Shown here piece by piece: positions 1 to 48,839 of a stretch of 48,839 nucleotides of DNA. The DNA comes from Candidatus Fraserbacteria bacterium (GTDB taxonomy: Bacteria; Bipolaricaulota; Bipolaricaulia; RBG-16-55-9). Every line of letters begins with the position of its first letter. The first letter of the stretch is position 1. Position numbers and translations under genes: made by a program. The notes under the pieces were generated by a model that saw only the letters and a list, made by a program, of their open reading frames with translations, had not been told where the DNA came from and searched no databases. The DNA lies in the NCBI GenBank assembly GCA_037443265.1, contig JBBIOR010000001.1:1-48839 (forward strand), in the 5' to 3' direction.

Positions 1-1571
1 CGAGGCCCAAGCTGCAGATTGTCAGGCCTACTCCAGAGCGGAAAGAGGTGCAGCCAGTAGTGAAGCAGGGCAGCGAACTGAAACCAACATTCCAATACTG
101 TCCATACCAATATTATGGCAGGCTCGCCCCATTTAAGGAAGTGATGTGCCAAAGCTACTGGCACATCTGGCACCGCAAGGTATGGCAAACAGGCAAGATC
201 CATGACAATGTGCTTCAACTCTACAATAATGCCATCACGAAGGGCGCAGACTATGGCATCGTCTACACCTACGAGAAGAAACGTGACATGAGGCTTATGT
301 TGGCAGGATTTAAACAGATGAGTTCATCTCAACTAAAAGAGATGTTGGACGTCTATGCTGGCCTATCAAGCACCACGATTAGTAATGCTGACCTCCTTGG
401 GGGTATAAAGAGTGCTCTAGCTCCTTGTGTAATCCAGGCTTTTGACGATCTGACACAACTACTTACCACCACGGATTTCAGCGACAAGGTTTGGATCTGG
501 AGGGAAAGTTGTTCGATCTTCAATCAAATGGTTCGGGAATTCGAAGAACATCTCGGAGATCGTACCCTAGGAGTCCTCAAGGAATTAATCTCTCAAATCG
601 GTTCACTAGACAGTGAAAGAAAGATTGTTCTATGGGCACTTCTCATAGATCGTCAATACGAGTTAATTACAGAAATTCGCTCTTTGGTGAGCATCATAGC
701 GTCCAAAATTCTGGCACTAGGCATTCAGGATGTCGACCCTTTCAGAACACCGCCCGAACTGCTAGCGGCCACTACGATTATCGTTGCCGAACAAGTCCTC
801 TTTGCTATTATGTCCTGTCAGGAATGTGATCGAATGGCGGTGCTGACCCACTATCGTAATCGACTTAGGGAAGTGGCAGCAGTACCACCAGATCCTAGGA
901 TTTTTGGACTTGCTTTCAATGGCTTGCGTCATGAACTTACCTCAGTAGTGCAATTAAATTTATACGGATGGGATTTAATTGATTATTCCAAACCTGTATC
1001 CACGAGTATCGGTCGTACCGAGATCGATATTATCGCTACCAAAAACGTCCCTGGAGTTGGGAAAGTGGCTTCCTTCGTCGAAGTAAAGGCAGGCAGCTTG
1101 TTTCTTATCGGAATGCCCGATGCCCAAGCTGCGGCGAATCAGCTTACACGATACCTCAATTATGTCTTACAGGTGCAGCAGTATTGTGCCTTAGGGAACG
1201 CCTGCGAGGTGGGGGCAGATATGCGTGTAGTAGCCTTTATCTTCCATGGTATAAGCATTTCAAACACTGCTGAGTGGCTAGCTAATACCGCTGCAAGCGT
1301 TAGCTCAGGAATTCCAGTAATCGTAATCTACTGCATCTCCAATTGTGGAACTGCCAATGCAAGGTATGCAATAGCTCATAATCCACATGTCTCTGTTACG
1401 CAAGCCCAAGCAATCTGTGCAGCCATGGGCTACTGTATCACACCTGCCTTACCACCTCCTTTGAATGCTGTGGTTGTAGATCCTGTGCCACCTCTAAAGA
1501 GTCCACCGAGCTTGTGTCGCAGGCAACCATGCCTTGAGATTCAAGGTATAGGAACACTACAAGATCAGTAG
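1..1571 (+). CDS. Hypothetical protein A1 (5'-partial). Frame is open to the window start and the listed GTG at 48 is probably internal. Paralog of the 2892..4340 product: Pro-rich region, then a conserved Cys/aromatic-rich domain (KPTFQYCPYQYYG...).
   Basis: Six-frame ORF; clear paralogy to ORF 2892..4340 (KPxFxYCPYxYYG...C.W..W.K.W...VVY..KR..L.AGFK..SS.QL..MLD; also GNxC..GA..VV.F.F...IPVIV near the C-terminus). No stop upstream in frame. AT-rich codon usage (~45% GC) unlike the rest of the window. Confidence 0.55.
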   Translation, partial: RPKLQIVRPTPERKEVQPVVKQGSELKPTFQYCPYQYYGRLAPFKEVMCQSYWHIWHRKVWQTGKIHDNVLQLYNNAITKGADYGIVYTYEKKRDMRLMLAGFKQMSSSQLKEMLDVYAGLSSTTISNADLLGGIKSALAPCVIQAFDDLTQLLTTTDFSDKVWIWRESCSIFNQMVREFEEHLGDRTLGVLKELISQIGSLDSERKIVLWALLIDRQYELITEIRSLVSIIASKILALGIQDVDPFRTPPELLAATTIIVAEQVLFAIMSCQECDRMAVLTHYRNRLREVAAVPPDPRIFGLAFNGLRHELTSVVQLNLYGWDLIDYSKPVSTSIGRTEIDIIATKNVPGVGKVASFVEVKAGSLFLIGMPDAQAAANQLTRYLNYVLQVQQYCALGNACEVGADMRVVAFIFHGISISNTAEWLANTAASVSSGIPVIVIYCISNCGTANARYAIAHNPHVSVTQAQAICAAMGYCITPALPPPLNAVVVDPVPPLKSPPSLCRRQPCLEIQGIGTLQDQ

Positions 1572-1592
1572 TCATGAAGCACTGAACGAGCA

Positions 1593-2861
1593 ATGATAAG
1601 GCAAATCATTATAGTGTTGCTTGTGCTCCCCCTTGGTTGGGCAGTCACAGTAAACCATTTCGGCTATGATACTACTCAGTTTGTTGTAGAAGGGGGATCT
1701 ATGATTCTGAAGGTTCCACAGGACTATCCCACAATTCAAGAAGCTATTGAAGCAGCTCCGGCCGGCAGCACAATTGTAGTAGCTCCCGGTACTTACCGTG
1801 AGAACCTGACCATCTATAAATCTTTGACGCTCAAGGGGTTTGAGGCCAGATTGCAAGCCAAGGAGTCTCAACCAGCCGTCCGCTTTCAGAATGCAGATGA
1901 GGTCTCCATGGAAGACTTCCTGATTCGTCCCCAAGAAGATCCGCCCGGAAGAGGTATTCCCTTGCACCCACCATCCGAACCTTCAATGGGCATTCTCATC
2001 ACGGGAGATACGCGCGCCTTCCTAAAATGGAATTATCTCCAGGATTGGACCATAGGGGTCCAGGTTGAGTCGGGGGCTTCAGCCCTGCTGGTGGAGAACA
2101 GTATATGGACAAATGCAGTCAATGCCAAGGGACTTGTCATACAAGAAGCGGAGGCTACCCTGCAAACCAATAGGCTCTATATCGAATCGTCTCTAGAGTT
2201 TGTAGAAGGGATATACGCTTACAAAAGCCATCTGCGGGCGATTGAGAATCAGATCTTCATCTTGTTAGGTGCACGAGAGGTGGCTTCCGCTCTTTTCTTA
2301 GTCGACTCTGAGGCTGAGGTTTTGCGAAACATCTTCGTGGCTCAAAGATCAAATGGGGTCACTATCCAAGGCGCCGGGCACCTCACGATTGATGGGAACT
2401 ACATATCCACAGATTCTGTAGGAGTAAGCCTGTTAGGATCACAATACTTCGGATCCAATGGATGTGCTGTGATGATTAGGGCGAATTACCTCTATGGACT
2501 GCCGGGAGCGGGAGCTGGCTTTAGTATCCAAAACTTCCAAGCAGTAGATATTGCAGAGAACATGATCAACGGTTATCGAGTGGGTGTTTTTTGGGGCTCA
2601 GAAGGTCGCGGGCTAATGAAGCGAAATCTTATCGTCGGTAATCATGAGGACGGCGTGCTGATCGAACGCAGTGCCTTCAGAGTGCTACTGGAGGAGAATC
2701 GAATCCTGAGCAATGAGGGATGCGGCGTGCGGATTGCGGATGCACTGCAAAACAACTTGGAAGCCATAGAAGGAGAAGGGAACTGGATTGAGGGAAATCA
2801 ACAGGGAGACCTTTGTCCACTCGATTTCCCCTGGCCAGCTGGTTTTATTAAGAAGCCCTAA
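1593..2861 (+). CDS. Secreted right-handed parallel beta-helix repeat protein B1 (NosD/pectin-lyase-fold-like) with an N-terminal signal peptide.
   Basis: N-terminal hydrophobic signal (MIRQIIIVLLVLPLGWAV). Motif DYPTIQEAIEAAPAGSTIVVAPGTYRENLTIYKSLTLKG, typical of NosD/PbH1 beta-helix starts. Repeated NxIxxN/G turns. C-terminal GDLCPLDFPWPAGFIKKP shared with ORF 4563..5627. Confidence 0.6.
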   Translation: MIRQIIIVLLVLPLGWAVTVNHFGYDTTQFVVEGGSMILKVPQDYPTIQEAIEAAPAGSTIVVAPGTYRENLTIYKSLTLKGFEARLQAKESQPAVRFQNADEVSMEDFLIRPQEDPPGRGIPLHPPSEPSMGILITGDTRAFLKWNYLQDWTIGVQVESGASALLVENSIWTNAVNAKGLVIQEAEATLQTNRLYIESSLEFVEGIYAYKSHLRAIENQIFILLGAREVASALFLVDSEAEVLRNIFVAQRSNGVTIQGAGHLTIDGNYISTDSVGVSLLGSQYFGSNGCAVMIRANYLYGLPGAGAGFSIQNFQAVDIAENMINGYRVGVFWGSEGRGLMKRNLIVGNHEDGVLIERSAFRVLLEENRILSNEGCGVRIADALQNNLEAIEGEGNWIEGNQQGDLCPLDFPWPAGFIKKP

Positions 2862-2891
2862 GCGCAGGAGCTGGACTTCTCCCAGGCCCAG

Positions 2892-4340
2892 GTGGTCATT
2901 CTCGAGGCGGAGCAAGAGGAAGCCACGGCGCTGGTGGTGGTGCCCGAGGCAGCAGCCGGAGGCCAGGGGCTCTTGAGGGGAGGCTTCGGCTTCGATCTGG
3001 ATCGGGCGGTGTACACGGCCGTGAAGGTGCAGCGGGTCAGTGGGGGAGGAAGTCGGGCGAGCTGGCAGATTCTGCCTGAGCCTGTGCCGCAGCTGCCGGT
3101 GGTGGTACCGAAGCCCAGGCCGGGGGTGGGTCCGCCGAGGTTGCCGGCGCCCAAGCCAGTGCCACCGAGTCCGCCGCCTGCGCCGCCTGCTCCTGTGGTC
3201 AAGCCGGGCACAGCGCTGAAGCCGGTGTTTGAGTACTGCCCCTATGGGTACTATGGTGGGCCGGTGCCGGCCTTGAGCAAGGGCCTCTGCCAGGAATCTT
3301 GGGCCCAGTGGTACAAAAAGCAGTGGAATAATAGGCTGGTTCATGGGCAAATTTTACGAGCTACGAATACCATCGCTCAGCAGTCTTACAATGTTGTCTA
3401 TGCCTGGGATCGGAAGAGAGGGATCGATCTCATTGCCGCAGGCTTCAAAGGTCTAAGCTCAACACAGCTTCAGACGATGTTGGACCTTGCTGCCGCGAAG
3501 GTTCAAGAAGCCCAGCCGCAACTACCTCCCGAGATTTTACAACGATGGGAGCAAGCTAGCTCCTTGATCAACACGATCACACCTGCTGAGTTTGGGGGTT
3601 GGTTCGACGCTTTGAGTCAGGCCATTGAGCAAGGGCGATTTGACGAAGAGTACAGCCGCTTGCTGTCCCAAGGGCTCGAGCGATTACAGAACGCCCTGTT
3701 AATTCTCATGAATTCACAGGATACGCGAAGGGCCAAGGAGCTTCTCCGTAAAGCGGCGCAGGTCTGGGCACGACTTGCACAGGTCTCGCCGGAAGTTGGC
3801 GAAGCAATCAAAGAGCGCATGCGGGATGTGCGACTTCGCTTGGAGAGCAATTTCTTGCTCCTTATAGCTGCCTGTGACCTTGTACCAGGCGTCTGTACCA
3901 TTCTTCAAATCGAAGGCTTGGGAACAGTCGTCGTAGCAGGCAACTCGGTCGGGCAAGGTGGATGGGTATATAAGGGCCTCAGATTAGATCGAGATGGCTC
4001 TTACACCCAACAAGGTCTCGGGGACTGGTGGGGAGCGGTCTTACTCTTGCCTAAGGAGAAAAACCCTATGGGGCGCAGCATCGTCGCTGTTTCACGTGGA
4101 GACCATTGCGTCGACTGCGGGGCCAAGGCGGACGAAATCTCCACCTGGGTGAAAAGAGCTGTGGAACTCGCACCCTCCGTTCAAAAAGATAACGGAGGAG
4201 ATCTAGGCGTAGTGACTTTCGCCTTCACCAACCCCAATGCTAACGTAGCCTCAGTCTTGCAACGCCTAAGACAAGATCATCAGGATAGCCAGGTCCCTGT
4301 CATCGTTGCTTTGGATGGAGAATGGTCGAGTTCGGTATGA
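2892..4340 (+). CDS. Hypothetical protein A2, paralog of A1. The N-terminal Pro-rich low-complexity linker is followed by the conserved Cys/aromatic-rich domain. The exact start is uncertain.
   Basis: ORF; ~45% identity to A1 over the ~100-aa conserved domain (ALKPVFEYCPYGYYG...), weaker similarity through the rest. GC-rich Pro tract at ~3075-3210. Confidence 0.55.
   Translation: MVILEAEQEEATALVVVPEAAAGGQGLLRGGFGFDLDRAVYTAVKVQRVSGGGSRASWQILPEPVPQLPVVVPKPRPGVGPPRLPAPKPVPPSPPPAPPAPVVKPGTALKPVFEYCPYGYYGGPVPALSKGLCQESWAQWYKKQWNNRLVHGQILRATNTIAQQSYNVVYAWDRKRGIDLIAAGFKGLSSTQLQTMLDLAAAKVQEAQPQLPPEILQRWEQASSLINTITPAEFGGWFDALSQAIEQGRFDEEYSRLLSQGLERLQNALLILMNSQDTRRAKELLRKAAQVWARLAQVSPEVGEAIKERMRDVRLRLESNFLLLIAACDLVPGVCTILQIEGLGTVVVAGNSVGQGGWVYKGLRLDRDGSYTQQGLGDWWGAVLLLPKEKNPMGRSIVAVSRGDHCVDCGAKADEISTWVKRAVELAPSVQKDNGGDLGVVTFAFTNPNANVASVLQRLRQDHQDSQVPVIVALDGEWSSSV
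3075..3210 (+). repeat. Pro-rich low-complexity coding tract (PKPRPGVGPPRLPAPKPVPPSPPPAPPAPVVKP) inside A2.
   Basis: Read directly: runs of CCG/CCC/CCA codons. Antisense ORFs 2685..3350 and 2858..3211 are artefacts of this tract. Confidence 0.6.
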
Positions 4341-4562
4341 ATGCATCAGCCAAGGGTGTTCCAACCTCAGCTGGCAAGAACAGGAACGAATTGCCTGCAA
4401 CCAGCTGGGCCTAGCTGCCGGCTGTGCCGGTCCTCCATCTCAGGTGTCCGCCACCAATCCTCTACCAGCCGGCACGCCTCACCTCCCCCTCCTGATCCTA
4501 GTAGCTTTTGCCAGGGACGGATCTGTATCATTTGACAAGCTCCAGGACGCCAAGACTGGAGG

Positions 4563-5627
4563 ATGGATCATATGAGGGAAATGCTAGGGATGGTAACGAT
4601 TCTAGCTGCCACGCTGGTTGCAGTTAGCGGAGCTTCACTGAAATGGCAGGGGAGTGTGCTGTCGCAAGTTGCCTTCATCATCGAAGTGAGCTGCCCAGAT
4701 CCAGAGGGGTGCTGCTCCCTTCTGGCTAAGGCCATAGAGCAGGCTCCCGCAGGAGCTACCCTGCGGCTTGCTCCAGGCACTTACTATGAAAAACCCCTCA
4801 CCATCGAGAAGAGCCTCAGATTAGAGGGAGCCCCATCAGAGAGTGCCCGCAGCCCCCGCATTGTCCTTGTACAGGTGGGCACGGCCCTCCGGATCCGGGC
4901 AGGCAGCCCAATGACCGTGGAGCTTGAGCGCGTGTCCATTGAAGCCCTCGCTCAAGATCCCTTCAGTGGTGAAGAGAGCGTAGCTCTGGAGGTGTTTATT
5001 AAGACATCGAGTAATGTACAGGTTACACTGAAGGAGGTCGGTATCCGGAGCCATCAAGGGATCATGATTGGGGGCGATCAACCAGGGGCACTGGTCGTGG
5101 AGGTTATTGATACGAACATTCTTGCTGGCAGAGGAGGGATCGGTATGAACTTGGGGCGGCTGATCCTGCAGGGGAGCACCTTGCGCGGCCCTAACTCTGT
5201 CCTCGCTGCCTTGTCAACTCCCTTTCACGGGGTCTTTCTACAACCCATCCCTTCCGGACGGGTTGAGGCTGTTTTAACCAAGAACCTCATCGAAGGCTTT
5301 AGCGTTGGCCTGTGGGCAACTGCCAGCAGCCACTTGGGGCAGGGGAGGGTAGACCTTCAAGGGGTAGAAAACGTGATCGCCTCCAATCGCCAAGATGGTC
5401 TTTATCTCCTAGGGGATCGAGTCGATGCCGAGCTAAACCGAAATGATATTCGCGAGAACGGTGGCTATGGAATCCGGTTAGCTCTACCCGATTGCACAAG
5501 CGTGCCACGTGAGTTTCGATTCCAAGGAGTTATACGGGGGACTGAGAACGAATTCTTCAACAATAAATCAGGGAATCTTTGTCCACCGGATTACCCCTGG
5601 CCCCCGAACTTCATCAAGAAGCCCTAG
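4563..5627 (+). CDS. Secreted right-handed beta-helix repeat protein B2 (paralog of B1). The true start is probably the ATG at 4572 or 4581, downstream of GGAGG.
   Basis: Signal peptide (MLGMVTILAATLVAVSGASL). Motif LLAKAIEQAPAGATLRLAPGTYYEKPLTIEKSLRLEG. C-terminal GNLCPPDYPWPPNFIKKP identical in pattern to B1. Confidence 0.6.
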   Translation: MDHMREMLGMVTILAATLVAVSGASLKWQGSVLSQVAFIIEVSCPDPEGCCSLLAKAIEQAPAGATLRLAPGTYYEKPLTIEKSLRLEGAPSESARSPRIVLVQVGTALRIRAGSPMTVELERVSIEALAQDPFSGEESVALEVFIKTSSNVQVTLKEVGIRSHQGIMIGGDQPGALVVEVIDTNILAGRGGIGMNLGRLILQGSTLRGPNSVLAALSTPFHGVFLQPIPSGRVEAVLTKNLIEGFSVGLWATASSHLGQGRVDLQGVENVIASNRQDGLYLLGDRVDAELNRNDIRENGGYGIRLALPDCTSVPREFRFQGVIRGTENEFFNNKSGNLCPPDYPWPPNFIKKP

Positions 5628-5885
5628 ATGAAAACGCTGCTGGGTTCTGCCCTGGGTGTCTTGGCCTTGCTCGCTCCCAGCGCGCTAGCCGCTCCCAGCC
5701 TCTCCTTAAGCGGGATCTTCCTGGGCGAGCCCGATATCTTCGTCCCCGGCCTGGGAGTGAGCGTCAAGTTCCCCTTCACCCGCTCCCTGAATGGACTTGC
5801 GGGTGCAGCTCTTTTTCTGTCCGGCAGCTGGAATCTCAAGACGGGCGTCGCTTGGCCGCTCTCCTCCTGCTGCTCTTCGACGTGA
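5628..5885 (+). CDS. Small secreted protein with signal peptide and alternating beta-strand pattern. Probably the N-terminal part of a frameshifted ~135-aa beta-barrel-like protein that continues in another frame to 6040.
   Basis: Start overlaps the B2 stop (TAGATG). Signal MKTLLGSALGVLALLAPSALA. Downstream frame 5885..6040 encodes ...LSLPLSRSWAFFNELSLNVPLAARFLQPEFAVGFSLSF, ending in an OMP-like aromatic C-terminal strand. Confidence 0.4.
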   Translation: MKTLLGSALGVLALLAPSALAAPSLSLSGIFLGEPDIFVPGLGVSVKFPFTRSLNGLAGAALFLSGSWNLKTGVAWPLSSCCSST

Positions 5886-6040
5886 TTGACGACTTGGTGC
5901 CCCAGCTGGGAGCGGGAGTGCGCTTGAGTCTTCCGCTCTCTCGTTCGTGGGCGTTCTTCAACGAGCTGAGCCTGAATGTGCCTCTCGCGGCCCGCTTCCT
6001 CCAGCCGGAATTCGCTGTAGGATTCTCGCTCTCCTTCTGA
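5885..6040 (+). pseudogene. Out-of-frame continuation (C-terminal beta-strand region ending ...GFSLSF) of the small secreted protein. Frame switch is near the CTCCTCCTGCTGCTCTTC tract at ~5860-5877.
   Basis: Frame-2 translation downstream of the frame-0 stop at 5883-5885 gives amphipathic beta-strand-like sequence with a terminal Phe. Upstream of ~5850 the same frame reads as non-protein-like. Confidence 0.3.
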
Positions 6041-6127
6041 TCTTTCGACTTCGAGCGCCGCGAAAAACAGCGTAGCTATTTGCTTGATTCTGTGCCAATC
6101 TGCTAAGCTGCCCTCCGGTGGTCCCCT

Positions 6128-6991
6128 TTGAGCCATACTCAGCGCGTTATCGATATTCACGTGCACATCCAGCCCTGGAGGATGCTCAAGCCCCAAGTAC
6201 TCGCCCTCTGGAGGCGCCATCATCCGGACTTCGATCGATTGCTCACGCTCGCCGACAGTCCCAGCGAGTTCTTAAGGCTCATGGACCAAGAGGGCCTGGA
6301 GCGGGCCGCCCTCATCAACTACGTCAGCCCCGAGGTGATGGGCTTCACAGACGACGTGAACGAGTTCATCTCGAAATATTGCCAAGCGGCACCCGATCGC
6401 CTCATCCCGGCGGGTTCGCTCCACCCCAGAGATCTCAAAGACCCCAAGGCCCAAATGAGCCATCTCGTGGAAGATCTGGGGATCAAGATGATCAAAATTC
6501 ATCCCCCCCATCAGCTCTTCTATCCCAATGAATATCTAAGCGGGCTCGACGCCTTGGCGGTCATCTACGAGCAGGCGCAAAGTTATAATATCCCCATCAT
6601 GTTTCACACGGGCACTTCGATCTTCCCGGCCGCCAGAATCAAATATGGCGATCCCATATTTCTGGATGACGTAGCCCTCGATTTCCCAAAGCTGAACATC
6701 ATTATGGCCCACGGCGGGCGGCCCCTCTGGATGAGCACAGCCTTCTTCCTCCTCCGGCGGCATCCCAATGTGTTTCTAGACATCTCCGGGATTCCGCCCC
6801 AGAATCTTTTGAGTTATTTCCCGCGCCTGGAGGAAATCGCGCTCAAGACGATGTTCGGCAGCGACTGGCCGGGACCGGGCGTAAGAAGCATTCGCACCAA
6901 TATCGAGAATTTTCTGGAACTGCCCATCTCTTCCGAGAGCCAGCGGGCCATTCTCTACGAGACAGCCGCCAGACTCTTCCCCTCGCGCTAG
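6128..6991 (+). CDS. Amidohydrolase-2 family TIM-barrel metal-dependent hydrolase (TTG start).
   Basis: N-terminal IDIHVHI (HxH) motif, IIMAHGGRP (HGG) and FGSDWP near the C-terminus, as in the ACMSD/LigI-like amidohydrolase-2 family. Confidence 0.7.
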   Translation: MSHTQRVIDIHVHIQPWRMLKPQVLALWRRHHPDFDRLLTLADSPSEFLRLMDQEGLERAALINYVSPEVMGFTDDVNEFISKYCQAAPDRLIPAGSLHPRDLKDPKAQMSHLVEDLGIKMIKIHPPHQLFYPNEYLSGLDALAVIYEQAQSYNIPIMFHTGTSIFPAARIKYGDPIFLDDVALDFPKLNIIMAHGGRPLWMSTAFFLLRRHPNVFLDISGIPPQNLLSYFPRLEEIALKTMFGSDWPGPGVRSIRTNIENFLELPISSESQRAILYETAARLFPSR

Positions 6992-6994
6992 CCC

Positions 6995-8395
6995 ATGCAG
7001 CTTCTGCGGATCCTCCTCGCTCCCAAGTGGTTGATCGTCGGGTTGGGGCTTGGGATGATGCTCTTGCTCCTGCCGCCCCCCGAGGGCCTCTCCCCTGTGG
7101 GAATGAGGACGTTGGCCCTTCTTGTGACCGTCGTGATCTTCCTGATCACAGAGCCGATTCCGTTGCCCGCCACTGCGCTGCTCATCGCCGTCGGCCAGGC
7201 TGTGCTCGGCCTGGGCGAGCCCAACGAGATCGCTCGCTCGTTCCTAAGCGACGCCGTCTTCTTCATCATGGGCTCGCTCATGATCTCTGTGGCCCTCATC
7301 AAGCAGAAGCTGGAGGTGCGCATTGCCTTTGAGCTTCTCAAAAGGACCGGCCCACGGGTGGAGTGGATCGCCTTCGGCATTGCCGCCACGTCGGCGATCC
7401 TGACGTCGTTCACCGGCCAGCACACGGTGGCCGCCCTGATGTTGCCTGTAGTGCTGGGCATCATCTCGGCTGTGGAGCAGGACTCGCCAGGCGCGCGAAA
7501 TCTGGCGATCCTGCTGCTCCTCTCTCTCACGTACGGCTCCACCATGGCGAGCCTGGGCACCCCCTCCGGGGGCGCGCGGAACGCGATCATCATCGATTAC
7601 TGGCGTCAGATGTTTCAAATGCGCGTGGACTACGCCACCTGGATGGCCTATGCCTACCCGCTGTTACTTTTAAATCTGCCCTTCCTCAGCTTTATTCTGC
7701 TGCGTACCTTTCCACCAGAGGAGCAGGATCTACGGCGAGCCCTCGTAAGACTACGGCGCGACGTGCGCGCGCGCGGGCAGCTCTCCTCCCGAGATGCCCA
7801 AGCCATCTTCATCTTCCTCTTGATTCTTGTGGGATGGGTCACCCTAAGCGGGCAGCTGGGGCTGGGAATGATCGCTTTAGCCGGTGCTTCGCTCTATCTC
7901 ATCACCGGCCTAGTCCGATGGGAAGATCTCAACGCGGGGGTCAACTGGGGCGTGGTCTGGCTCTACGCAGCCACGATCTCGCTAGGCTTTCGCCTCCAAG
8001 AAACCGGTGCAGCCCCGTGGCTGGCTCAGCAATTCTTGGGGCTGCTGGGAGGCATAAAGGGACTGGGCCTCCTGCTGACTACCAGTCTGTTGGTCATCGT
8101 CTTTTCGAATCTGGTAGGGGGAGGGCCGGCCGTGGCGGTGCTCGCTCCTATCACGCTGCAGATGGCCGCCCTGACGGGGCAGAGCCTTATGGCTGCCGGC
8201 TTTGTGACGGCTCTCTCCTCAGCCTTCACCTACCAGACCGTCATCGGAGCCCCTTCGTCGATGATCGTCTACGGCAGCGGCCAGCTGAGACCGCGCGATT
8301 TCTTACGAGCTGGCTCCAAGCTGCTGGTCGTTTCCGTTATAATCTTGCTGGTGCTGGCGTGGCTCTACTGGCCGCTTCTGAGCGTGAGTCGCTAA
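6995..8395 (+). CDS. SLC13/DASS-family anion permease (CitT/ArsB-NhaD superfamily), polytopic membrane protein.
   Basis: Many TM segments; motifs GSTMASLGTPSG and GAPSSMIVYGSG typical of SLC13 hairpin loops; 466 aa. Confidence 0.7.
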   Translation: MQLLRILLAPKWLIVGLGLGMMLLLLPPPEGLSPVGMRTLALLVTVVIFLITEPIPLPATALLIAVGQAVLGLGEPNEIARSFLSDAVFFIMGSLMISVALIKQKLEVRIAFELLKRTGPRVEWIAFGIAATSAILTSFTGQHTVAALMLPVVLGIISAVEQDSPGARNLAILLLLSLTYGSTMASLGTPSGGARNAIIIDYWRQMFQMRVDYATWMAYAYPLLLLNLPFLSFILLRTFPPEEQDLRRALVRLRRDVRARGQLSSRDAQAIFIFLLILVGWVTLSGQLGLGMIALAGASLYLITGLVRWEDLNAGVNWGVVWLYAATISLGFRLQETGAAPWLAQQFLGLLGGIKGLGLLLTTSLLVIVFSNLVGGGPAVAVLAPITLQMAALTGQSLMAAGFVTALSSAFTYQTVIGAPSSMIVYGSGQLRPRDFLRAGSKLLVVSVIILLVLAWLYWPLLSVSR

Positions 8396-8411
8396 GCGAG
8401 AGAGGAGCGCG

Positions 8412-9371
8412 ATGCGCAAGATTCTTGTGCCGATTGCGTATTTCGAGAGCTGTCAGGTCGCCTTAGCCTTAGGAGCCCGACTGGCCCATGGGCTGGGGAA
8501 AAATCTCACGGTGCTTCACGTAGTCCCTTCTGCGAGCCGCGAGGCCTTGGGCAGCGGCCTCGCCTCAGGGAAGCTGGCTGAATGGGGCCTCGAGCCTCCT
8601 CAGACGAGACTCCTCCAACGGGCGCAAGAGACGCTCAAAGCGCTGGAAGTGCTTCGAGTCGACCCACTCGGCCGACCCATCGAGAAACACGCGCTCAAAC
8701 TCCTCTCTCAAGGGCTTTATGAAGTCCATCTCATCGGCATCCGCGGGCAGGATATACGCTTGCGCCTGCGGGAAGGAGATCCCGTGAGAGAGATCCTCCG
8801 CGAGGCAGAAGATCCGGAGTACGATCTCATCATCACCGGCACGCGGGGCCACCGGGGGCTGAAGCGCTTCTGGGTGGGCAGCGTGGCCCAAGAAGTTGCC
8901 CTACACGCCCCCTGCTCGATTCTCGTGGCCAAGAACCTCAAGCCCCATCAAGGCATCCTCGTGGGCATAAGCGGCCTGGCAACTGCACTGGAAGCCGCTC
9001 ATCAAGCCGCCAAGCTCGCACAGGCACTCCACGTGCCTCTCACCCTGCTTGCGGTGGCCTCTCAAGTGAGCACACGTCCTGAGGCCGAACGCCATCTCTT
9101 AGAAGCGCAAAGAGCGCTAAGCTCACTAGACATCCCGGTGCAGACGCGTCTTCGGGTGGGCGACCCAGCCCGCGTGATCATCGAAGAAGCTGGCGAAGAG
9201 CAGATCATCGCGCTCGGCCGAGCCCAGCTCTCGAAGGTGAAACAGCTCCTCCTGGGAGATATCTCTCTTAAGATCCTAGATCAATCCCTGGGACCGGTGC
9301 TCCTGACACAATCCCCCCGCCCGCTGAGGGAAGAGACGGAGTCCACGCTGTCCCCGTCTCAGTCGGCTTAG
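8412..9371 (+). CDS. Tandem universal stress protein (two UspA domains).
   Basis: Motif DLIITGTRGHRGLKRFWVGSVAQEVALHAPCSILV (Usp ATP-binding signature) plus a second Usp-like half; good SD (GAGAGGAG). Confidence 0.7.
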   Translation: MRKILVPIAYFESCQVALALGARLAHGLGKNLTVLHVVPSASREALGSGLASGKLAEWGLEPPQTRLLQRAQETLKALEVLRVDPLGRPIEKHALKLLSQGLYEVHLIGIRGQDIRLRLREGDPVREILREAEDPEYDLIITGTRGHRGLKRFWVGSVAQEVALHAPCSILVAKNLKPHQGILVGISGLATALEAAHQAAKLAQALHVPLTLLAVASQVSTRPEAERHLLEAQRALSSLDIPVQTRLRVGDPARVIIEEAGEEQIIALGRAQLSKVKQLLLGDISLKILDQSLGPVLLTQSPRPLREETESTLSPSQSA

Positions 9372-9377
9372 AACCCG

Positions 9378-11351
9378 ATGCCTGAGACGACTTTTTTTCT
9401 CGCCTTCGTACTGCTGGCGGCCTTGGGCGGAGGTTTCGTCGCACATCTGCTCAAATTGCCGCTCTTTTTGGGATATATCGCCGGCGGCGCCCTCATCGGC
9501 CCCTTCACGCCAGGCCCGCAAGTGGCCGAGTTTCGCTTCATTGAACAGCTGGCCGAAATCGGCGTGGTGTTGCTCATGTTCACGCTCGGCTTGGAGTTCT
9601 CATTGAAAGAATTGCTGCGCGTGCGGACCGTCGCCATGGGGGGAGGGCTTGCGGGCATGGCCGTCATGATCGGCTTGTTCCTCGCTCTCGCTGGGCTCTT
9701 TGAGATCGCCTTCTATGAAGCCTTCTTCATCGGAGCTGCGATCTCCGCAAGCAGCACCATGGTGATCGCCAAGCTCCTCATGGAACGGGAAGAGCTCAAC
9801 TCCGAGCACGCTCACATCATGATCGGGACGCTGCTGGTGGAGGATCTGGCCATGGTTGTCCTGTTGATTCTATTGCCTGCCGTAAGAGAGCTCCAGCGGG
9901 TGGGTGCTTTGGAAGTGAGTCTTGCACTGCTAAAGGGGCTGGCGATCCTTGTGCCGGTCGTGTTCTTAGCCACGCGCACGGTGCCGGCTCTTTTAGAACG
10001 GATCGCCCGCACGCGCAACTTCGAACTCTTCATCTTAGTGACCCTGGTCCTCAGCCTGGGGACGGCCGTGGTGACAGCTCAACTGGGGCTCTCACCCGCC
10101 ATGGGGGCCTTTCTGGCAGGCTTGATCATTGGGGAATCTGACTTCGTCCATGAGACGCTAGCGCGTGTACTGCCCCTGCGAGATCTCTTTGTAGCGCTCT
10201 TTTTCGTATCGATCGGCATGATGATCAATCCGACCATCATCCTGGAGAATTGGCCACTCCACGCCCTGCTGGTGGGGCTAGTGGTAATCGTCAAAGGACT
10301 GAGTCGCGGCCTGCTTGTGTACCTCTTGCGGTACCCCCTGCGGGTGGCTTTCCTGGTAGCACTAGGGTTCACCCAGATTGGGGAGTTTTCATTCGTTCTG
10401 GCCAAACTGGGTGTCGAACTAGGCGCCCTCTCTTTTGAGCACTACAACGTCATTCTGGCGACGGCTCTGTTGTCAATCTTCATCAGTACATTCCTCTTTC
10501 GAATGGCTCACCCCTGGTGGAGTTGGCTGAGCGCGCGTCTGCCGGGGCTCGAATCTACGCCCCAACAGATGCCTCTGCCCGAAGGAGCCCGGCTTCTGCC
10601 CCCAAAGCATGTGATCATCTGTGGCCACGGACGCATCGGCCGTGCCGTGGGAGAGGCCCTGGAGAGATTTGGCATCCCTCAAGTCGTCATCGAAGCCGAC
10701 CGCCAGATCGCCGCTCAACTGAAGGATCAAGGCATCCCCGTCATCTATGGGGATGCGGCCAATGAGGGCGTCTGTCGGGCTGCGCAGCCCAAGCAGGCGT
10801 CCTTGGCTGTCATTGCCCTGCCGGATTCTTTTAGGGCCCGTCAAGCCTTCCACAATTTGAAGCGTCTTTCCCCAAAGCTTCCGATCATCGTGCGCGCGCA
10901 CTGGGACGAAGAGCGTGAGGAACTCTTCCGCGTGGGAGTCACAGAAGTGATTCAGCCCGAATTCGAGGGCGCCATGGAGATGATCCGTCATGCCCTGCTC
11001 CATCTGGAGATCCCGGCCTTAGAGATGGAGTCTTATCTACACGAACTGCGCCAGCAACGCTACAGCCAGCTGCTGCAAGAGTGGCTCCAGCGCGAGGACC
11101 CCTTCCACAAACTGCAGAAGATCCAAGAGATCGAGATTCCCGAGGGCAGCTCACTCGTGGGCCTAAGCCTAAGAGACGCCAAAGTGCGCGAGCGAACGGG
11201 AGTATCGGTCCTACACGTGCGGCGTAAGGACGGAAGCACTATATCCAACCCAGCTCCGGAGACGATCCTTTTAGCGGGAGATCGGGTCTTAGTGCTGGGC
11301 TCACCCAGCCAGCTGATCGAGTTCATCGAGATGAATCGCCCAGCTGCCTAG
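9378..11351 (+). CDS. Kef-type monovalent cation:proton antiporter (CPA2) with C-terminal RCK/TrkA-N and TrkA-C domains.
   Basis: N-terminal 12-13 TM Na+/H+ exchanger domain (GYIAGGALIGPFTPG...). Rossmann motif VIICGHGRIGRAVGEAL. C-terminal TrkA-C-like segment (LVGLSLRDAKVRERTGVSVLHVRR). Confidence 0.8.
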   Translation: MPETTFFLAFVLLAALGGGFVAHLLKLPLFLGYIAGGALIGPFTPGPQVAEFRFIEQLAEIGVVLLMFTLGLEFSLKELLRVRTVAMGGGLAGMAVMIGLFLALAGLFEIAFYEAFFIGAAISASSTMVIAKLLMEREELNSEHAHIMIGTLLVEDLAMVVLLILLPAVRELQRVGALEVSLALLKGLAILVPVVFLATRTVPALLERIARTRNFELFILVTLVLSLGTAVVTAQLGLSPAMGAFLAGLIIGESDFVHETLARVLPLRDLFVALFFVSIGMMINPTIILENWPLHALLVGLVVIVKGLSRGLLVYLLRYPLRVAFLVALGFTQIGEFSFVLAKLGVELGALSFEHYNVILATALLSIFISTFLFRMAHPWWSWLSARLPGLESTPQQMPLPEGARLLPPKHVIICGHGRIGRAVGEALERFGIPQVVIEADRQIAAQLKDQGIPVIYGDAANEGVCRAAQPKQASLAVIALPDSFRARQAFHNLKRLSPKLPIIVRAHWDEEREELFRVGVTEVIQPEFEGAMEMIRHALLHLEIPALEMESYLHELRQQRYSQLLQEWLQREDPFHKLQKIQEIEIPEGSSLVGLSLRDAKVRERTGVSVLHVRRKDGSTISNPAPETILLAGDRVLVLGSPSQLIEFIEMNRPAA

Positions 11352-11354
11352 CAC

Positions 11355-11696
11355 TCAGTTGCGGCCGAAGATGAGCTCATGGCGATCGGAGTCTCTGGGC
11401 CGACCGATGCGCAGTGCCCCGATGGGAATTCTTCCTACCACGCCGACCACGCACTCGCGCCCATCGATCTCCAGGGTCACCAGATGCTCCAGCTTGAAGC
11501 GCTTATGCTGGAGGAGTCCACTCACTATCGCCGGCTCATAGCTGCTGATCCAGGCGTGCCGATCCCCGCCCGTGAAGTGGATGCCCGTCTCGTTCTCCTT
11601 GGGATGGATCGTTGGGTCGAGGCAAACCGGCTGCCCTTGATACTTCCGCCTGATCTTGTACGAGTTTAAGGCCTTCTTCACGGATCTTTCTCCCAC
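11355..11696 (-). CDS. Hypothetical protein (113 aa, GTG start); no recognisable family.
   Basis: High GC3 on the minus strand; the competing plus-strand ORF 11379..11669 has lower GC3. No convincing SD. Confidence 0.3.
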   Translation of the reverse strand: MGERSVKKALNSYKIRRKYQGQPVCLDPTIHPKENETGIHFTGGDRHAWISSYEPAIVSGLLQHKRFKLEHLVTLEIDGRECVVGVVGRIPIGALRIGRPRDSDRHELIFGRN

Positions 11697-11741
11697 TCCA
11701 TGAGCCCTATCTTAACAAGCAGAGCGAAAAAATCAAGTCTT

Positions 11742-12446
11742 CTAGCGGATTTCCACGCGGCCCTCCTCTTCATCGAGCCACACTCGGCCCTGGGCGATGA
11801 GCCCAAGGGCCCTCTGATAGGCCGGGCCGTCGCAGGCCCATTTCATCTGCTCTTGATGCTCCTCGGCTGAGATGCCCTCCCTCACTTCCAAAGGCTCACT
11901 CATGACGACAATGGGGCCGGCATCGACCCCTTCTGTGACGAGATGGATGGTCGATCTCGTGTGTCTTTCTCCCGCCCGGATCGCCTGGGCCACCGCATCT
12001 TGCCCGACATACTTCCGCTGACCCTGCTCATCCACAATCGAAAGATCCCCAGGATGGACGTTCAAGATGCGATGGCGATACGCACTCAGCAGCGGCTCCG
12101 TAATGATGAGCATAAAACCCGAGAGCATCAAAATATCCGGCTGCCACGGGGCGATTCGCTCTATCACTTGGGCGAAATACTCATGCCGCGCCTTTTCATC
12201 TTTAGGGGTAGCTCTGCGCCGAGCGAGAAACTCGCGAAAATCCAAGACCTCCAGCGGAATGCCCGCCCGTCTTACCTGGGCGATGCCCGGAGCCGTCGCA
12301 CGATCCGTAAAGGCCCCCACAAATTCATACTTCACGTGGAGATTGGGATCGTTCTGCAAAAGATACTGGAGCGCGCTGGCCCCGCCGGAGAAGAGTACCG
12401 CTACGCGCATGAGCCGACCCGGCTTGGGTTCGTAAATACATCTCAT
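11742..12446 (-). CDS. purN: Phosphoribosylglycinamide formyltransferase (PurN-like).
   Basis: Formyl-transferase N-domain: RVAVLFSGGAS, NVHPGDLS, GVDAGPIV (Asn/His/Asp catalytic pattern). 4-nt overlap (ATGA) with upstream purD. Confidence 0.7.
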   Translation of the reverse strand: MRCIYEPKPGRLMRVAVLFSGGASALQYLLQNDPNLHVKYEFVGAFTDRATAPGIAQVRRAGIPLEVLDFREFLARRRATPKDEKARHEYFAQVIERIAPWQPDILMLSGFMLIITEPLLSAYRHRILNVHPGDLSIVDEQGQRKYVGQDAVAQAIRAGERHTRSTIHLVTEGVDAGPIVVMSEPLEVREGISAEEHQEQMKWACDGPAYQRALGLIAQGRVWLDEEEGRVEIR

Positions 12447-13735
12447 GGCGCAAGGGCTTTGGCCGCGATATCTCGTCGATAATGCATGCCTTTAAAATGA
12501 ATCTTCGAGACGGCTTGATAGGCCCGCTCTCGGGCCGCGGCCACGTCCGGTCCTAGGGCTGTCACTCCCAAGATGCGCCCGCCCTTGGTGAAGAATCTCC
12601 CATCGCGCATCTCCGTGCCCGCATGATAGACGATCACATCCCCCAGCGCCTCGGCCTCCTCGATGCCAAAGATCTCTTCATTCTGATGATCGTATCTTTC
12701 GGGATACCCGGCCACGGAGAGCACGACACAGACGGCTGCCCCCTCCTTCCACTTAAGAGTCGCCTTAGAGAGCCCCCCTTCCGTACACGCCCGCAGGATG
12801 GGATAAAGATCGCTCTTTAAGAGCGGAAGGATCGCTTGGGCTTCTGGATCTCCGAAACGGACGTTGTATTCGAGCACATGCGGCTTGCCTTTGGGATCGA
12901 TCATGAGGCCACAATAGAGCAGGCCCGAGTCCGAGAGGCGCTCCTCCTCCATGCCCAACAGCGTGGGCAGTATGATCTCTTGCTCGATTCTCTCATAGAC
13001 GGCCTCGCTGACCAGAGGAGCAGGCGCGTAGGCTCCCATCCCGCCGGTGTTCGGACCTTGGTCGCCGTCATAGAGGGTCTTGTGATCCTGGGCAGGCGGA
13101 AGGGTGGCCACAGATTTCCCATCGGTGAAGGCGAAGATAGAAGCCTCCTCGCCTGGGATGCGTTCTTCAATCACTACTCGCTGTCCTACGCCGCAGCGCT
13201 TCTCTTTCAGTAGGGCGACGAGGGCCTTCTGCGCCGATTCAAGATCTGGAGCTCTGATGGCCCCCTTCCCTCCGCAGAGCTCATCGGCCTTGATGAAAAA
13301 GCCCTCGCCGGGGTCTTCTTTGAAGCGCTCTTCCAGATACGCCAACGCCATGCGGTAATGCTCAAAGATGCGAAACGCGGCCGTCGGGATGGAATACTTC
13401 TGCATGAAGCGCTTGGCGAACGCTTTGCTGCCTTCCAGTTGAGCGGCGGTCTTTTTGAAGCCGAAGACTCTAAGATCATGGGCGCGCAAGAAATCCACCA
13501 GTCCTTCCACCAGAGGAGCCTCCGGACCGATGACTATTAAATCAACATCCTCGCGCAGGGCGAAGGCCACCAGATCGTGTCTGTCTTTTAGGGGCACGTT
13601 GGTCGCGCCCTGCAAAGCCGCCGTGCCGCCGTTGCCCGGAACACAGAAGACATGCTCCACATCGACATCATCCACCAGAGCCCGCACGATCGCGTGCTCT
13701 CTGCCGCCGCCACCGATGACGAGGACCTTCGCCAT
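12443..13735 (-). CDS. purD: Phosphoribosylamine--glycine ligase.
   Basis: MAKVLVIGGGGREHAIVRAL N-terminus, ATP-grasp body, ~430 aa. The track ORF extends to 13897, but the ATG at 13735 matches the conserved PurD start. Confidence 0.85.
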   Translation of the reverse strand: MAKVLVIGGGGREHAIVRALVDDVDVEHVFCVPGNGGTAALQGATNVPLKDRHDLVAFALREDVDLIVIGPEAPLVEGLVDFLRAHDLRVFGFKKTAAQLEGSKAFAKRFMQKYSIPTAAFRIFEHYRMALAYLEERFKEDPGEGFFIKADELCGGKGAIRAPDLESAQKALVALLKEKRCGVGQRVVIEERIPGEEASIFAFTDGKSVATLPPAQDHKTLYDGDQGPNTGGMGAYAPAPLVSEAVYERIEQEIILPTLLGMEEERLSDSGLLYCGLMIDPKGKPHVLEYNVRFGDPEAQAILPLLKSDLYPILRACTEGGLSKATLKWKEGAAVCVVLSVAGYPERYDHQNEEIFGIEEAEALGDVIVYHAGTEMRDGRFFTKGGRILGVTALGPDVAAARERAYQAVSKIHFKGMHYRRDIAAKALAP

Positions 13736-13736
13736 G

Positions 13737-15098
13737 CTAAAGCAATTTCTGTGCAAATAGCTGCACTGTCTCTCGCTGCGCTCGAAATAGAGGATTGTGG
13801 CTTGAAAGGATTCGCTCTGCGGCCAGCACGGCGTTTCCTGGCCGCTTGCAGAAGAGCACGGGCACATCACTGGGCATCTGCAAGGTCGAGTGCACATGGA
13901 GGAGATAACTCAGCTCGTCTTTGTACGGCGGACAGGCGATCACGGGGAACTGCGCGTGATGCGCCACAACGCCCGAAAGGGCATCGCTCCCACCAGCCAC
14001 GGTGATGGCCACCACCGGCTCGATGCTTTGATTGAGCATCGCAATCAGATCCAACAACTCCCGCGTGTTCTTATGGGCCGAAGCGACGGCCCGGCCATGA
14101 GGGATCTTGCGCGCCTCAAGCTCTTGCTTGAGCGCTTGCACATGCCAATCATCTTGTTCTGAGCCGGCGATGATCTGCACATACCCGCCCTTAATATAGC
14201 CTCGGCGGATCAGATTGTTGACCACACGCTCCCCAATGGGAGTCCCATCGCGGCGCGTCTGCCACTTCTGGCCCGTCAGCTGCTCGTAAAGCGCGATGTA
14301 GCGTCGACTCGTCTCCCGGATATCGCCAGATGTCAGTTCCGTCTTCTTTACAATATCGCGCACGAATTGTTTCGAGAGCTCGACCATCTCCCGGCCGGGC
14401 TTATAGGCATGAGCGTGCCAGTAGCGAGACGAGTCGGGGGTGTGCACTTCGTCCACGAGGAGGATCTTGCCGTCGTGTTCGCCGAACTCATATTTGGTAT
14501 CAACGAGGATGAGCCCGCGTTCTTGAGCAATTTGCGCGCCTCGCTCGTAGAGCGCCAGAGCTTTCCCAACGAGCGTCTTGTAGAATCTCCCCAGGAGTTC
14601 TTGAGCGGCCTCGGGCGTGAGGGGCTCATCGTGGCCGCTGTGGGCTTTTGTCGTGGGCGTGATGATGGGCTCTTTGAGCTTACAATTCTTGACGAGTCTC
14701 CCGCCTGCAACCCTTTGGGCCGTGATCTTGAAGCCGTATTTCTCTTCAAATTGGCCCGTTTGAAGATCCTCCCACGCCGAGCCTGTAATATAGCCGCGCA
14801 CGACCATCTCAATGGGGAAGACTTTCGCCTGACGGGCCACAATCACGTTGGGGTCGGGCCAATCGATCACATGGTTGGGCACGACATCTTGCGTCTGCTC
14901 AAACCACCACATGGCGATCGCATTGAGCACCGCGCCCTTCTCCGGGATGAGAGCCGGGAGCACGCGATCAAAGGCCGAGATACGATCTGTGGCCACAAGC
15001 ACGCGCTTATCTCCCACGACGTGATTGTCCCGGACTTTCCCGGCATAGAGCGGTCCCAACTCGGGCAGATAGCCGGAAGCCAATACGTCAGATCTCAT
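13737..15098 (-). CDS. Bifunctional SAICAR synthetase / AIR carboxylase (PurC-PurE fusion, PAICS-like). The PurE domain has class-II features.
   Basis: N-terminal part matches long-form SAICAR synthetase (GKVRDNHVVGDKRVLVATDRISAFD). C-terminal ~150 aa is PurE (VQIIAGSEQD...ASAHKNT...ITVAGGSDALSGVVAHHAQFPVIACPP), with SAHK as in eukaryotic/class-II PurE rather than SAHR. Confidence 0.75.
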   Translation of the reverse strand: MRSDVLASGYLPELGPLYAGKVRDNHVVGDKRVLVATDRISAFDRVLPALIPEKGAVLNAIAMWWFEQTQDVVPNHVIDWPDPNVIVARQAKVFPIEMVVRGYITGSAWEDLQTGQFEEKYGFKITAQRVAGGRLVKNCKLKEPIITPTTKAHSGHDEPLTPEAAQELLGRFYKTLVGKALALYERGAQIAQERGLILVDTKYEFGEHDGKILLVDEVHTPDSSRYWHAHAYKPGREMVELSKQFVRDIVKKTELTSGDIRETSRRYIALYEQLTGQKWQTRRDGTPIGERVVNNLIRRGYIKGGYVQIIAGSEQDDWHVQALKQELEARKIPHGRAVASAHKNTRELLDLIAMLNQSIEPVVAITVAGGSDALSGVVAHHAQFPVIACPPYKDELSYLLHVHSTLQMPSDVPVLFCKRPGNAVLAAERILSSHNPLFRAQRETVQLFAQKLL

Positions 15099-16179
15099 AG
15101 ATCAGTTCATGCTCCTTCTTGAAATGCCCCTGATTTTTGATGATGATCTTTGCCTCGTCAATGACTTCGCCGACGGCCAGCGCTTCCACGCCATGCTCAT
15201 AGGCGATCTCGAAGATTCTTTCATCGTTCGTCACCATGAGCATTCCCAGGCCCATATTCCATACGCGATAGGCCTCGCGATCGTCCACGTTGCCCAGCTC
15301 TTGCAGTTTCAGCAGGGGCTCGAAGGGAGAAGGAGCGTCGATGTACGCACCCAGACCTTCAGGCAGGCAGCGCGGCAGATTTCCCGGAATGCCGCCGCCG
15401 GTGATGTGGGCCGCGCCCTTGAGCTTCGCTCGACCCTTCTGGCCATAGGCCCCCACGGCATCCACCAGAAGGGGCGTGTAGATCACAGAAGGCATGAGGG
15501 CGACTTCGCCCCAGCTGCGCTTCGCATCGTAGGGCTCTTCAATCCAGCGAGGGCCGAAGCACTTCTTGAGGATCTTTCGAATCAAGCTGAAGCCGTTGCT
15601 GCGAAAGCCACGCTCTTTGAGCCCAACGATCCGATCTCCAGGCTGAATCGCTTCTTTTTGGAAAGCCTTTGGGCGTTCGAGCACGGCTAAGGCGTCCGCA
15701 TCCCAGATGTATTCTCCTCGAAGGCGCTCTCCCAAGACGGCAATCTCTCCACCGACGACCGCCACCCGTGCCCGCTCCGCGGCTCGCACGAGGCCATCGG
15801 CCAGCTGCTCGATGGTGCGCAGAGAGAGCGTGCTCACGTTGAGAGTATTCGTGAGGGCGAAGGGCTCCGCCCCCATGACGGCAGCATCATCGCAGACCAT
15901 GGCCAGAAGATCGAAGGCGATCGTGTCATGACGGCCCACAAGCTCAGCGACCTCGACCTTGGTGCCCACGCCATCGCTGTTCTTTAATAGATAGGCGTCT
16001 TTGAGCTCTGGGATATGAATAGGCCCGGAGAAGCCGCCTCTGGCTATGATGGGCTCACCCAAGCGACCCTGGCGATTCTTGAACGTCTTGACGGCCGCCT
16101 CGTAAAAGATCTCAGAGCAGCGATCTTTAAGCTCAAGGTCCACGCCGGCCTGCTTATAACGGGTCATGCGAAAGGGCAA
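15088..16179 (-). CDS. purM: Phosphoribosylformylglycinamidine cyclo-ligase (AIR synthetase).
   Basis: PurM N- and C-domain motifs (DGVGTKV..., GDRIVGLKERGFRSNGFSLIRK); 363 aa. Confidence 0.85.
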   Translation of the reverse strand: MPFRMTRYKQAGVDLELKDRCSEIFYEAAVKTFKNRQGRLGEPIIARGGFSGPIHIPELKDAYLLKNSDGVGTKVEVAELVGRHDTIAFDLLAMVCDDAAVMGAEPFALTNTLNVSTLSLRTIEQLADGLVRAAERARVAVVGGEIAVLGERLRGEYIWDADALAVLERPKAFQKEAIQPGDRIVGLKERGFRSNGFSLIRKILKKCFGPRWIEEPYDAKRSWGEVALMPSVIYTPLLVDAVGAYGQKGRAKLKGAAHITGGGIPGNLPRCLPEGLGAYIDAPSPFEPLLKLQELGNVDDREAYRVWNMGLGMLMVTNDERIFEIAYEHGVEALAVGEVIDEAKIIIKNQGHFKKEHELIYEI

Positions 16180-16232
16180 TCTCGCCCGCTGGGGATTCTA
16201 GTGTCCAGTCGAATCGAAAATCAAACGTCGCG

Positions 16233-17012
16233 TTACAGTTCCTGCTGGGCATACTCGACGGCATTCTTGAAGATCTGCAGCCCTTGGCCCTCTTCCGGCA
16301 GCTCTTCGCGCGTCCAGCGTGGATGATGGTAGCGATATAAGAACGCCTCAGGATGCGGCATCAATCCAAAGATCCGCCCCTTCGGATCGCAGATGCCCGC
16401 AATGTTTTCAATCGAGCCATTGGGGTTCCATGGGTAGCCTGCGCAACGACCGCACTCGTCCACATAACGCAACACGATCTGCCCATTGGCCTTCATCTGG
16501 TTCAATGCGCACTCGTCCTTCGGCACGAACTTGCCCTCGCCATGACGCACCGGCAGATACAGACGCTCAATGCCCCGCGTGAAGACGCACTTTGAGTCTT
16601 CCACTTTGAGATAGACCCAGCGATCCTCGAAGCGCCCAGAGTCGTTGACCGTGAGAGTCGCCTCCTGAAGGCCGTAACGAGCGATGCCCGGCAATAGCCC
16701 GAGCTTGATGATCACTTGAAAGCCGTTGCAGACGGCCAGAATGAGCTTTCCGCCTTCAATGAACGCAAGAAGATCGTCCATCAGATGAGTACGCAGTCGC
16801 TCGGCCATCACCTTGCCCGCGCCCAGATCGTCCGCAAACGCAAATCCTCCGGGCACGGCCAAGATCTGAAAATCTTTGAGCGAGACTTTGCCAAAGATGA
16901 GATCGTTCAGGTGGACCCGCTCGGCGGAAGCGCCCGCTCGCTCAAAGCCGTGAGCCATCTCATAATCCGTATTCAAGCCATATCCCGCAAGAACGAGCGC
17001 TCGCGGCTTCAT
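16233..17012 (-). CDS. purQ: FGAM synthase glutamine amidotransferase subunit.
   Basis: MKPRALVLAGYGLNTDYE..., AVCNGFQ (Cys nucleophile), MPHPE (His); 259 aa. Confidence 0.85.
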   Translation of the reverse strand: MKPRALVLAGYGLNTDYEMAHGFERAGASAERVHLNDLIFGKVSLKDFQILAVPGGFAFADDLGAGKVMAERLRTHLMDDLLAFIEGGKLILAVCNGFQVIIKLGLLPGIARYGLQEATLTVNDSGRFEDRWVYLKVEDSKCVFTRGIERLYLPVRHGEGKFVPKDECALNQMKANGQIVLRYVDECGRCAGYPWNPNGSIENIAGICDPKGRIFGLMPHPEAFLYRYHHPRWTREELPEEGQGLQIFKNAVEYAQQEL

Positions 17013-17028
17013 GGCTCAATCCATCAAA

Positions 17029-18513
<1,485 letters not shown>

Positions 18514-18524
18514 TCAGTGCTTGC

Positions 18525-21500
18525 TTACCCATTGAGTGGTTTCTTCCAGCTTGCCTTTAAGGCTTCTAGATTCTCGTGGATGATCTGCCTGCCTTGCAAG
18601 CCAGTCACACGAAACGTAGGGGCTTCTACCGTCACGCCAATCTTGCTCCAAACGCAATCCTTCATCCGTTGCTCAAAGCGCTTCTGGTGCTCCGGCTTCA
18701 CTTCCACCAGAATCCTGGAGGCCGATTCTGCGAAGAGCAGGAAATCATCGCGTGCGAAGCGCTTTGAGGCGGAGACGCTTCTAAGATCCAGCTCCATTCC
18801 CAATCCGCCGGCGAAGGCCATCTCTGCGGCCGCCACAGCCAGCCCCCCCTCGGAACAATCATGACACGCGCGAATCAGCCCCGCTTTCATCGCTTGATGC
18901 AAGGCCCGATAGCGCTTCTTGGCCCCCTTGGCATCGACTTTGGGAACGCCGTTGCCGATGAAGCGTTCTCCCCGTAACTCCTCTCCCATCATCGCAAAAT
19001 ATTCTGAACCACCCAACTCCGCGCGCGTCTCGCCTAGCATATAAATGAGATTGCCCGGCTCTTTGAGATCCATCGTCACGACTCTTTTGATATCTTCGAT
19101 CACGCCAAGGGCCGAGATCAAGATCGTCGGCGGAACAGAGATTTTCACACGCTGGCCATCGAGTTCTCCCTCGAAATCGTTGTGCATGCTGTCTTTCCCT
19201 GAAATAAACGGGGTGCCAAACGCGATGGCGTATTCATAAAGAGCTTGGCAAGCCCGCACCAGCTGGGCGAGCCGAAATTCATCATCGGGGCTGGACCAGC
19301 AGAAATTGTCGAGCACCGCGATTCTTTCGGGATCGGCCCCCACGGCCACGGCATTGCGAATGGCTTCATCCAGAGCCAACGCCGCCATGTGGTACGTGTC
19401 GATGTCCCCATAGTTGGGATTGATCCCGTTGGCCACCACAACACCTCGCCTTGAACCCTTGCGCTGCATCTCCAGGGGCCAGAGGACGGCCGCGTCACTC
19501 GGACCGTCGTTCCCCACCAAGGGCTTTACAACCGTCTGGCCCTGAACCTCGTGGTCGTACTGACGAATCACGTACTCTTTGCTCGCGATGTTGAGTCGTC
19601 CCAGCATCTTGTGGAGGATCTGGCCCAGATCTTTCGGCTGGGGGAACTGGGGTTCTTCAGGCTGAGGGCGCCTCCAGACGGCCCTCAGCTTCTTTTGAGG
19701 ATGGCCCCGCAGCAGAAACTCAACGTCAAGATAGGCAATCGTTCGGCCCTCATAGAGCACGTGAAATCTCCCGCTATCTGTGAACTCTCCCAACACGGTG
19801 GCTTCCACATCGCGCTCTCGGGCTAATTTTAAAAGATCTTCAAGGCGATCAGGAGAGACGGCCAGCGTCATGCGCTCTTGGGATTCGCTGAGCAGAATCT
19901 CCCAGGGATCAAGGCCGGAGTATTTGAGCGGGGCTCGTTCCAGGTGGAGCTGCGCGCCCCCGCAGAGAAGGGCCAGCTCCGCCACAGAACACGACAGCCC
20001 GCCGGCTCCGTTGTCGTGAATCGCTTTATAAAGCCCTCGATCGCGCGCTTCTAAGAGCATATCCATCATGACTTTCTGGACGAAGGGATTTCCGATCTGC
20101 ACAGCAGAAGTCGGGCTTGCTTCCGTAAGGGCATCAGACGAAAAAGTCGCGCCATGGATGCCGTCTTTGCCAATGCGGCCTCCTACCATCACGATGAGAT
20201 CGCCGGCCTCGATCGTCTTCTCATGGGATGGATGAGAATTCAAGCGGGCCGGCATGATGCCCCCCGTGCCACAAAAGACGAGGGGCTTGCCCAAGAAGCG
20301 CTCATCGAAGCGAAGCGCCCCGTTGACCGTGGGGATGCCGCTCTTATTGCCGCCATGCTCGACTCCCCGGCGCACGCCTTCGAAGACACGCTTGGGGTGC
20401 TTTAAGCCCTTCGGCAGAGGCTTCGAGTAGCAGGGATCGGCAAAGCAGAAGACGTCCGTGTTGAAGAGCAGGCGAGAGCCCAACCCCGTTCCCAAAGGGT
20501 CGCGATTGACGCCTACAATTCCCGTAAGAGCCCCGCCATAAGGGTCAAGCGCGGAGGGTGAGTTATGGGTCTCGACTTTGAAGACCAAATTAAATTCTTC
20601 ATCGAGTTTGATGACTCCTGCATTGTCCTCAAAGACTGAGACGAGCCAGGAGATTTGTTTGGAGATCTCGCGCGTCGCGCCCTCAATGAAAGTCTTAAAG
20701 ACGGAGTCGATGATCTCAGTTTTACCCGTCTCCTCGTCGCGATACTCGATGAGCCCTCGAAAGATCTTGTGTTTGCAGTGCTCGCTCCAGTTCTGGGCCA
20801 AAGCTTCCAACTCGACATCTGTGGGAGAATCCGGCAGGCCCAACGATGCGCGTTCTTCCCGCCGGCTGCGAAAATAAGCGCGAATGGCCCGCATCTCTTC
20901 CAGATTGAGGGCCAAGAGTCGTCTTCGGCTGAGCTCGAGTAGCTCTTCATCAGAGACCTCTAGATCGATCGTCTCCACGCGGGGCTTCCGCTCGAGATGG
21001 ACAGCCGGCACGACGATGGGGATCTCTCCATCCCAGCGCGCTCTCTCGTAGATCGAAAAGCGCTCGATCAGCTCGTTGGCTAAAAGCTCTCGGGCGATGC
21101 GTTCGGCCTGGGCCTTCGTCAACTCTCCCTGGATGAGATACTGTCTGGAGCTGAAGGCCTGTATCTCCCTCTGGAGGAGATCTCTGATGGCTCGCTGGGC
21201 TGTCTGGCCCACGCTGTCGGTGACGCCGGGCTTGTAGCCCACTTCGATGAGCAGATCCCACGGGAGCCGGCGGGCCAGCGGCACGTCCACAGAGTAGAGC
21301 TGAACCACAGGGTCGCAGAATAGCTCCTGGGCTAGGCGCACAAGCTCCGGGCGGGTGAGCTCTCCCTCCAGGGTATAGACAGCTACGGTGCGCACCTGCC
21401 GGATCTTTAGGCCCAAATCCGCAAGAATGCGGACCTGGGTGGCGCGTCCGAGCGCGTCCACATAGACAGGCTTATATGAGACTTCAATGCGATGGGCCAT
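18525..21500 (-). CDS. purL: FGAM synthase II with two N-terminal PurS-like domains fused (PurS-PurS-PurL).
   Basis: Residues 1-~80 and ~85-~165 each resemble PurS (MAHRIEVSYKPVYVDALGRATQV...; LLIEVGYKPGVTDSVGQTAQRAIRDL...). The remainder is small-type PurL with two AIRS-like repeats; 991 aa. Confidence 0.8.
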   Translation of the reverse strand: MAHRIEVSYKPVYVDALGRATQVRILADLGLKIRQVRTVAVYTLEGELTRPELVRLAQELFCDPVVQLYSVDVPLARRLPWDLLIEVGYKPGVTDSVGQTAQRAIRDLLQREIQAFSSRQYLIQGELTKAQAERIARELLANELIERFSIYERARWDGEIPIVVPAVHLERKPRVETIDLEVSDEELLELSRRRLLALNLEEMRAIRAYFRSRREERASLGLPDSPTDVELEALAQNWSEHCKHKIFRGLIEYRDEETGKTEIIDSVFKTFIEGATREISKQISWLVSVFEDNAGVIKLDEEFNLVFKVETHNSPSALDPYGGALTGIVGVNRDPLGTGLGSRLLFNTDVFCFADPCYSKPLPKGLKHPKRVFEGVRRGVEHGGNKSGIPTVNGALRFDERFLGKPLVFCGTGGIMPARLNSHPSHEKTIEAGDLIVMVGGRIGKDGIHGATFSSDALTEASPTSAVQIGNPFVQKVMMDMLLEARDRGLYKAIHDNGAGGLSCSVAELALLCGGAQLHLERAPLKYSGLDPWEILLSESQERMTLAVSPDRLEDLLKLARERDVEATVLGEFTDSGRFHVLYEGRTIAYLDVEFLLRGHPQKKLRAVWRRPQPEEPQFPQPKDLGQILHKMLGRLNIASKEYVIRQYDHEVQGQTVVKPLVGNDGPSDAAVLWPLEMQRKGSRRGVVVANGINPNYGDIDTYHMAALALDEAIRNAVAVGADPERIAVLDNFCWSSPDDEFRLAQLVRACQALYEYAIAFGTPFISGKDSMHNDFEGELDGQRVKISVPPTILISALGVIEDIKRVVTMDLKEPGNLIYMLGETRAELGGSEYFAMMGEELRGERFIGNGVPKVDAKGAKKRYRALHQAMKAGLIRACHDCSEGGLAVAAAEMAFAGGLGMELDLRSVSASKRFARDDFLLFAESASRILVEVKPEHQKRFEQRMKDCVWSKIGVTVEAPTFRVTGLQGRQIIHENLEALKASWKKPLNG

Positions 21501-21517
21501 CTCCTTCCTCTCCTGCT

Positions 21518-21546
21518 ACTGTAGTCGCCTCTGCTCCACTTGTCAA
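21518..21546 (-). promoter_or_regulatory. Putative sigma70-type promoter for the pur operon: TTGACA (21546..21541) - N17 - TACAGT (21523..21518).
   Basis: Perfect -35 hexamer and a 4/6 -10 with 17-nt spacing. The leader would be very short (~10 nt, containing GGAAGGAG before the ATG at 21500), which lowers confidence. Confidence 0.3.
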
Positions 21547-21621
21547 AGACGGAGGGGATTGTCAGCTTCCAGGGCATTATGCTAGGATCTGTCCGCCGCC
21601 TCCGGATGGAAGGGAGGAGCT

Positions 21622-22143
21622 ATGATCGCCGCAGGTCTGGCGTTCGTGGTCTTTGCGGCCATCGCCATTGTAGGGATCGTCCTGCTGGTGGCCTCGGCCT
21701 TCTTTGCTGATGATATCGATGCGGCCCCGGAGGTCGAATGGGGTGGCTCGGGCTTCTTGAGCCTCCGCTCGATTGCGGTATTTCTTACGGCCTTCGGCAC
21801 AGTAGGGGCGATCGCCAGCCTCTACAAGCAGCCTCCATTGGCCAGCTCTGTGTATGGGCTGCTCTCGGGCCTTATGATGAGCGGCCTGTACGTGCTGGCC
21901 ATGCGGGTAGTGCGCTCTCAGCAAGCCAGCTCACTCATCGAGGATGAGGAGCTGGTGGGGCTGATCGGGCGCGTGACGGTGCCCATCCCGGCGGAAGGGC
22001 TCGGCGAGGTCAGCTGCCAGCTGAAGGCTCAGAGCACGCGCCGCCTGGCCCGCTCCAAGAGCCATCAGGCCATCCCGGAGGGGGCGATGGTCCGTATCGT
22101 CGAGATGCAGGGAGACGTAGCCGTAGTCGAGAGGCTCAGCTGA
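21622..22143 (+). CDS. NfeD-like membrane protein (OB-fold, flotillin-associated).
   Basis: Two or three N-terminal TM helices plus a C-terminal beta-rich soluble domain. Sits immediately upstream of a flotillin gene, as in the yuaF-yuaG arrangement. Strong SD (GGAGGAG). Confidence 0.65.
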   Translation: MIAAGLAFVVFAAIAIVGIVLLVASAFFADDIDAAPEVEWGGSGFLSLRSIAVFLTAFGTVGAIASLYKQPPLASSVYGLLSGLMMSGLYVLAMRVVRSQQASSLIEDEELVGLIGRVTVPIPAEGLGEVSCQLKAQSTRRLARSKSHQAIPEGAMVRIVEMQGDVAVVERLS

Positions 22144-22175
22144 GCAGAGCCGAAGAAAACAGAGGAGGGATCGGC

Positions 22176-23759
22176 ATGTTCGGTCTAGATTTTACCGGGA
22201 CACTCCTTCCCATTCTGTTAGTGCTGGTGGCGTTGGTGGCCGTGATTGTGGTCATGACGGCCATGCGCAATTACATCAAGGTGCCGCCTAATAAAGTAGC
22301 CGTCTTCTATGGGCGCAAGCATCGGGCTCCCGATGGGCGGATCGTCGGCTTCCGGCTGGTGACGGGCGGGGCGGCCTTGAAGTGGCCCATCGTGGAGGAG
22401 GTGACATATCTGGATCTGACGATCTTCCCCATTGATCTGGATGTGCGGGACGTGCCCAACAAAGACGGGGTGCTGGTGAGCGTCCAGGCGGTGGCCAACG
22501 TCAAGATTCGCAGCGATCTTGAGTCGCTTTCGGCCGCGGCTGAGCGCTTCCTGGGGCTGACCCACGAGGAGATCAAGCAGATCGCCTACAAGAACCTGGA
22601 GGGCCATCTGCGCTCGATCGTAGGCCGCTTGACGGTGGAGGAGATCGTGCGGGATCGGGCCAAATTCAATCAGGAAGTACTCACCGAGGCGGCCTCGGAT
22701 CTGGGGAAGATCGGCCTGGGGGTCGACGTCTTAACGATCCAGAAGATCTGGGACAACGAGGGCTATATTGAGGCTTTGGGCAAGCGGCGCACCGCGGAAG
22801 TCAAACGGGATGCGCGCATTGGGGAAGCAGTAGCCGAGCGCGAGGCGATCATCAGCTCGACCACGGCCATCCGTGAGGCCAAGGAGCGGGAGAACGAGAA
22901 TCTAGCCCTCATCGCCCAGGCGGAGAAGGAGCGCGATGTCAAGAAGGCCCAATTTGAGGCGGAGGTGCTTTCCCAGCAGGCGCGGGCCCGCCAGGCTGGA
23001 CCGCTGGCCGAAGCCCAAGCCCGCCAACAAGTCGTCCAAGAGGAAGTACAAGTCGAGTATCTGCGCACCAAAAAACTCACTGAGGTCGCCGAGGCCGAGG
23101 CCGTTCGGCGGGAGAGGCAGCTGCTGGCTGAGGTCGTCAAGCCGGCGGAGGCTTACAAGCAGCAAGTGATCCTGCAGGCCGAAGCGGCCAAGCAGAAGGA
23201 GATCCTCGAAGCCGAAGGGCGTAAGACGGCGATCATCGTCATTGCCGATGCCGAGAAGCAGAGGCTCGCCCTAGAGGGCCTAGGCGAGGCCGATGCGCTG
23301 CGGGCCAAGCTCCTTGCAGAAGCCGAGGGCGCCAAGGCGAAACTGCTCGCCGAGGCCGAAGGCACACGCGCTAAGCTCCTAGCCGAAGCCGAAGGAGTCA
23401 GAGCTAAGCTCCTGGCCGAAGCCGAGGGCGCGCTCAGAAAGGCCGAGGCCTTCGCCAAGCTCGACGAATCCGCCAAGATGATGCTGGTGCTCGAGCGCTT
23501 CCCGGAGGTGATCAAGGCCTTCGCTCCGGTGGCCGGGGCCGTAGCTGCCCCCTTGGGCAACATCGATAAGCTCGTGATGGTCGATGGCGGCTCCGCAGAT
23601 GGAGCCAACACCCTCAATCGCCTGGCCAATACCGTGCCTACCATGATCTTCAATGTGATGCAGACCGCCCAAGCGCTCGGCCTGGACCTGAGCGGGCTCC
23701 TGAGCAAGCTCGGGATCCGAGAGGGTCCCGAGGGCCGAGGGCACCCCAAAGCAGAATGA
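22176..23759 (+). CDS. Flotillin-like SPFH/band-7 protein with C-terminal Ala/Glu coiled-coil repeats.
   Basis: N-terminal TM, SPFH domain (KVAVFYGRKH...VLVSVQAVANVKI), long EA-rich coiled coil including four AKLLAEAEGxR repeats; 527 aa. Confidence 0.8.
   Translation: MFGLDFTGTLLPILLVLVALVAVIVVMTAMRNYIKVPPNKVAVFYGRKHRAPDGRIVGFRLVTGGAALKWPIVEEVTYLDLTIFPIDLDVRDVPNKDGVLVSVQAVANVKIRSDLESLSAAAERFLGLTHEEIKQIAYKNLEGHLRSIVGRLTVEEIVRDRAKFNQEVLTEAASDLGKIGLGVDVLTIQKIWDNEGYIEALGKRRTAEVKRDARIGEAVAEREAIISSTTAIREAKERENENLALIAQAEKERDVKKAQFEAEVLSQQARARQAGPLAEAQARQQVVQEEVQVEYLRTKKLTEVAEAEAVRRERQLLAEVVKPAEAYKQQVILQAEAAKQKEILEAEGRKTAIIVIADAEKQRLALEGLGEADALRAKLLAEAEGAKAKLLAEAEGTRAKLLAEAEGVRAKLLAEAEGALRKAEAFAKLDESAKMMLVLERFPEVIKAFAPVAGAVAAPLGNIDKLVMVDGGSADGANTLNRLANTVPTMIFNVMQTAQALGLDLSGLLSKLGIREGPEGRGHPKAE
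23301..23432 (+). repeat. 4 x 33-nt tandem coding repeats (RAKLLAEAEGx) within the flotillin gene.
   Basis: Read directly: cgggccaagctccttgcagaagccgagggcgcc / aaggcgaaactgctcgccgaggccgaaggcaca / cgcgctaagctcctagccgaagccgaaggagtc / agagctaagctcctggccgaagccgagggcgcg. Confidence 0.7.
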
Positions 23760-23771
23760 AACGGGGCGAGA

Positions 23772-24260
23772 ATGCCTGAGTTCGTCTATAGCTCTGAGGA
23801 ATCCTTCGAGGAGGTGGACAGCTCTGCACTGGTCATCGCCTGCAGCGGTCACGCCTGGCTTCCCTACGTGCGCGAGTTTCTGGCAAAGCTGGGGCTACCC
23901 GAAGGCCGCTACGACCTGCTCGCCGTGCCGGGTGGCCCACAGTTCCTGCTCCTTACGGAGTATCTGCCCAAGTTCGCCTGGGTGGGCCAAAGATGGGTCA
24001 AGTTCCTGAGCGCACGCCATCAGCTCAAGAGAATCATCGCCATCTCGCATGAGGACTGCGCCTGGTACAGCGACGAACGTCTAATCCCGGCATTTCTGCA
24101 GAAGTACGGCCGGCTCGAGAGATCGCTTAAAGAGCAGCAGCAGGAAGATCTACGTGCCATCGCCGAGGCGCTTCACAGCCTCCTGCCTGCCATGGCGATC
24201 GAGGCCTACTATGCCAGCAAAGGCACAGATGGCCATGTGCAGTTCCTAAGAGTTGTGTAG
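23772..24260 (+). CDS. Hypothetical protein (162 aa), probably co-transcribed with nfeD-flotillin. Carries beta-carbonic-anhydrase-like Cys/His motifs (speculative).
   Basis: 12-nt gap after the flotillin stop. Motifs LVIACSGHAWLP and IIAISHEDCAWY resemble the beta-CA CxDxR and HxxC zinc-ligand motifs, but lack the Asp/Arg dyad. Confidence 0.45.
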   Translation: MPEFVYSSEESFEEVDSSALVIACSGHAWLPYVREFLAKLGLPEGRYDLLAVPGGPQFLLLTEYLPKFAWVGQRWVKFLSARHQLKRIIAISHEDCAWYSDERLIPAFLQKYGRLERSLKEQQQEDLRAIAEALHSLLPAMAIEAYYASKGTDGHVQFLRVV

Positions 24261-25394
24261 CTAGCGGAGGCGATAGATCACGCCTCGGCTGTAGTCGGCC
24301 ACATAGAGCTCGCCCTCTTCATCTTCGCCGAAGGTGCTGATCGAAAAGCCCGTATTGAGAATTTCAATGGCCGACCAGTGGCCGTCGTTGTCTTGAGAGG
24401 CCGCCCAGATCCGCCCGGAGCAGAAATCCCCATAGAAGTAGATCCCATAAAGATTGGGGCTCGCCCGGCCCCGATAGCGATACCCTCCCGTAATCGAACA
24501 GCCCAGTGAGTGATCATATTCGAGAATGGGCAGCACGAGCGTTCCGTCGTTACAGTCCGTTTGGGGATTGAAGCAGTGGCTCCCTTCCATGCGTCGCCAG
24601 CCGTAGTTCTCGCCTCCGCGGCTTGTGGCCGGCTGAAGATTCACTTCCTCCCAGCGATTCTGCCCCACGTCGGCGATGAAGAGATCTCCCGTAAGGCGAT
24701 CGAAGCTGAAGCGCCAGGGGTTTCTCAGCCCCAGCGCCCAGATCTCAGAGCGCGCTTCTGCGTCATCCAAAAAGGGGTTATCGGGAGGAATGTCATAAAG
24801 AAGCCCATCGTTCGTGTTGTTGTTGCTCACGTCGAGGCGCAGCATCTTGCCCAGAAGAGATTTGGGATTCTGGGCGTTGTTTTGCGGATCTCCCGCGCTG
24901 CCCCCATCACCCATCCCAATGTAGAGGAAGCCATCGGGACCGAACTGGAGCTGGCCACCGTTGTGATTAGCAAAGGGCTGATCGATCGTGAGCAAGATCT
25001 CTGCAGAAGAAGGATCGGCCCTATTGGGATTGGCCGAGACGGAGTAGCGGGCGATGACCGTATCGCCGTGGGCGTCGGTGTAATTGGCGTAGAAGAAGCC
25101 ATTCTTCTCATAGTCGGGATCGAAGGCCACGCTCAAGAGCCCGCGTTCGCCGCAGCAGGAGACGAGCGGAGCCATATCGAGAAAGGGCTCAGGCAGAACG
25201 CGTCGGCCATCGTAGATCACAATCTGTCCTTCTTGCAGCGTGAGGAAGAGTCGCCCTGAGCCATCGCCCGCGTGGGTAATGGCCACAGGTCTCTCTAATC
25301 CCGTGATGATCTCCTCCAACGTGATGGCAGGAGAAGTCCGAACGACCTCAAACCCCATCAATAGGCAAAGAGTAAGAATGGCTATACTTCGCAT
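24261..25394 (-). CDS. Secreted PQQ-dependent soluble sugar (glucose/sorbosone) dehydrogenase, beta-propeller fold.
   Basis: Signal peptide. Motifs GLERPVAI, LLSVAFDPDY, NHNGGQLQFGPDGFLYIGMGDGG and GLRNPWRFSFD typical of the sGDH/HHIP-like family. Confidence 0.7.
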   Translation of the reverse strand: MRSIAILTLCLLMGFEVVRTSPAITLEEIITGLERPVAITHAGDGSGRLFLTLQEGQIVIYDGRRVLPEPFLDMAPLVSCCGERGLLSVAFDPDYEKNGFFYANYTDAHGDTVIARYSVSANPNRADPSSAEILLTIDQPFANHNGGQLQFGPDGFLYIGMGDGGSAGDPQNNAQNPKSLLGKMLRLDVSNNNTNDGLLYDIPPDNPFLDDAEARSEIWALGLRNPWRFSFDRLTGDLFIADVGQNRWEEVNLQPATSRGGENYGWRRMEGSHCFNPQTDCNDGTLVLPILEYDHSLGCSITGGYRYRGRASPNLYGIYFYGDFCSGRIWAASQDNDGHWSAIEILNTGFSISTFGEDEEGELYVADYSRGVIYRLR

Positions 25395-25409
25395 CGCGCT
25401 CGCTCCTCC

Positions 25410-26078
25410 TCAAGAAGAGATGATCTGCCCATCGCGGATCTGCATTATGCGATCCGCTCGCTTGGCGATAGCCTCATCGTGAGTGACCAAGATGAGCGTC
25501 GTCCCGCGCTGGCGGTTGATCTCTGTGAGCAATTCGAGAACCTGCTCAGCACTCTTGGAGTCGAGATTGCCTGTGGGTTCATCCGCCAGGGCGATCTGTG
25601 GGTCATTGGCCAGCGCGCGGGCTACGGCCACTCTCTGCCGCTCCCCGCCCGATAGCTCCGCCGGCAGGCGATGAGATTTTCCATCCAGGCCGACCCGCTG
25701 CAACAGCCCCAGGGCCCGCTCCCGTGCCTTTCGCTTGGAGATCCCCAACTCAAACATAGGGATGAGCACGTTTTCCAAGGCCGTAAGAGTTGGGATGAGA
25801 TTATGCAGCTGAAAGACGAAGCCGACCACCCGGGCGCGGAAATCTGAGAAATCGCGCCTCTCGCTCAGATCTGTGCCTGCCACCCAGATCCGGCCTGAGT
25901 CAGGATGATCGAGAGCGCCGATCATGTTGAGAAGCGTCGATTTCCCGCTGCCCGAGGGCCCACAAATCGCCACAAACTCGCCCCTCTCAATCTGCAGGCT
26001 CACCCCCTGGAGAGCCTGAGTTCGTCCCTGCTCATACGTCTTTAGGAGATTTTCTATAATGACGATGGGCTCACTCAT
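25410..26078 (-). CDS. ABC transporter ATP-binding protein (MacB/LolD/FtsE-type).
   Basis: Walker A (GPSGSGKST), signature LSGGERQRVAVARAL, Walker B (LADEPTGNLD), H-loop. Confidence 0.85.
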   Translation of the reverse strand: MSEPIVIIENLLKTYEQGRTQALQGVSLQIERGEFVAICGPSGSGKSTLLNMIGALDHPDSGRIWVAGTDLSERRDFSDFRARVVGFVFQLHNLIPTLTALENVLIPMFELGISKRKARERALGLLQRVGLDGKSHRLPAELSGGERQRVAVARALANDPQIALADEPTGNLDSKSAEQVLELLTEINRQRGTTLILVTHDEAIAKRADRIMQIRDGQIISS

Positions 26079-27237
26079 AGCGCAGCGCGGCCGTAGGCGT
26101 GATGCGTGAGGCCCGCCAGGCCGGATAGAGACCGCCCGCTAAGCCCACTCCCAACGCGATCCCCAACGCTTGCAAGAAGAGCGGGAGTGAATACGCCAGG
26201 GCAATCAGGCCCTTTGCCCAAGGGAGGAGCAAGAGGCCATTCACGGCCAGAACGCCCGCGGCAAATCCGACGCCCGCGGCCAAGAGCGCGATAGCCAGCG
26301 ACTCACCCAAAATCAGGTTCAAGATGCGCCAGCGCCTCCAGCCTACGGCCCTTAAGATGCCAATCTCACGGGTGCGCTCGTAGACGGCCATGATCATCGT
26401 GTTCAGCACGCCGATGCCTCCGATCAGAAGAGCCAGCAGTGACACCGCCCAGCTGACCGCGCGCATGATCCCCAGACTCCTCACGACTCTTTGAGATTCT
26501 TCCACGGAGCGCATCGTGACCAGCTCATTGGGATAGCGCCTTTCAATCTCGCGTGCCACCGCTTCCACCGAGGCTTCTGGAGTCACTTTGACTAAGATTC
26601 CTGCAACCTCCCCCTGACGGCGCTGCCAGGCCTGCAGCGTCCTCAAAGCCAGAAAAGCTCCGCCGTCCTCCCAGACGTTGCCCGTCTCATAGATCCCGAC
26701 GATGCGAAAGGAGCGACCGCTGATCGTGACCCTCTCCCCAGCGCGAACTTTCGCGCTCAGGGCCGCTGTCTTCCCAAAGAGGATCTCATCCTCCGAGTCT
26801 GGGGGAAACGCTCGACCTTCGATGAGGCGAACTCCGACGAATAAAAGATCCTCCGGATGGACGCCGATGAGCACAAAGTAGGGATTCGTCTGGAAGCGGG
26901 CCAAGGTGAAGAGCACGCCCACGGCCCGCTCGACTCCCGTAAGATCCCGGATCTCCGTTAACTTACTCTCCTCGATCACGCTGAAGAGGATGGCCGGAGC
27001 CTGAGCGTTGACGATGCTGAAATCGGCTTGGCCGGAGCGGAGTGTGGCCCCGAGGCTCTGCTCGAAGCCGTTCATCACCAGCCCCAAGGCGAGAATCGTC
27101 GCCACCCCCAGGCTCACCCCAAGGAGGGTGAGCAGATTACGGATCTTCTGGCGCCAGAGGTTTTTTAGAATCAGCATCCCGAAAGACATGCGGATCCCAG
27201 AGATGATCGCAGGTTCAGAAGGGCATGTCAAATCCAC
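26071..27237 (-). CDS. ABC transporter permease, FtsX-like (MacB/LolCE family).
   Basis: N-terminal TM, large periplasmic domain, C-terminal 3-TM FtsX domain (ILRAVGWRRWRILNLILGE...). 8-nt overlap with the ATPase gene. Confidence 0.75.
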   Translation of the reverse strand: MDLTCPSEPAIISGIRMSFGMLILKNLWRQKIRNLLTLLGVSLGVATILALGLVMNGFEQSLGATLRSGQADFSIVNAQAPAILFSVIEESKLTEIRDLTGVERAVGVLFTLARFQTNPYFVLIGVHPEDLLFVGVRLIEGRAFPPDSEDEILFGKTAALSAKVRAGERVTISGRSFRIVGIYETGNVWEDGGAFLALRTLQAWQRRQGEVAGILVKVTPEASVEAVAREIERRYPNELVTMRSVEESQRVVRSLGIMRAVSWAVSLLALLIGGIGVLNTMIMAVYERTREIGILRAVGWRRWRILNLILGESLAIALLAAGVGFAAGVLAVNGLLLLPWAKGLIALAYSLPLFLQALGIALGVGLAGGLYPAWRASRITPTAALRYE

Positions 27238-28034
27238 TCCGCTCGGAGGCCTTCCTCCCCCAGTCGAGCTTTCAAGGCCTGAGCTAGGCGACTGAAGGTC
27301 TCCTCTACGCTGCGGCGTTCGCCGCTCATGGCCACCGTGATCTCTAAAATCCCCTCCTCAAAGCCCTTGGGGCGGGACTTTAGATATACTTGCGGCCAAG
27401 CCATCTGAAATTCTTTCAAGAGCGGCGCGATGCGCGACTCATCATTCAGAGCCACAAGGAGCGTCTTCTCCAAATAGAAAGCCTTCCCAAAGAGCGCTTT
27501 AAGGTGCGGCTTAAGGGCATTCTGCCAGATGTCCCTCATCTCCGGGGGCACGCCGGGGAGTGAGATAATCACGGTCTTTTCGTGCTTGAGAAGCACGCCT
27601 GGCGCGGTGCCCACCTGATTGGCCAGGGGGATCGCCCCTCGGGGCAGCCGGGCCATCTTCCTCCGGCTCTCCGTCAACTCCGCCTCATCCATGCGTCTTG
27701 TCGCCACTAGTTCGCGGTAGCGCCTCTCTATCATCGCCAGCGCTTCTGAGCCCTCTTTGAGTGGAACGCCCAACGTCCGAGCCAGCGCCAGAAGCGTCAT
27801 ATCATCGGGGGTTGGGCCTAAGCCGCCTGTTGTGACGATGAGCGCGCGTCCTGCTTGGAGCGCTCGCTTCAACTCCTGCTCAATCGCATTCAGCTCATCA
27901 GGCACGATCGTGCATCGTTGCACCCGGCCTCCCAAGCCCGTGATCTGCCGACAGAGCCAATGGGTATTCGTGTCCTGCACCATGCCCAAGAGCAGCTCAT
28001 TCCCAATCGCGATGATCTCCGCCTCTACGCTCAT
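27228..28034 (-). CDS. CinA-like / MoCF-binding (MogA-like) domain protein.
   Basis: IIAIGNELLLG...IVTTGGLGPTPDDMT, typical of the CinA N-terminal molybdopterin-binding fold; 268 aa. Confidence 0.65.
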   Translation of the reverse strand: MSVEAEIIAIGNELLLGMVQDTNTHWLCRQITGLGGRVQRCTIVPDELNAIEQELKRALQAGRALIVTTGGLGPTPDDMTLLALARTLGVPLKEGSEALAMIERRYRELVATRRMDEAELTESRRKMARLPRGAIPLANQVGTAPGVLLKHEKTVIISLPGVPPEMRDIWQNALKPHLKALFGKAFYLEKTLLVALNDESRIAPLLKEFQMAWPQVYLKSRPKGFEEGILEITVAMSGERRSVEETFSRLAQALKARLGEEGLRAEWI

Positions 28035-28894
28035 TTCAGAAGCAACTCCTTAATCTCGCAAGATGAGTAGATTCCCTGCTCTGTCACGATGCTCTGGATG
28101 AACAGGAGGGGCGTAAGATCGAAATACCGATTGCATACGTCAATATTTTCCATCTTCGGGGGCACGAGCTCCTGAGGATCATTTGCGCGCATCCAGCTTG
28201 GATCAAAACGGACGAGAAATTTGTGAGTCGATATGAGCGCGACCAAGGGCACTCCGGCCTCGCGCGCAGCCAGAGCCAAAGGATACGTCCCGATCTTATT
28301 CACAAGCCCCTCAGGCGCGAGGGCGTCTCCGCCGACGATCACAAGATCGCACTCGCGCACGAGAGACGGAGCCAACCCATCGGTACAGATCGTCGTGGGC
28401 ACACCCAGCTGACTCAATTTCTGAGCAAGCGTTAGGCCCTCGTTCAACGGACGCGACTCGGGACAGATGACGGAAAACGCCTTGCCTTGGCGTTTTGCGA
28501 TCTCTATTGTCCTAAGAAACGTTGAACTGCACGAGATCGTCATGATCTTCGATCCCGATAAGATGAGTCCTGTTGCCGATTGAGCGATCTCATCAACGCT
28601 GGCTTCCAGGCTGCGAGTGAACTCTTCGATCAGGCGAGCGGCTCCCGAGGAACCCTCTGTGCCTATGGCTTGGAGAGTTCTCGTTACCAGATTGCGAATC
28701 GAGGCCATGGCCGGATGCACTTGCAGGAGCCGTTGAGAGAACCGCTCCATCTGGATGTGAGCTTGATCGACGGGCTGGGAACGCATCTCTTCGGTGAGTG
28801 CACGGAGAGCCTCGCCCGCCTTGAGCGTCAGCACTATAGCCCCCGAGCGATGGTCCTGCGCCATCTCCTCAAGCAACCGTTCACTGCGACTCAT
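28031..28894 (-). CDS. eIF-2B alpha/beta/delta-family protein (ribose-1,5-bisphosphate / MTR-1-P isomerase-like).
   Basis: C-terminal Rossmann-like segment (CDLVIVGGDALAPEGLVNKIGTYPLALAAREAGVPLVAL) characteristic of the eIF-2B/MtnA family. Confidence 0.65.
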   Translation of the reverse strand: MSRSERLLEEMAQDHRSGAIVLTLKAGEALRALTEEMRSQPVDQAHIQMERFSQRLLQVHPAMASIRNLVTRTLQAIGTEGSSGAARLIEEFTRSLEASVDEIAQSATGLILSGSKIMTISCSSTFLRTIEIAKRQGKAFSVICPESRPLNEGLTLAQKLSQLGVPTTICTDGLAPSLVRECDLVIVGGDALAPEGLVNKIGTYPLALAAREAGVPLVALISTHKFLVRFDPSWMRANDPQELVPPKMENIDVCNRYFDLTPLLFIQSIVTEQGIYSSCEIKELLLK

Positions 28895-28975
28895 GACGTA
28901 CGAATTCTAGAGCGATGAGAACGACGCTTGCAATTGACATCGCCCTTGCCTTATCTTCGTTGTTGGTTGTCTGTC

Positions 28976-29998
28976 ATGAGAGAGTGGATCGATCTACGCA
29001 GTGACACCGTCACCCGACCCACGCCTGGAATGCGTCGTGCCATGGCCGAGGCTGAGGTGGGCGATGACGTCTTCGGCGAAGATCCCACGGCCAATCGCCT
29101 GCAGGAGCTATGCGCCGAGCTTACGGGCCACGAGGCGGGTCTCTTCGTCCCCTCCGGGACCATGGGCAACGAGATCGCCATCGCGGTGCATACCCGCCCG
29201 GGCGACGAAGTAGTCCTCGAGGCCGACTCGCACGTCGTCAATTATGAACTCTCGGCGATGGCAGCGTATGCCGGGGTTCTCGCCCGCACGATTCCGTCTG
29301 AGCGTGGCTGGCTGACTGCGGAGCAGATTAAAAGGGCCGTCCGGCCCCGATTGTATTACCTGGCGCGCACGGGGCTGATCGTATTAGAAAACACGCACAA
29401 CATGAAGGGTGGCTCGATTTATCCTCAAGAAGAGGCCGAACGCGTCATCGCCTTTGCCCACGAACAGAAGATCCCGGTGCACTTGGACGGCGCGCGGATC
29501 TTCCATGCCGCGGTAGCGCTCAAAAGACCCGTGAAGGCCCTCACAGAAGATTTTGACTCTGTGATGTTCTGCTTCTCTAAAGGGCTGGGAGCGCCGGTAG
29601 GCTCGATGCTCCTTGGTAGCCGAGAGTTCATTGAGGAGGCTCGAGTCATAAGAAAGCGCCTGGGGGGCGGAATGCGCCAAGTGGGCATCCTGGCCGCGGC
29701 CTGTCTTTATGCCCTGGAGCACCACGTGGAACGGCTGAAAGAAGATCACGAGAACGCCAAGCGTCTGGCTCAGGCGCTCGCCGAGCTCGACGGCGTAGAG
29801 GTTACCCCTCCCCAGACGAACATCGTCATCTTCGAACTGAAAGAGATGCCCGCTCCCGCCTTCACGCAAAAGCTCGAGCGCGAGGGCGTGCGGGCGATTG
29901 CCATCAGCGAGAGGAAAGTGCGCCTGGTGACGCATCTGGACGTAGATCGAGCAGACATCAGGCGGGCGATTGCGATCATGCGAAGAGTCCTCTCCTAG
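28976..29998 (+). CDS. ltaE: Low-specificity L-threonine aldolase (PLP-dependent beta-eliminating lyase family).
   Basis: [33 protein letters not shown]...[13 protein letters not shown] (PLP Lys). The track ORF starts at a TTG (28928); the ATG at 28976 is preferred. Confidence 0.8.
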
Positions 29999-30027
29999 AC
30001 TGTAGACTGCAGGTGAAGGGGGCATCC

Positions 30028-30492
30028 ATGGCATCCATCGAAGCCAAGTTGAGGGCGTTGGGCTTGGCCTTGCCGGAGGCGCCGCAGCCCGTGGCGGCTT
30101 ATATTCCCGCCAAGCGGGTGGGGGATCTCGTCTTCGTCTCCGGCCAGGTGCCAGTGCGAGACGGCCGGCTCGTCTATACGGGCAGGGTGGGAGCCGAACG
30201 TACTCCGCAGGAGGGCTACGAGGCCGCGCAGCTGTGCGCCCTGGGCGCCCTAGCCGTCGTGAAATCGCTAGTGGGCTCCCTCGACGAGATTGAAGAGATC
30301 GTGCAAGTCCGGGGCTTCGTCAACTGTACGCCGGAGTTTTCCGGGCATCCTGAGGTGCTCAATGGGGCCTCAGAGCTGCTCGTCAATCTCTTCGGGGAGA
30401 GGGGCCGACATGCGCGCGCGGCCGTTGGAGTGTCGAGCCTGCCTAGAGGGGCCACGGTCGAAGTCGAGCTGATCGTGCGGGTGAAAGAATAA
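30028..30492 (+). CDS. ridA: RidA/YjgF-family reactive-intermediate deaminase.
   Basis: YjgF signature (GDLVFVSGQ...ARAAVGVSSLPRGATVEVELI). ATG at 30028, after GAAGGGGG, is preferred over the GTG at 30013. Confidence 0.8.
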   Translation: MASIEAKLRALGLALPEAPQPVAAYIPAKRVGDLVFVSGQVPVRDGRLVYTGRVGAERTPQEGYEAAQLCALGALAVVKSLVGSLDEIEEIVQVRGFVNCTPEFSGHPEVLNGASELLVNLFGERGRHARAAVGVSSLPRGATVEVELIVRVKE

Positions 30493-30503
30493 AGAGAGAG
30501 AGA

Positions 30504-30535
30504 GAAGGCCGCCCAAGGGTGAGAGGACGGCCTTC
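30504..30535. terminator. Bidirectional hairpin terminator between the convergent ridA and hsp20 genes: GAAGGCCG-N16-CGGCCTTC, flanked by an AG/TC-rich tract.
   Basis: Perfect 8-bp inverted repeat read directly. On the minus strand it is followed by TCTCTCTCTCTTT. Confidence 0.45.
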
Positions 30536-30545
30536 TCCAACGGAC

Positions 30546-31049
30546 TTATTGCACCTGGATCTCGATCGGCTCGGGCCCCTTAAGAGACTGCTTGAGAGGA
30601 ACGGTCACCCGCAAGACCCCGTCCTTGAACTGGGCCTGGATCTTCTTCAGATCCGTTACGGCCTCCTCCGGCAGGAGGAAGCTGCGCTGGAATTGGCCGT
30701 ACGTGCGACCCATGTGGAAGTAGTTCTCCTCGTTCACCTCCTCGGAGCGCTTCACCTCACCGCTGATGAGGAGGCGATGGCCCTGGACGCGGACGTGAAC
30801 GTCCTCTCGACGGACGCCGGGAAGCTCCGTCTCGAAGACGAGGTTCCCGTTCTGCTCATAGATGTCGGTGGCGCCCAGCATCGTCATCCGAGAAGGTGCC
30901 ATCAGCAAGGACGGGAGCTGCCAGCCGCCCACCCCATTGGAGGACCAGAGGTGGCCAAAGAGCCGCTCCTCCAAGGCCTCAAAGTCTCGACGAATCTCAT
31001 CGATCAGTCGGAAGGGGCTGAGCCACTCACGCAACGCCAGCCTTGCCAT
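30546..31049 (-). CDS. Hsp20/alpha-crystallin small heat-shock protein.
   Basis: Alpha-crystallin domain (NGNLVFETELPGVRREDVHV...DGVLRVTVPLK); 167 aa. Confidence 0.8.
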   Translation of the reverse strand: MARLALREWLSPFRLIDEIRRDFEALEERLFGHLWSSNGVGGWQLPSLLMAPSRMTMLGATDIYEQNGNLVFETELPGVRREDVHVRVQGHRLLISGEVKRSEEVNEENYFHMGRTYGQFQRSFLLPEEAVTDLKKIQAQFKDGVLRVTVPLKQSLKGPEPIEIQVQ

Positions 31050-31087
31050 CGACCATCACCTCTCTTCTTCGGGTTCTGGATGTCATT

Positions 31088-31114
31088 TTAGCAGTCTCAT
31101 CACTTGACTGCTAA
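31088..31114 (-). promoter_or_regulatory. CIRCE-like HrcA operator TTAGCAGTC-N9-GACTGCTAA, 39 bp upstream of the hsp20 start.
   Basis: Perfect 9-bp inverted repeat with 9-nt spacer. It differs from the canonical CIRCE (TTAGCACTC-N9-GAGTGCTAA) by a symmetric C/G swap in each arm. Located between the promoter and the start codon. Confidence 0.6.
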
Positions 31115-31124
31115 CTCATCGGGT

Positions 31125-31153
31125 ATTATATCTAGCAGCAGCAATCCTGTCAA
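31125..31153 (-). promoter_or_regulatory. Consensus sigma70 promoter for hsp20: TTGACA (31153..31148) - N17 - TATAAT (31130..31125), immediately upstream of the CIRCE.
   Basis: Minus-strand read gives TTGACAggattgctgctgctagaTATAAT: perfect hexamers with optimal 17-nt spacing. Confidence 0.55.
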
Positions 31154-31198
31154 GGGTCAATTGGCAGTCAAAGGAAGAGTCTGCTAACAGGGGAGGGA

Positions 31199-31315
31199 GT
31201 GGCCGTGGTGGGCGAAATCTTGCTCCTATTGCTCTTCTTGTCGGTGATCGGGCTCACCCTCTGGACGATCTTCTCCGTCGACGGGAGGAGCCGAGAGCGC
31301 AGGCGCCCCAGCTGA
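31199..31315 (+). CDS. Possible small hydrophobic membrane peptide (38 aa, GTG start: MAVVGEILLLLLFLSVIGLTLWTIFSVDGRSRERRRPS).
   Basis: GGGAGGGAG SD 5-8 nt upstream of the GTG; single TM helix plus basic tail. Too short for the ORF track. Confidence 0.2.
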   Translation: MAVVGEILLLLLFLSVIGLTLWTIFSVDGRSRERRRPS

Positions 31316-31319
31316 TCTT

Positions 31320-32351
31320 TCAGGGCAAGAGGACGAACTTTCCGGTGTGCTCTCCGGCCGCCATCAGCCGCTGGGCCAAAGGGGCCTCTTTCAGCTCATA
31401 GCAGCGATGGATGACGGGCCGGATCTTCCCGTCGAGCACCCAGCGGAGCAAGGCCTCCAGCTCGTGCTTCTCGCCCAGATAGAGCCCCAAGAGGCTCAGG
31501 TGCCTAAGATACGTCTGATGGAGGCTCAGCGTCACGTCCAGGCCTGTCAGTTTCCCGCAGAGTAGGAGCCGCCCGCCCTTCTGCAAGAGCTGAAGACTCT
31601 TGGGGAACGTCTGGGATCCCACGGAGTCCAGAACGACTTCGATGCCGCTTGGCCCTGCGAACTTCCTGACGGCTTCCACGACGTCATCTCGATAGTGATT
31701 GAGCACTAGGTCCGCTCCTAGCTCCTCAAGACGTGCCCGCTTCTCCTCTCGCCCGACGGTGGCGATCACCCGAGCTCCCAAGAGCTTGGCAATCTGGAGG
31801 GAGAACGTGCCCAGGCCACCCGAACCGCCCCAGATGAGAACGTACTCCCCCTCTTGGACTCTGCCCACAGTGACCAGCGCATGATAGGCCGTCAGCCCCG
31901 CCACCGGAAGAGTCGCCGCCTCCTCAAACGAGATCCCCTCCGGCAGAGGGATCAAGCTCTCCTCCGGCACGCGCGCATATTCAGCGTATGAGCCGTCCAC
32001 ATGCAGCCCAAGATACTTCCAATTTAGGCAGAGGGCGCGCTTACCCTTCCGGCAGAGCACGCATTCACCACAGGCGAGGAGCGGCCAGGCGAGCACCCGA
32101 TCCCCCTTCTGAAAATCTTTGGCCTGTGGGCCCCTGCCCTCGACCACTCCGACGATGTCCGCCCCCGGAATGTGCGGAAAGGGTATGACGACGCCAGGAT
32201 AGCCCTCACGGACAAAGAGATCGATGCGATTTACGCTGGTGGCCTTCACCCGCACGAGCACGTCTCGCTCGCCCAGCTTGGGTTGCGGGTGCGCCCTCTC
32301 GTAGAGCAGCTTCTCGACGCCCCCGTGCGCTCGTAAGACGATGGCCCTCAT
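31320..32351 (-). CDS. Zinc-binding alcohol dehydrogenase / quinone oxidoreductase (MDR superfamily).
   Basis: GHEGVG-equivalent (PGADIVGVVEG), structural Zn Cys cluster (CGECVLCRKGKRALC), GxGxxG (GGSGGLGT). Confidence 0.8.
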   Translation of the reverse strand: MRAIVLRAHGGVEKLLYERAHPQPKLGERDVLVRVKATSVNRIDLFVREGYPGVVIPFPHIPGADIVGVVEGRGPQAKDFQKGDRVLAWPLLACGECVLCRKGKRALCLNWKYLGLHVDGSYAEYARVPEESLIPLPEGISFEEAATLPVAGLTAYHALVTVGRVQEGEYVLIWGGSGGLGTFSLQIAKLLGARVIATVGREEKRARLEELGADLVLNHYRDDVVEAVRKFAGPSGIEVVLDSVGSQTFPKSLQLLQKGGRLLLCGKLTGLDVTLSLHQTYLRHLSLLGLYLGEKHELEALLRWVLDGKIRPVIHRCYELKEAPLAQRLMAAGEHTGKFVLLP

Positions 32352-32438
32352 GGTGCTCCATACTTTACCCCGCCGGGGCCCGACTGTCGAGCGACTTGTC
32401 TTAGAGGCGGAAATCTGCTAGGGTAAGCGTGAATCACC

Positions 32439-32921
32439 ATGAGCAGGCCTCTACAGATCGGGGAGACGGTCCTTGGTGAAGTCATTGCGATTAAGCCCTT
32501 TGGGGCCTTTGTCAGCCTGCCTTCCGGCGATACCGGCTTGATCCACATCTCGGAAGTGGCCGAGGAGTACGTGAGAGATATCAATAAATATCTAGCCGTC
32601 GGAGAGGAAGTCGCGGTCAAGGTCATCGGCATCAACGAAGAGGGCAAGTACAATCTCTCCCTCAAACAGGTCACCTCGCAGGACGAGGAGGCCGTGCGCT
32701 ATTTCCTTAAGGTGCAGGAGTTCCGCAAGGCCCTGGAGAAGCGTCGAGAGGAGCTGCAATTTGAGACCTCTGGCCGCCGGCTGGCCCGAGAGAGGCAGAA
32801 GATGGTCTCGTCCTCCCGCGCATCGCTCCTCAACTGGATGAAACAGGCCCGCAAGTCGCTGGAGAGAATCCAGCGCCGCAGCGACGAGCGCAAGAAATCG
32901 TATGATTCATTCGAACTTTAA
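32439..32921 (+). CDS. S1 RNA-binding domain protein (YabR/general stress protein 13-like).
   Basis: GETVLGEVIAIKPFGAFVSL...GLIHISEV S1 OB-fold plus a basic C-terminal tail. Confidence 0.7.
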   Translation: MSRPLQIGETVLGEVIAIKPFGAFVSLPSGDTGLIHISEVAEEYVRDINKYLAVGEEVAVKVIGINEEGKYNLSLKQVTSQDEEAVRYFLKVQEFRKALEKRREELQFETSGRRLARERQKMVSSSRASLLNWMKQARKSLERIQRRSDERKKSYDSFEL

Positions 32922-32923
32922 CC

Positions 32924-34195
32924 ATGGCTGAACTAAGAAGGCGCACTGAGATCAGCATGTTGGACACGGCCCGCTACTTCTTCGATCAGGCCGCTGATCT
33001 TCTCCAACTCGAAGAATCCCTACGGGAGCTATTGAGATACCCAAAGCGGAAGCTCATCGTCACCTTTCCGGTGCGCATGGATGACGGCCACGTGCGACAC
33101 TTCGAGGGCTATCGCGTGCAGCATCATCCGGTTCTTGGGCCCACCAAGGGTGGCATTCGCTTCCACCCAGAAGTGACCCTCGAAGAAGTCGAAGCTTTGG
33201 CGATCTTGATGGCGTGGAAGTGCGCGGTCATGCATCTCCCCTTTGGTGGGGCCAAGGGGGGCGTGCGTTGCAATCCCAAGGAGATGAGTGAGGGGGAGCT
33301 AGAGAGACTCACCCGCAGATACGCAGCTGAGATCGCCTTCATGATCGGCCCCGATGTGGACATCCCGGCTCCGGATGTCTACACCGGTGAGCGGGAGATG
33401 GCCTGGATGGTGGACACGATCAGCATGCATCACGACGGCCAGTTCATGCCAGGGCTGATTACTGGAAAACCCAAGGTGCTTGGCGGCTCAGAAGGGCGAG
33501 ACACGGCCACCGGTCGCGGCGGCTTCTTCGTGGCGCTGCAGACGCTCAAGCATCTGGCCATGCAACTAGAAGGGTCCGCGGTAGTCATCCAGGGCTTCGG
33601 GAACGCGGGCTCGGCGATCGCCCAATATTTACACGAGGCCGGGGCCAAAGTGATGGCCATAAGCGACTCTCGCGGCGGCATCTTCAATGATGAAGGAGGG
33701 CTTGATCCAGGGGCCGTCAAGCGCCATAAAGAAGAGACCGGCTCCGTCGTGGACTTCAAAGAGGCTGAGAACATCACAAACGAAGAGCTCCTCGAGCTTA
33801 AATGCGATCTCTTGATCCCCTCGGCCCTGGAGAACCAGATCACACGTGAGAACGCCGAAAAGATCCGGGCCAAGGCCGTGATTGAGATCGCCAACGGCCC
33901 CACGACCCTGGAGGCGGATCGCATCCTCCATGAGCGGGGCATCCCCGTGGTGCCCGATATTCTAGCCAATGCCGGCGGGGTGACGGTCAGTTATTTTGAA
34001 TGGGTACAGGATCGCGCGTTCTATTTCTGGAGTGCCCAGGAGGTCGATGCTCGCCTGAAGGAGTTTATGGATCAAGCATTCCAGCGGGTGTGGGAGACGC
34101 ACCTCAAGGAGAGAGTCGATTTGAGGACAGCCGCCTACATGGTGGCAGTGCGCCGGGTGGCCGAAGCCGCCCGCGCCCGAGGCTTATACGCTTGA
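32924..34195 (+). CDS. gdhA: Glutamate dehydrogenase (Glu/Leu/Phe/Val dehydrogenase family).
   Basis: GPTKGGIRFHP, catalytic K in FGGAKGG, NAD(P) Rossmann GFGNAGS; 423 aa. Confidence 0.85.
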   Translation: MAELRRRTEISMLDTARYFFDQAADLLQLEESLRELLRYPKRKLIVTFPVRMDDGHVRHFEGYRVQHHPVLGPTKGGIRFHPEVTLEEVEALAILMAWKCAVMHLPFGGAKGGVRCNPKEMSEGELERLTRRYAAEIAFMIGPDVDIPAPDVYTGEREMAWMVDTISMHHDGQFMPGLITGKPKVLGGSEGRDTATGRGGFFVALQTLKHLAMQLEGSAVVIQGFGNAGSAIAQYLHEAGAKVMAISDSRGGIFNDEGGLDPGAVKRHKEETGSVVDFKEAENITNEELLELKCDLLIPSALENQITRENAEKIRAKAVIEIANGPTTLEADRILHERGIPVVPDILANAGGVTVSYFEWVQDRAFYFWSAQEVDARLKEFMDQAFQRVWETHLKERVDLRTAAYMVAVRRVAEAARARGLYA

Positions 34196-34232
34196 GCGAA
34201 GCCGAGAGCTACTAGCGGCAGCTTTTAAGGAG

Positions 34233-35672
34233 GTGGAAGAGATGGGCGAGCGGGCTCTGCTTGCCCTTCCGTTTATTGGAATTCTCCTGTTGGTGGCGGG
34301 GTGTGCCATCTTCCCGCCAGAGCCGGAATCCCAAATCACAGGCTATGTGACCAACTCCGGCAGCGGCGAGCCGGTCTCCGGCAGCCGCGTCTTTCTTCAT
34401 GGGCTTACGACGAATTTCTCGACGGTCACCATGACGGATAGTCGAGGACAGTTCAAGGTGCGCGTGCCACCCGACCGCTATGAGATCCAGCTCTCTAAGC
34501 CGGGCTATGCCGGCAGCTGGGTGATCGGGCTAAACGCCCAGACCCCCACAGAGATCCGAATCATCCAGCGAGAAGTCTTCAACCCCCGCTGGTCGACCCG
34601 CCCGCCCCGCCTGGAGCTTAGGGGCGTAGGGGACGGCGATCGCTTCCAGGGGGAGATTAAGTATCGCGTAGAGGCCTCCGGCGAGAACGACATCCAGTTC
34701 ATCTATGTGGCCCTGGGCAAGACGCCTGGCTCGGCGTTTCTGACGGCCCCGCGGCAGATCTTCCAGGAGACGCCGACCACAGGCGATCAGACCTTGGATC
34801 CCGCCGCCTTTGGTGCCCGAGGCCAGACGACCTTTGAAGTCGTGGTCTATGACATGAACGGCAATCGCACTCATCTCATCCGCGAGATCACCGTCGTGCC
34901 CCCGGAGGGCCCGGTCAATCCTCCCCAGGAGCTTCGGGCCATCGCTGTCACGCTCGGCCAGCAGATCGGCTTCTTCGGGATAGATAAACAGGCGGCACCC
35001 GCCAGGGCCAATCTCTACGTCGAACTCAGCTGGAGGCCCAGCGGAGCGGACCTGACGGGCTATCGAGTCTATCGCAGTTTCGATGGAGAGAGCTTTCAGC
35101 CCATCGCCCAGCTTGGGGCAGGACAGCGATTCTACACGGACTCGGATGCGGCTCTCGCGGTTGGCCGAAGGGTCTACTACCGCGTGACGGCCCTTCGCGG
35201 AGGAGACGAGAGCGAGCCGTCGAATACCGCCTCCACCCGGCCTCTGGAGGCGTTTGACGTGCGCCTGATCAGTCCCGCCGATGAGGCCAGGAACATCCCG
35301 CGCACTCCTACGTTCCGCTGGGAGCCGACCCGCAAAGTCGGCCGCTACCAGATCTATGGTGTTGTGCTTTGGGACACGGTGTTGGGGGATGCCGCCTTCT
35401 GGGTCACTCCCGAGCCGCCGCAGTTCCTCATCAATCGCACGAGCTGGCGCTGGAACGAGGACGGACGGATGACCGCAACTCCATGGGAGACTCTCCAGCC
35501 GAATCGCATCTACGAGTGGGAAGTGGCCTATGCCCTCTCCGTCGATGATCTGGAGAATCCCACGGCCGTCTCGGTAGCGGCCAATCGCCTGGGCCTGGAG
35601 AACGAGAAGATCCCGATCCGGGCCATCGGCATCCCGGCCACGCAGAACTTCAGCTTCACCACGCGCGACTGA
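34233..35672 (+). CDS. Surface lipoprotein with carboxypeptidase-regulatory-like and Ig/FN3-like domains (GTG start; an ATG at 34242 is also possible).
   Basis: Lipobox LLVAGC. GYVTNSGSGEPVSGSRVFLHG...TDSRGQFKV (CarbopepD_reg-like), then beta-sandwich repeats. Strong SD AAGGAGG. Confidence 0.55.
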   Translation: MEEMGERALLALPFIGILLLVAGCAIFPPEPESQITGYVTNSGSGEPVSGSRVFLHGLTTNFSTVTMTDSRGQFKVRVPPDRYEIQLSKPGYAGSWVIGLNAQTPTEIRIIQREVFNPRWSTRPPRLELRGVGDGDRFQGEIKYRVEASGENDIQFIYVALGKTPGSAFLTAPRQIFQETPTTGDQTLDPAAFGARGQTTFEVVVYDMNGNRTHLIREITVVPPEGPVNPPQELRAIAVTLGQQIGFFGIDKQAAPARANLYVELSWRPSGADLTGYRVYRSFDGESFQPIAQLGAGQRFYTDSDAALAVGRRVYYRVTALRGGDESEPSNTASTRPLEAFDVRLISPADEARNIPRTPTFRWEPTRKVGRYQIYGVVLWDTVLGDAAFWVTPEPPQFLINRTSWRWNEDGRMTATPWETLQPNRIYEWEVAYALSVDDLENPTAVSVAANRLGLENEKIPIRAIGIPATQNFSFTTRD

Positions 35673-35688
35673 GAAGGAGGGATGAACG

Positions 35689-37785
35689 ATGAAACTCTTA
35701 TCGATGAGGCTCTTCGGGCTGGGGCTGCTCACAGGAATTCTGGGGGTGCTACTGGGGTGCAGCTTGGCCCTTCCCCGCCTTGAAGTCAGGGGATCTCAGG
35801 CCATAAGAAGCTCAGAGAGCTTCGGGTGGTTCGAGGGGGAGCTCCTCCTCGGCTATGAAGACGAGTCCGCTCTTCGAGCTATGACAGCACGCCTTGGAGG
35901 GCGAGTCATCGAAGAGATCCCCCAAATCCGCGCGGCCCTCGTGGAGTTGCCCAAGGATCTGCGCGTGCCTGAAGCCATCACAACGCTTCTGCGGGAGCGC
36001 CCTCGCGGCTTGCGCTACGCCGAGCCCAACTACATCCGCACGCTCATCGTCCCTCGGCCTACGGATCAGGGGGCGATCGCTCAAGAGGCCTCTTCCGGAC
36101 AGCTTGCCGGAGATCCCTTGCGGCCGCGCCAGTGGGCCCTCGATGTGATGAGGGCTGAGCGGGCCTGGGAGCGCGCCACTGGCCGGGGCATAATCATCGG
36201 CATCGTGGACACGGGCATGGACGGGACCCATCCGGAGCTTAAGGGCAAGCAGCTTCCCGGCATGGATTGTCTCACCGGCCAGCTGCACCCTCCAGACTCC
36301 GACTCCTCCCAAGAGTGGGATATCCACGCCACCCACGTGGCCGGGATTGCGGCCGCTTGGGGCAACAACAATGAAGGGATCGTGGGCATCGCGCCCGACG
36401 CCCAGATCATGATCGTGCAGATCTTCAACGCGAAACTCGTCACGCGGCAGAATACTTCCGGCTACGTGGGCGATGCGCGGGTCGCTAAGTGCATCGTCTG
36501 GGCCTCTACGATGGGGCCGGACGGCCTAGAAGACTCCGGCGATGAGGCCCATGTGCTCAACAACAGCTGGGGCGGGCGCGGCTACAGCCAGACCCTCAAG
36601 GATGCCATAGACGTGGCCTTAGAAAACGGCGTCGTCTTCGTCAACTCGATGGGAAACTCTTACGAGGACGAGGTGCTCTATCCGAAGAACTACCCCGGTG
36701 TGCTCCCCGTAGGCGCTACAAACCCCAAGGACAAGAAGGTCGACTTCTCGACGATGGGAGCCAATATCTCCGTGGGTGCCCCGGGAGAGGACATCCTCTC
36801 GGCCTGGCCGCTCTGGGACAAGAAGCCTACCGGAGAGCCCTATGGCTATCAATACCTCAGCGGCACCTCCATGGCCGCTCCTCAAGTGAGCGGCGCCCTC
36901 GCCCTCTTAAGAGAGCTCTTCCCGGAGGCCACCCCCTATCAGCTGCAAAAGATCCTCGAGAGAACGGCTGATGACATCGAGCAGCCAGGGTTCGATCGCA
37001 AAAGCGGCTACGGCAGAATCAATCTGGCCAAGGCCACTCGCACGACCCGCCTGCCCGAAGACGGTGCCCATGTCATCATTAAAGTCGTGACGAAGAACAG
37101 GGCGGACACGAACCAAGACGGCATCATTGATGAATCTGACGAGCAGCTCGGCCTGCCCTTCGTCGATGTCCTCTTGCGCCAGCAGGGCGTTGAAAGATAT
37201 TTCGCGCAGACGAACGCCCAGGGGGAGGCCCGTTTTCTGGGCATCGAGCCGGGCGACTACGAGGTCCGCGTCAGCGGAGGAGATGCCATCATCTACCGCT
37301 ATCGCCTGGCCAATCGCCTCACGCAGCAGGGCCAACTGCGGGCAGTGAGCGGCCAGACGACCCAACTCACTCTGGAATTCAACACCCGTCTGAAAGTCTC
37401 CATCTCCTGGCCGGAGCCGGTGGATATTGATTTGCTCATGGGCGAACCCCGGCCCGGCGGCGGCGACCCCCAATGGGTGAGCAGCAAGACCGACGCTCAA
37501 TGGGGAACCTTCCAATCAGAAAGGAATCGAGAGAGCTACACGCTCTCGGACGTCCACTACCCCGATGCCGTCTATCCCATCGCCATCAGCGCCGAACACG
37601 CCTCCGAGCCGGCCAACGTCACCGTCGTCGTCGAGCAGAACGGGTTCATTGAGAGATATGGCCCCTTCGTGCTCCATCCCGGCCAAGTCCTCCCCTCCTC
37701 GGAGTGGTACAACTGGTGGGAGAACTTCCCGTCCCCGGAAAGGGGCTTTGAGGAGAAGGGCCCCGGAGGTCCCTGGGTCTATTGA
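35689..37785 (+). CDS. Subtilisin-like serine protease (peptidase S8), lipoprotein, with a C-terminal extension.
   Basis: Catalytic triad motifs GIVDTGMD (Asp), HATHVAGIAAA (His), GTSMAAPQVSGALALL (Ser). Signal with lipobox LLGCS; SD AAGGAGGG. Confidence 0.85.
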   Translation: MKLLSMRLFGLGLLTGILGVLLGCSLALPRLEVRGSQAIRSSESFGWFEGELLLGYEDESALRAMTARLGGRVIEEIPQIRAALVELPKDLRVPEAITTLLRERPRGLRYAEPNYIRTLIVPRPTDQGAIAQEASSGQLAGDPLRPRQWALDVMRAERAWERATGRGIIIGIVDTGMDGTHPELKGKQLPGMDCLTGQLHPPDSDSSQEWDIHATHVAGIAAAWGNNNEGIVGIAPDAQIMIVQIFNAKLVTRQNTSGYVGDARVAKCIVWASTMGPDGLEDSGDEAHVLNNSWGGRGYSQTLKDAIDVALENGVVFVNSMGNSYEDEVLYPKNYPGVLPVGATNPKDKKVDFSTMGANISVGAPGEDILSAWPLWDKKPTGEPYGYQYLSGTSMAAPQVSGALALLRELFPEATPYQLQKILERTADDIEQPGFDRKSGYGRINLAKATRTTRLPEDGAHVIIKVVTKNRADTNQDGIIDESDEQLGLPFVDVLLRQQGVERYFAQTNAQGEARFLGIEPGDYEVRVSGGDAIIYRYRLANRLTQQGQLRAVSGQTTQLTLEFNTRLKVSISWPEPVDIDLLMGEPRPGGGDPQWVSSKTDAQWGTFQSERNRESYTLSDVHYPDAVYPIAISAEHASEPANVTVVVEQNGFIERYGPFVLHPGQVLPSSEWYNWWENFPSPERGFEEKGPGGPWVY

Positions 37786-38570
37786 AGATCTGTCTATTAG
37801 CCAGCGGCTCCAGTGGCAACTGCACCTACGTGGCCGCTGGGAATACGCAAATCTTGATCGACGCGGGCATTAGTCTCAGCCGCATCGTGCGCGCTCTTGA
37901 GGAGATCGGGGCTGATCCCGAGGGCATCGCAGCCGTCATCCTCTCCCACGAGCATGGGGATCACTCTCGTGAGTTGAGCCGTGTGGCTCTAGAGCTGGGA
38001 TGCCCCCTGTACATCAGCGAGCGCACGCTGCCCTACGTCCGCGGCATGCTCACGAACCACGAACCCGTGCGCATCTTCCGCGTGGGCCAATCCTTCTCGA
38101 TGGGGGATCTTTCCATTCGCACCTTCCGCGTCTTCCATGATGCCGTCGATCCCTGCGGCTTCCTCCTCGAAGGGCCTGCCGAGCGGGATGGAGGGCGCGC
38201 GCGCTTGGCCATCGCTACGGATCTGGGATGCGTGACGCCTCCCATCCAGCAGCTCTTGCGCGAGTGTGAGGCTCTGGTCATTGAGGCCAACCACGATCTA
38301 GAAATGCTCAGGAGCGGCAGCTACCCTTGGGACCTTAAGCAGCGCATTCGAAGCCCCATAGGACATCTCTCCAACGACGCCGCGGCCGAGCTGATCGCCG
38401 AACTCACTCAGCATGGGGCGCTCAAGAAAGCGATTCTGGCCCATCTTAGCCAACATAACAATCGCCCCGAGCTGGCGCTCGGGACTGTCCTAAGACGCTT
38501 GGATGGCCTCTTCCGCTGTGAGGTACATCTGTCCTATCACGATCGGCGGAGCGAACTTCTGGCCATCTGA
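37782..38570 (+). CDS. MBL-fold metallo-hydrolase (YycJ/WalJ-like).
   Basis: HEHGDHS (HxHxDH) motif plus downstream His/Asp ligands. TTG start overlapping the subtilisin stop. Confidence 0.7.
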   Translation: MKICLLASGSSGNCTYVAAGNTQILIDAGISLSRIVRALEEIGADPEGIAAVILSHEHGDHSRELSRVALELGCPLYISERTLPYVRGMLTNHEPVRIFRVGQSFSMGDLSIRTFRVFHDAVDPCGFLLEGPAERDGGRARLAIATDLGCVTPPIQQLLRECEALVIEANHDLEMLRSGSYPWDLKQRIRSPIGHLSNDAAAELIAELTQHGALKKAILAHLSQHNNRPELALGTVLRRLDGLFRCEVHLSYHDRRSELLAI

Positions 38571-38617
38571 AGGACCTTCAGGAGAGGACAGAGACGACCT
38601 TCGCCAGTCTCCGGCGT

Positions 38618-38649
38618 TTGTCGAAATCCTCTGAGGCATGGTGTATAAT
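38618..38649 (+). promoter_or_regulatory. Putative promoter with extended -10 (TGTGTATAAT, TATAAT at 38644..38649) and weak -35 TTGTCG at 38618..38623 (20-nt spacing).
   Basis: Read directly; the spacing is suboptimal, so the call rests on the extended -10. Confidence 0.25.
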
Positions 38650-38690
38650 GCCCATTGGAGAGGGCTTGGTAGGTGGCTGCCAGGGTTTTG

Positions 38691-38723
38691 CCACGCTTCC
38701 CACCTCTACTAGCGTGGATTTTT
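38691..38723 (+). terminator. Hairpin CCACGC-N15-GCGTGG followed by ATTTTT. Either a terminator for the upstream protease/MBL operon or an attenuator in the cytochrome c leader.
   Basis: Perfect 6-bp stem plus T-tract read directly. Lies ~120 nt after the MBL stop and ~125 nt before the cytochrome c start. Confidence 0.3.
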
Positions 38724-38846
38724 CCCCAGCAGCACCCCAAGCTCTTTCTTTTCCTTCTGTGCCTGCTCGTCCCCAGGGGCATGAAGTTGCATGCGGGTGG
38801 GCAAATCGATTAGACTTTTGCCACTGCCGGAGCAGTGTGAGCCATC

Positions 38847-39605
38847 ATGAACAGACTTGGAAATCTCGCATTGATTGTGGCCACGGGGCTCGTCATCGCC
38901 TATCTGGCCTCGGAAGCCTGGTCCCTCTGGCAGAGTTTTCAGCCGCTGCCGGCCGAGTCGAGGCCACATGAGCCGTCGGACGACCTCAGGCGGACCCCAG
39001 AGCAGACCGGATGGATCGTCTTCAAGGCGCAGGGATGCCTGGCCTGTCACAATCTCGATCTGGTCGGAGGCGCGCTGGCTCCCTCCCTCGATAACCTGGG
39101 CGTGCGCCGTGGAGATGCCAACTGGCTGCGCGAGAAGATTCTCAATCCGCACGCGAGCGTCCCCGGCACGTACATGCCCGCGTTTCGCCATCTCAGCGAA
39201 CGAGAGCTCAACGGCTTAGTGGAGTTCTTAAAAACTCTCACGCCAAAGCGCCAGAGCCCGGACAACACCCGCACGGCAACGATTGAGATCCCCAAGGATG
39301 AGCCGGGCCAGCCAAGATTTTCTATGGTGCAGATCGAACGCGGGAAAGAGCTCTTCCGCGCCCAAGGCTGCCTCGGCTGCCACACGATCAACGGACTCTA
39401 CGAGGGAGGAATCGTCGGACCCAACCTCACTCATGAAGCTCTGCGGAAGCGTACGGATGAGTGGCAACTACGGCACTTGATCGACCCGCTCTCCGTCTAC
39501 GTCGTAGGCGACACTCCAGGAGTTCCCTGGATCATGCCATCGTACCGCCAGCTCTCTGAGGATGACTTATGGGCTCTGGTAGCCTTCTTGCAGAGTCTCA
39601 AGTGA
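38847..39605 (+). CDS. Membrane-anchored dihaem c-type cytochrome.
   Basis: N-terminal TM; two CxxCH motifs (CLACH and CLGCH), each followed by a Met-containing segment. Confidence 0.75.
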   Translation: MNRLGNLALIVATGLVIAYLASEAWSLWQSFQPLPAESRPHEPSDDLRRTPEQTGWIVFKAQGCLACHNLDLVGGALAPSLDNLGVRRGDANWLREKILNPHASVPGTYMPAFRHLSERELNGLVEFLKTLTPKRQSPDNTRTATIEIPKDEPGQPRFSMVQIERGKELFRAQGCLGCHTINGLYEGGIVGPNLTHEALRKRTDEWQLRHLIDPLSVYVVGDTPGVPWIMPSYRQLSEDDLWALVAFLQSLK

Positions 39606-40526
39606 TCAGAGGGCACACTGCCGACTTGAGAAGAGCTCATCGGCACGCCCTTTGAGATCTTGCGCAAATCGTTTGGCCCGCTTATTCCAAAAGATGTAGC
39701 GATCGCCCAGGGGGGCTTGTAGCACCTCCTCGATGAGTTGATTGAAGAGTGCGCGATCGCCTGCCCTTACGGCATAGCCGCAGGCGAAATCTGCCTTGTT
39801 CTCTAAATAATCGGGAGCCAGCTCGATGGCCCGCTCGAAGTGAGCGCGCGCTTCGGCAAGATTTCCGAAGGGCAGCTGGCTGATGAGCGATCCCAGGGCT
39901 CGATGAGGCCCAGCGGCAAAATACGCTTCGTCCAGTTTGAGCGAGCGCTCGAAGCTCGTCTGCACACAAGGCAGATCGCCAAAGCCTCGCGACAGCCGCT
40001 CTGGGTCGGGGAGCGTATCCAGCCACTTGCCCCAGTTGTTCCCCGCCCAGAAGAGGCCCGCGATGACGCGCTCAGCCTCTGGGATACCTGGCTCCTCTAT
40101 GGCCTTCTGGAGAACCGGAAGGGCCGCACTACACAGCAACTCAGGATTCTGCGGAGATGGCACGCCCAAGCGAGTCAGCCCCCGGTCGCGACCCCTCTGA
40201 AAGGCCTCGCGCTTCTCTTCTTTCGTCTGCAAGAACTCAATCCCCAGCATAAAATAGCCCTGCGAGAGGCGATTCAACGCCTGCTTGTTAGAAGCGTCGA
40301 TCTCTAAAACTCGCTCATAGAGCCGAAGAGCTTGGCAGAGCTGAATCTCGTCGAAGTCTTCGTCGTCATGGAAGGCTTCCTCGGCCTGAGCCATCAAAGT
40401 TTGCACATCTGCATTCGTCTCCGACCCTGTTGTTTTCAGGCACTCCTCAAAGCTCACCCCTTGGGCCTTTGTGTTGGTCATCATGAGGAGCGTGCCCATG
40501 GCGAGTAGGAGCGATTTGGATCGCAT
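39606..40526 (-). CDS. Secreted TPR-like repeat protein.
   Basis: Signal peptide MRSKSLLLAMGTLLMMTNTKAQG; helical TPR-like repeats (e.g. EARAHFERAIELAPDY). Confidence 0.5.
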   Translation of the reverse strand: MRSKSLLLAMGTLLMMTNTKAQGVSFEECLKTTGSETNADVQTLMAQAEEAFHDDEDFDEIQLCQALRLYERVLEIDASNKQALNRLSQGYFMLGIEFLQTKEEKREAFQRGRDRGLTRLGVPSPQNPELLCSAALPVLQKAIEEPGIPEAERVIAGLFWAGNNWGKWLDTLPDPERLSRGFGDLPCVQTSFERSLKLDEAYFAAGPHRALGSLISQLPFGNLAEARAHFERAIELAPDYLENKADFACGYAVRAGDRALFNQLIEEVLQAPLGDRYIFWNKRAKRFAQDLKGRADELFSSRQCAL

Positions 40527-40538
40527 GAGATCACCCCA

Positions 40539-42299
40539 TCACGACTTTTCGCCTACGGCGCCGCGATACATCTCTTGAATCTCTGCGGAGCTGGTAGCTT
40601 GCTCGGGGCTCTTGTCCTCGCGGAAGCGGACGAATCTCGGGAAGCGCAGGGCAATCCCTGGCGCATCGTCCGAGTTTGCTCCACAGGTGTGAATCGGACT
40701 CCGCGTGAGCTCTGCTCCTTGGACTTCCAACACCAACTTGGGGGCAAACCAGCGCGTGGGAACGAGTTTCGAGTAGACCCGCGCCGGTCGCTCCTCACGC
40801 TCATAGGGCTGGAACATCTCCGGCAATCTTGCTAATTCTTCATCGCTGAAGCCGGTACTCACTTTGCAAAGCGTCTCGAAGCGATCCCGCTCGGGATTAT
40901 ACGCCGCACACAGCAGCGCTCCCCATGTGCCGGAGCGCTTTCCTCGGCCGGCAAAGCCCCCTACGACCACCAGATCGAAGCTGTCTACGAGTTCTTCGGA
41001 GTAGTCGCGCTTCCACTTGATCCAGCTCCACTCGCGCGCCCCCGCCCGATAGACCGAGTCCGGCCCACAGGACTTCGCGATGATCCCCTCCAAGCCTCGC
41101 TCCACGGCCTCATTGAAGAAATTCTCGATCTCTTCGAGATTGGTCGAGCAGAGCGCCTGAGCTAAATCGACTCGCTCCGCACGCCGGGTGATCCTCTCCA
41201 GCAGCCTGCGCCGCTCCGGGTACGGCCGCTCCATCACGCTCTCGCCGTCCACATAGAGCACATCAAATAGAAAGAGCTTCGTCGGGATCATCTCGACATA
41301 TTTTTCGATGTCATACTTGCGCTTGCGACTCATCAGCACTTGAAACTCCTGAAATTCATCGCTGGTGCCCGGCACCAGAGCTACCACTTCGCCCTCGACA
41401 ATGGCCTCATGGCCTTGAAGGTACTTCTGAATATACTCGACGATATCGGGGTATTGATGCGTGATATTTTCGAGATTGCGCGAGAAGATCGTGACACGCG
41501 CGCCCTGCTTGTGGCACTGGACCCGCTCGCCGTCATATTTGAACTCCACGGCAAAGCCCTCAGGCATCTTCGCGCAGATTTCATGGAGAGTTTGAACGCG
41601 CTGGGCGGCCATCATCTTGATGGGATGGCCCACTTGAATCTTGATTCTTTTGAGCCCCTCGAGGCCCATCGCGGCCAGCGCTCGGGCGATCAACCCGATA
41701 TCCCCACAGAGATTGTAGGCTCTTTCTAAGAGCGCTTTGCTCTTCTTCTCACCGGCAAACGCCACGGCCAAGGCGTTTAGAATCGTCATCGTGCCCACGC
41801 CCAATCTCAGCGTGCCCAACGCGATCCTCACGATGTACTTGGCCTCCAGCGGCGTGGATTTCGAGAGCAGATCCGCCAGGAGATTGAGCTTGGTCTCCTG
41901 AGAACCCTTTCCACTGGCCCGGGCGATCTCTAAGAGCCGATCGTGGACCCTTTTCACCGTCAGCTGCTCCCCTTCGCTGGCCTCCCTCTGAAGGGCCAGT
42001 TCCGCGACGAGGCCGTAATCGCCCTGCTCGATATAGAGTCGATCGATCTGAGCTCGTTCTTTGCCGGAGGCCCGGGCGACGGCCTCCGCCATGAGCTTCT
42101 CGCCGATGTTCAGATTGACATCTTCGTACTCCGCGGCGACTCTGCCTTGGACGAAATAGCTCACCCGATCGATCACATCCACAGGGGTCTTGCGAAAGAG
42201 CTCAGAGAGGACTTGAACCAGCTCGTTGCCGGAGGTGGTAGCCTCCAGCTTCACAAACGTATCCACCAGCTGGGTGAAATCCAAGTCTTTGCTGGCCAT
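40539..42299 (-). CDS. ATP-dependent DNA ligase (Lig1/Cdc9-like, with N-terminal DNA-binding domain).
   Basis: Adenylation motif I EFKYDGERVQ (KxDG), OB-fold and conserved C-terminal motifs; 586 aa. Confidence 0.8.
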   Translation of the reverse strand: MASKDLDFTQLVDTFVKLEATTSGNELVQVLSELFRKTPVDVIDRVSYFVQGRVAAEYEDVNLNIGEKLMAEAVARASGKERAQIDRLYIEQGDYGLVAELALQREASEGEQLTVKRVHDRLLEIARASGKGSQETKLNLLADLLSKSTPLEAKYIVRIALGTLRLGVGTMTILNALAVAFAGEKKSKALLERAYNLCGDIGLIARALAAMGLEGLKRIKIQVGHPIKMMAAQRVQTLHEICAKMPEGFAVEFKYDGERVQCHKQGARVTIFSRNLENITHQYPDIVEYIQKYLQGHEAIVEGEVVALVPGTSDEFQEFQVLMSRKRKYDIEKYVEMIPTKLFLFDVLYVDGESVMERPYPERRRLLERITRRAERVDLAQALCSTNLEEIENFFNEAVERGLEGIIAKSCGPDSVYRAGAREWSWIKWKRDYSEELVDSFDLVVVGGFAGRGKRSGTWGALLCAAYNPERDRFETLCKVSTGFSDEELARLPEMFQPYEREERPARVYSKLVPTRWFAPKLVLEVQGAELTRSPIHTCGANSDDAPGIALRFPRFVRFREDKSPEQATSSAEIQEMYRGAVGEKS

Positions 42300-42382
42300 A
42301 GGGTCTATTTGGATTTTAAGCTCCCCTGATGCGCTCTGTCCAGCCCGAAGTCCCTCAGGGCTATGGTGGTCACTAAGCTTTT

Positions 42383-42411
42383 TTGTCCGTTGAACTGGTT
42401 CGGCTTACAAT
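42383..42411 (+). promoter_or_regulatory. Putative promoter TTGTCC - N17 - TACAAT, ~20 nt upstream of the FAD-oxidase start.
   Basis: Read directly; divergent intergenic region between the ligase and oxidase genes. Confidence 0.3.
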
Positions 42412-42431
42412 TCCCCAGCGGGAGGCCAAAG

Positions 42432-43814
42432 ATGAGGGCGTTATCTAAGCAGCAGCTGGAAAAGCTCCGGGCTCTGTTGGGGCCTGAGAAGATCTCGCAG
42501 AATCCCTCCGATCTGGCCGCTCATGCGCGCGATGAGTCGGCCCACGGCGAGTTCCCTCCCGATGTGATCGTCTACGCCCACTCGACGGAAGACGTCTCCC
42601 AAGTGCTCAGATTCTGCCATGATGAGAAGATTCCCGTGACGCCCTGGGGGGCGGGGACGAGCCTGGAGGGCAATCCCGTGGCCGTCTTGGGCGGCCTCTG
42701 CCTCGACCTATCGAGGATGAATCAGATTCTGAAGATTCAGCCGGAGGATTTCCAAGTGACGGTGCAGCCGGGCGTCGTGCTGCAGGAACTCAACAAGCGC
42801 TTGAGCAAATATGGGCTCTTCTTCCCGCCGGACCCCGGAGCCCCCTGCACCATCGGTGGCATGGTGGCCAACAACGCCGCGGGCATCCAAGCTGTAAAAT
42901 ACGGCCCGACGAAGAACTACGTGCTCAAGCTGGAGGTCGTGCTCGCCAATGGGGATGTGATCACGTGCGGCACGAATGCCTTGCGCACGTCATCCGGCTA
43001 TGATCTGTTACATCTGTTCATCGGCTCCGAGGGGACCCTAGGCGTATTTACGGAGATCACATTGAAACTGGCTGGGCTTCCGCGGGAGGTCTCCGCGGCC
43101 ACGGCCTCTTTCCGTGCGCTTAGGCAGGCCACAGAGACGGTGGTGGAGGTCCTGCAGGCGGGACTTGCGCCTGCGGCCCTGGAACTCATGGACGCCATCA
43201 CCGTGCGAGACATCAACGCCTTCAAAAATCTCTCATGGCCTGAGATGCCTACGCTCTTTTTAGAATTTCGCGGCAACGGGCCGGAGGTGGCGGAAGACGT
43301 CCGCCTGGCTCAAGAGATCTGCCAGGACCACGAGTGCCTTTCGTATCAAATCGCCATGGGACGCCCAGAGCGCGACCGGCTCTGGGAAGCAAGACATCAT
43401 GCGTATTATGCCTCAGCGGCGGCCAATCCCGGCAAGCGCGCGATCGTCACCGACGTGGCGGTTCCCATCAGCAAGTTTCCAGAGATGGTCGAGTTCTCCC
43501 GGCAGAAGCTGGCCGAGCACGGCCTGAGCGGCCCGATTCTGGGCCATGCGGGCGATGGGAATTTTCATGTGGGGATCTTCTACGAGGATACAGCCGCAAG
43601 CAAAGCCAAAGCCCATGCGGTCAACGAAGCCATAGTGTTGCACGCGCTTGAACTGGGCGGCACGGCCACCGGCGAGCACGGCGTGGGAGTGGGCAAGATC
43701 CGCTTTATGAGAGCCGAGCACGGCAAGAGCTATGAATTGATGCGACAGATCAAAAAACTGCTTGATCCCAACGGGATTCTCAATCCGGGCAAGATCTTCG
43801 ATGAGAGAAGCTAG
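42432..43814 (+). CDS. FAD-linked oxidase (GlcD/D-lactate dehydrogenase-like).
   Basis: PCMH-type FAD-binding domain (VTPWGAGTSLEGNPVA), C-terminal FAD-oxidase domain. ATG at 42432 after GGAGG is preferred over the track start at 42363. Confidence 0.8.
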   Translation: MRALSKQQLEKLRALLGPEKISQNPSDLAAHARDESAHGEFPPDVIVYAHSTEDVSQVLRFCHDEKIPVTPWGAGTSLEGNPVAVLGGLCLDLSRMNQILKIQPEDFQVTVQPGVVLQELNKRLSKYGLFFPPDPGAPCTIGGMVANNAAGIQAVKYGPTKNYVLKLEVVLANGDVITCGTNALRTSSGYDLLHLFIGSEGTLGVFTEITLKLAGLPREVSAATASFRALRQATETVVEVLQAGLAPAALELMDAITVRDINAFKNLSWPEMPTLFLEFRGNGPEVAEDVRLAQEICQDHECLSYQIAMGRPERDRLWEARHHAYYASAAANPGKRAIVTDVAVPISKFPEMVEFSRQKLAEHGLSGPILGHAGDGNFHVGIFYEDTAASKAKAHAVNEAIVLHALELGGTATGEHGVGVGKIRFMRAEHGKSYELMRQIKKLLDPNGILNPGKIFDERS

Positions 43815-45307
43815 TTGCGTATCGTCACGGGCACGAGCACCGAAGCACGCACGCCCTTGGCGTCTGTGACACTGGCCCGTAAGAGGTATGTGCCGTTGGG
43901 GAGCTTCGTCGTATCCCACAGGGTGCGGAAGCCGTCTTGGTAGCTGCGATCCACACCGATCTCTACAAAATGCTTCCCATCGCGGGAGTACTCAAAGAGC
44001 GCGAAGCTGAAGCTCTGTAGATCTAAAAATCCCTCGGCCGTCACGCTCAGTTCTATCTGGCCGGAGCAGACGCTCTGGGGGCAGAAGGAGAGCCAGCGGA
44101 CTGTGGCCTCGGTCACGTGGACGATAGGGGGATTGGCCGGCGGATTGGCCGCGGCGGAGAGTTGAGCCTGGAGTTGTCCCAGAGCCTCTTTCGTCCGCTG
44201 ACATTGGCTGGCCCGCAGATGGGCGCGAGGCTGAGGGGTCACGCCGGAGCCCTTCATGAGATTCATGGGATCGCTGATGGTGTCTGCCAAGCCGTCCTCG
44301 CCCGGATGAGCCAGCCCCAGGTTGTGACCCAACTCATGGGCCAACGTCGAGATCATCTGCTTGGGGGTGATGCCCTGGAAGAGGGCACCCCAGCGGATGA
44401 TCACATAATTGGGCCAGCCACTCTCGCTGAATCCTTCGATGTCCCTAAGCTCTCCTTCCCACAAGGTGAGGATCCTTGCGCCGACGACGAGCACGTTGAA
44501 CGCTTGAGCCGCACGCGGCTCCTTCTCCTGAGCGGCCTGCCACAGAGCAAAGGTGGCTTGCCGCAAGAGATTTCCGGCCTCACGGCCGTGGTAGATCATC
44601 AGGCCCCTCTCATCCTGGAGGAAGAGCTTTTCAGCGAGGGTCCCACCGGAGACGGACACGCGCTCGGGCTGGACCACCCAGACGCCCGCTAGAGAGAAGC
44701 CCACGCCGCACTGATCCCAGATGCCCGAAAGCTTGGGTAGAACGTACGCTTGAATCATGGTCAGCACATTGGGACGGGGCTGCCCCAGCAGGCTGCCCTC
44801 TGGAATGGAAGCCCCTTCGGCTAGAGCGGTCTCCCCGTCGTCCAGAATGAAGACGTTCAGCGCGATCTGTTGACCGATGGGGAGAACGCGTTGCTGCTCC
44901 TCATCGAAGTTGTATAGCGGCGGCTGCCCACAGGTGAAGCTAAACGGAACGGACTCGCTTCGCTCGCCCGCCGCATCGAAGAGCGTCACAGCCAGCGTGA
45001 TTTGCTGGTCATACTCAGTGCAGCGGAGCGCGAAGCTCATTTCTCCCTGGGCGGTCGCCCCGGCGCGCACAGGAACGTTCATACGATAATACCGGCCATC
45101 GAGCACATCAAAGCGGGCATAGAGAACATCTTGATCGGGATCTTGATAGCGCAGCTGGCCCATGGCCGTAGCGTTGATCTCAACGTTGGCCGGAAAGCTC
45201 AAATCAGAGATCGTGGGAGGCGCAGCCCAAACGTTGAAGATGAACACAAATGGGATGCTAGCTAAGAAGGTCAGCCACCAGCCGACTCGTCTGAGTCTAG
45301 TCTTCAT
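43811..45307 (-). CDS. Secreted metzincin-type zinc metalloprotease with a C-terminal beta-sandwich domain.
   Basis: Signal/TM N-terminus; HELGHNLGLAH (HExxHxxGxxH) zinc-binding motif with a downstream Met-turn candidate (SDPMNLM). Confidence 0.7.
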   Translation of the reverse strand: MKTRLRRVGWWLTFLASIPFVFIFNVWAAPPTISDLSFPANVEINATAMGQLRYQDPDQDVLYARFDVLDGRYYRMNVPVRAGATAQGEMSFALRCTEYDQQITLAVTLFDAAGERSESVPFSFTCGQPPLYNFDEEQQRVLPIGQQIALNVFILDDGETALAEGASIPEGSLLGQPRPNVLTMIQAYVLPKLSGIWDQCGVGFSLAGVWVVQPERVSVSGGTLAEKLFLQDERGLMIYHGREAGNLLRQATFALWQAAQEKEPRAAQAFNVLVVGARILTLWEGELRDIEGFSESGWPNYVIIRWGALFQGITPKQMISTLAHELGHNLGLAHPGEDGLADTISDPMNLMKGSGVTPQPRAHLRASQCQRTKEALGQLQAQLSAAANPPANPPIVHVTEATVRWLSFCPQSVCSGQIELSVTAEGFLDLQSFSFALFEYSRDGKHFVEIGVDRSYQDGFRTLWDTTKLPNGTYLLRASVTDAKGVRASVLVPVTIRN

Positions 45308-45520
45308 GGTCCTTCGGCAGCCCGGCTGCCCTGGCGCGTATGCGCTGTAGGCCCGCGGCTTTGTGTCCCTCGGATTTCTCCGGGTTTACCCTTATCGGGA
45401 CCGTCTTTCAGCTCCTTTAACTTTTCAGGGTGATTTTACTTTAGCGCACCCCACTGGCCTTGTCAAGTATTCTGGCATACACTCAGGGAGATCTTTCGCC
45501 ATCGTGCTTAGGAGGAGAGC

Positions 45521-46498
45521 ATGAGGGAAGAGCCTGTCAATTGGGGAGACGTCTTGCGGGCGGCCGAGATCTTGAAGGGCGTCGTCCATCGGACGCCGGT
45601 GATGAGCGCGCGCACGCTGAACGAGCTCTGCCACAATGAAGTCTTTCTGAAATGTGAGGGCTTTCAGAGGGCGGGGTCCTTCAAATTTCGAGGGGCCTAC
45701 TACGCCATGAGCCGACTCTCCCCGGAGCAGAGGCACCAAGGCGTGATCACGTTCTCATCAGGCAATCACGCGCAGGCGGTGGCGCTCAGTGGCCGGATTT
45801 TAAAGATTCCCACAGTGATCGTCATGCCCGAGGATGCGCCGCAGGTGAAGATCGCCGCCACCCGCAGCTACGGCGCGGAGATAGTCTTCTACAATCCAGA
45901 GGCAAGTCGGCGAGAGGAGCTAGCACACGCGTTGATGAGGGAGCGCGGCTTGACACTCATTCCACCGTTTGATCATCCCGATGTGATCGCGGGAGGGGGC
46001 ACAGCGGCCCAAGAGCTCTTCGAGGACGTAGGGCCGCTAGATTATCTCTTTGTGCCCTGTGGAGGAGGAGGGCTATTGAGCGGCTCAGCGTTGGTCGCTA
46101 AGGCGCTTGTGCCTCAGTGTCGCGTCTACGGCGTAGAGCCTGAGGCACATGATGACGGCAGACGTTCTTTTGAGAGCGGAGCGCTTCAACGCCTTGCGCA
46201 GCTTCCTCAGACGCTGGCAGACGGAGCGGCTCGGATGTATTCGCTGGGCGAGCTGACGTTTTCCCTCATCCGTCGCTATGTGGATGGGATGCTCACGGCC
46301 TCCGATGGAGATCTCGTGCGCACGATGCGCTTTCTTTGGGAGCGGCTCAAAATCATCGTGGAGCCCACGGGGGTACTGGGATTGGCTCCGCTTTTGGGCG
46401 GGCGTCTTGAGATTCGCGGAAAGCGCGTAGGGGTGATCCTCAGCGGGGGAAATGTCGATTTGCAAAGAGCTTGTGAGCTATTTGCCCGGAGCCATTGA
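45521..46498 (+). CDS. PLP-dependent threonine/serine dehydratase (fold-type II, catabolic TdcB-like).
   Basis: GSFKFRGA (PLP Lys), glycine-rich loop GGGGLLSG, 325 aa with no C-terminal ACT domain. Strong SD (TAGGAGGAG). Confidence 0.8.
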   Translation: MREEPVNWGDVLRAAEILKGVVHRTPVMSARTLNELCHNEVFLKCEGFQRAGSFKFRGAYYAMSRLSPEQRHQGVITFSSGNHAQAVALSGRILKIPTVIVMPEDAPQVKIAATRSYGAEIVFYNPEASRREELAHALMRERGLTLIPPFDHPDVIAGGGTAAQELFEDVGPLDYLFVPCGGGGLLSGSALVAKALVPQCRVYGVEPEAHDDGRRSFESGALQRLAQLPQTLADGAARMYSLGELTFSLIRRYVDGMLTASDGDLVRTMRFLWERLKIIVEPTGVLGLAPLLGGRLEIRGKRVGVILSGGNVDLQRACELFARSH

Positions 46499-46547
46499 CG
46501 GGGACGCCCCCACAGGGATATACTCAACGCATCGCCAAGGAGCTCCT

Positions 46548-47075
46548 ATGGCCAAGGCAGTCAAGCTGCGCAAGCCCAAAATTAAACGGCGAGGACCGGA
46601 GAAAACACTCATTAAGCTGCGTATAAACGACGAGCTTCATGAGATCTCCGTTGAGCCACGTCGCACTCTTCTTGATGCCCTGCGCAAAGATCTCGGACTC
46701 ACGGGCACAAAGAAGGGCTGTGATGAGGGAACTTGTGGGGCTTGTACTGTATTATTGGATGGAAAACCCATCTATGCGTGTCTGGCTCTGGCGATCGAGT
46801 GCGAAGAGCACTCTATTGAAACGATCGAAAATCTCTCAAAAGATGGGAAGCTACATCCCATTCAGCAGGCTTTTATCGAGTGTGATGCACTGCAGTGTGG
46901 CTTCTGCACGCCAGGCCAGATTCTCTCGATTAAGGCGCTGCTCGATTCAACCCCGAATCCCACACCTGATGATATAAAACGTGCCGTGTCGGGGAATCTG
47001 TGCCGCTGTGGGGCCTATCTCAATGTCCTCCGGGCGGCTCTTCGGGCCGCCGAGCGCCTAAGGGCCAAAAGCTAA
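46548..47075 (+). CDS. (2Fe-2S)-binding small subunit of a molybdenum hydroxylase (xanthine dehydrogenase / CO-dehydrogenase family, CoxS-like).
   Basis: Plant-type ferredoxin motif CDEGTCGACTV and second cluster CGFCTPG. ATG at 46548 after AAGGAG; the track ORF start at 46452 lies inside the upstream gene. Confidence 0.85.
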   Translation: MAKAVKLRKPKIKRRGPEKTLIKLRINDELHEISVEPRRTLLDALRKDLGLTGTKKGCDEGTCGACTVLLDGKPIYACLALAIECEEHSIETIENLSKDGKLHPIQQAFIECDALQCGFCTPGQILSIKALLDSTPNPTPDDIKRAVSGNLCRCGAYLNVLRAALRAAERLRAKS

Positions 47076-47076
47076 T

Positions 47077-48839
47077 ATGGCACGCGTCGTCAAGACCCAA
47101 GTCGAGTTCGAGGGGCGCTTCTTTGAAGAATATATTGTGATCGAAGGCGAAGACGTCCCACCCTGGGGCCGCGACGAGAAATTTTCTATCGTGGGGACGC
47201 CCCAGTCCCGAATTGACGGCACGGAGCGCGTCACAGGAGCGGCCAAATTCACCCACGATATTCAAATCCCTGGGATGCTCTACGGAAAGATTCTCAGATG
47301 CCCGCACCCGCACGCGCGCCTCAAGATGCTCAATATAAGACAGGCGGAAAGATTGCCCGGCGTGCGAGCCGTTCTCTCACATCTCAACATGCCTAAGATC
47401 CCCTGGCGCATGGGCCAGACTCTTTTGTTCGACGAGACGCTGCGCTACGCCGGCGAAGAGGTGGCGTGTGTCATCGCCGACGACGAAGAGATTTGCGAAG
47501 ACGCACTCGAACTCATCGAAGTTGAATACGAGCTTCTGCCCTTCATCACAGATCCCCTAAAAGCTCTGGAGCCCGACGCGCCCAAAGTGCACGAATCGGG
47601 CAATCTCTGGGGCGGCGCTCCAGAAGTCTACCAACGCGGCGACCTCGAAAAGGGCTTTGCAGAGGCAGATCTCATCGTCGAAGGGATGTTCAGGACGCAG
47701 ACGGCCCTTCATAATTGTCTAGAAACCCACGGCAGCCTCGCGCTCTGGGAGGGGGATTCGCTCACCCTCTGGGACTCCACCCAGCACATCTTTGGGGTGC
47801 GCGATGCGGTAGCCCAAGCATTGGGGCTGCCCAAGCACAAAGTGCGCGTCATCAAGCAATACATGGGCGGAGGTTTCGGCAGCAAAAATCAAGCCGGGAA
47901 ATACACGGTGATGGCCGCGCTCGCGGCGAAGATGACGGGTCGCCCTGTGAAGATCCTGCTCGATCGACACGAAGAGAATCTCGCCACGGGCAATCGGCCC
48001 TCGAGTATCCAGACGCTCAAGATCGGGGCCAAGAGGGATGGCACACTGACGGCGATTTATCACAAATCGATCGTGAATCTGGGAGCGTATGCCACCTGGG
48101 GTGGAGGGACGACCGGCCCGACGCGCCGACTCTATGCTTGTGCCAACGTGAAGACGGAAGACTATGGGGTCTTCACGAATCTCGGCCCCTTCAGCGCGTT
48201 TCGTGCGCCCGGCTATGTGGAGGGCACCTTCGCCCTCGAATCCATGATAGACGAGCTGGCCTGCAAGCTCCATCTAGATCCCTTGGAGATCCGCCTGCGC
48301 AATTACGCGGAAAGAGATCCGGCCACGGGTTTCCCCTATACGACCAAAGGCTTAAGAGAGGCGTATGAGCGGGGAGCCAAGCTGATTGGCTGGCGGACGC
48401 GCGAGCTCATCAAGCGCGAGCGATCCAGCCCAGCCCGAAAGATCGGCTTTGGGATGGCCAGTCAGATCTGGGGCGGCGCAGGCGGCCCGCCGGCTTATGC
48501 TCTCGTCAAGATCAATCCCGACGGCACGGCCGTAGTCATCACCGGCACGCAAGACATTGGGACGGGCACCAAGACGGCTCTGGCACAAATAGCCGCGGAA
48601 GCCCTCCATTTCCCCATGGATCGGGTGAGGGTGGAGCTGGGGGACACGCAGCTGGGCGTCTATTCGCCCTTGAGCGCGGGGAGCATGACGCTGGCCTCCG
48701 TGGGGCCGGCCGTACGCGCGGCCGCCGAAGACGCTCGAAAGCAACTGCTCGATGTCAGTTCTCAAGTGCTGGGAGTGCCCAGAGAGCATCTAAAGATCGA
48801 GCAGGGCGAATTTCTCGCTGCGCGCTCAGGCGAAGGCGA
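47077..48839 (+). CDS. Molybdopterin-binding large subunit of a molybdenum hydroxylase (CoxL/XdhA/aldehyde oxidase-like), 3'-partial.
   Basis: Hand translation from the ATG at 47077: MARVVKTQVEFEGRFFEE...GTPQSRIDGTERVTGAAKFTHD...QYMGGGFGSKNQ (GGGFG motif). Open to the window end, so absent from the stop-bounded ORF track. Confidence 0.85.
   Translation, partial: MARVVKTQVEFEGRFFEEYIVIEGEDVPPWGRDEKFSIVGTPQSRIDGTERVTGAAKFTHDIQIPGMLYGKILRCPHPHARLKMLNIRQAERLPGVRAVLSHLNMPKIPWRMGQTLLFDETLRYAGEEVACVIADDEEICEDALELIEVEYELLPFITDPLKALEPDAPKVHESGNLWGGAPEVYQRGDLEKGFAEADLIVEGMFRTQTALHNCLETHGSLALWEGDSLTLWDSTQHIFGVRDAVAQALGLPKHKVRVIKQYMGGGFGSKNQAGKYTVMAALAAKMTGRPVKILLDRHEENLATGNRPSSIQTLKIGAKRDGTLTAIYHKSIVNLGAYATWGGGTTGPTRRLYACANVKTEDYGVFTNLGPFSAFRAPGYVEGTFALESMIDELACKLHLDPLEIRLRNYAERDPATGFPYTTKGLREAYERGAKLIGWRTRELIKRERSSPARKIGFGMASQIWGGAGGPPAYALVKINPDGTAVVITGTQDIGTGTKTALAQIAAEALHFPMDRVRVELGDTQLGVYSPLSAGSMTLASVGPAVRAAAEDARKQLLDVSSQVLGVPREHLKIEQGEFLAARSGEG

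Follow-up and report, generated by a model that had tools for sequence, protein, structure and literature searches.

The window, a 48,839-nucleotide stretch from Candidatus Fraserbacteria bacterium, carries in its left 6 kb four co-directional open reading frames (ORFs), A1, B1, A2, and B2, followed by a small gene, C (Table 1). The two consecutive A-B pairs lie where the original prediction had placed them, and both sets of genes were confirmed to be paralogous (34% identity in the conserved parts; E-values of 5e-24 for A and 2e-14 for B). The spacing had to be corrected. Gaps of 21-30 nt within a pair and 222 nt between pairs had been proposed; A1 and B1 are separated by 21 nt, the pairs themselves (B1 to A2) by 30 nt, and the 222 nt fall inside the second pair, where they represent the frameshifted tail of A2 in two other frames, so that the true A2-B2 gap is 27 nt. 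Gaps of 21-30 nt leave no space for an additional immunity gene. The only DNA repeat inside the window was found at the 3' end of the B genes (65 nt, 72% identity), and consensus scans for intergenic promoters and terminators returned nothing convincing. The neighbouring housekeeping ORFs, B1, and B2 are intact; A2 and C carry frame breaks.

Table 1. Features in the left 6 kb of the window.
Feature	Position	Strand	Details
A1, lipoprotein-family effector-like gene	3..1571	+	522 codons visible, open from base 3
A1 conserved N-domain, LKPTFQYCPYQYYG ... MLAGF	78..368	+	common to A2, 34% identity, E 5e-24
A1 C-terminal PD-(D/E)xK-fold domain, then Cys-rich subdomain	894..1436	+	
B1, secreted right-handed beta-helix, 422 aa	1593..2861	+	signal peptide; C-terminal motif DLCPLDFPWPAGFIKKP at 2808-2858
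A2, leaderless decayed A cassette	2862..4535	+	annotated ORF 2892-4340
B2, intact secreted beta-helix partner, 354 aa	4563..5627	+	C-terminal motif NLCPPDYPWPPNFIKKP at 5574-5624
C, small secreted protein gene	5628..6040	+	out-of-frame deletion at ~5850-5865

The left end of the window coincides with the end of contig CAZXMQ010000003.1, and the N-terminus of A1 is missing because the gene runs off the contig. A1 was matched by the A-family HMM at 4e-156, and its third-position GC content (GC3) is 0.46, compared with 0.68-0.78 in neighbouring genes. The Cys/aromatic-rich domain that A1 had been predicted to share with A2 was recovered as a region of 135 aa; it had no match in Pfam and was modelled with a pLDDT of 82-94 by AF2, using an alignment of 131 sequences. 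Candidate active-site residues in the C-terminal domain of A1, which covers residues ~298-480, are E311 (933-935), D342 (1026-1028), E360 (1080-1082), and K362 (1086-1088).

Searches of A against Pfam, NCBIfam, PADLOC, and PDB sequences gave no significant match, in agreement with the earlier statement that the A-B architecture belongs to no recognised family. In a set of 1.84 billion representative proteins, the A family amounts to about 126 clusters. The absence of a signal peptide from A, as first described, proved to be an artefact of truncation: A1 is incomplete and A2 has no leader, so the lipobox is invisible in the window itself, and complete members of the family are Sec-exported lipoproteins, with a lipobox in 24 members, including 23 of the 48 that are at least 640 aa long (for example P0008, the 819-aa protein of locus L004, and the 861-aa protein of locus L006). 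The lipobox is followed by either a leader region (residues 25-230 in P0008) or Ig-like repeats, and then by a Pro-rich linker, the Cys/aromatic domain, a helical stalk, the PD-(D/E)xK domain, a Cys-rich subdomain, and a tail of the form PPPP...CxxxxC. It is the long members that have repeats of the Ig-like or PKD type.

The C-terminal domain of A has the alpha-beta-beta-beta-alpha-beta core of the PD-(D/E)xK fold. Its best score against curated PD-(D/E)xK families was 13.9 bits (UPF0102; cut-off 23.6), and no PDB sequence was matched. The catalytic D...(D/E)xK pattern is present in A1, P0070, P0060, P0008, and P0085, occurs as a QxK variant in P0028, P0073, and P0095, and is absent from A2 and most of the family, where WWGAVLLL...SIVAVSRGDHC is found instead. 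Of 37 C-terminal domains available in full length, only about 8 have a plausible catalytic set, so nuclease activity cannot be the general function of the family. Jackhmmer searches started from the A1 C-terminus reached the A2-type protein P0002 at 1e-32 and united all C-terminal types into one homologous domain. The proteins are mosaic, in that the N-domain of A1 is closest to those of P0002 and P0005, whose C-termini are of the A2 type, and its C-terminus is closest to that of P0008, a protein that shares just 29% identity with A1 in the N-domain. The proposal that A joins a conserved N-terminal part to divergent C-terminal halves was borne out, with the refinement that these halves are versions of a single PD-(D/E)xK fold and not unrelated domains. 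Recent gene conversion between cassettes was considered and rejected, as the DNA blocks in common are only 73-84% identical.

Homology of A2 to the family (AQELDFSQAQVVILEAE) starts directly after the stop codon of B1. Lesions were judged against the intact homologues P0002 and the A protein of L006 (861 aa). Compared with these, A2 is missing the lipoprotein leader together with some 230 residues at the N-terminus. An in-frame deletion of 291 nt (97 codons) lies at ~3912 relative to the L006 protein, and there are two frame breaks, an additional T (+1) at ~4305 and an out-of-frame deletion at ~4480. The tail is read in frame +1 from ~4306, returns to the first frame at ~4480, and ends ...CQGRICII at 4535. 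An identical truncated product of 482 aa is on record from two contigs. Sequencing errors are an unlikely cause of the frame breaks, given the deletions and the occurrence of the lesions on two contigs; the single extra T sits in a T run, where such an error could have arisen. Lack of coding signal in the A ORFs had been named in advance as an outcome that would speak against the prediction; homologues exist, and dN/dS values of 0.09-0.30 relative to the L006 orthologue are those of coding sequence.

Assignment of B as a right-handed beta-helix protein with a signal peptide was upheld. B1 exceeded the Pfam cut-offs for Beta_helix (PF13229; 67.4 bits, cut-off 25.9, E 1.5e-18) and NosD (51.4 bits, cut-off 23.6, E 1.2e-13), and its N-terminal extension, which contains the signal peptide, is covered by the homologue P0012. 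B2 scored 17.7 bits for Beta_helix, under the cut-off, but it is homologous to B1 (E 2e-14): the two share an N-terminal motif of 36 aa, in which 61% of positions are identical, and a C-terminal block of 118 aa, in which 34% are. It is 79% identical to the B protein of L006, with a dN/dS of 0.35. The C-terminal motif of B1 is common to B proteins and specific to the subfamily (LCPxDYPWPPxFIKKP). Comparison of B1 with PDB sequences returned nothing significant, and weak N-terminal matches to pectinesterase and polygalacturonase models were obtained for B. Identification of B as NosD (TIGR04247) was rejected, with scores of 67.6 (B1) and 25.8 (B2) bits against a family cut-off of 300 and no nos genes nearby, and so was a prophage or tailspike origin, the flanks being housekeeping genes and viral structural matches being absent.

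Three-frame translation placed the signal peptide of C in an ORF at 5628-5885 and its C-terminal part in the frame of 5579-6040, which ends ...GFSLSF. Intact homologues of about 150 aa (50-65% identical) span both halves, and their alignment shows a signal peptide and a terminal F or L. No Pfam match was found for C. The prediction that the array ends in a small secreted gene was correct to the extent that C also follows B in L016, L006, and L004; in the window the gene is frame-broken.

Co-conservation of A and B as neighbours in related genomes, which had been proposed as a check, was found at about 12 loci in at least 7 assemblies, including loci with distant A architectures. A gene for A followed by one for a secreted beta-helix protein was seen in L002-L006, L009, L011, L012, L014/15, and L016, and a beta-propeller takes the place of B in L004 and L010. 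The module is multi-copy: one metagenome-assembled genome (MAG) has no fewer than four loci; a profile search of genome contigs with A returned three loci only, all from one MAG. In L004 and L010 a leader-bearing A gene comes first and leaderless copies follow, and in L003 and L005 there are strings of A C-terminal fragments, each with B. All of the arrays run up to a contig break. B is intact beside a decayed A in the second pair of the window, in L013, and in L005. Many relatives have a single A-B pair among housekeeping genes. The type of the A C-terminus and the type of B co-vary in three clear groups (window A1 with L002; window A2 with L003b, L005a, and L006; L003c with L003d), on which the co-variation rests and which may in part reflect shared ancestry of whole cassettes; in a rank-based Mantel test, similarity between A C-termini and similarity between B proteins were not significantly associated (p = 0.20).

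The region is best explained as a cassette array seen at its downstream end, built from a module of three genes (A-B-C) that is lineage-restricted and found in Bipolaricaulota/Fraseribacteriota-like bacteria. The left 6 kb would hold two cassettes of a fast-diversifying gene module whose layout, by analogy, resembles that of toxin/immunity arrays. The module is previously undescribed, with A and C lacking any Pfam match. To judge from its sequence, pair A1-B1 looks functional in the window; A2 and C are decaying and B2 is retained. Of the old tandem duplication originally envisaged, the paralogy stands, and a simple duplication of two genes gives way to a recombining cassette array in which the second pair is decayed and leaderless.

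The comparison with polymorphic surface or effector proteins made at the outset was apt. Like the polymorphic toxins (CdiA-CT/CdiI, Rhs, MafB; PMC3482391), the system couples a conserved N-terminal region for export or trafficking with a C-terminal domain that varies, has a putatively cognate gene directly downstream and N/C-terminal mosaicism, and places a full-length gene before leaderless or fragmentary cassettes that each have their own partner. The secretion element on the full-length protein is here the lipobox, and orphan-type cassettes lie downstream in L004, L010, L003, L005, and the window (A2-B2). B always follows A, and it is large and secreted. The A proteins differ in carrying no TPS, Rhs, LXG, or MafB-N domain; specifically, the TPS domain and FHA repeats of two-partner secretion and contact-dependent inhibition (CdiA) were absent from A and its long relatives in Pfam searches. 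Classical toxin folds are unrelated to each other, whereas the C-terminal variants of A are versions of one homologous domain, mostly without catalytic residues, and their partner is a secreted beta-helix or beta-propeller of 330-460 aa. Large folds of these two kinds were not found among immunity proteins in the 2012 survey of polymorphic toxins (PMC3482391).

Other systems resemble single components. Relative to the PD-(D/E)xK superfamily (UPF0102/YraN, XisH, and the catalytic domains of type IIS restriction endonucleases), the A domain is an extracytoplasmic, lipoprotein-borne, Cys-rich fusion, its similarity lies under every curated threshold, and A2-type copies have lost the motif. B1 shares with periplasmic beta-helix proteins of the NosD-like/DUF1565 type the VPxDYPTIQxAI cap motif at its N-terminus as well as the Pfam matches, and B differs from them in its family score, in having no nosZ/F/Y/L neighbours, in its own C-terminal motif, and in being paired with A. 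The SitI immunity proteins of Myxococcus are small and cytoplasmic, unlike the large, secreted B. The SitA toxins themselves, lipoproteins delivered by outer-membrane exchange (PMC5562445), are likewise polymorphic and have a lipobox, a C-terminal effector domain that is in many cases a nuclease, and a cognate gene next to their own.

Our preferred reading, to which we assign a probability of roughly 0.45, is that the module encodes an effector that is exported and polymorphic, together with a partner resembling an immunity protein. A would be displayed in the envelope with its C-terminal domain as the effector, which in A1-type copies that keep E...D...ExK would act as a nuclease. B, located in the periplasm or at the surface, would bind its cognate C-terminal domain and neutralise it or guard against it in an immunity-like manner. 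Leaderless copies such as A2 would be silent or orphan cassettes that could recombine onto the leader-bearing gene via the common AQELDW...VVVPE...CPY region. Counted in favour of the effector/immunity reading were the lipobox and the catalytic pattern in part of the family, the recurrent succession of A and B, the co-varying cassettes, the mosaicism, the order of the arrays, the atypical GC3, the retention of B beside decayed A, and gaps too short for a further immunity gene. Counted against it were the secretion signal of B, where a nuclease would be expected to require a cytoplasmic immunity protein, the single fold of all C-terminal types, the small share of C-terminal domains with a plausible catalytic set, the lack of large beta-helix or beta-propeller immunity proteins in the 2012 survey, the Mantel result, and the many relatives with one A-B pair among housekeeping genes. 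More speculatively, the module could represent a new class of system for conflict or recognition at the envelope of deep-branching bacteria that bear a toga, in which a lipoprotein with a restriction endonuclease-fold domain (catalytic in some cases, binding only in most) is specifically matched with a large secreted beta-helix or propeller protein and diversity is generated by leaderless-cassette recombination.

A variable cell-surface complex devoid of any toxin role, which we consider possible but on the improbable side, would instead make A a lipid-anchored stalk, its nuclease-fold domain a binding module, and B a docked beta-helix, with uses in adhesion, self or kin recognition, or phage escape and with silent cassettes supplying variation by gene conversion. 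The retention of the fold, the Cys-rich subdomain, and the CxxxxC tail where catalytic residues are mostly absent points to an extracellular, disulfide-bonded binding module, and the same reading is favoured by the export of both proteins, the Ig-like repeats of some A proteins, and a conserved, constant motif in each partner, CPYxYYG for A and LCPxDYPWPPxF for B. A toga that includes an S-layer is present in the phylum (bioRxiv 10.1101/2025.11.21.689855), and mosaicism with leaderless cassettes fits variation of the pilS or vls type; however, nothing in the level of identity between cassette DNA blocks suggests that gene conversion is ongoing, some of the A proteins have the complete E...D...ExK set, and B is repeatedly intact where A is a fragment, which would not be expected of partners that function solely as a complex.

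Scavenging or matrix degradation, with A as a surface-anchored extracellular nuclease, B as a glycan-cleaving beta-helix enzyme, and the paralogues serving different substrates, appears distinctly unlikely. It would suit the catalytic residues in the A1 domain, the single-copy pairs among housekeeping genes, and a B fold that is typical of pectate-lyase/CASH-type carbohydrate enzymes and gave weak pectinesterase and polygalacturonase matches, but most A C-terminal domains lack catalytic residues, B matches only the generic Beta_helix and NosD models and no carbohydrate-active family significantly, and a beta-propeller can stand in for it; the leaderless cassettes, the strings of fragments with B, the mosaicism, and the atypical GC3 would be left unexplained. 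That A and B are unrelated neighbours, the frame breaks assembly errors, and the system non-existent is very improbable. The source is a metagenome-assembled genome, and one break is a single T in a T run; this explanation is nevertheless largely refuted by the conserved adjacency, which extends to distant A architectures, and is further opposed by the other lesions, deletions that removed 291 nt and more than 10 nt, by the identical truncated products from two contigs, and by the intact housekeeping ORFs alongside.

Bipolaricaulota and Fraseribacteriota are almost uncultured, and to our knowledge nothing is known of their competition or mutual recognition. The module described here is multi-copy, fast-evolving, and entirely unannotated. 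The toga-like envelope with an S-layer has only recently been seen in the phylum (bioRxiv 10.1101/2025.11.21.689855), and if A and B form a variable surface complex, they would offer a first point of entry to the surface proteins of the phylum's cells. Were the new class to prove real, it would form an effector/immunity or ligand/receptor pair from folds unused for such roles in described systems. On either the effector/immunity or the surface-complex reading, the simple hypothesis is cognate binding between the A C-terminal domain and B. If A and B are an effector/immunity pair, large secreted beta-helices and beta-propellers would be added to the range of folds used by immunity proteins, and a Sec/lipoprotein route for polymorphic effectors would exist outside Proteobacteria and Myxococcota.

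Bases 1-6040 of the window carry five genes, all in one direction, listed below with the other features of the window. A1 is truncated at its 5' end, because the left end of the window coincides with the end of contig CAZXMQ010000003.1 (assembly GCA_964641905.1).

Coordinates of the genes and elements discussed in the window
Feature	Position	Strand	Remark
A1	3-1571	+	open from base 3
B1	1593-2861	+	
A2	2892-4340	+	ORF
B2	4563-5627	+	
C, small gene	start 5628	+	
Other purine-synthesis genes	11742-15098		adjoined by the 991-aa ORF
991-aa ORF	18525-21500	-	PurS, FGAR-AT linker and PurL-type AIRS domains
498-aa ORF	43811-45307	-	no Pfam match
c-di-GMP-I-GGC riboswitch (RF03167)	45312-45399	-	66.3 bits (gathering score 59), E 1.4e-13

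The GC3 of A1, B1, A2, and B2 was 0.46-0.61, compared with 0.68-0.78 in adjoining housekeeping genes. The GC content of A1-B1 was 46-49% (window 1-2000 compared with the rest) and that of the remainder 56-63%, a contrast which suggests that the first cassette was obtained from, or swapped with, a lower-GC relative. Elsewhere in the window, the domains of the 991-aa ORF are joined in a single frame, which makes it a fused PurS-PurL, and the riboswitch lies immediately upstream of the 498-aa ORF, which by its position would encode a c-di-GMP-regulated protein of unassigned function.

The two pairs are paralogous, as originally predicted. A 135-residue Cys/aromatic-rich domain (KPxFxYCPYxYYG...AAGF) is common to A1 and A2 (34% identity, E 5e-24), and the parts common to B1 and B2 are an N-terminal cap motif (61% identity over 36 aa), a C-terminal block (34% over 118 aa, E 2e-14), and the C-terminal end LCPxD(F/Y)PWPxxFIKKP. 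The assignment of B to the right-handed beta-helices holds for B1 (Pfam Beta_helix, 67.4 bits with a cut-off of 25.9; NosD, 51.4 with a cut-off of 23.6), and B2 fell under the Pfam cut-off for Beta_helix. Neither is NosD proper, since TIGR04247 scores (67.6 bits for B1, 25.8 for B2) were far short of the cut-off of 300. A 580-aa beta-helix lipoprotein of Kosmotoga sp. (Thermotogota; P0021) ends in a related motif, GLCPVDREWPENF, so that the B-type terminus may extend to another toga-bearing phylum.

That no known family has the A-B architecture was borne out for A, which matched nothing in Pfam, NCBIfam, PADLOC, or PDB sequences. A word-based search returned 9 relatives and a profile run against 1.84 billion representative proteins 126, all unnamed or "hypothetical", with named sources being MAGs of Candidatus Bipolaricaulia, Acetothermia, and Fraserbacteria. 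A lipobox signal (e.g. LLLLGILTGCS) starts 24 members (23 of the 48 of at least 640 aa), several long members contain PKD or HYDIN/ASH-type Ig-like repeats, and C-x(2-7)-C, usually preceded by a Pro run, occurs within the last 30 residues of 56/130. The lipobox and Cys motif indicate that complete A proteins are exported and lipid-anchored, and are probably disulfide-bonded. At three loci of relatives (L014, 5509-7990; L015, 2236-4717; L012, 7534-10262) A is split into a short N-terminal ORF of 172 or 145 aa, which holds the lipoprotein leader part, and a long one of 651 or 753 aa; two independent assemblies (L014, L015) show the same split, which may reflect a frameshift common to them or a true gene in two parts.

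A neighbourhood check of relatives yielded further pairs, A being followed by a secreted beta-helix gene in L002, L003 and L005 (several pairs each), L004, L006, L009, L011, L012, L014/L015, and L016. A signal-peptide beta-propeller takes the place of B in L010 and the second cassette of L004. The arrays of L003, L004, L005, and L010 begin with a lipobox A, after which come A genes without a leader or mere C-terminal fragments, each with its own B; in L013 a 139-aa A remnant precedes an intact B1 orthologue. The C-terminal types of A and the types of B form the same three groups (A1 with L002; A2 with L003b, L005a, and L006; L003c with L003d), and over all pairs the rank-based Mantel test gave no significant correlation (p = 0.20). 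In its N-domain A1 comes nearest to P0002/P0005 (44-47% identity), which have A2-type C-termini, and in its C-terminus to P0008 (36%); the N-domains of P0008 and A1 share just 29% identity; the A2 leader resembles P0008/P0009 (52-63%), and DNA blocks of 73-84% identity stop abruptly. The A genes are thus mosaic. L003 also contains a 340-aa ORF (2393-3415), with no B after it, that joins hydrophobic membrane-like N-terminal segments to a duplicate of the upstream A gene's C-terminal tail, with an identical ...TPIVIAWTDEGGNNHVVCIGCNDEF... block.

The 222-nt "gap" is not a spacer between pairs as first read, but lies inside pair 2, between A2 and B2, and codes for the A2 tail. In P0002 and other homologues, ...VPVIVA is followed by WMEKGRVRYECIG...CQGPICII; in the window this tail is encoded in two other frames and ends at 4535, the frame being broken by an extra T at ~4305 and an out-of-frame deletion at ~4480. 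Missing from A2 as well are 291 nt (97 codons) found in the orthologous 861-aa gene of L006, the lipoprotein leader, and ~230 N-terminal residues; the A2 homology, AQELDFSQAQVVILEAE, begins immediately past the B1 stop codon, and P0009, a leaderless gene of another genome, begins at the same point. The small secreted gene predicted at the array end is present as C, but frame-broken: its signal-peptide ORF stops at 5885, a different frame carries the conserved C-terminal half, ...FFNELSLNVPLAARFLQPEFAVGFSLSF, and intact homologues of ~150 aa span both halves. Truncated A2 and C products are recorded from two contigs and most lesions are deletions, making real decay more likely than sequencing error. 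A dN/dS of 0.09-0.30 between A2 and the L006 gene indicates recent decay of A2; B2 is intact (dN/dS 0.35).

C stands right behind B in the window, in L006 (decayed), and in L016 (intact, as A-B-C), and also closes the L004 array. Its family (P0151-P0176; L016, 10001-10450) is well conserved (mean column identity 68%), with a signal peptide, an aromatic last residue, and no Pfam match; in both the window and L016 the start codon of C directly adjoins the stop codon of B.

AlphaFold2 modelling of A with a 131-sequence alignment gave a mean pLDDT of 69 (80-95 for residues ~250-480, 82-94 for the N-domain). Foldseek found no match at E <= 1e-3, and the weak matches fell in the PD-(D/E)xK class. 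A1 has E311 (helix 1), D342 (strand 2), and E360-x-K362 (strand 3) in the region of a weak Pfam UPF0102 match. A jackhmmer search from the A1 C-terminus connected all C-terminal types, A2 type included (P0002, 1e-32), so the variants are of one divergent fold. D...(E/Q)xK is kept in ~8/37 full-length C-terminal domains, and A2-type copies have WWGAVLLL...SIVAVSRGDHC in place of the catalytic motif.

In architecture the module matches the polymorphic effector loci, orphan cassettes included, that Zhang et al. 2012 (PMC3482391) defined, and the predicted likeness to polymorphic surface/effector proteins stands for layout, cassettes, and mosaicism: a constant export portion, a C-terminal domain that varies, and a putatively cognate gene just downstream, together with leaderless cassettes, atypical composition, and a downstream gene that persists once the upstream one decays. 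With its nuclease fold and intact catalytic residues, the A1 domain agrees with a common class of toxins, and it resembles CdiA-CT DNases in structure. The likeness fails in that the C-terminal variants are all of one fold, most without catalytic residues, and that the partner is a secreted beta-helix or beta-propeller of 330-460 aa. Beta-propeller and Ig domains were not found among immunity proteins in the 2012 survey, which pairs secreted immunity proteins with toxins that act at the cell surface (PMC3482391). A third misfit is that a toxin with nuclease activity should require immunity in the cytoplasm. For these reasons the leading reading, an effector/immunity-like one, is given a probability of about 0.45.

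A variable surface complex that is not toxic is a less likely alternative, and a nuclease-plus-glycanase scavenging module is improbable. With A and B neighbours in so many relatives, coincidence or artefact is very improbable; the rest of the probability goes to none of these readings. The first isolate of the phylum, a diderm, bears a toga and an S-layer (bioRxiv 10.1101/2025.11.21.689855), which makes a periplasmic or surface location of all three products plausible. The module is real and uncharacterised; its function is inferred, and it is best placed within the polymorphic effector/immunity theme, where both partners, in a barely studied lineage, would use unusual folds.

Follow-up and report, generated by a model that had tools for sequence, protein, structure and literature searches.

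An undescribed domain at the constant/variable junction of a possible polymorphic toxin-like lipoprotein family in Candidatus Fraserbacteria and Bipolaricaulia

Introduction

What is the role of a conserved, Cys- and aromatic-rich block of ~105 residues that occurs in two neighboring genes of a Candidatus Fraserbacteria contig? The window examined here, the whole stretch of 48,839 nucleotides, begins with two tandem A-B gene pairs, both on the + strand and within nt 1-5627. An initial annotation had described the block as a shared feature of the two A proteins, set behind a Pro-rich linker and possibly serving as a small binding or metal-coordinating module. We followed this block through its relatives, its predicted structure, and its position in related genes, and we consider below which of several explanations best accounts for it.

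Results

Two tandem gene pairs carry the block

The features of the two gene pairs, and of a possible third gene that follows them, are as follows:

3..1571, + strand: A1, a member of the lipoprotein family with an intact variable arm, its 5' end lost at the window/contig end (from the open reading frame and its translation)
48..374, + strand: block copy of A1 (profile envelope aa 16-124; motif coordinates)
nt 48-188, + strand: N-half of the A1 block, KPTFQYCPY...MCQSYW..HRKVWQ
nt 189-374, + strand: C-half of the A1 block, with beta-hairpin, LMLAGF, and helix
888..1568, + strand: A1 C-terminal domain of PD-(D/E)xK (restriction-endonuclease) fold, then a Cys-rich tail
nt 1017-1043, + strand: putative catalytic D of A1, in TEIDIIATK
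nt 1074-1088, + strand: putative ExK of A1, in FVEVK
1593..2861, + strand: B1, the partner of A1, an exported right-handed beta-helix with a hydrophobic signal at its N-terminus and LCPLDFPWPAGFIKKP as its invariant tail
2862..3185, + strand: 5' remnant of A2, comprising the end of the N-domain (AQELDFSQAQVVILEAEQEEATALVVVPE...) and a Pro-rich stalk, without signal peptide or lipobox
2892-4340, + strand: A2 open reading frame
3186..3509, + strand: block copy of A2 (profile envelope, DNA comparison, and motif coordinates)
~3186-3329, + strand: N-half of the A2 block, with KPVFEYCPY, LCQESW, and YKKQW
3330-3509, + strand: C-half of the A2 block, with LIAAGF and LQTMLDLAAA
3510..4535, + strand: variable arm of A2, a helical region and a C-terminal domain of the 'RGDHCxDC' type, decayed, 83-84% identical to the intact A gene of locus L006
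4563..5627, + strand: B2, an intact exported beta-helix and the partner of an A2-type arm, with the tail LCPPDYPWPPNFIKKP
5628..6040, + strand: possible third gene, a small signal-peptide protein whose end, ...GFSLSF, resembles an outer-membrane beta-barrel

The possible third gene is frameshifted here into frames 5628-5885 and 5840-6040. A homologue lies directly 3' of the P0035 partner gene in L010 (5091-5498; the two halves match with E=1e-12 and 4e-19), and none was found after the modules in L001, L004, L005, and L006; its tie to the A-B system is uncertain. Two antisense open reading frames, 2685-3350 and 2858-3211, were discarded as artifacts of the GC-rich Pro-codon tract. A scan of nt 1-6300 for promoters and terminators gave nothing informative in the intergenic regions.

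The block is a domain confined to one protein family

The initial annotation placed the block at 60..360 in A1 and 3200..3520 in A2, and the profile envelopes agree with these positions. The sole significant BLASTP segment aligns A1 aa 23-156 with A2 aa 106-228 (34% identity, 56% positives, E=5e-24), all remaining segments between the two proteins having E values of at least 0.38. The Cys/aromatic motif that had been noted also reappears in the family alignment, as FxYCPYxYYG...LCQxSWxxWYxKQW. The accompanying description of a Pro-rich linker in both proteins is clear for A2, with 21 Pro per 55 residues at nt ~3040-3205, but in A1 the upstream stretch that is visible before the window/contig end amounts to only 22 residues and is only mildly Pro-rich.

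A profile built from eight copies of the block was searched against 1.84 billion (1.84e9) representative proteins and matched 39 at E<=1e-3, including 28 at E<=1e-10. Of these, 38 are true relatives; P0043 was set aside as a SprB-repeat false positive. A 36-sequence alignment has two invariant columns, C21 and G89, and three that are nearly invariant, P22, C38, and K48. The similarity goes well beyond chance, and the block is a genuine, rare, previously undescribed domain confined to one protein family. The source metagenome-assembled genomes (MAGs) of the relatives are recorded as Candidatus Fraserbacteria and Candidatus Bipolaricaulia, and a search for related loci with a narrow alignment returned four, all in one Fraserbacteria MAG.

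The block matches no known family or fold

That the block could not be placed in any known domain family, as first reported, was confirmed at the level of Pfam, NCBIfam, PHROG, PADLOC, PDB-sequence, and PDB-fold comparisons. Scans of A1 and A2 against Pfam, NCBIfam, PHROGs, and PADLOC gave no match, and for Pfam this holds at E<=1, including PT-VENN, other pre-toxin, and Tox-REase families. Pre-toxin families of Pfam were likewise unmatched at E<=0.01 among 30 true family members, and in a Pfam search of 31 relatives a single PKD insert was the sole match for A proteins. Apparent HigB and MafB19 matches were rejected, all of them coming from the false positive P0043. Nor did the Pfam scans connect the block with processing domains such as HINT, caspase, or ZU5. 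Against PDB sequence profiles its sole match, to uL10 (E=0.03), was rejected as chance, and the C-terminal domain of the A proteins found nothing; a Foldseek search with the block model found no PDB fold match, the best E value being 0.6.

An AF2 model of the A2 block copy (nt 3177-3524; mean pLDDT 77) has the order loop-H-H-H-E-E-H, in which an irregular Cys loop is followed by three helices, a beta-hairpin, and a long final helix. The initial annotation had proposed to inspect an AlphaFold model for a disulfide or Zn site; the Cys loop is the weakest part of the model, with a pLDDT of 52-65. The alignment bears on the metal-coordinating module that had been suggested. Only two Cys are conserved (C21 and C38), ~16 residues apart and not in a CxxC arrangement, no His or acidic column is conserved across the 36 sequences, and P0005 has Tyr instead of the second Cys. 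A metal site is unlikely because of this pattern, which falls short of the three or four Cys/His ligands expected of such a site. The two Cys probably form a disulfide, a putative bond that we prefer to a metal site in an exported protein.

Full-length relatives are lipoproteins with a divergent C-terminal domain

Full-length members of the family share a single order of parts. A lipoprotein signal (L-T/A/S-G-C) is followed by an N-domain of ~220-300 aa, a segment reading 'EALVVVP…D..RA..V.V.R', and a stalk that is often Pro-rich; after the stalk come the block and a helical region, and the protein closes with a divergent C-terminal domain and a Cys-rich, Pro-containing tail. The constant part, from lipobox to WYxKQW, spans ~300-365 residues (~360 aa for the A gene of L006). 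Pairs of members average an identity of 0.37 over the N-domain and of 0.21 over the C-terminal domain. The lipobox occurs in full-length P0008, P0010, P0020, P0026, P0027, P0035, P0036, P0038, and P0041, as well as in the L006 A gene (865 aa) and an 819-aa gene of L002. A signal at the N-terminus, which the initial annotation had proposed to look for upstream of the Pro-rich tract, is thus borne by full-length relatives but not by the 5'-truncated A2, and the corresponding end of A1 is missing.

All C-terminal domains of A proteins align as one alpha-beta-beta-beta-alpha-beta-alpha-beta-beta-alpha unit; an extra beta-beta-alpha extension carries 4-6 Cys, and the tail is Pro-rich and Cys-capped. 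The model of the A1 domain matches PD-(D/E)xK nucleases, CdiA-CT toxins included, and A1 has the alpha-beta-beta-beta-alpha-beta core of that fold, with D on strand 2 and ExK on strand 3. The D...ExK signature is intact in A1, P0008, P0022, and P0041, and reads QxK in P0012 and in the A gene of L009; these six make up the minority of C-terminal domains in which the canonical D...(E/Q)xK triad survives. In the large clade to which the A2 type belongs, the triad is replaced (WWGAVLLL / IVAVSRGDHCxDC), another clade reads …IEPFL, and the triad is gone in some full-length genes too, such as P0020. Judged by these residues, the A1 C-terminal domain is plausibly a putative nuclease and that of A2 is not, because D/ExK is kept in the former and replaced in the latter.

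The constant/variable boundary lies inside the block

To locate the boundary between conserved and variable parts, we used the 23 family pairs whose block N-halves (the Cys loop and the WYxKQW helix) are at least 75% identical. For 22 of the 23, only 18-48% identity is left in the C-half and 17-35% over the next 120 aa, while the 50 aa upstream of the block, where scorable, are 48-95% identical. The same drop is visible in DNA. The L006 and L007 paralogues of one Fraserbacteria MAG are 77-93% identical at the nucleotide level from aa ~59 to ~358 and only 43-67% identical right past WYKKQW.

This pattern recurs in the window, where A2 is a mosaic in the reverse sense. In A1, nt 6-151 match the constant part of the A gene from L006 with 76% identity, a match that stops at the second Cys. 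Nt 2862-3328 of A2 are 73-75% identical to L001/L002 (the P0008/P0009 type), and nt 3192-5632, through A2 and B2, are 83-84.5% identical to the L006 A-B pair (84.5% over nt 3913-5632). The two similarities of A2 overlap only at nt 3192-3328, within the block's N-half. A recombination of A1 with A2 was also considered and rejected, the two having 34% amino-acid identity and no DNA match. Together, the drop in family pairs, the L006/L007 comparison, and the mosaic in the window identify the block as the constant/variable junction. The boundary is inside the block, directly after the WYxKQW helix; the N-half belongs to the constant half, and the C-half opens an exchangeable cassette that also carries B.

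Such cassettes form arrays in which the first A gene of the locus is full length. The copies behind it lack their 5' ends and have often been damaged, with the B genes still intact. Arrays of 5'-truncated A with intact B occur in L002, L004, L005, L011, and the window, and no A fragment precedes the last B of L005. Several of the source MAGs are of low coverage, and some of the frameshifts may be assembly errors.

A2 follows this pattern. Its homology to full-length A genes starts with the first codon past the TAA stop of B1. Set against the intact A gene of L006, it has lost 291 nt in frame at 3912/3913 and 13 nt near 4480, and a T run near 4306 has gained one nucleotide (+1), which creates its stop codon at 4338-4340. 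An assembly error could account for this insertion, but not for the truncation and the deletions. The 5' truncation, the lack of a signal peptide, the deletions, and the intact B2 mark A2 as a decayed orphan cassette, on its sequence a mosaic copy beside an intact partner. A1, although it lacks its 5' end, may be the functional copy.

The partner gene travels with the variable arm

Every A gene has an exported B protein encoded 3' of it. The usual type is a right-handed beta-helix with a conserved N-cap and, in the B-family alignment, an invariant tail, LCPxDYPWPPxFIKKP, which two beta-helix B genes of L005 lack; a beta-propeller follows P0009 (L002), P0035 (L010), and P0027 (L011) instead. 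B1 matches Pfam Beta_helix (1.5e-18) and NosD (1.2e-13), and B2 matches both weakly.

B types follow A arm types. The nearest relative of B1 sits behind the A1-type gene P0008 in L001; relatives of B2 are found behind A2-type arms in L006 (E=1.4e-187), L005 (5e-135), and L004 (2.5e-47); and PQQ-like propellers pair with the arm type of P0009/P0035. Across 12 pairs, similarity of A arms correlates with similarity of B cores (Spearman 0.53, Mantel p~0.0008), a correlation that linkage alone could yield. The A arm is inherited together with B, as a single unit.

Discussion

Polymorphic toxin loci are defined by a constant N-terminus, a variable C-terminus, a downstream cognate gene, and orphan modules, together with a region of homology through which recombination can act and a pre-toxin domain adjoining the C-terminal toxin (PMC4436062, PMC3482391). 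The loci described here have an exported protein with constant and variable parts, a co-varying downstream gene, and orphan modules. Because this organization matches the published definition, we favor a toxin/immunity-like reading, in which the block is a pre-toxin-like junction module of a new polymorphic toxin-like lipoprotein family. We give this reading, with its inferred toxicity and immunity, a probability of roughly 0.55. Our confidence is only moderate because B is large and exported, a single fold is diversified, and catalytic residues are often lost.

Several features of the system count against this reading. B is exported, with a signal peptide and Cys-rich caps, and immunity to nuclease toxins is normally cytoplasmic. 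In addition, the A proteins share one C-terminal fold, with the triad kept in a minority of them, and polymorphic toxins usually carry many unrelated toxin folds. Identity between the A1 and A2 blocks is also too low for these two genes to recombine with each other.

The block consists of a Cys-bounded aromatic loop, probably held by one disulfide staple, and of three helices, a beta-hairpin, and the long helix that ends it. Its N-half ends the constant, anchoring or 'escort' half of the protein (lipobox, N-domain, and stalk), and its C-half begins an exchangeable arm, made of the helical region and the divergent PD-(D/E)xK-fold domain and co-traveling with B. At the DNA level, the N-half may supply the homology through which orphan cassettes of arm and B recombine into the full-length gene that is expressed, much as with the VENN region of CdiA, while at the protein level the domain may act as a structural adaptor joining stalk and payload.

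Alternatively, A and B may form a non-toxic pair for surface recognition or adhesion, with the A arm, mostly a dead endonuclease fold, as ligand, B as cognate receptor, and the block as a hinge. Such a pair would serve kin recognition or surface variation. Most clades lack catalytic residues, A and B are both extracytoplasmic and Cys-rich, a single fold rather than many toxin folds is diversified, and A and B co-vary, all of which would suit this explanation. Yet the textbook IDxxA...VEVK nuclease motif is kept in A1, P0008, P0022, and P0041, the arrays of decaying A with intact B and the one lone B are a signature of retained immunity genes and not what ligands and their receptors would leave, and the proteins have no repeats or adhesin domains except for one PKD insert. 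We regard a recognition pair as the main rival, a possibility worth keeping in view though distinctly weaker than a toxin-like system.

The block might instead process or release the arm, with the invariant Cys or a nearby site mediating autocleavage or protease recognition that frees the arm from the stalk. Its location exactly on the constant/variable boundary, the invariant Cys-Pro and nearly invariant Lys, and the autocleavage role considered possible for VENN in a review (PMC4436062) are compatible with this idea, but there is no conserved His, Asp, or Asn for a catalytic set, the processing domains of Pfam show no similarity, and a disulfide in an exported protein accounts better for the two Cys. 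A processing role is therefore unlikely. Less probable still is that the block docks the invariant tail of B, constant elements holding variable partners together. Both are conserved, aromatic, Cys-containing islands amid hypervariable proteins, but this proposal is weakened because the block persists with tail-less partners, namely the propellers paired with P0009 (L002), P0035 (L010), and P0027 (L011) and the two beta-helix genes of L005. Finally, the two conserved Cys and many aromatics could be taken to indicate a small metal-coordinating or redox module, which is very improbable with only two potential ligands spaced ~16 residues apart rather than as CxxC, Tyr at the second Cys in P0005, no conserved His, Asp, or Glu, and an extracytoplasmic protein.

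Returning to the toxin-like reading, its closest functional analogue would be SitA of myxobacteria, the match being one of architecture only. Both have a lipobox anchor, a conserved N-terminal region, a polymorphic C-terminus, a downstream cognate gene, and several loci per genome. SitA proteins are defined by an 'escort domain' of ~300-375 aa, carry modular nuclease C-termini, and have their cognate gene directly downstream (PMC8546572, PMC5562445). Six families of SitA escort domain exist, and no sequence similarity to SitA was detected in the Pfam scans of the A proteins. Whereas SitI is cytoplasmic, B is exported and large, either a beta-helix or a beta-propeller, and whereas SitA C-termini have many folds, the A family has one divergent PD-(D/E)xK fold that is often catalytically empty. 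To our knowledge, the TraAB outer-membrane exchange by which SitA is delivered is not known in the Fraserbacteria/Bipolaricaulota phyla.

The position of the block resembles that of PT-VENN in CdiA, (Q/E)LYN, the Rhs element PxxxxDPxGL, and the end of DUF1020 in MafB, each a conserved element just upstream of a variable C-terminus. Such pre-toxin elements mark the constant/variable boundary and are kept by orphan cassettes, at whose 5' ends they provide homology (PMC4436062). In sequence the block is unrelated to them, with no Pfam pre-toxin match, and rather than a short motif it is a ~105-aa folded domain lying across the boundary, its C-half varying with the arm. The MafB system of Neisseria is similar in its Sec export, lineage-restricted N-domain, downstream cognate genes, many 5'-truncated orphans, and several islands per genome, its organization comprising a signal peptide, DUF1020, and a variable C-terminus followed by mafI and orphan MafB-CT modules (PMC4436062, PMC3482391). 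In Neisseria, however, MafB bears an ordinary signal peptide and the lipoprotein, MafA, is another protein, whereas the A protein is itself the lipoprotein; the N-domains differ, and MafI is small and cytoplasmic, unlike B.

With respect to the payload, the A family has no Pfam match at E<=1 to Tox-REase-1..10, and it differs from these and from CdiA-CT toxins (E. coli EC869, 4g6u; Y. pseudotuberculosis, 4zqu) in adding the beta-beta-alpha extension and Cys-capped tail and in that most members, including A2, lack the triad. Lipobox pro-domains are also known from Amoebophilus effectors as APD1/APD2 (PMC3482391), which likewise combine a signal peptide and lipobox with a lineage-specific N-domain and highly polymorphic C-termini. 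These effectors are host-directed, have no immunity genes or cassette arrays, and are unrelated in sequence. What is new here, then, is the lipoprotein N-domain, the junction domain, and the large exported beta-solenoid or beta-propeller partners, while the logic is that of known polymorphic toxin systems.

We can only speculate about the partners. B might be a new kind of extracytoplasmic 'immunity' protein or cognate receptor that catches the endonuclease-fold payload of the lipoprotein before it reaches the cytoplasm, maybe with a DNA-mimicking solenoid surface, or A and B might act as a non-toxic lock and key for self-recognition, based on an endonuclease fold that is catalytically dead, the block in either case serving as a universal socket for head exchange; we hold this broader proposal as doubtful but conceivable.

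Our findings define an uncharacterized, lineage-restricted protein family in candidate phyla without cultured members (Fraserbacteria/Bipolaricaulota), one whose loci have the complete genetic grammar of a polymorphic toxin system. Its junction domain is a precise, searchable marker with which cassettes can be found and exchangeable payloads delimited. Should the partners prove to be immunity proteins, theirs would be an unusual, extracytoplasmic form of protection against a toxin of endonuclease fold; if they are not, A and B would constitute a new cell-surface recognition pair.

Reading frames and integrity of the A copies

The A2 remnant, a decayed copy of the lipoprotein toxin-like A gene, lies in frame with B1, the exported beta-helix partner of A1, and only the B1 TAA stop separates the two (window 2859-2894); homology to A genes begins at the first codon after that stop. 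Because the first listed A2 start, GTG 2892, sits 21 nt downstream of the only AGGAG, it is doubtful that A2 would be translated independently of B1. Two long antisense ORFs, both Arg-, Gly- and His-rich, overlap the Pro-rich stalk of A2 and are most likely artefacts of its GC-rich run of CCN codons rather than genes:
2685-3350, minus strand, 221 aa
2858-3211, minus strand, 117 aa

In other MAGs, an in-frame stop or frameshifts interrupt several of the A copies:
L009, 8999-11665
L002, 9511-10001
L011, 13299-15985
Since coverage of the Fraserbacteria MAG contigs, as read from their names, is only about 2.3-2.7x, decay and assembly error are indistinguishable as causes of the interruptions in those contigs.

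Neighboring genes and base composition

The last B gene in the window is followed by a frameshifted gene for a small signal-peptide protein:
5628-6040, plus strand, C-terminus ...GFSLSF, resembling an outer-membrane beta-barrel
An intact version occurs on an unrelated contig (L010, 5091-5498), after the module of the A-family relative P0035. Because the gene is absent from other A-B loci, we regard it as only a possible accessory of the A-B system.

Elsewhere in the window, a gene with a zinc-metalloprotease-like motif lies directly downstream of a riboswitch on the same strand:
45312-45399, minus strand, c-di-GMP-I-GGC riboswitch (Rfam RF03167, 66.3 bits, E=1.4e-13)
43811-45307, minus strand, 498-aa signal-peptide protein, motif HELGHNLGLAH

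In regard to base composition, the A1-B1 cassette (window 1-3000) has a G+C of 0.46-0.52, clearly lower than the value of about 0.56-0.63 in the remaining window, which suggests that the cassette was recently imported.

Conserved ends of the B and A proteins

The B proteins, otherwise hypervariable, share a near-invariant C-terminal tail, LCPxDYPWPPxFIKKP, as well as a Cys-containing N-cap, VxCP..C...I..AI..A..G.TI...PGTY.E. The tail is encoded at:
window 2811-2858
window 5577-5624
the B genes of L001, L002, L004-L006 and L009

All A proteins carry, C-terminal to the endonuclease-fold core, a conserved extension with four to six Cys (…C..GC……AC…G….C), followed by a Pro-rich spacer and then a terminal C….C(I/L/Q) pair. 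Examples of this Cys-rich C-terminus are:
window 1311-1568
L006, about 3400-3644
This arrangement suggests a disulfide-knotted cap at the A-family C-terminus.
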